A stretch of 63,484 bases of DNA, filler included, from Raillietiella orientalis (Eukaryota): the NCBI GenBank assembly GCA_036172245.1. It is 19 parts of 19 records of this genome, joined end to end, with 100 filler letters (N's around TTAATTAATTAA, not from the genome) between each part and the next. Parts side by side here need not be neighbours in the genome. Positions count along the whole stretch, not along the records: positions 60,582 to 63,484 come from JAYWIR010000387.1; 18 more parts are not named here. The stretch is one strand, 5' to 3'. This document shows positions 1 to 63,484 of the stretch, piece by piece. Each line of letters starts with the position of its first letter. Position 1 is the stretch's first letter. Position numbers and translations under genes: made by a program. The notes beneath the pieces are model-generated. The model saw only the letters and a program-made list of their open reading frames with translations, was not told where the DNA came from and made no database searches.

Positions 1-21540: not shown

Positions 21541-24478
21541 ATTCCACCCGGATGCGCCGGGACGTTGATTAAAAACATTTGAACAGTCAATACAGAACTT
21601 GGTACAAGGTTCCACTGACGGCCACGCAATACCGGAACTGCCGTGACACTCGGACGCAGCCCGGTGTGGCTCTCCTCGGCAGTGGAGGGGGATGGGGGAG
21701 AAAACAAAAATAAAATTAAAGAGAAAAGCAAACCACAAAAAAAGTTTGGAGGGCCGGGAAGGGTTCACAGAAAACTGCTAAGAGGGCGCATGCATTGCAG
21801 GATGCCTTCTAGTTCCATTTTCAGTTTTCCTACATGAGGCCAACGGGTAGCTCTTTGCGGGAAGTAATAAGCATAGTCGATGACGTCCCTCACGATGCAG
21901 TTTGCATCTTGGGCATCACTCCAGGCCGCCACGATACCACGAATGCAGCAAAGTGCTGCCAGGGCTGCGGGTGGACTGAGGGCGTCCCGCACGAAGACAA
22001 GACTGTAGACACATCCTACATTGACACCATCCGGGATCCCGAGGGCCGTTTTAACACGATTTAAAAGAATCCGGACGGCAGGGCATTCAACTAAGAGGTG
22101 GAGGAGCGACTCCCGCTCCCATACCTGGCACATGCAGGCTTTACTCTTCCCCGCGTCCAGTGAAAGCGGCGCGCGTTGCAGGGTAGACCCCTATGCAGCC
22201 ACAGAAGCGTCGATTCTTGCCACTTCAGAGAAAGAATCCTGGTTCCAAGTAGAACCGTGGGCCACTTCAGGTCATCCAATCGAATGCCGAGCAGCTCGCC
22301 CCATCTTCTTAATCCACGCGGCTGGAGACTACGGGTCGTTGCATCTGTCAACTCTCCCATGGTCCAGCCGCTCATCTTCTTCTCTCTGCCTGCGATACGG
22401 CAGCAGACTTGCCACCTTGGCTTCCGGTTTCCGTGACGCGCCCTTTGGAGAAAGGGTATCGCCGTAACAAGGGGTGTGCCTTCTCCCCATGTGCAACTTG
22501 CTGGAAATTCAAGAATTTCACGGAGATTTCGGCGGGCGTAAAAGCCGACTCGCAGGCAGTTCATCCGGTCTTCGCAACTCTGGTTCTGCTTGGTTCAAAT
22601 GCCTGCAGTCTCTACCAGCCAAGCGGAGGAGTTGGCGGAGCCACAAACCATCCAGTTGTTCTCCTTTGCCAGGGTTGCCATGCGGCCGAGCAGTAGACCG
22701 CCTCTTCGAATCTTCCGGCCAGGGCACAGAAGAGACGATGCGAGTCCTTCGAAGCGGTACACACGCCTAGCCAAGAGGCGGGCCGGAATGCACCAAGCGG
22801 TGCTCCACATCTTCGCTGCGATGGCGAGGGTCCGCCATCGCAGCTGGATTTCCACGCGTTCCAGCGTCAGGATGTTGATACCGCCGTCCCGACGCGGAGC
22901 GCACAAGTCCTTCGAAGGGAATCGAGGCCTCCTATTGCCCCGAAGGGCTATGCGGAGGAGGTCGTTCGTTCGCTTATTAGATTCCACGGGGGCGGGGCAA
23001 TCAAAAAGCAAAAAGCAAAGGATGGGGGCCGCAAAGCCATTCCAAACCGCGGCCCGTTCTGGCAAGTGAAACTTTCCTTCCAGGAACGGGCCGATCGCTG
23101 TCTCGACTTTTTAGAGGCAGCTGGATTACACTTCTGCAGGGGAGAAATCACCGAACGGCACACCGAGGTACTTGATGCACGTCACCGTGGGGATCCCCAG
23201 ACGGCAGGGCAGCGTGACTGGTCCTGCTGCCCTGCCTACGTCGCTCTAGCTGGCAACACCGACGACTTCACGCTGTTAACCTGTAATCCGGCCCCACGGC
23301 TAAGCAGGTCGAAGAAATCTCCGACCGCCTTCGCCGGGGTGGACATAGGTAAGAAGAGTAGAAGATCGTCGGCATACGCCGCTACGGCTGGCGTGCCGAG
23401 GCACGAGCTCGGCAAAGGGGCCAAAGTCACCCTGTACGCTCTCAGCACCAACTCAGCGTAGGTGCTAAAAAGCAGGGGGCTGAGGCTGTCGCCCTGCCTT
23501 ATGCCCCGCCACACCGGCACGCCATACACCTTTTGTCCACTGAAAGTAATTGAGATTATCGCGTTCCGCCAGGAAGAGCGCAGGTAGGTAATCAAGAATG
23601 GTGGGAAGCCCATGCGACCCAGGAGCTCCAAGAGGAGTTCCTGGTCAACACAGTCGAATGCCTTATGGAGGTCGACTGCGATCGCTAAGACTCCGTTTTC
23701 CGTATGAGGGTCCCTACCCTGTTTCACTGGCGGCCCCAAACTAGGGTTGCAAATTTTCCCTTTCCCTTCTTTCTTACTTCGCTTCGCGTGCATCCATGTG
23801 CTCCCGAAGAAGAGGTTGCCCTCCATACTTCGCCCGGGAACAGCGTAAGTCTGCTCCGGGCTAATTATGGAATTGGACACCTGCCCCAATCGCTACTCCA
23901 ACAGCCGGGCAATCAACTTGGCGTCTGTGTTCAGAATCGTGATCGGACGCCAGTTGCAAAGTTTCCTGAGGTCTCCTCCCTTCGGCAGGAGCCTCACCCT
24001 GGCTTACCGAAACGAGGCGGGAACATCGCTTTCGTCTCGGATTCGCCTTGTCAACTCGAGCACCAGGGGGGCTAGCTCTTCTGCGAAACTCTGAAAGAAC
24101 TCCGCCGTCAAGCCCTCCTCCCCTGGCGCCTTACCCCTCTTGAGCCTCTTGATACCTGCGAGAATTTCACCGGTCGTGAAAGGCTCATCGAGTCTTTCTC
24201 TCTCCTCCTCCTTTATCGCCACGGAACCCCTCATGAGCAATTGCCACGAGGAGTCTTGTTCGGGTGGTGTTTTGGCGTAAAGAGAGGAATAAAAAACACC
24301 GCACGAGATTTCGTAACGCAGACGGGGACGAACGTTCCCGGCCCAGGTCATCCAGCATGCTGGCTGACCCGGATTGCCAGGCTTGCCGCTCGGCTCCGGC
24401 GCGGTATTCGGCCAGGCGACGGACATTCGGGTTACTCTCGTGACGACGCGCGTGCAAATGCGCGCGTTTGTTGCGATC
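21541..24478 (-). mobile_element. Family B element, RT to 3' end, pseudogenised, inserted antisense
   Basis: KAPGEEG, DLHKAFD, QGDSLSP, YADD and C-terminus (stop 21765); 3' UTR similar to 14277-14492; terminal hairpin at 21541-21570. Confidence 0.92.
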
Positions 24479-24583
24479 NNNNNNNNNNNNNNNNNNNNNN
24501 NNNNNNNNNNNNNNNNNNNNNNTTAATTAATTAANNNNNNNNNNNNNNNNNNNNNNNNNNNNNNNNNNNNNNNNNNNNTGAAG

Positions 24584-27500
24584 CAATCTCCGCCTGCTAA
24601 CAGGTGAGCCGGAAACACAAGTGAACGCGATAAACGAGTTGTGCGCCGCCATGCGTGCACGCAACTTGTTCGCGGGTGAGAGGGGAATGGTCCGCAGAAT
24701 CGACCACGTCTTCCCCGACGCTGACCTGTGTTCACGGGTCGGAAAACGGGGGAGGGTTGCGTCAACGTTGTCGGACCATTCCCGGTTAATTTTCGAGATG
24801 CGGCCTCGCGACAAAGGACCGCCATCCAGGGACTGGCGTCTGCCGGGGGACTAAACGCGACTCTCAGGTGCGAAGGAACACCTTCGCGGATACCTGAGAG
24901 GCGTCACGCTCCGGAATCTCCCAGACTGGGACCTTTTTAAGGAATCGGTCCGGGAGTTTTGCGAGCAGTTCCCCCTGGACCGCCTGCCCTCCGGATTCGG
25001 CGAGGGTGCTCGCAACCATCGGGCCTATTTACAGGCCCGTACGTACGAGCGAACCCCTAATGTCCGTCGCCTGGCCGAGTACTGAGCCGGGGCCGAACGC
25101 CAAGCCTGGCAATTGGGGTCGGCCAGCTTGCTGGACGACCAGGGCCGGGAATGTTCGTCCCCGACGTCGGTTCGGCATCTCGTGCCGAGTTATTATTCCT
25201 CCCTTTACGCCAGGGCGCCCCTGGACCAAGATGCCTCTCGGCTCTTGCTTCCGGATGGTGCCGCAGCAATAGGGGAGGAGGAGTCGTTAATCCTTGATGA
25301 GCCTTTTACCACCGGCGAAATTCTCGCCGGTATCAAAAGGCTGAAGATGTGGAAAGCTCCAGGGGAAGACGGCTTGCCCGCGGAGTTCTATCAGAGCTTC
25401 GCGGATGAGCTGGCACCCCTGATGCTCCAGCTGAGAAGGCTGATCCGAGACGAAGGCGATGTTCCCGCCTCGTTTCGGTCAGCCAGAGTGAGGCTCCTTC
25501 CGAAAGGGGGAGACCTTAGGAAGTGGAACAACTGGCGTCCGATCACGATTGTGAATACGGACGCAGTGTTGGTTGCCGGGCTATGGGCTTCGCGTCTGGG
25601 GCAGGGCTAATTATGGCAGAATCCATAATTAGCCCGGAGCAGACATATGCTGTTCCCGGGCAAAGTATGGATGCCAACCTCTTCTTCCCGAGCACATCTA
25701 TGCACGCGCAGAGGTGTCAAAAGGAAGGGAAAGGAAAAATCGGCAACCATACTTTGCTGACGCCAGCAGGGCAGGGAATGGACTTTCGGGCGAAAAACGG
25801 GGCCTTAGCGCTCGCATTCGATCTCCATAAGGCGTTCGACTGTGTTGACCATTGGCTTTTGTTGGAGCTCCTGGGTCGCATGGGCTTCCCACCCTCCTTG
25901 ATTACCTACCCGCGCTCTTGCTGGCGGAATGCGATTATCTCCATCTCTTTCAGTAGTCAGAAGGTGTATGGCGTGCCATTGCGGCGGGGCATCAGGCAGG
26001 GAGATAGTTTCAGTCCCCTGCTCTTCAGCACCTACTTTGAGTTGGTGCTGAGAGCCTACAGGGTGACTTTGGCCTCCTTGCCGAACTCGTGTCCCTGCAC
26101 GCCCGCCTTAGCAGCCTATGCCGACGACCTTCTGCTCCGGTTACCTATGTCAACCCCGGCGAAGGCGGTCGGAGACTTCTTCGATCTGCTCAGCCGTGGG
26201 ACCGGACTGCAGGTCAACAGGGCGAGGTCGTCGGTGGTGCCAGTAGGTGCGACGTGGGCAGGGCAGCAGGACTGGGTCCGTCTGGGGATTCCCACGGCGA
26301 GGTGCCTCAAGTGCCTTGGTGTGCCGTTGGGTGACTATCCCCCTGCGGAAGCGTGGTCCAGCTGTCTTCAAAAAGTTGAGACGGCGATCGGCCCGTTCCT
26401 GGAAGGCAAGTTTCACTTGCCGGAACGGGCGGCGGTTTGGAACGCCTTCGCGGCCCCCATCCTCCGCCCCTTGCTTTTTGTTTGCCCCGCCCCCAGAGAA
26501 TGCAAAAAGAGGACGAAGGACCTCCTCTGCAGAGCCCTTTGGGGCAATGGGAGGCCCCGAGTCCCTCTGAAGGACTTGTGCGCTCCGCGTCGGGACGGCG
26601 GCCTTGGCCTGCTGACGCTGGAGCGCGTGGAAATCCAGCTGCGGTGGCGAACCCTCGCCATCGCAGCGCAGATGTGGAGCACTTCTTGGTGCGTTCCGGT
26701 CCGCCTCCTCGCGAGGCGTTTGTCCCGATGCGAAGGACTCGCGTCGTTTCTTCTGTGCAGTGGCCGGAAGATCCGAAGATGCGGCCTTATGCTCGGACGG
26801 ATAGCAACCCTGGCGAAGACGAACGGTTGGATGGTTTGTGGCCCCGCCAGCTCCTCCGCCTGGTTGGAGGAGTCTGCTGGCACATGGGCTAAGCAGAACC
26901 GGAGGAGTGAAAACAATGTGAACTGTCTGCGAATCGGCCCATACGCCAACCGCACTCTGCGGGAAATCCTGGAATTTCCCCGGAGTCGCAGGTGGGCGTT
27001 GACGACCCTTCTTGCTACGACGATGCTCTACCTCCTGAGGGCGCTTCAGGATCGCCAGAAGCCTAGGTGGCAAGTCACCTGCCAGATCGCAGGCAGGGAG
27101 AAGATGTTAAGCGGCTGGACCACAGGAGAACTGGCGGACGTCACGACCCCGAGCGTCCAGCCGCGTGGATTGATGAGATGGGGCGAGCTGCTCGCCATCC
27201 CTACGGATGTGCTGAAGTGGCCCCCGGTACTGGAGGAATCCAGGATCCTGCCCCTTAAGTGGCAAGAGTCGGCGTTGCTACTGCTGCACTGGGGTTTAGC
27301 CTGCAACGCACGCCGCTTCCACTGGACAAGTGGAGCTGTGGATCCAGAGTGTGTCAGGTGCGGAGAGCGGGAATCGCTCTCCCACCTCATTGTGGACTGT
27401 GCTGCCATCCGACACCTCTGGGAACGGTTCGGTGCGACCCTAGGGCTCCCTATGGGTAGCACCCCCAGAGACGTTCTTCGGCCCCTCTTCGTGAAGGACG

Positions 27501-27934
27501 CACTGCAGCCCGCCGCAGCGATGGCAGCCTTGTGCTGTGTCCGTGGCATCGTGGCGGCATGGAGCGACGCCAATAACGAAGGAGTGCGTCCACACGCGGG
27601 GGATGTCATCCCATACGCCGAACGCTTTATGCGGAGAGCTGCCGGATGGCCCCAACTGGGGAATATACGGACGGACCTCGAGGGCTTCCTTTAACGGAAG
27701 GGCCCTACTCACAGCGTTTAGTAATCCCTTCCCTGCCCTCCAACTTTTTTTTGACTGTTTCTTTTTTTTTATTTTTCTTTTTTTTTATCCCCATCCCCCT
27801 TCGCTGCTGAGGAACGCTACGCTGGGCTGCGTCCCGGCGTCCTGGCAGGTCCAGTGTATATGGCCGTGAGCGGGGCCTTGTACCGCGGATGTAGAGTTTT
27901 GCCAATAAACGCCCCGGGCGTACCCGGGTGTAAA
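24584..27934 (+). mobile_element. Family B element from the GDFN region to the 3' end; ORF2 pseudogene
   Basis: RIDH/SDH, RT motifs in 25113-25610 and 25523-27694, CCHC, terminal hairpin at 27904-27934. Confidence 0.94.
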
Positions 27935-28035
27935 CNNNNNNNNNNNNNNNNNNNNNNNNNNNNNNNNNNNNNNNNNNNNTTAATTAATTAANNNNNNNNN
28001 NNNNNNNNNNNNNNNNNNNNNNNNNNNNNNNNNNN

Positions 28036-31000
28036 CTCCGCCTGCTAACAGGTGAGCCGGAAACACAAGTGAACGCGATAAACGAGTTGTGCGCCGCCAT
28101 GCGTGCACGCAACTTGTTCGCGGGTGAGAGGGGAATGGTCCGCAGAATCGACCACGTCTTCCCCGACGCTGACCTGTGTTCACGGGTCGGAAAACGGGGG
28201 AGGGTTGCGTCAACGTTGTCGGACCATTCCCGGTTAATTTTCGAGATGCGGCCTCGCGACAAAGGACCGCCATCCAGGGACTGGCGTCTGCCGGGGGACT
28301 AAACGCGACTCTCAGGTGCGAAGAAACACCTTCGCGGATACCTGAGAGGCGTCACGCTCCGGAATCTCCCAGACTGGGACCTTTTTAAGGAATCGGTCCG
28401 GGAGTTTTGCGAGCAGTTCCCCCTGGACCGCCTGCCCTCCGGATTCGGCGAGGGTGCTCGCAACCATCGGGCCTATTTACAGGCCCGTACGTGCGAGCGA
28501 ACCCCTAATGTCCGTCGCCTGGCCGAGTACTGAGCCGGGGCCGAACGCCAGGCCTGGCAATCGGGGTCGGCCAGCTTGCTGGACGACCAGGGCCGGGAAT
28601 GTTCGTCCCCGGCGTCGGTACGGCATCTCGTGCGGAGTTATTATTCCTCCCTTTACGCCAGGGCGTCCCCGGATCAAGATGCCTCTCGGCTCTTGCTTCC
28701 GGATGGTGCCGTGGCAATAGGGGAGGAGGAGTCGTTAAGCCTCGATGAGCCTTTTACCACCAGCGAAATTTTCGCCGGTATCACAAGGCTCAAAACGCGG
28801 AAAGCTTAGGGGAAGACGGCTTGCCTGCGGAGCTCTATCAGAGCTTCGCGGAAGAGCTGGCACCCCTGCTGCTTCAGCTGAGAAGGCTGATCCGAGACGA
28901 AGGCGATGTTCCCGCCTCGTTTCGGTCAGCCAGAGTGAGGCTCCTTCCGAAAGGGGGAGACCTTAGGAAGTGGAACAACTGGCGTCCGATCACGATTATG
29001 AATACGGACGCCAAGTTGGTTGCCAGGCTATGGGCTTCGCGTGTGGGGCATGTGGCAGAATCCATAATTAGCCCGGAGCAGACATATGCTGCTCCCGGGC
29101 GAAGTATGGATGCCAACCTCTTCTACCCGAGCACATGGATGCACGCGCAGAGGTGTCAAAAGGAAGGGAAAGGAAAAACCGGCAACCCCACTTTGCTGCC
29201 GTCAGCAGGGCAGGGAATGGAATCCCGGGCGTGGAAGTGGGCCTTAGCGCTCGCAGTCGATCTCCATAAGGCGTTCGACTGTGTTAAACAGGGGCTTTTG
29301 TTGGAGCTCCTGGGTCGCATGGGCTTCCCACCCTCCTTGATTACCTACCTGCGCTCTTGCTGGCAGAATGCGATTATCTCCATCTCTTTCAGTAGTCAGA
29401 AGGTCTATGGCGTGCCATTGCGGCGGGGCTTCAGGCAGGGAGATAGTTTCAGTCCCCTGCTCTTCAGCACCTACTTTGAGTTGGTGCTGAGAGCCTACAG
29501 GGTGACTTTGGCCTCCTTGCCGAACTCGTGTCCCTGCACGCCCGCCTTAGCAGCCTATGCCGACGACCTTCTGCTCCTGTTACCTATGTCCACCCCGGCG
29601 AAGGTGGTCGGAGACTTCTTCGATCTGCTCAGCCGTGGGACCGGACTGCAGGTCGAGAGGGCTAAGTCGTCGGTGGAGCCAGTAAGTGCGGCGTGGGCAG
29701 GGCAGCAGGACTGGGTCCGTCTGGGGATCCCCACGGCGAGGTGCTTCAAGTACCTTGATGTGCCGTTGGGTGACTACTCCCCTGCGGAGGCGTGCTCCAG
29801 CTGTCTTCAGAAAGTTGAGACGGCGATCGGCCCGTTCCTGGAAGGCAAGTTTCGCTTGCCGGAACGGGCCGCGGTTTGGAACGCTTTTGCGGCCCCCATC
29901 CTCCGCTTCTTGCTTTTTTTTTGCCCCGCCCCCAGAGAATGCAAAAAGAGGACAAAGGACCTCCTCTGCAGAGCCCTTTGGGGCAATGGGAGGCCCCGAG
30001 TCCCTCTGAAGGACTTGTGCGCTCCGCGTCGGGACGGCGGCCTTGGCCTCCTGACGCTGGAGCGCGTGGAAATCCAGCTGCGGTGGCGAACCCTCGCCAT
30101 CGCAGCGCAGATGTGGAGCACTTCTTGGTGCGTTCCGGTCCGCCTCCTCGCGAGGCGTTTGTCCCGATGCGAAGGACTCGCGTCGTTTCTTCTGTGCAGT
30201 GGCCGGAAGATACGAAGATGCGGCCTTATGCTCGGACGCATAGCCACCCTGGCAAAGACGAACGGTTGGATGGTTTGTGGCCCCGCCAACTCCTCCGCCT
30301 GGTTAGAGGAGTCTGCTGGCACATAGGGTAAGCTGTATCGGAGGTGCGAAAACCACATGAACTGCCTGCGAATCGGCCCATACGGCAACCGCACCCTGCG
30401 GGAAATACTGGAATTTCCTCGGAGTCGCAGGTGGGCGTTCACGACCCCCCTTGCAACGGCGATTCCCTACCTTTTGAGGGCGCTTCAGGATCGCCAGAAG
30501 CCGAAGTGGCAAGTCACCTGCGAGATCGCAGGCAGGGAGAAGATGTTAAACAGCTGCACCACAGGAGAACTGGCGGACGTCACGACCCCGAGCGTCCAGC
30601 CGCGTGGATTGATGAGATGGGGCGAGCTGCTCGCCATCCCTACGGATGTGCTGAAGTGGCCCCCGGTACTCAAGGAATCCAGGATCCTGCCCCTTTAGTG
30701 GCAAGAGTCGGCGTTGCTACTGCTGCACTGGGGTTTAGCCTGCAACGCACGCCGCTTCCACTGGACAAGTGGAGCTGTGGATCCAGAGTGTGTCAGGTGC
30801 GGAGAGCGGGAATCGCTCTCCCACCTCATTGTGGACTGTGCTGCCATCCGACACCTCTGGGAACGGTTCGGTGCGACCCTAGGGCTCCCTATGGGTAGCA
30901 CCCCCAGAGACGTTCTTCGGCCCCTCTTCGTGAAGGACGCACTGCAGCCCGCCGCAGCGATGGCAGCCTTGTGCTGTGTCCGTGGCATCGTGGCGGCATG

Positions 31001-31374
31001 GAGCGACGCCAATAACGAAGGAGTGGGTCCACACGCGAGGGATGTCATCCCATACGCCCAACGCTTCATGCGGAGAGCTGCCGGATGGCCCCAACTGGGG
31101 AATATACGGACGGACCTCGAGGGCTTCCTTCAACGGATGCGCCCTCCTCACAGCGCTCAGTGATCCCTTCCCTGCCCTCCAACTTCTTTTTGTCTGTTTA
31201 TTTTTTTATTTTTATTTTTGTTTTATCCCCATCCCCCTTCGCTGCTAAGGAACGCTACGCTGGGCTGCGTCCCGGCGTCCCGGCAGGTCCAGTGCATATG
31301 GCCGTGAGCGAGGCCCTGTACCGCGGATGTAGAGTTTTTTAAAAATAAACGCCCCGGGCGTACCCGGATGTAAA
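28036..31374 (+). mobile_element. Family B element, close relative of 24584-27934; ORF2 pseudogene
   Basis: Near-identical sequence; RT motifs in 28821-30326; stop 31163; hairpin at 31344-31374. Confidence 0.94.
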
Positions 31375-31474
31375 NNNNNNNNNNNNNNNNNNNNNNNNNN
31401 NNNNNNNNNNNNNNNNNNTTAATTAATTAANNNNNNNNNNNNNNNNNNNNNNNNNNNNNNNNNNNNNNNNNNNN

Positions 31475-33686
31475 GGAGCATAATAAGCAACCGGAATTCC
31501 GGTGCGTCCGTCGGTGGGGGACGGGATGGTCGCGAGGGGAGAGGAGCCCTTGCGGTCGCAGTTGATTTGCATAAAGCATTCGACTGCGTCGACCAGGATC
31601 TCCTTCTGGAGCTCCTGGAACGCATGGGTTTCTTTGCCGTGCTTCAATCTTACCTGCGCTCCTGCTGGCGCAACGCGTCAATCAATATTGGTTTCAGCGG
31701 CCGGCACGTGTACGGCGTGCCCGTACGCCGCGGCATCCGGCAGGGTGACAGCCTGAGCCCCTTGCTCTTCAGCATCTACTTCGAGTTGGTGCTGAGGGCA
31801 TACAGGGTAACTCTGGCAACCCTGCCGAGCTCGTGTGCCGGCACGCCTGGCGTGTCGGCCTATGCAGACGATCTTCTGCTGCTGCTTCCCGGCTCCACCC
31901 CGGCGAGTGCGCTCGAGGATTTCTTCGAGTTGCTGCGCCGCGGGACGGGCCTGGAGGTGAACAGGGCGAAGTCGTCTATGATGTACGTCGGCTCGGCGTG
32001 GGCTGGACGGTCGGACTGGTTCCGCTTGGGGATCCCCACGGGCAGGTGCTTCAAGTACCTAGGCGTTCCGATGGGGGACTTCTGCGCAGCAGAAGCCTGG
32101 TCCGACCGTCTCCAAAAGGCAGCGTTGACGACCGGTCCGTTCCAAGAAAGCAAGTTCTACTTGCAGGAACGGGCCGCGGTGTGGAACGCGTTTGCGGCCC
32201 CCCTTCTTCGCCCCCTACTTTTTGTGTGCCCCGCCCCTTACTTCATCCGTAAACTAGCAGCGGGCCTCCTGAGGACAGTCCTTTGGGGCAAAGGGAGGTC
32301 CCGTGTGAGGCTCAAAGACTTGTGCGCTCCACGTAAGGACGGAGGACTTGGCGTTCTTACGCTGGAGCGCATGGAAGTTCAATTGAGATTTAGGACCCTC
32401 GCCCTCGCGGCCGGATTGTGGGACACACCTTGGTGCGTTCCAGCTCGCCTCCTGGCCCAACGAGCCTGCGGATTCGACGGACTTTTGTCGTTTCCGCTGG
32501 CACGCGACCGCAGAGAAGCACACGGCTGCTTAATCCTGCGACGCATCTTCGTTGCGGTCCGGGAGAACGCCTGGATCTCCTGCCTCCCAGGGAACTACTC
32601 CGCCTGGTTGCACGAGTCAGTCTCCACCTGGGAAAAGATCCACGTTCCGGCGGGCACAAGGAACACTTGTATGGAAAGGCACGCCCGCTGGACGCTGCAG
32701 GAGATCGTGCAGTCCCACGACAAGCTTCTGTGGGCCTTGATAACCCCCCTCGCCCCAGTGCTGCCGTTCCTTGTGAATGCCAGGGACAGTAGCGAGCAGG
32801 GGAAATGGACCGTGTCCTGCACTATAGGCGGCAGGACACAATCGATAAAGGCGTGGACATCTCGGCAGCTAGCTGACGCTGCGACGCCTAGAGTCCCGCC
32901 CAACGGAATTCGACGCTGGGGCGAGCTACTCGGACTATCTCCGGAGGAGATGAAGTGGCCCCCGGCGTCCTGGAACAGTGGATCCCTCCCCCTGAAATGG
33001 CAGGATGTGGCGTTGCTTGTGGTCCTCTGGGGACTTCCATTCAAAGCACGCCTTCATCACACAACCCGGGGGGCTGTGGATCCTTATTGTGACCGGTGCG
33101 GGGAAAAAGAGACCTTCCCCCACCTTCTCATCGAGTGCAGTGCCATCCGCCCTTTGTGGGATCGTCTCGCGGCGATCCTGGACTTGCGCGGATGCGGCCC
33201 AAAGGACGTTTTCAGGCTCCTCTTCCGTAGTGACGCCTTGTCCCCCCCCCTCTTCTGTAGCAGTCCTCTGCTGCATTCGAGGGATCGTGGCGGCTTGGAA
33301 CGCCACCAGAAGAAGACGTCAGCCAACCGGCAACGCTTTACGGTTCACTCGCCTATTCGTCCGAGACCTCTGCAAGTGGCGCCACTTGGGCGCAGAGAGG
33401 ACTCAGCTTGTACGGATCCTGAATAGGATCTAGAGGACCTATCCGCGCGCACGGTGATCCCCTCCCTGCCCTCCCATTCCCGAAACATTTGTTCTCTCCC
33501 ATACTTCCACTATTTGTTTGTTTTTTGTTTTTTCTTTCCCAACCCCCGCGCATCGGATGGACCTCTCCGGCATAGCACCGGAAAATACCAAGCTGTTTTG
33601 TAGTGGTGGACCTTTGGGTTTAACAGGCGACAATCACTTGTAATTTTATTCTTTTGAATAAATGCCCCGGCATATCCGGGTGAAAA
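31475..33686 (+). mobile_element. Family C element, RT to 3' end
   Basis: DLHKAFD, QGDSLSP, YADD, KYLGV, CDRCGEKETFPHLLIEC; C-terminus RTQLVRILNRI after a frameshift near 33245; hairpin at 33657-33686. Confidence 0.93.
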
Positions 33687-34798
33687 CGCGGACTGCCGGC
33701 TTCTGCTTCTTCGGAGCCGCCTTGTTAATTCTTTTTACCTCCTTGACGGGGGCCTTCTTCTTCTTCACCACCTTCTGCCAACCTCCCTTGTTCTCGGCGC
33801 TTTCTCCAGCTGGTTGTTCGCTGGAGGATGGCTGAGCAGCGGGTTGGTCGGCAGGGCGGGATTCTGCCAGTTGTTGGCTTCGGTCCTTTTCCTTTGGCGT
33901 CTCTTCCTTTCTCGCGCCTGACGAAACGGACCTTTTTCGGTTGGGGCACATCCGCCTGATGTGCCCCTTCTCCCCACAGCCCAAGCACACGATGTTGGGG
34001 CATTTTTTTTTAAATGCCCCGACACCTGGCAAAAGCCGCAGTAAACGGGTTTCCCCACATACCACAGGTCGATCTCTTCGTCTCCGACCTGTAGTCTGTG
34101 GGGTAGCCCACCCTCGGCACGGACTGTCACGCGCGCAGTGGCGCACCCACTAAAAGCCCTGGTGTAACCCAGGACATTGGGTTTCGCCCACAACGTGTGG
34201 ATGGTTCCGTATTGCTCTAAAGATTCGCGAACGGCGGTCTTTGCCATTCGCATGGTGATGCAGGTGATGTGGACAACGATGGAGTTGTCCGCCGTGAATG
34301 GGAAGATTCTTCGACCGTTCACGGTCACCGGCAGGCGGAGCAGCTGCTGAGCCATCTCTGCAGACTTGCAGTTCAGCTCAACCAGCTGCCCGCCACTTCG
34401 CACGGAAAGCCCGAGGACTTCGTCCTCCGGGACTTTCAATTTCTTAAATTCGGCCACGACCGACCGCAATACCGCGGGGGAGTACAGGCCACCTACCTTG
34501 TACACGAGGGCCGGGTTGTATCCGTCGGCCATGTACGCCCGCTGTTCCTCTGCGGGAGGCGCCGCAGGCGCCGCCACCACCGCGCTCCAACCCCTCGCCG
34601 GGGCGGGAGACGAATCCGTGGGGGTGTTGGCCCCAACATCCATGGGTTGACTGGACGAGGCTCGCTGGCCCCCCTCCGCCGTGTTGGCGGTGTCCTCGGG
34701 CATTGCTGCCCAGGAACAACCGCTCCACAAAATACCGCAAACACTCGCAAAAAAAAAAGGTTTTCGGCAGCACCGACAAAACACGTCCTCTCACTGCA
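33687..34798 (-). mobile_element. Tx1-like element 5' end and ORF1 (ATG 34703), interrupted by the family C insertion
   Basis: GGACGTGTTTTG at 34788-34777; CGFCQVSGHLKK and CLGCGEKGHIRRMC knuckles; frameshift in the T-run near 34005. Confidence 0.9.
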
Positions 34799-34901
34799 GG
34801 TNNNNNNNNNNNNNNNNNNNNNNNNNNNNNNNNNNNNNNNNNNNNTTAATTAATTAANNNNNNNNNNNNNNNNNNNNNNNNNNNNNNNNNNNNNNNNNNN
34901 N

Positions 34902-37900
34902 TTTCTCTGCACACCACTAAACGTACAATTGGAAATAGCATCATCTATTGATTTCCAAACCAGTTGTTTTGTCCTTCTCTGAGCATTCGTGAACCTAACA
35001 AACTCCGTATATCGCAGTTGTCACATGTGACCCGAAGTTGAAATGTTAATTTGCTTGCGAGTCTTTACAAATAACTCGACGCATTCCTCGTTTGTTAACG
35101 ACGATTGAATTTATATTCCGGTGAGTATTGTGTACTGCTGCTTTGCATGAGAACAGCAAAAAGAACGAACCCCTTATATGGAGTTCTGGCCTTTAAGGAC
35201 GCTCAAACTTATACAGTTGACACGATATTCCAGTGTTTCAAAAAATCTATGGTTGCCACTTTGCTTTCTTTTGCATTGTCGGCGTTGGCGATTTTCATGT
35301 GAGCGAATTATACTTGAAAGCCCTTTTGCTGAGTCAATCCTATTTTCAAAAACACATGAAAAATATCTTCCGTTTGTGAAATACGGTGAATCTCAATGAC
35401 TGGTATCCTGTGTGGAACATTGGTTTCCTTGACAATGAATAAAATTTCAAACGATTCATACTTTTGCAATCAAGCAAGAGACCACAATCTGCAATACAAT
35501 TGTCCTCAATTCACAATTTTACAAAGCAAAAGTATGCAGTATGCAAATTGATACTCTTTTGAGCAACACGCATTTCGATGAATTAGCAACAAAAAACAAA
35601 GCCAGGTAAATATCTCAATTTCCTCGAATGAACAAATTCCGCGCACAATTCACCAACAATATGGAGGAAGAGGAATGGTTCTCCACTGTTTGCAGCATTG
35701 CTCCCTGCTTTGATCATCTTGAACAGGATCCGTTGTGAAGAGCTGAGATGCCTCCGTGAGTAGACATAAGAAAACTCTTCTAAAAATCCCAACCTTTCTA
35801 TTACAACTTAGCTTAGAGGTTTCAGCAGTATGCAATTGTCACAATCGTCTCGTTGAGGTGAGTGCACCAGATGCACACTTCGTTTCGATATCAAGTGGGC
35901 ACCCACAGCATCGCCAATTGTGGTCCCTTGCATAATGCGTTTCTTAAATAATATCAGGATTCTTTCTGTAATGCTCTGTTCCATGCGTTTCATCCAAAAC
36001 AGAAATTAATTTCCTTTGCACGCCACTAAACGTACAATTGGAAATAGCATCATCTATTGATTTCCAAACCAGTTGTTTTGTCCTTCTCTGAGCATTCGTG
36101 AACCTAACAAACTACGTATATCGCAGTTGTCACATATGACCCGAAGTTGAAATGTTAAAATGCTTGCAAGTGTTTGCAAATAACCCGACGGATTCTTCCA
36201 TCGTTGATGCCGATTGAGGTTACATTCCAGTGAGTATTGTGTGCAGTTTTTTGAATGAGAACTGCAAAAGATACGAAGCCCCTATATTCTCATTTCCATT
36301 GGTCAGACGCACCCACTCGAACTTTTGACGTGTTATTCCAGTGTTTAGAAATCTCTGGGTTTCACTTTTCTCTCTTTTCCATTGTCGGCAAACGCGATTT
36401 TCTTGTAAATGAATTATACCCGGAAGCCCTTCCGCGAAGGGAACATATTTTCAAAAGCACATGAAAAATATCTTCCGTTTTCGAAATACGATGAATCTCA
36501 AGGATTCTCCTTTGGTGTGCAACATTGGTTTCCTTGACAATGAATAAAATTCCAAACTATTTATGCTTTTACAAGCAAGCAAGAGACCACATTCTGCAAC
36601 GCAATTGTTCTCAATTCACAATTTTTCAAAGAAATGTATGCAGTATGTAGATGTATACTCTATTTAGGGACACGCATTTTGATGAGCTTTAAACGGAAAA
36701 TGAAGCCTACTAAAGATGTGAATTTCCTCGAATAAAAAAATTCCGCCCAGAATCATGAACAATGTGGAGCAAGAGGAATTGTTTTCCTCTGTTTGCAGCA
36801 TTGCTCCCTGCTTTGATCATTTTGAACTGGATCCTTTATGAAGTGCTGAGGTGCCTACGTGAAGAGACAGAAGATCTCACTTTTTAGAATTCTAGCCTTC
36901 CTACTACAATTTAGATTAGAGGTTACAGCAGTATGTAATTTTCACAAGCTTCGCGTTGAGGTGAGTGCACCTGTTGCACACTTCGTTTCGATATCAAGTC
37001 GTCACCCACAGCATCGCCAATTGTGGTCCCTTCTATAATCCGTTTCTTGAATAATATCGGGATTTTTTTTTGTAATGCTCTGTTTCATGCCTTTCATCCA
37101 AAACAGAAATTCCTTTCCTCTGCACACCACTAAACGTACAATTAGAAATAGCATCATCTATTGATTTGTAAACCTGTTGTTTTGTTCTTCTCTAAGCACT
37201 CCTGAAGCAAACAAACTCCGTATATCGTAGTTGTCATATGTGATCAGAAGTTGAAATGTTAATTTGCTTGCGAGTCTTTACAAATAACTCGACGTATTCC
37301 TCGTTTGTTAACCAAGATTGAATTTATATTCCGTTGAGTATTGTGTACTGCTGCTTTGCATGAGAACAGCAAAAAGAACGAACCCCTTATATGGACTTCT
37401 GCGTTTTAAGGACGCTCATACTTATACAGTTGACACGATATTCCAGTGTTTCAAAAAATCTATGGTTGCAACTTTGCTTTCTTTTGCATTGTCGGCATTG
37501 GCGATTTTCATGTGAACGAATTATACTTGAAAGCCCTTTTGCTGAGTCCAACATATTTTCAAAAACACATGAAAAATATCTTCCGTTTGTGAAATACGGT
37601 GAATCTCAATGATTGGTATCCTGTGTGGAACATTGGTTTCCTTGACAATGAATAAAATTTCAAACGATTCATACTTTTGCAATCAAGCAAGAGATCACAT
37701 TCTGCAACGCAATTGCTGTCAATTCACAATTTTTCAAAGCAAATGTATGCAGTATGTAGATGTATACTCTATTTAGCGACACGCATTTCGATAAGCTTTA
37801 AACAAAAACCCAAGCCTACTAAAGATGTGAATTTCCTCGAATTAAAAAATTCCGTTTAGAATCATGAACAATATGGAGCAAGAGGAATAGTTTTCCTCCG

Positions 37901-38199
37901 TTCGCAGCATTGCTCCCTGCTTTGATCATCTTGAACTGGATCCGTTATGAAGTGTGGAGGTGCCTAAGTGAAGAGACAGATGTCACTTCTAAGAATTACA
38001 ACCTTGCTACTACAATTTAGATTAGAGGTTACAGCTTTTTGTAATTGTCACAAGCGTCGCGTTGAGCTTAGTGCACCAGTTTCACATTTCGTTTCGATGT
38101 CAATTCGGCAATCAAAGCGTAGCCAATGGTGTTGCTTTCTATAATGTTTTCCTAAATGATGTCGAGATTTTTATTGGAAAGCTCTGCATCATGCTTTTC
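34902..38199. repeat. AT-rich tandem repeat, about 1.1-kb unit, 3 copies
   Basis: ccactaaacgtacaatt recurs at 34914, 36023 and 37127 (offsets 1109 and 1104). Confidence 0.93.
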
Positions 38200-38414
38200 N
38201 NNNNNNNNNNNNNNNNNNNNNNNNNNNNNNNNNNNNNNNNNNNTTAATTAATTAANNNNNNNNNNNNNNNNNNNNNNNNNNNNNNNNNNNNNNNNNNNNA
38301 TCAAACGTCGAAACGTCGAATTTCATATTTCGATTCACGCTATTGATGAAATCCCTTATAGATATGCAGCTTTAGAGCAGCATATGCAGAGACCATAACA
38401 CAACTACTTATTAT

Positions 38415-41400
38415 GCAAAGTTGTCATTGCAGTGTATATTATAATGAAAAGAAAAGAAAGAAAAAAAGAAAAGAAAGAAAGAAAGTTTATTCAAAAGGAA
38501 ATTATCTCTTTACATCACAAGATATGCTCAATTTAGAAACTGTTATTTTCCAACCATCAACCTAATTCTTATTTCCTTGCGCCTCAACATTCATTAGTTA
38601 CGTTTCCTTTGCAGAGTCTGTCTAAAATGAAAAGCATATTCGTGCTACTTCGCGATAATGACTTCCTCGAAATCCGCAATGCGTCAAGAGGACATTCGCC
38701 TTTGTAACAAAAAAAAGAAATTAGCTGCTTTTTTGCCGATTCATACTAACAAAAGTGAATTTTTCGAAATGTCATTGCGCAATCGAAAGCAGTTATACTT
38801 TAGAACACGTATAATTAATTTCCTTCGACTCGTCAATTTTCCAGGATTTCAATTACATTATCGTTGAATGAAACTCTGATGAATCGGATAAATGAGTAGA
38901 CTACTTTCGAATTCTGCCTTTCTTTCCTGCTAAGTGCTATTCCCTGGCGATTAAAAAGAAAAACTTTTCCGTAATCACTTCAAACGTTAATCATACCGAA
39001 GTTCAAAGCATCATCGTAACATTCACACTTTGAAACAATAACCACCTTGAAATGAGCCGTTTTATACTTTTCTATATCCTCTTCTATTGACAGCGACACA
39101 CAGCACTACCGCAAAGTTGGATAGTACGTGAGGCATGCTTCTCTCTTGTACGGATGAGTCTATAAATAAGAATTCTGACAGCTTCTCGGCACTTCCAGAG
39201 ACAATTATATCGATCAAAGTACATTAATGCAGAGAAAGAATCGCACATTTTTGTTAACACCTGAGTGTAAACTCGTAATTGCGTAAACAAATGAATGGTG
39301 TGCCATCCTATTGCGTTGAAGTCACAAGACAAATCAATGCTTTCTTACTGGAAGGATATTTCTTGTCTTGATTGTGTGATCTCTTGAATGGAATGGATTA
39401 TATGCAGGACATCAAATATTTGGGATTAACTGCCTAGCTGCTACTGGCATCGTTTCTTGAGAGGACATGTGCGGCAAAGAGATGGATTCGTTTCTTCGAA
39501 TATTCGAATGAGAAAACATTTCTTCCACACAACGCCTGAATGAGTACAAGAACTTAAAGGAGTGGTTTGTGTTCCGAATGAGGAAGAGGGCACACGTAAG
39601 GTAGCCATCTTCATGTATCTTACGTAATTCTTTTGAATTTCTCTGCTATTCTCCCTATAATCCTTTCACTTCTGAGCGCCATTAGGAGTGCAGCTGCGCA
39701 TAAAGCTTGGTGGTTTAAGGTCAAAGCTTTCGAAGAGGATGCTATTTCTGATTACATTTTTTAATCCTAGATGAGCGCGACGGTCGCCGTTCGCGGCGCT
39801 GATCCGTCCGTAGTGCCATGGATCTGCGGGGCGTTCGTCATCCGCGGCGCTGATGCCGCTCGGCTTACCAAGTTCAGCGCCCAGTGGCTGTTCGCAGCGC
39901 TGATCCGCCGCTTCCCTTGCAGATCAGCGCTGCCGACCGCGGTCGCGGCGCTGATCTCGCCCAAGAATCCAAGATCAGCGCGTCGTTCGGCGGTCGCGGC
40001 GCTGGCAAAGTTGTCATTGCAGTGTACATTATAATGAAAAGAAAAGAAAGAAAAAAAGAAAAGAAAGAAAGAATGTTTATTAAAAAGGAAATTATCTCCC
40101 TAGATCACAGGATATGCTCAATTTAGAAACTGTTATTTTCCAACCATCAACCTACTTCTTATTTCATTGCGCCTCAACATTCATTAGTTACGTTTCCTTT
40201 GCAGAGCCTGTCTAAAATGAAAAGGATATTCGTGCTACTTCGCGATAATGACTTCCTCGAAATCCGCAATGCGTCAAGAGGACATTCGCCTTTGTAACAA
40301 AAAAAAGAAATTAGCTGCTTTTTTGCCGATTCATACTAACAAAAGTGAATTTTTCGAAATGTCATTGCGCAATCGAAAGCAGTTATACTTTAGAACACGT
40401 ATAATTAATTTCCTTCGACTCGTCAATTTTCCAGGATTTCAATTACATTATCGTTGAATGAAACTCTGATGAATCGGATAAATGAGTAGACTACTTTCGA
40501 ATTCTGCCTTTCTTTCCTGCTAAGTGCTATTCCCTGGCGATTAAAAAGAAAAACTTTTCCGTAATCACTTCAAACGTTAATCATACCGAAGTTCAAAGCA
40601 TCATCGTAACATTCACACTTTGAAACAATAACCACCTTGAAATGAGCCGTTTTATACTTTTCTATATCCTCTTCTATTGACAGCGACACACAGCACTACC
40701 GCAAAGTTGGATAGTACGTGAGGCATGCTTCTCTCTTGTACGGATGAGTCTATAAATAAGAATTCTGACAGCTTCCCGGCACGACCAGAGACAATTATAT
40801 CGATCAGAGTACATTAATGCAGAGAAAGAATCGCACATTTTTGTTAACACCTGAGTGTAAACTCGTAATTGCGTAAACAAATGAATGGTGTGCCATCCTA
40901 TTGCGTTGAAGTCACAAGACAAATCAATGCTTTCTTACTGGAAGGATATTTCTTGTCTTGATTGTGTGATCTCTTGAATGGAATGGATTATATGCAGGAC
41001 ATCAAATATTTGGGATTAACTGCCTAGCTGCTACTGGCATCGTTTCTTGAGAGGACATGTGCGGCAAAGAGATGGATTCGTTTCTTCGAATATTCGAATG
41101 AGAAAACATTTCTTCCACACAACGCCTGAATGAGTACAAGAACTTAAAGGAGTGGTTTGTGTTCCGAATGAGGAAGAGGGCACACGTAAGGTAGCCATCT
41201 TCATGTATCTTACGTAATTCTTTTGAATTTCTCTGCTATTCTCCCTATAATCCTTTCACTTCTGAGCGCCATTAGGAGTGCAGCTGCGCATAAAGCTTGG
41301 TGGTTTAAGGTCAAAGCTTTCGAAGAGGATGCTATTTCTGATTACATTTTTTAATCCTAGATGAGCGCGACGGTCGCCGTTCGCGGCGCTGATCCGTCCG

Positions 41401-41594
41401 TAGTGCCATGGATCTGCGGGGCGTTCGTCATCCGCGGCGCTGATGCCGCTCGGCTTACCAAGTTCAGCGCCCAGTGGCTGTTCGCAGCGCTGATCCGCCG
41501 CTTCCCTTGCAGATCAGCGCTGCCGACCGCGGTCGCGGCGCTGATCTCGCCCAAGAATCCAAGATCAGCGCGTCGTTCGGCGGTCGCGGCGCTG
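38415..41594. repeat. 1590-bp near-identical tandem duplication
   Basis: gcaaagttgtcattgcagtg at 38415 and 40005; matching ORFs offset by exactly 1590. Confidence 0.95.
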
Positions 41595-41696
41595 ATNNNN
41601 NNNNNNNNNNNNNNNNNNNNNNNNNNNNNNNNNNNNNNNNTTAATTAATTAANNNNNNNNNNNNNNNNNNNNNNNNNNNNNNNNNNNNNNNNNNNN

Positions 41697-44600
41697 GGTC
41701 GCAATCCTGAGACATGAAAATGGTTGGAAGCAATCTACTTCCACTTCCTGCATCCAAATAGAATCTTCAAAGTGGATCAAAAAAATTCCTCTATCTTTTC
41801 TATTTCCAATGTGGTGTTTTCCGTCCAAATCTCCGCACTTGCACCAAAACGACCATGGCCGGTTCCCGATGAATTCGGTCGCAATCCTGAGACATCAAAA
41901 TGGTTGGAATCAATCTACTTCCACTTCCAGCATAGAAATAGAATCTTCAAAGTGCATCAAAAAAATTCCTCTATCTTTTCTATTTCCAATGTGGTGTTTT
42001 CCGTCCAAATCTCCGCACTTGCACCAAAACGACCATGGCCGGTTCCCGATGAATTCGGTCGCAATCCTGAGACATCAAAATGGTTGGAATCAATCTACTT
42101 CCTCTTCCAGCATAGAAATAGAATCTTCAAAATGCATCAAAGAAATTCCTCTATCTTTTGTATTTCCAATGTGGTGTTTTCCGTCCAAATCTCCACACTT
42201 GCACCAAAACGACCATGGTCGCTTCCCGATGAAATCGGTCGCAATCCTGAGACATCAAAATGGTTGGAATCAATCTACTTCCTCTTCCAGCATAGAAATA
42301 GAATCTTCAAAATGCATCAAGAAAATTCCTCTATCTTTTCTATTTCCAATGTGGTGTTTTCCGTCCAAATCTCCGCACTTGCACGTAAACGACCATGGCC
42401 GCTTCCCGATGAATTCGGTCGCAATCCTGAGACCTGAAAATGGTTGGAATCAATCTACTTCCACTTCCAGCATAGAAATAGAATCTTCAAAGTGCATCAA
42501 AAAAATTCCTCTATTTTTTCTATTTCCAATGTGGTCTTTTCCGTCTAAATCTCCGCACTTGCACCTAAACGACCATGGCCGCTTCCCGATGAATTCGGTC
42601 GCAATCCTGAGACATCAAAATGGTTGGAATCAATCTACTTTCTCTTCCAGCATAGAAATGGAATCTTCAAAGTGCTTCCTAAAAATTCCTCTATCTTTTC
42701 TATTTCCAATGTGGTGTTTTCCGTCCAAATCTGCGCACTTGCACGTAAACGACCATGGCCGCTTCCCGATGAATTCGGTCGCAATCCTGAGACCTGAAAA
42801 TGGTTGGAATCAATCTACTTCCACTTCCAGCATAGAAATAGAATCTTCAAAATGCATCAAAAAAATTCTTCTATCTTTTCTGTTTCCAATGGGGTGTTTT
42901 CCGTCCAAATCTCCGCACTTGCACCTAAACGACCATGGCCGGTTCCCGATGAATTCGGTCGCAATCCTTAGACATCAAAATGGTTGGAAGCAATCTACTT
43001 CCACTTCCTGCATCCAAATACAATCTTCAAAGTGTATGCAAAAAATTCCTCTATCTTTTCTATTTCCAATGTGGTGTTTTCCGTCCATATCTCCGCACTT
43101 GCACCTAAACGACCATGGCCGGTTCCCGATGAATTCGGTCGCAATCCTGAGACATCGAAATGGTTGGAAGCAATCTACTTCCTCTTCCAGCATAGTAATA
43201 GAAACTTTAAAGTGCATCAAAAAAATTCCTTTATCTTTTCTATTTCCAGTGTGGTGTTTTCCGTCGAAATCTCCGCACTTGCACCAAAACGACCATGGCC
43301 GGTTCCCGATTAATTCGGTCGCAATCCTGAGACATGAAAATGGTTGGAAGCAATCTACTTCCACTTCCTACATCCGAATAGAATCTTCAAAGTGGATCAA
43401 AAAAATTCCTCTATCTTTTCTATTTCCAATGTGGTGTTTTCCGTCCAAATCTCCGCACTAGCACCAAAACGACCATGGCCGCTTCCCGATGAATTCGGTC
43501 GCAATCCTGAGACATCAAAATGGTTGGAAGCAATCTACTTCCAGTTCCTACATCCAAATAGAATCTTCAAAGTGGTTCAAAAAAATTCCTCTATCTTTTG
43601 TATTTCCGATGTGGTGTTTTCCGTCCAAATCTCCGCACTTGCACCAAAACGACCATGGCCGTTTCCCGATGAATTCGGTCGCAATCCTGAGACATCAAAA
43701 CGGTTGGAAGCAATCTACTTCCACTTCCTGCATCCAAATAGAATCTTCAAAGTGTTTCCTTAAAATTGCTCTATCTTCTCTATTTCCAATGTGGTGTTTT
43801 CCGTCCAAATCTCCGCACTTTCACGTAAACGACCATGTCCGCTTCCCGATGAATTCGGTCGGAATCCTGAGACATCAAAATGGTTGGAAGCAATCTACTG
43901 CCACTTCCTGCATCCAAATACAATCTTCAAAGTGTATGCAAAAAATTCCTCTATCTTTTCTATTTCCAATGTGGTGTTTTCCGTACAAATCTCCGCACTT
44001 GCACCAAAACGACCATGGCCGTTTCCCGATGAATTCGGTCGCAATCCTGAGACATGAAAATGGTTGGAAGCAATCTACTTCCACTTCCTACATCCAAATA
44101 GAATCTTCAAAGTGGATCAAACAAATTCCTTTCTCTTTTCTATTTCCAATGTGGTGTTTTCCGTCCAAATCTCCACACTAGCACCAAAACGACCATGGCC
44201 GCTTTCCGATGAATTCGGTCGAAATCCTGAGACATCAAAATGGTTGGAATCAATCTACTTCGTCTTCCAGCATAGAAATTAAAACTTCAAAATGCATCAC
44301 AGAAATTCCTCTATGTTTTCTATTTCCAGTGTGGTGTTTTCCGTCCAAATCTCCGCACTTGCACCAAAACGACCATGGCCGGTTCCCGATGAATTCGGTC
44401 GCAATCGTGAGACATGAAAATGGTTGGAATCAATGTACTTCCACTTCCAGCAAAGAGATAGAATCCTCAAAGTGCATCAAAGAAATTGCTCTATCTTTTC
44501 TATTTTTAATGTGGTGTTTTCCGTCCAAATCTCCGCACTTGCACCAAAACGACCATGGCCGTTTCCCGATGAATTCGGTCGCAATCCTGAGACATCGAAA

Positions 44601-44937
44601 TGGTTGGAAGCAATCTACTTCCACTTCCAGCATAGAAATAGAATCTTCAAAATGCATCACAGGAATTCCTCTATGTTTTCTATTTCCAATGTGGTGTTTT
44701 CCGTCCAAATCTCCGCACTTGCTCCTAAACGACCATGGCCGCTTCCCGATGAATTCGGTCGCAATCCTGAGACATCAAAATGGTTGGAATCAATCTACTT
44801 CCTTCTCCAGCATAGAAATAGAATCTTTGAAGTGCATCAAAAAAATTCCTTTTTCTTTTCTATTTCCAATGTGGTGTTTTCCGTCCAAATCTCCGCACTT
44901 GCACCAAAACGACCATGGCCGGTTCCCGATTAATTCG
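41697..44937. repeat. 180-bp satellite array, 18 monomers
   Basis: Exact 180-bp periodicity, e.g. gaattcggtcgcaatcctgagac, with no indels. Confidence 0.98.
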
Positions 44938-45593
44938 NNNNNNNNNNNNNNNNNNNNNNNNNNNNNNNNNNNNNNNNNNNNTTAATTAATTAANNNNNNN
45001 NNNNNNNNNNNNNNNNNNNNNNNNNNNNNNNNNNNNNCTTAGCTGACGGTCGTGTCTCAACGGTGCTCCGTGCGCTTAGGGTTTGAAAATCGATTTCTTT
45101 GGAATTTTATTCCACAATCGATCGTAATTAGTAGTGTCGGATATCTTGCAATTGCAAGACGCTGGTACGTGGTACCAAGTTTGCAATTTTCTTTATAGAA
45201 AATAGCAAAAAGTGTAAAGTGTTTGTGCTCCGTCATATTCAAGGTAAGCAACCCATTTGTTTGGTCGACTCGTCGTTATTTGTCTAACCAGATAATTTGA
45301 AGCTTTGTCTTCAATTATCTGGTTCAGATATCGAACCGGACGAGTGAATTTCTTGAATATTTTAGTTAAAATTGATTAATCAAATGAAACTTTTTCGGCG
45401 TATTACGATCGCGTCACCTAACATCGCGTGACCATTTGACCGAAAACGGAAGTTTGACAGCTGACGAGTTGAGGCTTTAATTTAGAGTTAATAAAATTCT
45501 GCGTGTCAAAAAACCAGTCTTTTGCATTTATTGGATGCTAAAAGCGAATAAATTAATTAAATAAATTAATTTTAAAATTTCGAAAATCTCGGT

Positions 45594-47008
45594 GCGCCAT
45601 CTGCATTCGAAACTCGTAACTAAGTGTAATTTAATCAAATTCTCATCTTTAGGGTAGATTCCCTCGATTTCATGGCATCAAATTTGATCACTACAACTTC
45701 TAATGTCATTTAAAAACCAATGTACTAAATTAGGATTGCATTTATCAATTTAATCCAAATTTTTCCAAAAAAACCTGTGCTGCCCTCTTACTGTAAATCT
45801 TGCAACTAGGATTTATCGATCGGGCTTGATTCCCCCTGTGTATGACGTCACGCCCTATGTTAATTCCTTTTTCAGCTTTCTCCCAATTACCTGTTCCTAA
45901 TTTGATTTTATTTTTATGTAAATCAAACTAATTCCATGTTCCAGGATATCTCCTTCACATTTTGACTGTGTTTATTGTTCCTAAAATTTTTTGTAAAATT
46001 AATTTGCGATTTTCAGTGGCGCCATCTCTGTGGTGAAAGACAACATACATCGTATAAAGTTCTTTTTAGCTCCCAGCCGCTATTTTCTCGATTGCCCGAA
46101 AAGTTTTTCTATCAGCTCACATTGCAGTAGCTCCCCTATGGCCTCTGATGATTTTGATATTTTTGCCGTCTTTATTTTATGAAATTTTTGTGAATACTGT
46201 TGTCGCCATCTACCTAGGAATCAACTAACTACATCTCAGTTAACATTACTTTACAGATTGGTCGTTTTAAAATTTCCCATCATACTCCCTTGATTTTTAG
46301 TGGCTATTGCAGATTACTACTAAGCTCCTGCAACTCCTAAATCTAATTCCAAAATTTATTTGAGAATTTTTTTAAAATTTTATGGTAGCGCCATCTCTGC
46401 AGTAAGAATGAACATAGGTTGTGAAACTTTTTTTGATCTCCCTGTTCATATTCTTTAGTTGTTCCCTAGTTTTTTTGTCCTTGTCCGTGTTTCAGAATCT
46501 TGTCTCCGCACTTTAGAATTTTTGATATTTTTCTCCCTATTTAATTAATGAATTTTTCATAAATACATATGTCGCCATCTCTTGGGACGACGGTTAACTA
46601 GGTTTCCATTAGGTTTTTCGGCTAAGTCCACATGCCGTCACTTGTACGTTTTACATTCCTAACTTGTTGTTGTCCAAACTTTTTTTATTGTGCTCCCATG
46701 TATTTCTTGACCTTTTTTAGGTTATTTCTGATCATTAGGAACATCTAAACTTTAAAATTTTAATTTTATTTGCTTATTTTTCCGAATATTTCAGTGGCGC
46801 CCTCTCTGGTGAGGTTTGTTCACTATTCCTTGAAGTTTAAACTTCATCTCCGTTGGTTTTTCCTTGCAATTCTCCGAACCAGATTGATCGTTCTGCTTGT
46901 AAAAAACGTCTCTCAGCTATTTGTCATTGTCCAAAAATTTCTTTTGATATTAATATCGTTTCTCTTGAAAATACTGCTGTCCCCATCTAGCGGGACATCC
47001 TCGAACTC
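45594..47008. promoter_or_regulatory. Array of eight co-oriented CTCF-like motifs in a degenerate ~185-bp repeat
   Basis: GCC(A/C)TCT-N14/15-AAC(A)TA variants at 45596, 45782, 46021, 46205, 46390, 46574, 46799 and 46982. Confidence 0.6.
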
Positions 47009-47231
47009 AAATATTGATTTGTTAGCTACGATGGTTGTGGATTTTGGCAAATCCATTCCCTCTACCTTCCTCCTTGTTCCATTAATTATTGTGGTTCGTC
47101 TAAATACATTTGATCCTTCATCTTTGATTACCTCTATAAGATATATTTTGTTTGAGTTGGTTTTGTCATTATTCTTGTCTCTGCAAAGTGCCCTTTGTGT
47201 TCTCCCTTTTCTTTGTTTGTGATAAGTAATT

Positions 47232-48271
47232 GTGATTTCATTTTACATAATGATGAAATCACTATCTACCCCTCCCCCTCCCTGCTTTCTTGACAGTGAT
47301 CGAAACTTATATTTTTCCCTTCACCTTGCCCGACCATGTCCATGCCCAGTTTTACATTGTAAATTCGCATCCACAGCGGAGGAAAAACATAACCGAATTC
47401 GCAATATTCGCCAACATCTAGCTCGGATTCATGGAGTTTTTCCAGAAACTGTTTGCCATTCCTGCCCTTCCTGCCCATTTATAAACAAAATTTCATCGAT
47501 CCCTACTCCCCCTCATGATTGTAAAACCTTTAAAATTGACACAGACCCTGTCATACCTTTTCATTTTTTAAATTATGAATGTCCACTTTGCCTGGTGACC
47601 TTCGATAGGAAATCTTGCTTAACCATCCATAAAGACCTTGCACACACTGGGGCAAAGAAAAAATCAATTATGTTGGTTCACCTTGATGAAAATCCTCCTG
47701 CAGTGACCTCCCAAGAAGCTAATCCTGAAATCTGTATTTCCGACATTCCCTCCCCTGAAATCTCAATACAAGTTCATGGACCGACGCGAATTCAAACACC
47801 TGTACAACGTTATCCTCCGGAATTTACAGAAGCCATTGCGGTCTTCCAACATAACCGCGATGCCTTTCAACCCCTGCCTGAAGAAATCTCAGGACTATTA
47901 GAACCTGCCTCTATCAAAACTCATGAACGTATAGACAATCTACCCCTAGAAGATAACCCATCCACGTCGAATTCGGCCTCTCCTCCCCCCTTGGCTGCTA
48001 CGTACGCGGATATCTTGAGAAGGACTCCGTTCGTGAAACTAAAAAAGCTTTCCCCCTCTCTTGAAACACAGAACTATGGTTCCCCCATCAAACCATTGAT
48101 GTCAATCATACCCGGACAACGAGAAACACCCTCAAACCTTCCCCCATACTCAATGCATAATCCCCCCCTCGTCACACCTCCTTCAAGTTGCAACACACCC
48201 CGTTCGCCCACCCAAATGCGCTCAATCGGCAAAACATTCTCCAGACTTCAAAATACTAGTGAAACACCCAG
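47232..48271 (+). CDS. N-terminus of a three-zinc-finger protein (CCHH-CCHC-CCHH), probably an RLE-type (R2/NeSL/Utopia-like) non-LTR retrotransposon ORF; truncated by the contig end
   Basis: CPVLHC...HLARIH; CPSC...HDC; YECPLCLVTF...LTIHKDLAH; then a Pro/Ser-rich linker; likely ATG near 47250; no RT in view. Confidence 0.6.
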
Positions 48272-48371
48272 NNNNNNNNNNNNNNNNNNNNNNNNNNNNN
48301 NNNNNNNNNNNNNNNTTAATTAATTAANNNNNNNNNNNNNNNNNNNNNNNNNNNNNNNNNNNNNNNNNNNN

Positions 48372-48900
48372 CGCCGCCGCCGCGGGCTCAAACCTCGTGG
48401 TTGCCGCCTTTACCGCCGCAGGCGGCACCCTCGGCATCGCAGCCGCAGGCGCGACCTTCTTCGCCGCGGGCACGATCCTCGGCGTCGCCGCCGCGGGCAC
48501 GACCTCCGCCGTCGTCGCCGCGGGCACGACCCTTGGCATCGCCGCCGCCGGCGCAGCAAAGCCCGCCGCGGGCGCGATCCTCGGCATGCCTGCCGCCACC
48601 TCGCCGTTGCCGCACGTTACCTCCATGGCTTCCATGGGGGACGATGGCCTCATTCCTCCTTTAACTCCAGATGCCTGCATCCTGGCAGCTGTTGCGGCTG
48701 CTCGGGACAACTGCAGGACTCCCACCGTTGATTTCTCGGCGCTGCTGCTGATGATGATGATGGTCCTTGGTTGCACTCTTTCCACACTGGCGTTCACTCA
48801 AACACTTGCCCTCTCAGGGCACTCAAAATTTGCCTTGGCAGTGGTTTTAAACACTGCCTTGGCGGGGTATTGTGTATAGTTTTAAACTAGCAATAATCAC
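48372..48900 (-). mobile_element. Family F element, 5' UTR and ORF1 N-terminus (right boundary approximate)
   Basis: MPRIAPAA/MPRVVPAA/TPRIVPAA repeats homologous to 7230-7500. Confidence 0.8.
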
Positions 48901-51347
48901 GCCTCCCTTTCGTTCAGCGGCGGCGATACCGCCCGTGCGCAAGGCTCTCGCGATCGCTAAAGGAGTTGCTTACGCCTCCGTGGAGGCAGCACTCCAAGAG
49001 GCAGCGAAGGCAATGCCTCTTACATCCGTGGAAGCAGCGCCATCTCAGGATGGCAAAGATAACTGCGACGCGAACGAAGACGGCTGGATGCAGGTGAGAA
49101 AGATCATTAGAAAGAAACCATCAAGGTCTTCGCAGCTCTGTGTGAAGGTGAGTGGGCGAAAGAAACCCGCGAAACCTTCCCAGAAAAAGATTGCGATTCT
49201 TTTCTCCTGCGCAGTTGTCCTCTCGTGGTTGGAGCGGGAAGCTGCTGCTGCGGCTAAAAGGACGAAAGTCCCAGCCGCAGTTGCAGAAAGCGCTAGGAAA
49301 CAGGCAGCGAACGATTTCCCTAATTCCGGGAAACAGCAGCAGCGCCTGGCAAGCCCTGGACTGTCGGATTCTGATCCAGAGTCCTACAGAAAGAGCACAC
49401 AGCGCGACAACCGCCCAAAACCGCGCAATCGCCTCCCGAAGACCCGAAAGCGCGTGGTTGCCAAGGAGGAACTGTTGCTGGGGAGCAAAGAGGAGGAAAA
49501 GGACCTCACCTCTGAGCTACCGGCAACAAGCAGTGCGGCTTCGAATGGAGATGTCCAGTCTCCGAGATCGACCGCTCTGTCTCGTGACCACTCGCCGGAC
49601 AAGGCGAGAAATCTGTGCTCACCTTCCCAGCCTTAATGCAGGAAGTCGCTTCTTTTCGTCGATTCAGCGTAGCCTGTTGGAACGTCAATGGGCTGCGCAG
49701 GGACGGAAAGAGGCGCGACGTGTCAGACACCCTGCGACATTTCGATTTGGCGATCCTTCAGGAGATGCATTACATCTCCGATTCGGAGGTTGCGGAAATC
49801 GAACAGCGCGCGGGTGGCACCCTGTACTGGCGAGAAGGTTCTGCACAATCGTGCGGAGTCGGTTTTCTCGTGTATAGTAGGATGGCGGGAGCGGTGCGCA
49901 GCGTTCGATTCGACCAGGGAGGGCGAATGGGCCAACTTGTACTCAAGTGGTCAGATTCAATCGACCTCGTCGTAACGAACGTCTACGCTCCGAGCGGCTT
50001 TCATCGGCGTGTCGAAAGAATCGAGTTCTTCGACGTGCTGGAGAGTCAATGGCTCAGAAACTCCGGAGCCAGAGTGGCGCATCTCGTCGCAGGGGACTTC
50101 AACGTCCACCTGCTTTCCAACGAGACGCGGTCCCTGGCGGAACGGTCGCGGGTGGAAGAGGCATGCGCGTCGGTGCACGCGCGTAACTTGGAAGCCGGCG
50201 AGCCTGGACTGGGAAGGTGCGTGGATCACCTCTACCTCGATGAACACCTACTCTCGCGAGTGGAAAGGAGAGGCAGAGTGCCGTCCACGTTATCGGACCA
50301 TGATAGGCTGGAGTTCGAGCTACTCCCGCCGGGCAAGGGACCTCCAAACAATGTTTGGAGGATGCCGGCGGATTGGCTGAGTCACCCGGAAGCGGCGGAG
50401 CATCTTTGCCAGTTCCTTCGCGGCTTTGCCATCCGGGAACTCGCAGACTGGGACCATCTTAAAAGATCGGTTCGCGAGTTTTGCGACCGGTTCCCCCTGC
50501 ACCTGCTACCACGCAGCTTCGGGGAAGGCGTGACCAATAGCAGAGCATTTCTGCAGGCGCGCACCTTCTCGAGACGTGCGGAAGTCCGGCAACTCGCAGA
50601 GTACAAGGCAAGGGCCGAGCGCCAGGTCTGGCCGTCTCTGGAGCGGCTATTCTGCTCGACGACCAAGGCCGGGAATGCACGCCTTGTGCCGAAGTGCGGC
50701 GAGCACTAAAGCGTCACTTCTTCTTGCTCTACGCTAATTTCCCGACGGAAAGAGTCCTCTCCGAACTACTTTTGCCGCGGGCTGCACATGGCATCGGCGA
50801 GGAGGAGCGCGATCGAATCGACGAGCCCTTCACGTTGGAGGAAGTTTCTTCCGCCATCGCAGGACTCAAGAGACGGAAGACGCCAGGTGAGGACGGACTG
50901 CCCGCGGAGTTCTATCAGAGCTTCGCGGCGGAACTCGCCCCACTGGTTCTTAGAATCTCGACGCTGATGAGGGTGACGGGCGATGTCCCTTCTTCCTTCC
51001 GCTCAGCAAGGGTGCGTCTCCTTCCGAAAGGAGGGGATCTGCGCCAACTCAACAATGGCGTCCGATCACATAAGTGAATACGGGCGTCAAGTTGTTTTCG
51101 AAGCTGTGGGTCACGCGTTTAGGGAAAGTCGCGGAGTCCGTGGTAAGCCCAGAGCAGTCTTACGCTGTACCGGGTAGATCCATGGATGCGAACCTTCTTT
51201 TCGCGCGCACCTGGTGGCAGCTTCAAGAGCGCGTTGCGGCGGATAGCCAAACAGCGGCAAGACCTTCTGCCGACTGCGTGCGCCAGTGCGGACGGACGGA
51301 AGAAAGGCCGGGAGCCTTGGCACTAGCAGTAGATTTGCACAAAGCAT
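48901..51347 (+). mobile_element. Tx1-like element, ORF1 C-terminal part (stop 49636) and ORF2 from 49636 (complete APE, RT to DLHKA), frameshifted
   Basis: ACWNVNG, LQE, VYAP, GDFN, VDH, SDH, KTPGEDG, LLPKGGDL, LAVDLHKA. Confidence 0.92.
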
Positions 51348-51447
51348 NNNNNNNNNNNNNNNNNNNNNNNNNNNNNNNNNNNNNNNNNNNNTTAATTAAT
51401 TAANNNNNNNNNNNNNNNNNNNNNNNNNNNNNNNNNNNNNNNNNNNN

Positions 51448-54415
51448 AAATTCCTTTATCTTTTCTATTTCCAATGTGGTGTTTTCCGTCCTAATCTCCG
51501 CACTTGCACGTAAACGACCATGGCCGCTTCCCGATGAATTCGGTCGCAATCCTGAGACCTGAAAATGGTTGGAATCAATCTACTCCCTCTTCCAGCATAG
51601 AAATAGAATCTTCAAAATACAGCAAAAAAATTCCTCTATCTTTTCTATTTCCAATGTGGTGTTTTCCGTCCAAATCTCCGCACTTGCACGTAAACGACCA
51701 TGGCCGCTTCCCGATGAATTCGGTCGCAACCCTGAGACATGAAAATGGTTGGAATCAATCTACTTCCACTTCCAGCATAGAAATAGAATCTTCAGAGTGC
51801 ATCCAAAAAATTCCTCTATCTTTTCTATTTCCAATGTGGTGTTTTCCGTCCTAATCTCCGCACTTGCACGTAAACGACCATGGCCGGTTCCCGATGAATT
51901 CGGTCGCAATCCTGAGACATCAAAATGGTTGGAATCAATCTACTTCCACTTCCAGCATAGAAATAGAATCTTCAAAGTGCATCAAAAAAATTCCTCTATC
52001 TTTTCTATTTCCAATGTGGTGTTTTCCGTACAAATCTCCGCACTTGCACCAAAACGACCATGGCCGCTTCCCGATGAATTCGGTCGCAATCCTGAGACAT
52101 CAAAATGGTTGGAATCAATCTACTTCGTCTTCCAGCATAGAAATTGAATCTTCAAAATGCATCACAGAAATTCCTCTATGTTTTCTATTTCCAATGTGGT
52201 GTTTTCCGTCCAAATCTTCGCACTTGCACCAAAACGACCATGGCCGGTTCCCGATGAATTCGGTCGCAATCCTTAGACATCAAAATGGTTGGAAGCAATC
52301 TACTTCCACTTCCTGCATCCAAATACAATCTTCAAAGTGTATGCAAAAAATTCCTTTATCTTTTCTATTTCCAATGTGGTGTTTTCCGTCCTAATCTCCG
52401 CACTTGCACGTAAACGACCATGGCCGCTTCCCGATGAATTCGGTCGCAATCCTGAGACCTGAAAATGGTTGGAATCAATCTACTCCCTCTTCCAGCATAG
52501 AAATAGAATCTTCAAAATACAGCAAAAAAATTCCTCTATCTTTTCTATTTCCAATGTGGTGTTTTCCGTCCAAATCTCCGCACTTGCACGTAAACGACCA
52601 TGGCCGCTTCCCGATGAATTCGGTCGCAACCCTGAGACCTGAAAATGGTTGGAATCAATCTACTTCCACTTCCAGCATAGAAATAGAATCTTCAGAGTGC
52701 ATCCAAAAAATTCCTCTATCTTTTCTATTTCCAATGTGGTGTTTTCCGTCCAAATCTCCGCACTTGCACGTAAACGACCATGGCCGCTTCCCGATGAATT
52801 CGGTCGCAATCCTGAGACATCAAAATGGTTGGAATCAATCTACTTCCTCTTCCAGCATAGAAATAGAATCTTCAAAATGCATCAAAAAAATTCCTCTATC
52901 TTTTCTATTTCCAATGTGGTGTTTTCCGTCCAAATCTCCGCACTTGCACCTAAACGACCATGGCCGGTTCCCGATGAATTCGGTCGTAATCCTTAGACAT
53001 CAAAATGGTTGGAAGCAATCTACTTTCACTTACTACATCCAAATAGAATCTTCAAAGGGGATCAAAAAAATTCCTCTATCTTTTCTATTTCCAATGTGGT
53101 GTTTTCCGTACAAATCTCCGCACTTGCACCAAAACGACCATGGCCGTTTCCCGATGAATTCGGTCGCAATCCTGAGACATCGAAATGGTTGGAAGCAATC
53201 TACTTCCTCTTCCAGCATAGAAATAGAATCTTCAAAATGCATCAAAAAAATTCCTCTATCTTTTCTATTTCCAATGTGGTGTTTTCCGTCCAAATCTCCG
53301 CTCTTGCACCTAAACGACCATGGCCGGTTCCCGATGAATTCGGTCGCAATCCTTAGACATCAAAATGGTTGGAAGCAATCTACTTCCACTTCCTGCATCC
53401 AAATACAATCTTCAAAGTGTATGCAAAAAATTCCTTTTTCTTTTCTATTTCCAATGTGATGTTATCCGTCCAAATCTCCGCACTTGCACGTAAACGACCA
53501 TGGCCGCTTCCCGATGAATTCGGTCGCAATCCTGAGACATGAAATTGGATGGAATCAATCTACTTCCACTTCCAGCATAGAAATAAAATCTTGAAAGTGC
53601 ATCAAAAAAATTCCTCTATCTTTTGTATTTCCAAAGTGGTGTTTTCCGTCCAAATCTCCCCACTTGCACCTAAACGAACATGGCCGGTTCCCGATGAATT
53701 CGGTCGCAATCCTGAGACATGAAAATGTTTGGAATCAATCTACTTCCACTTCAAGCATAGAAATAGAATCTTCAAAATGCATCACAAAAATTCCTCTATC
53801 TTTTCTATTTCCAATGTGGTGTTTTCCGTCCAAATCTCCGCACTTGCACCAAAACGACCATGGCCGTTTCCCGAAGAATTCGGTCGCAATCCTGAGACCT
53901 CGAAATGGTTGGAAGCAATGTACTTCCACTTCCTGCATCCAAATAGAATCTCCAAAGTGCTTCCTGAAAATTCCCCTATCTTTTCTATTTCCAATGTGGT
54001 GTTTTCCGTCCAAATCTCCGCACTTACACCTAAACGACCATGGCCGCGTCCCGATGAATTCGGTCGCAATCCTGAGACATCAAAATGGTTGGAATCAATC
54101 TACTTCGTCTTCCAGCATAGAAATTGAATCTTCAAAATGCATCACAGAAATTCCTCTATCTTTTCTATTTCCAATGTGGTGTTTTCCGTCCAAATCTCCG
54201 CACTTGCACGTAAACGACCATGGCCGCTTCCCGATGAATTCGGTCGAAATCCTGAGAGAACAAAATGGTTGGAATCAATCTACTTCCACTTCCTACATCC
54301 AAATAGAATCTTCAAAGTGGATCAAAAAAATTCCTTTATCTTTTCTATTTCCAATGTGGTGTTTTCCGTACAAATCTCCGCACTTGCACCAAAACGACCA
54401 TGGCCGTTTCCCGAT
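51448..54415. repeat. 180-bp satellite array (same family as 41697-44937), about 16.5 monomers
   Basis: Same monomer and exact periodicity. Confidence 0.98.
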
Positions 54416-54534
54416 NNNNNNNNNNNNNNNNNNNNNNNNNNNNNNNNNNNNNNNNNNNNTTAATTAATTAANNNNNNNNNNNNNNNNNNNNNNNNNNNNN
54501 NNNNNNNNNNNNNNNTTGACGCGCGCCGTCGCAA

Positions 54535-57471
54535 TTCACACCCGGATGTGCCGGGGCATTTATTTCTTGGAAATAAAAATACATGAAATATCGCGTGGTG
54601 AACTCGAAGGTTCACCACTCCAAAACAGCCTGCTGGTTACCGGCTCCATGCCGGAGAGGTCCTTCCGATGCGCGGGGATGGGAAATAAAGAAAAACAAAA
54701 AGAAACAAAAAGTTCAAATGTGGGGAGGGAACAGATGTTGTAGGGGTGGGAGGGCCGGGAAGGGATCACGGTGCGCGTGGAAAGGTCCTCTAGATCCTAT
54801 TCAGGATCCGCACAAGCTGAGTCCTTTCAGCGCCAAAGTGGCGCCACTTGCAGACACTGCGCGCGAGAAGGCGAGTCCAGTGTAAGGCGTTGCCGGTTGG
54901 CTGACGCCTTCTTCTGGTGGCGTTCCAAGCCGCCACTATTTCTCTGATGCAGCAGAGGATTGCTACACTAGCGGGCGGGGACAAGGCGTCACTACAGAAG
55001 AACCTGAAAACCTCCTTTGGGCCGCATCCGCGCAAGTCCAGGATCACCGCGAGACGATCCCACAAAGGGCGGAGGGCGCTACACTCAAGGAGAAGGTGGG
55101 GGAATGTTTCTTTTACCCCACACCGGTCACAATTGGGATCCACAGCCCCCCAAGTGGTGTGGTGCAGGCGTGTTTTAAATGGTAATACCCAGAGTACCAC
55201 AAGCAACGCCACATCCTGCCATTTCAAGGGGAGGAATGCACTGTTCCAGGACGCTGGGGGCCACTTCATCTCCTCCGGAGATAGTCCGAGTAGCTCACCC
55301 CAGCGTCGAATTCCGTTCGGAGAGACACTCGGCGTCGCAGCGTCAGCTAGTTGCCAAGAAGTCCACGCCTTTATCGATTGTGTCCTGCCGCCCATAGTGC
55401 AGCACACGGTCCATTTCCCCTGCTCGCTACTGTCACTAGCATGCACAAGGAAGGGCAGCACTGGGGCGAGGGGGGTTATCAACGCCCACAGAGGCTTGTC
55501 GTGGGACTGCACGATCTCCTGCAGCGTCCAGCGGGCGTGCCTTTTCATACAAGTGTTCCTTGTGCCCGCCGGAACGTGGATCTTTTCCCAGGTGGAGACT
55601 GACTCGTGCAACCAGGCGGAGTAGTTCCCTGGGAGGCAGAAGATCCAGGCGTTCTCCCGAACCGCAACGAAGATGCGTCGCAGCATAGAGCCACAGTATG
55701 GTCTTCTGCAGACGCGCGCAGACAGAAACAACAAAAGTCCGGCGATTCCGCAGGCTCGTTGGGCCAGGAGACGTGCTGGAACGCACCAAGGCGTGTCCCA
55801 CAATTCCGCCGAAAGGGCGAGAGTCCTGAATCCAAGTTGTAGTTCCATGCGCTCCAGCGTAAGTACGCCAAGTCCACCGTCCTTACGTGAAGCGCACAAG
55901 TCTTTGAGCCTCACAAGGGACCTCCCTTTGCCCCAAAGGACTGTCCTCAGGAGGCCCGCTGCTCGTTTCCGAATAAAATAAGGGGCGGGGCAAAGAAAAA
56001 GTAGGGGGCGAAGGAGGGGAGCCGCAAACGCGTTCCACACCGCGGCCCGTTCCTGCAAGTAAAACTTGCCTTCTTGGAACGGACCGATCGCCAACGCTGC
56101 CTTTTGGAGACGGTCGGACCAGGCTTCTGCTGCGCAGAAGTCCCCCAACGGTACGCCGAGGTACTTGAAGCACCTGCCCGTGGGGATCTTCAAGCGGAAC
56201 CAGTCCGACCGTCCAGCTCACGCCGAACCGACGAAGACCATGGACGACTTCGCCCTGTTCACCTCCAGGCCCGTCCCGCGGCGCAGCAACTCGAAGAAGT
56301 CCTCGAGTGCACTCGCCGGGGTGGACCCGGGAAGCAGCAGCAGAAGATCGTCTGCATAGGCGGACACGGCAGGCTTGCCGGGACACGAGCTCGGCAGGGC
56401 TGCCAGAGTTACCCTGTATGCCCTCAGCACCAACTCAAAGTAGATGCTGAAGAGCAAGGGGCTAAGGCTGTCACCCTGCCGGATGCCGCGGCGTACGGGC
56501 ACGCCGTACACGTGCCGGCCGCTGAAACCAATATTGATTGACGCGTTGCGCCAGCAGGAGCGCAGGTAAGATTGAAGCACGGCAAGGAAACCCATGCGTT
56601 CCAGGAGCTCCAGAAGGAGATCCTGTTCGACGCATTCGAATGCTTTGTGCAAATCGACCGCGACGGCAAAGGCTCCCGCCGACTCCATCCCACCCTCTGC
56701 CCGATCTTCTTGGTCAGAGGGGGGCGCGAGGCTCGCTTGACCGTCCTGTGCAACGCGTTGTCGCGACTGCCACCATGAGCTGGCAAGGAGCAGGTTGGCC
56801 TCCATGGTTCGTACGGGAACAGCATAGGTCTGCTCGGGACTCACCACGGAAGCGGCCACCCGCCCCAAACCCTCAGCTCACAACTTGGCATACAACTTTG
56901 CGTCCGCATTCACTACTGTGATGGGACCCGAGTTGCCAATGTTGCGTAAGTCTCCTGACTTCGGCAGGAGACGTACTTTAGCTGACCGGAACGAGGCGGG
57001 AACTTCGCCGTGTTCGCGGATCAGCGCACTTAACCTAAGCACCAGGGGGGCCAGCTCTGGCGCAAAGCGATGGTAAAACTCCGCGGGCAGGCCGTCCTCC
57101 CCTGGTGCCTTCCTTCTCTTGAGCCTGTTGATGGTGGAGATCATCTCCGCCATCGTGAACGGTTCCGCCAATCTGGAACGGTCCTCCTCCTTTTGCGCGG
57201 GAGCACCAACCGGCAGCAGGCGCTGCGCGAAATTGCGCTCAGGTGTTAGTGGCGCGTACAAGGAGGAATAAAACTCCCTCACGATGCAGCTTACCTGGGC
57301 TGGGCTGGAGCGTTCTTGGCCCTGATGATCCAGCAGGCAGGCCGAGCCTGACTGCCAGGCCTGCCTCTCCGCCTCAGCCTTGAATCCAGCCAGGCGACGG
57401 ACGTCGGGACGCCGGGAATAACGGCGCGCCTGGAGGTACGCCCGCTCGTTCCTGACACCCTCGCCGAATCC
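54535..57471 (-). mobile_element. Family C element, from GFGEGV to the 3' end; ORF2 pseudogene
   Basis: KAPGEDG, DLHKAF, QGDSLSP, YADD, KYLGV, CCHC, RTQLVRILNRI (stop 54790); hairpin at 54535-54564. Confidence 0.93.
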
Positions 57472-57571
57472 NNNNNNNNNNNNNNNNNNNNNNNNNNNNN
57501 NNNNNNNNNNNNNNNTTAATTAATTAANNNNNNNNNNNNNNNNNNNNNNNNNNNNNNNNNNNNNNNNNNNN

Positions 57572-58488
57572 TGTTGACACTCGATGGTCCGCTCGCCGCA
57601 CCTCCTTTCATTCCTTGGTTCCTCCATTTATTGATTTTGCAGGAAGCGATTTTTACGTTCCTGGCACGGAGGAGGCCATGAATGTGTTCTTGAAGACCCT
57701 GCACTTTTGCCGAGGTGATCACAGTTGTCTCCTAGTTGTAGCGCGTTTTTCCCAGGAACCGTTTTCGGTTTCCAGTTCTGTTGTGTGTTGTCTGTGACCT
57801 CAGCCCTCGCAGACGATGACTCGGCTGCCACCAGTCCGCAGAGAAGCCCGTCGAACTCCACGAAGGAGTGGGTTTCGCCCACAGCGCATGCACCGTAGCG
57901 AATTTCGGGAATTCGTTGCGGACGCTCTCCTTAGTCATCTGCAGCGTATTTCCGGTCAGATGGACCACGACCTAGCGGTTCTCTGTAACCGGGAAGAGCT
58001 AACTTTACATCATAACGGAAGTCCCGAGAAGTCTCTGCGCTAGAGTTGCCTCCTTGTAGATTACTTCTGAATATTAGCATCTCTTCAAATGAACATGGCC
58101 AGAAGCTCCTTCGTTTGAACGTCGAGAGCGGGCACTGATTGCAAGAAGGCGAGCGCTCTCGGGGAAATATAAATTTCCTACCTTATATGGGAAAGGTGAG
58201 TTCCACTCCTTCTCTGAGTAGCATCTCGTTTCTGCCTTGTCCGCATGCGTAGGCGCCGCAGCTACGGCGTTCCAAGCCCTCGCTTGCGTGAGGGGCGAAT
58301 CTGTGGGGCGGATGCCCCACTTTTATAGCCTCTGGGAACGGCGTTCTCATCGTCCCCTGGCCTTCGCTGATGGTGGTGTCGGGTATCACTGCCCTTCCCA
58401 CTACCAAATCCACTCACTGCACTCACTGAACGGAAAAAAAAAGAACCACAAACTAGGGAGCGATAGAAACATACGTCCTTTGCCCGCG
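57572..58488 (-). mobile_element. Decayed Tx1-like 5' end and ORF1
   Basis: VHLTGNTLQMTKESVRNEFPKFATVHALWAKP homologous to the other ORF1s; GGACGTATGTTTC at 58478-58466. Confidence 0.8.
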
Positions 58489-59666
58489 AGAGGTTTCTTG
58501 GAGCTGCAAATTCGCGAGACAGGAATGGAGGTGAACAGGGCGAAGTCGTCCGTCGTAGCAGTCTGTTCGATGTGGGCAGGGTAGCAGGACTGGATCCATT
58601 TTGCGATCCCCACGGTCCGGTACTCTGAGTACCTCAATGTGCCGTTGGGGGACTACTCTTCGGCGGAAGCGTGGTCCAGCTGCCTCCAGAAGGCTAAGCC
58701 GGCGATCGGCCTGTTTCTGAATGGCAGGTTTTTCATGCTGGAACGGGCTGCGGTGTGGAACACGTTCGTGACCCCCTTTTTTGCCCTTTGCTTTTTGTTT
58801 GTCCCCCACCGAGAGGTGTAAAGAAGCGGCTGGAGCTACAGCTTAGTAGAGGGCAAGCGTCCTCGAATATGTGGAGCACCAGCTGGTGCGATCCGGCACG
58901 ACATCTGGTCAAGCGGGCCATCGGCTACGCGGGACTGTCTTCGCTCCTGGAGTGTCGACGCCGGCGCAATGTGACCCGATGTGGTCTGCAGCTCCGGCGA
59001 GTGGCCAAGCTTACCAGGGCGAATACCTCTTTCTCCTGCCAGCCCTCGAAAGGTAGTGCCTGGTTACAGTCAAGCGTTCTCTCGTGGGCGCAGAAAAAAG
59101 AAGCGAGCCCAGAGTTGCGGCGGAGACTGCTGCACTCCTGTTCCAACAACCGCTCTCTGTAGGACGTCATCGTGCAGCGCACCACGCGTGCATGGGCAGA
59201 AATATCTCCCTGGTCACAGCTCTGCCCTACCACAGGGAACACCTGGCCAGTAGTCAGCCGGCCAACGTAGGAATGCGTCCGGGAAAACTTCGTGGCCTGA
59301 GGTTTCTGCTGAATCACTCTTTGGAAGGCGTCATGCAGGACCACAGGAAGTGGAATCGCCTAGCCACCACACCCCTTGGCGCAGCGCTGTCTACCCTTAG
59401 AACAAGCAATGGCAGTTGCCTACCGGCGGGGTGGGGATCCTGCATCATTGCAGGAGAGACCAACTCTTTGGTGGCTGGAAGGAAAAGGAACTAACGCATG
59501 CCGCCACTCTTCCAAATCTGGCTTCTCCGATGGAGCGAACTCCGAAGCTCCCCGAAGAACAAACATGTGGTCTCTCCCGCCTGTTTAGACAACTCAGTGC
59601 TTCCCTTACGAAGAAAACAGGGCGTGCTGCTGTTTTTGCACTGGGGACTCCAGTGCAAAGACGCTG
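58489..59666 (+). mobile_element. Decayed ORF2 fragment (post-YADD to LHWG), host
   Basis: TGMEVNRAKSS, PLGDYSSAEAWSSCLQK, ERAAVWN, LHWGLQC remnants. Confidence 0.82.
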
Positions 59667-60481
59667 AGATCTAAAGATCTAAATCTAAAAGAAGAAGCAA
59701 TACTGTGCAGTGCAGCTGAGGACTCTCGCCAGCACAAGCAGCGCCGGGGAGTCCACGGTGGAAGACCTTCGACCCTCCCGAGCGGCGACGGCAGTGCACC
59801 AGCACGCCGCGAGGATGCAGCAGCAGGCAGCAGCGATGGAGGAGAGGTCGGAGCTACCCCAGCCTATGTAGGTAGCGTCAGGCGAATGCTCGGGTACAGC
59901 GGCAGCGGTCCCGATGAAGGCGGTTGCCGGTGCGACAGGCGGACCCGTAGGCCTACCCATTGCTATGGACGCCCCGCCATCTTGCGCTGCTACAACCGTG
60001 GGGCGGCCAGCGTTTTCTTATGCGGCTGTGGCGGCGGGGACGACGACCACGCGACCGGCCAAGAAGTTTGGCAAGCCCGAGACGGGCAAGATAGAGAACA
60101 TTGACGAGCCCATCATTAAGATGGGCCCGAATGTCAAGCCGATTACCTTCAAGACCGGCTTGATTAGAATACACAACATCAATGAGGTTTATCTGGCCTT
60201 ATACCTGTCAAACGTCGACTTTGACACGGTACAGGCCATAATACCCAGTACCACCGGGTTCACAATTTTTAGATTGTGAAAAATTAAGGGAGTCCTTGAT
60301 TGAGAAGGGCATAAACATCCAAGGCAGAATGGTCCAGGGCATCGGTAATATGCCGTATACTACGGTATTTTTTGGTGGTGTCTGCGGGACCACCAGCAAG
60401 CAGGCGGTGTGGACATTCCTAGCCAAATACGGAGAAGTTCTGGAAGTGGAATTCCGGAACTATTGCGGAAAGGTGTTTTCG
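59667..60481 (+). mobile_element. Family F ORF1 fragment
   Basis: KKFGKP...PIIKMGPNVKPITFKTGLI...QAIIPS homologous to 7266-7859. Confidence 0.85.
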
Positions 60482-60581
60482 NNNNNNNNNNNNNNNNNNN
60501 NNNNNNNNNNNNNNNNNNNNNNNNNTTAATTAATTAANNNNNNNNNNNNNNNNNNNNNNNNNNNNNNNNNNNNNNNNNNNN

Positions 60582-60603
60582 GAAAACACGTCCAACCTGT
60601 AGC
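60582..60603 (-). promoter_or_regulatory. 5' tip of an antisense element with a DPE-like GGACGTG motif
   Basis: gaaaacacgtcc plus 10 nt, same geometry as 1369-1390; GGACG(T) fits the DPE consensus RGWYV(T). Confidence 0.65.
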
Positions 60604-62799
60604 ACGCAAGGCGGTCGACTGCGTAAACCAGAAGCTGCTTTTGGAGCTTATGGAACGCCTAGTGTTCCCGTCGCATCTCCTGCTGTATTTGCGCGAGTGC
60701 TGGCGCCACTCGCTCTGCATCACTTTCAGCGGTTGCCGCGTGTACGGTATTCCCGTGCGTAGGGCATACGACAGGGCGACAGCTTAAGCCCGTTGCTCTA
60801 TAGCATCTTCTTTAAGTTGGAGCTGAGAGCGTGCAGGCTGATTCTGTCTCACTTGCCATGCTGCTCCCCTGGTACGCCCGCCATTGCCGCCTGAGGTGAT
60901 GACCTGCTTCTTCTGCTCACCATGTCCACCCCGGCGTTCAGTTTCGAGGATTTCTTCGACCTGATTCGTCGAGGGGCGGGCGTGAGCCTGAACAGAGAGA
61001 AGAGCGTGTTCGCTCTTGTGGGTGCGTCGTGGGAGGGGCAGTCCGACTGGATCCGCCTGGGGATCCCCACGGGCGGGTACTTTAAGTACCTTGGCGTTCC
61101 GTTGGGCGCTGTCGGGGGAGCCTATGCTAGGGCGGACTGTCTTCAGAAAGCAGAGTTAACCATCAGTCCGTTCATTAACGGCAAGTTTACCCCTCTTGAA
61201 CGGGCGACTATTTGAAACACTTTTGTGGCCCCCCTCCTCCGTCTTCTGTTTTTCGTTTTGGACCCCCCTTATGCGGCGAAACCGCGGTCTAAACCCCTGC
61301 TCAGGAACGCTCTCTGGGGTCCGGCGAGATCCAGGATCCGCGTTAAAAATTTGGTTGCTCCGCGTCGGTATGCTGGTTTAGGTATCCTGACAATGGAGCG
61401 AATCGTCCTGCAGGTGCAGTTCCGACTGCTGGCACTGTGTGCCCAGCTTTGGACATCCGCCCTTTGTGTGCCAGCACGCATTCTCCTGCGGAGATGCGCC
61501 GGCAGCGGAGGATCTCTCTCGCTTTTGGCGGGCACACAATACAGGGAGCGTTGTTTTGGGTTTGCATTGCGGCAGTTGACCGCACTTCTGGAAGTTCATT
61601 CGTAAATCTCCTGCCGCCCAATGAACTTTGAAGCTTGACGGGAGGAGTCTGTTGAATGCTGGTCGGCGTTCCAAGGAATACGCCCTGAATATCTTCGCTG
61701 CCTGCGCCAATTTTTTCCACGATCCTCGGAAGAAGTACTGCAGGACGAGGTGAAGTATTCTACCCTGGCTTCCACGCTTCTTTCCGCAGCGCTTTTATGC
61801 CCTTAGTGCAGGAAACGGCAGTTGCCAACCTGCGAGGTGGGAGGTTTCCTGCACGATAGCGGAAAAAACCAAACTCATTGGCGCCTTTAAGACGAGCGAG
61901 TTGGCGGACCGCGCCACTCCTCGTGTTACTTCAAAGGGACTCCTCCGGAGGGCACAAGAACTTGGTGTCACCCCCGAAGAACTTGTAGTCCCTCCACAGT
62001 GTGTCGACTATTCGCTGCTCCCCCTTGCTTGGAAAGAAGCCCTGTTGCTTCTCGTTCACTGGGGTTTTCAGTGCAACGAGCGTTGGCATCGTGACTCCGG
62101 GGGACTTGCGTCTGCGATCTGCGTTCGGTGCGGATCGACGGAGTCGATTTCGAACCTACTTCTGGACTACGGTGTCTTACAAGAACCGTGGCGCAGACTG
62201 GCAACAGAACTCTCGCATCCCGTGGACACCGCAAGAGACTTGCGGCGACGATTCTTCACGGGGAGCGTTCTGTGTATAAGCGCAAGGATTGCAATCATCG
62301 GTTGCATACGCGCGATAGTTTCCGTCCGCCAGGCGCTGATAGTCAACAAGCAGCACCAAGAGGTGATTGGCAAAGCATCTTTCTATATGGAAGGAGCCGC
62401 CCGATGGCCTCAAGTGACCGAGGATACAATAAGGGATCTCGCTAGCATACGCCGGCGGTTTACAGACGCTACCCAACAGCGCACCCGGTGAACCTTTCCC
62501 CTCGAACCCTTCAAATGTTTTTTTTTTTCCTTTTCCGCCCTATTAGGCTCCGGAACATTTTAGGTGCTCTCTTTTTGAATCCCCGTGAGTACGGAGCTCC
62601 ACCAAATACCCGTTACCCCTCTTTCCAAATTTATATTTTTGTTTGTTTTCCCTCTATTTCCTCATTGTTCTTGGAAGCGGTTTGTAAACCAAGCCTGTGT
62701 GCCGGTAACCTGTCTTTGCTCCTTGTCGTTTCTTTGGTTAGAGACATCGTCTTTGACCGGTTTATTTTTAGTAAACGCACCGGCGTGACTGGGTGAAAA
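60604..62799 (+). mobile_element. Diverged family D element, from RKAVDC to the 3' end; pseudogene
   Basis: RKAVDCVNQKLLLEL, QGDSLSP, KYLGV, CVRCG, stop 62491; degenerate AGTAAA-hairpin-GAAAA at 62770-62799. Confidence 0.88.
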
Positions 62800-63484
62800 A
62801 TTTCAATCTCCGCCTTCTAACATTTGAGCCGGAAACACAAGTGAACGCGATGAACGAGTTGTGCGCCGCCATCCGTGCGCGCAACTTGTTCGCTTATGAG
62901 GGGGGAATGGACCGCAGCATCGAGCACGTCTTCCTTGAAGCTGAAGTGTGTTCACGGGTCGGCAAACGGGGGAGGGTTGCGTCGACGTAGTCGGACCATT
63001 CGCTATTAATTTTCGAGATGCAACCTCGCGAAAAGGGACCGCCATTTAGCGATTGGCGTCTGCAGAGAAACAAAACGCGACTTACAGGTGCGAAGGAACA
63101 CCTTCGGGAATTCCTGAGAGGAGTCACGCTCCAGAGTCTCACGGATTCGGACCTTGTCAAGGCCTCGGTCCGGGAGTTTTGCGAGCAGTTCTCGCTGGAC
63201 CGCCTGCTTCCCGAATTCGGCGAGGGTCCCCGCAACCATGGGGCCTTTTTACAGGCTCGTAGTTACGAGGGAACCCCTAATGTCCGTCGCCTGGCCGAGT
63301 ATAGCGCCGGGGCCGAACGCCAAGCCTTGAAATCCGGGTCGGCCAGCTTGCTGGACGACCAGGGCCGGGAATGTTCGTCCCCGGCGTCGGTACGGCATCT
63401 CGTGCGGAGTTTTTATTCCTCCCTTTACGCCAGGGAGCCCCCGTTTCGGAACGCCTCTCGACGCATGCTTCCGGATGGCGACCC
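62800..63484 (+). mobile_element. Family B-like ORF2 fragment starting at the (G)DFNLR codons
   Basis: FNLRLLTFEPETQVNAMNELCAA, homologous to the starts of the 24584 and 28036 copies. Confidence 0.9.

Follow-up and report, generated by a model that had tools for sequence, protein, structure and literature searches.

The 5' end of a LINE with a DPE-like octamer lies antisense in the reverse transcriptase gene of a second LINE in Raillietiella orientalis

Among the LINEs of Drosophila, Doc, F, G, I and jockey are described as sharing a downstream promoter motif, RGWCGTKY (A/G-G-A/T-C-G-T-G/T-C/T), at about +29 to +36 (PMC1636488). For Pr77 of the Trypanosoma cruzi element L1Tc, the account in PMC4748587 places a CGTG downstream element at +25 to +28, and mutation of this element shows that it is needed for transcription. 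Insertion at preferred sites within other mobile elements is reported for the Tx1 group, which contains target-specific LINEs in transposons, such as Tx1-Mar in Mariner-N4_AMi, along with others in Harbinger and LTR elements (PMC4494074). The site analysed here has a DPE-like motif at the start of a LINE and a landing site inside a second LINE. The 44 bases at 60582-60625 are the 5' end of one LINE meeting the reverse transcriptase (RT) gene of a second LINE, in which it is inserted antisense. An initial annotation had read these bases as a composite promoter, with the DPE supplied by the element and the initiator (Inr) supplied at exact spacing by the antisense strand of the target.

The window and its LINE family

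The window, i.e., the whole stretch of 63,484 bases from R. orientalis that was analysed, does not represent one locus. It consists of 19 small unplaced contigs of 2.9-3.5 kb in falling size order, joined by 18 identical 100-nt artificial linkers (N44-TTAATTAATTAA-N44). The last contig covers 60582-63484, and the flagged element is cut off at the first base of this contig, 60582, by the linker at 60482-60581. Most GC-rich contigs are pieces of diverged non-LTR retrotransposons, often one nested in another. The remaining contigs include a piece of rDNA, a U4 snRNA gene, a 180-bp satellite, and AT-rich sequence.

The inserted family is an APE-type non-LTR retrotransposon (LINE), with APE and RT domains in ORF2 and a CCHC knuckle in ORF1. 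ORFs of the window matched the endonuclease domain PF03372 (E-values of 1.8e-15 and 1.9e-10) and the RT domain PF00078 (E-values down to 4.6e-22) for ORF2, and zf-CCHC (E-value of 1.5e-05) for ORF1, while zf-RVT matches were weak, at 20.7-27.2 bits and under the Pfam cut-off of 27.5. Five of the nine 3' ends considered carry AATAAA and then a 25-nt stretch that includes a CCCGG/CCGGG hairpin and has TGAAAA as its last bases, and the other four show diverged versions of the poly(A) signal (a one-base variant) or of the A-run. The last base of the AATAAA precedes the 3' end of the element by 25 nt, and this hexamer is more simply read as a polyadenylation signal.

Protein searches returned a single close relative (69% identity), which is unnamed and without genomic context, and the best named matches, to fish, tick, and plant LINEs, were distant (30-31% identity). 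Together with the CCHC knuckle of ORF1, these distant named matches would be compatible with an L1/Tx1-like lineage. Additional copies were sought by ORF1 alignment against metagenome contigs, which yielded 110 pattern matches of which none was confirmed, and by an RT alignment search, which yielded 80 loci, every one at 31% identity or less; these were generic LINEs and were set aside. A look-up in an RT cluster atlas likewise returned generic RT clusters only. Across the whole window, no ribozyme family (HDV-like families included) was matched at gathering score or at an E-value ≤1, no conserved 5' fold was detected among four aligned 5' UTRs, and no ribozyme able to trim an upstream start was found.

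Junctions and target sites

A diverged LINE family, represented by five copies, has a sharply conserved 5' start formed by the octamer GGACGTGT; four copies carry this exact form and one the variant GGACGTAT. The number of GGACGTRT occurrences in the window (five, at 1380, 34788, 58478, and 60593 on the minus strand and at 17761 on the plus strand) is in itself unremarkable (2.17 expected, with 6 of 100 shuffles reaching five), so that the weight rests on the position of the octamer. In four cases it opens homologous 5' UTRs with an ORF1 start at +84 to +96: 1281-1380 (minus strand, contig 1, starting with GGACGTGTTTTC), 17761-17860 (plus strand, contig 6), 34689-34788 (minus strand, contig 10, whose end limits the flank to 13 nt), and 58379-58478 (minus strand, contig 18, starting with GGACGTATGTTT). 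The fifth octamer belongs to the flagged site, where the element is reduced to a 12-nt stub. The first 12 nt are identical at 9-12 positions in all 10 pairs of the five copies, the stub itself being identical to the 1380 copy at 12 of 12 positions and to the other three at 9-11. By comparison, the 25 nt upstream of the motif are identical at 2-7 positions, which corresponds to the random level, except for 13 of 25 between the two copies at KAFD-type sites (see below). Conservation of the LINE begins at the motif itself, rather than about 28 nt before it, with only 0-11 unassigned nt ahead. The likeness to a DPE is real and even better than initially stated: the octamer matches RGWCGTKY at 8 of 8 positions in four copies and at 7 of 8 in the fifth, this consensus being that of Drosophila LINEs. 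The end of contig 18 (...GGTGTTTTCG) also resembles a 5' end; it lies in apparent coding sequence and was not counted.

At the flagged junction, the minus strand reads gcagtcgaccgccttgcgtgctacaggttGGACGTGTTTTC, followed by N. The element contributes 12 conserved nt only (60582-60593, minus strand, GGACGTGTTTTC, with the octamer at 60586-60593). Alongside are about 10 nt more (60594-60604, minus strand), a 10-11-nt segment, either filler or unconstrained leader, that can be assigned to neither host nor element. Host RT codons R-K-A-V-D (the last with 2 nt), up to the presumed nick TCGA^C, follow on the plus strand at 60605-60618, presumably as the 5' copy of a target duplication, in register with 3' junctions at 1391-1405, 3573-3587, and 15841-15855. 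They begin a degenerate host ORF2 (60605-62479, plus strand) that extends from the RT to the C-terminal zinc-binding region, corresponding to reference ORF2 residues 337-964 (50-58% identity by tblastn), with a first in-frame stop at 60785-60787. Within this remnant, the Asp-Cys codons GAC TGC (60617-60622) sit in ...RKAVDC... / ...RKAVDCVNQKLLLEL..., and their complement is the proposed initiator GCAGTC. When re-read on the minus strand, the geometry initially described for this junction was reproduced: A60620 as +1 places GGACG at +28 to +32 (60593-60589), exactly 27 nt downstream, and GCAGTC (60622-60617) is both the complement of host Asp-Cys codons and a match to TCAKTY at 5 of 6 positions.

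Three 3' junctions of the family lie directly after the host-sense TTCGA of H/R-K-A-F-D codons (KAFD site). These are found at 1391-1405 in contig 1, at a contig start (3573-3602, minus strand), where host GCACAAAGCATTCGA (3573-3587) is followed by the 3' end of the element, and in contig 5 (15826-15855, plus strand), where the last base of the tail ...GGGTGAAAA is 15840, host codons H-T-A-F-D follow in antisense from 15841, and host RT homology runs on for about 900 nt past the junction. All are in register with five intact copies, and a fourth contig (48372-51347) ends at ...DLHKA. The host at the 60593 junction resumes as CGC AAG GCG GTC GA^C TGC in this same register, and 25 nt separate the nick position from GGACG at both 60593 and 1380. 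In contig 18, the junction falls instead in F-F-D-L-L codons (58479-58507, plus strand), with 8 unassigned nt, 16 nt of host RT, and a degenerate TTGGA^GCTGC. This site reads TTGGAGCTGC, 24-25 nt from GGACG, and in all seven intact copies of the window it reads TTCGA[C/T/G][C/T]TGC. The KAFD and FFDLL sites have the core TTCGA(C)CTGC in common. The sequence bearing the presumed endonuclease target is TTCGACTGC.

The element would lie antisense to the RT because TTCGAC spells Phe-Asp codons on the RT sense strand, and site choice and antisense polarity alike would thus be explained without a promoter. This target preference is drawn from junctions at or near contig ends, no single contig showing both ends of one insertion, and the target duplication is deduced from them. 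The element parts at the three KAFD 3' junctions are 81-86% identical.

Contig 1 contains a head-to-tail pair of elements, with exactly 25 nt from the tail of element A to the GGACG of element B. This spacer (1381-1405) is made of 10 unassigned nt (1381-1390) and 15 nt of host H-K-A-F-D codons (1391-1405), and is followed by the 3' UTR of the upstream element A (1406-1628, minus strand), which ends in AATAAA and a 25-nt stretch with the CCCGG/CCGGG hairpin and TGAAAA at its close. Such an arrangement would be expected after two insertions at one site, if the 5' copy of the duplication restores the target. The AATAAA of element A falls at -29 to -24 relative to the putative +1 of element B; its use as a TATA box, i.e., promotion in tandem, was considered and judged less likely than a role as poly(A) signal.

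The bases between host and motif differ among copies. Compared with the host codons upstream of KAFD, the 10-14 nt beside the element scored no better than expected at 1380 (score reached by 916-1723 of 5000 shuffles) or at 60593 (4393-4800 of 5000), and the first 10 nt at 58478 were no more host-like than shuffles (4844 of 5000). At 17761, antisense host RT (D-A-K-L codons, 17652-17760) adjoins the motif with 0-2 nt between them (67 of 5000 shuffles reaching the score). A 25-bp duplication without leader in all copies was rejected by these shuffle tests at 1380, 60593, and 58478, and holds only at 17761. The initial description of the motif as lying 10 nt inside the element is reasonable for these three copies, in which 8-11 nt cannot be attributed to host and may or may not be part of the element. 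No source for these 8-11 nt was found elsewhere in the window, and an 8-nt match between the flank of the 34788 copy and RT codons is within chance. They could represent either filler acquired during 5' joining or an RNA leader under no constraint. A total of 24-25 nt that hardly varies across three junctions slightly favours a fixed leader, and the 17761 copy, which has none, points the other way.

Promoter spacing or insertion geometry

To score the initiator, hexamers were compared to TCAKTY, the consensus used in the initial annotation, with A(+1) set exactly 27 nt upstream of the motif. Four of the five junctions could be evaluated in this way, as the 34788 junction runs into the linker at -27. 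The match decreased from GCAGTC at 60593 (5 of 6) to GCAGCT at 58478 (58507-58502; 4 of 6), AAAATC at the tandem 1380 copy (3 of 6), and CCCACA at 17761 (1 of 6), so that a match of at least 5 of 6 was obtained at a single evaluable junction. A hexamer this good with A at +1 is found by chance at 0.87% of window positions, and among the 65 RGWCGTKY motifs of the window, the one at 60593 is alone in having it at the exact spacing. CA occupies exactly -28/-27 in both solo insertions at TTCGA-type sites (60593 and 58478), and at 58478 the -27 base is indeed the A of GCAGCT in host sequence, as had been reported. The 17761 copy, already noted initially as non-conforming, has its CA off by one. Two of the four evaluable junctions consequently depart from the proposed pattern, the tandem 1380 copy having no Inr and the 17761 copy neither leader nor Inr, and the generality of the Inr-DPE claim rests on two junctions.

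We favour, with a probability of roughly 0.55, the reading in which an APE-type LINE has inserted antisense into the RT gene of a related LINE, the flagged site being its 5' junction and the initiator spacing a by-product. In this scenario, the endonuclease would nick the sense strand of the RT gene at TTCGA^C(C)TGC, fixing the antisense orientation, and a target duplication of about 15 bp would leave an intact site on the 5' side, at which re-insertion would build head-to-tail arrays such as the one in contig 1. The copy of about 15 nt of target, together with 8-11 nt of filler, would hold GCAG at 24-25 nt from the element. The CTGC half of the target is complementary to GCAG at -29 to -26, so that insertion geometry alone can produce the exact spacing: with GCAG(T/C) at -29 to -24 provided by the target, the "exact Inr-DPE spacing" would amount to duplication length plus filler. 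Transcription would then start at the first G, or up to about 10 nt upstream of it, and the conserved 5' block would serve as the kind of internal promoter known from other LINEs, with the GGACGTGTTTTC...GCTCC block as its probable core. Against a by-product stands the combination of an 8 of 8 octamer with CA at -28/-27 in both solo insertions, which is more coincidence than one would like.

That same combination counts in favour of a composite promoter. If GGACGTGT were a true DPE, TFIID could set the start on the host A of GCAGTC or GCAGCT, 27 nt upstream, and the resulting RNA leader (2 nt, the target copy, and about 10 nt) could anneal to the next target and in this way direct 5' joining. 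The octamer match in all five copies, the exact position of CA in both solo insertions at TTCGA-type sites, and the constant distance of 24-25 nt from nick site to motif at three junctions would all fit such a model. It also has precedents, in the DPE-type elements described for LINE promoters of insects and T. cruzi (PMC4748587) and in the target-derived leaders proposed to guide second-strand priming of R2 (PMC3774820). We nonetheless regard it as quite unlikely: known DPE-containing LINEs have the motif about 25-36 nt inside the element, whereas here it forms the first conserved bases; host sequence adjoins the motif at 17761, with 1 of 6 matches at -27, and the tandem 1380 copy offers AAAATC; the contig 18 copy is preceded by local F-F-D-L-L sequence instead of a KAFD-type leader; and the consensus is taken from Drosophila LINEs, while this organism may not use DPEs. 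The target motif suffices to explain all of the Inr-like bases, and the pattern needs no promoter. A fuller version, in which a LINE lineage homes antisense to TTCGA^C(C)TGC of its relatives' RT genes, uses the octamer as DPE, and is guided by a target-derived leader, appears to us distinctly improbable as a whole.

Two further readings were considered. Random nesting in LINE-dense heterochromatin, with shared junctions as old events spread by duplication, would agree with 5' junctions at no fewer than three different RT positions, with the 3' flanks of contigs 7, 10, and 17, which differ, with a junction of contig 19 that lies in sense orientation in the APE region, and with the near-identity of contigs 8 and 9 (95% across 3.35 kb). 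Through segmental duplication, the three KAFD 3' junctions could also partly share descent, given the similarity of their element parts. This reading is unlikely in our view, as two insertions at one nick position are required for the A - 25 nt - B tandem and the KAFD and FFDLL sites have a core in common, while for shared descent the host sequences of contigs 1 and 5 agree at only 17 of 26 nt at the junctions, less than the 83% of the adjacent element. The flagged junction lies 12 nt from a contig end, which would suit an assembly artefact (a chimeric contig end) or a rearrangement. Twin priming of L1, in particular, can leave a 5' end and a truncated RT head to head. Contigs 1, 6, and 18 show this same anatomy internally, and 3' junctions at matching positions occur on independent contigs, which makes an artefact or a 5' inversion very improbable.

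Taken together, these observations suggest that a target motif and a duplication length can mimic core-promoter spacing. The LINE family, of which few members have been sampled, appears to favour a short motif in the RT genes of related LINEs, to insert there antisense, and to build arrays. The octamer conserved at its 5' end coincides with the DPE consensus of insect LINEs. If the composite promoter were true, landing site, transcription, and 5' joining would be linked in one 27-nt geometry, an outcome comparable to that which R2 attains via a ribozyme. If homing were true in its fuller version, the RT genes of relatives would provide a self-renewing safe haven, with the target-derived leader guiding the next insertion.

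Comparison with described systems

HeT-A is said to promote in tandem, the 3' end of an upstream copy supplying promoter parts. In head-to-tail arrays such as the one in contig 1, an upstream 3' end could similarly supply promoter parts, but unlike for HeT-A, no copy in the window has a 3'-end tag of its neighbour at its 5' end. The likeness to jockey, Doc, F, G, and I of Drosophila, as these are presented in PMC1636488, lies in the fit of GGACGTGT to the DPE consensus and in the CA 27 nt upstream at two junctions. Those elements, however, have the motif inside, at about +29 to +36, and their own first bases as initiator, whereas here an initiator would come from the flank (PMC1636488). L1Tc Pr77 likewise has a conserved 5' block that contains a CGTG core, yet the described L1Tc start is the first base of the element and its motif is internal (PMC4748587).

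For R2, whose RNA is cleaved within upstream 28S rRNA sequence and so keeps a target-derived leader, the correspondence is one of concept: target sequence on the 5' end of the RNA is proposed to anneal to the target and thereby to yield uniform 5' junctions (PMC3774820). R2 differs in being co-transcribed in sense with its host gene and released by an HDV-like ribozyme, in the description given there, while the insertion studied here is antisense and no ribozyme was matched in the window (PMC3774820). A LINE targeting the RT genes of LINEs was not found described in the literature searched, a limited library with no TE database. With the Tx1 group, the present family shares the APE-type endonuclease and an apparent preference for sites within other mobile elements (PMC4494074). 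Where it departs from the Tx1 cases outlined in that source, the target is the coding sequence of related LINEs, namely the Phe-Asp codons of their RT, and this target is hit antisense (PMC4494074).

Element junctions in APE and a U4-linked LINE

A second recurrent junction was found at window positions ~62790-62800, where the 3' end of an element is joined in sense to the region encoding the APE domain of LINE ORF2, from about residue 170. The same APE point forms the start of three other contigs (21118, 24579 and 28036). Because contigs 8 and 9, 3.35-kb units that are 95% identical to one another, both start and end at these APE-junction points, the arrangement suggests either that 5'-truncated units are repeated in tandem or that insertions have a second hot spot there, with ...GATTGA^ on the host strand.

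A complete U4 snRNA (48809-48946, minus strand, 88 bits) lies immediately 5' of a LINE ORF1 region and shares its orientation (48372-48808; compare 7134-7490). The adjoining LINE belongs to a second family, very different from the main one and also represented in contig 3, which begins ~16 nt past the point equivalent to the U4/LINE junction. The LINE in contig 15 carries this U4-LINE unit inside its own ORF1, in antisense; the unit could correspond to a U4-targeting LINE, a chimeric U4-LINE retrocopy, or an snRNA-derived head.

Repeats, rDNA and an additional open frame

The window also includes a 180-bp AT-rich satellite, with 18 copies at 41697-44937 and 16.5 copies at 51448-54415 that match one another at about 91%; long "ORFs" within this satellite, together with the Pfam hits to them, are repeat artefacts. 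In AT-rich contig 12, an identical stretch present twice, at 38780-38800 and 40370-40390 (an offset of 1590 nt), indicates an internal repeat. Separately, the N-terminal part of the contig 6 element's ORF1 carries a 24/48-nt tandem repeat (~4-9 copies, 17927-18136), which comes just past an in-frame stop at ~17946.

An rDNA fragment (10704-14059) comprises 5.8S, an ITS2 of ~800 nt, and then the first ~1850 model positions of the large-subunit rRNA, which is much expanded and has a GC content of 66%. This fragment might serve for taxonomic placement of the organism. An open frame of 348 residues in an AT-rich contig (47226-48269, plus strand) has C2H2-like Cys/His pairs close to its N-terminus and no Pfam match, and is possibly the beginning of another retrotransposon ORF.

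AATAAA placement in the contig 1 tandem

Contig 1 contains two elements arranged head-to-tail. Relative to the +1 that the initial annotation proposed for the downstream element, the upstream element's AATAAA (within 1406-1461, minus strand) lies at -29 to -24. This AATAAA is probably just a poly(A) signal; its spacing to the putative +1 is that of a TATA box.
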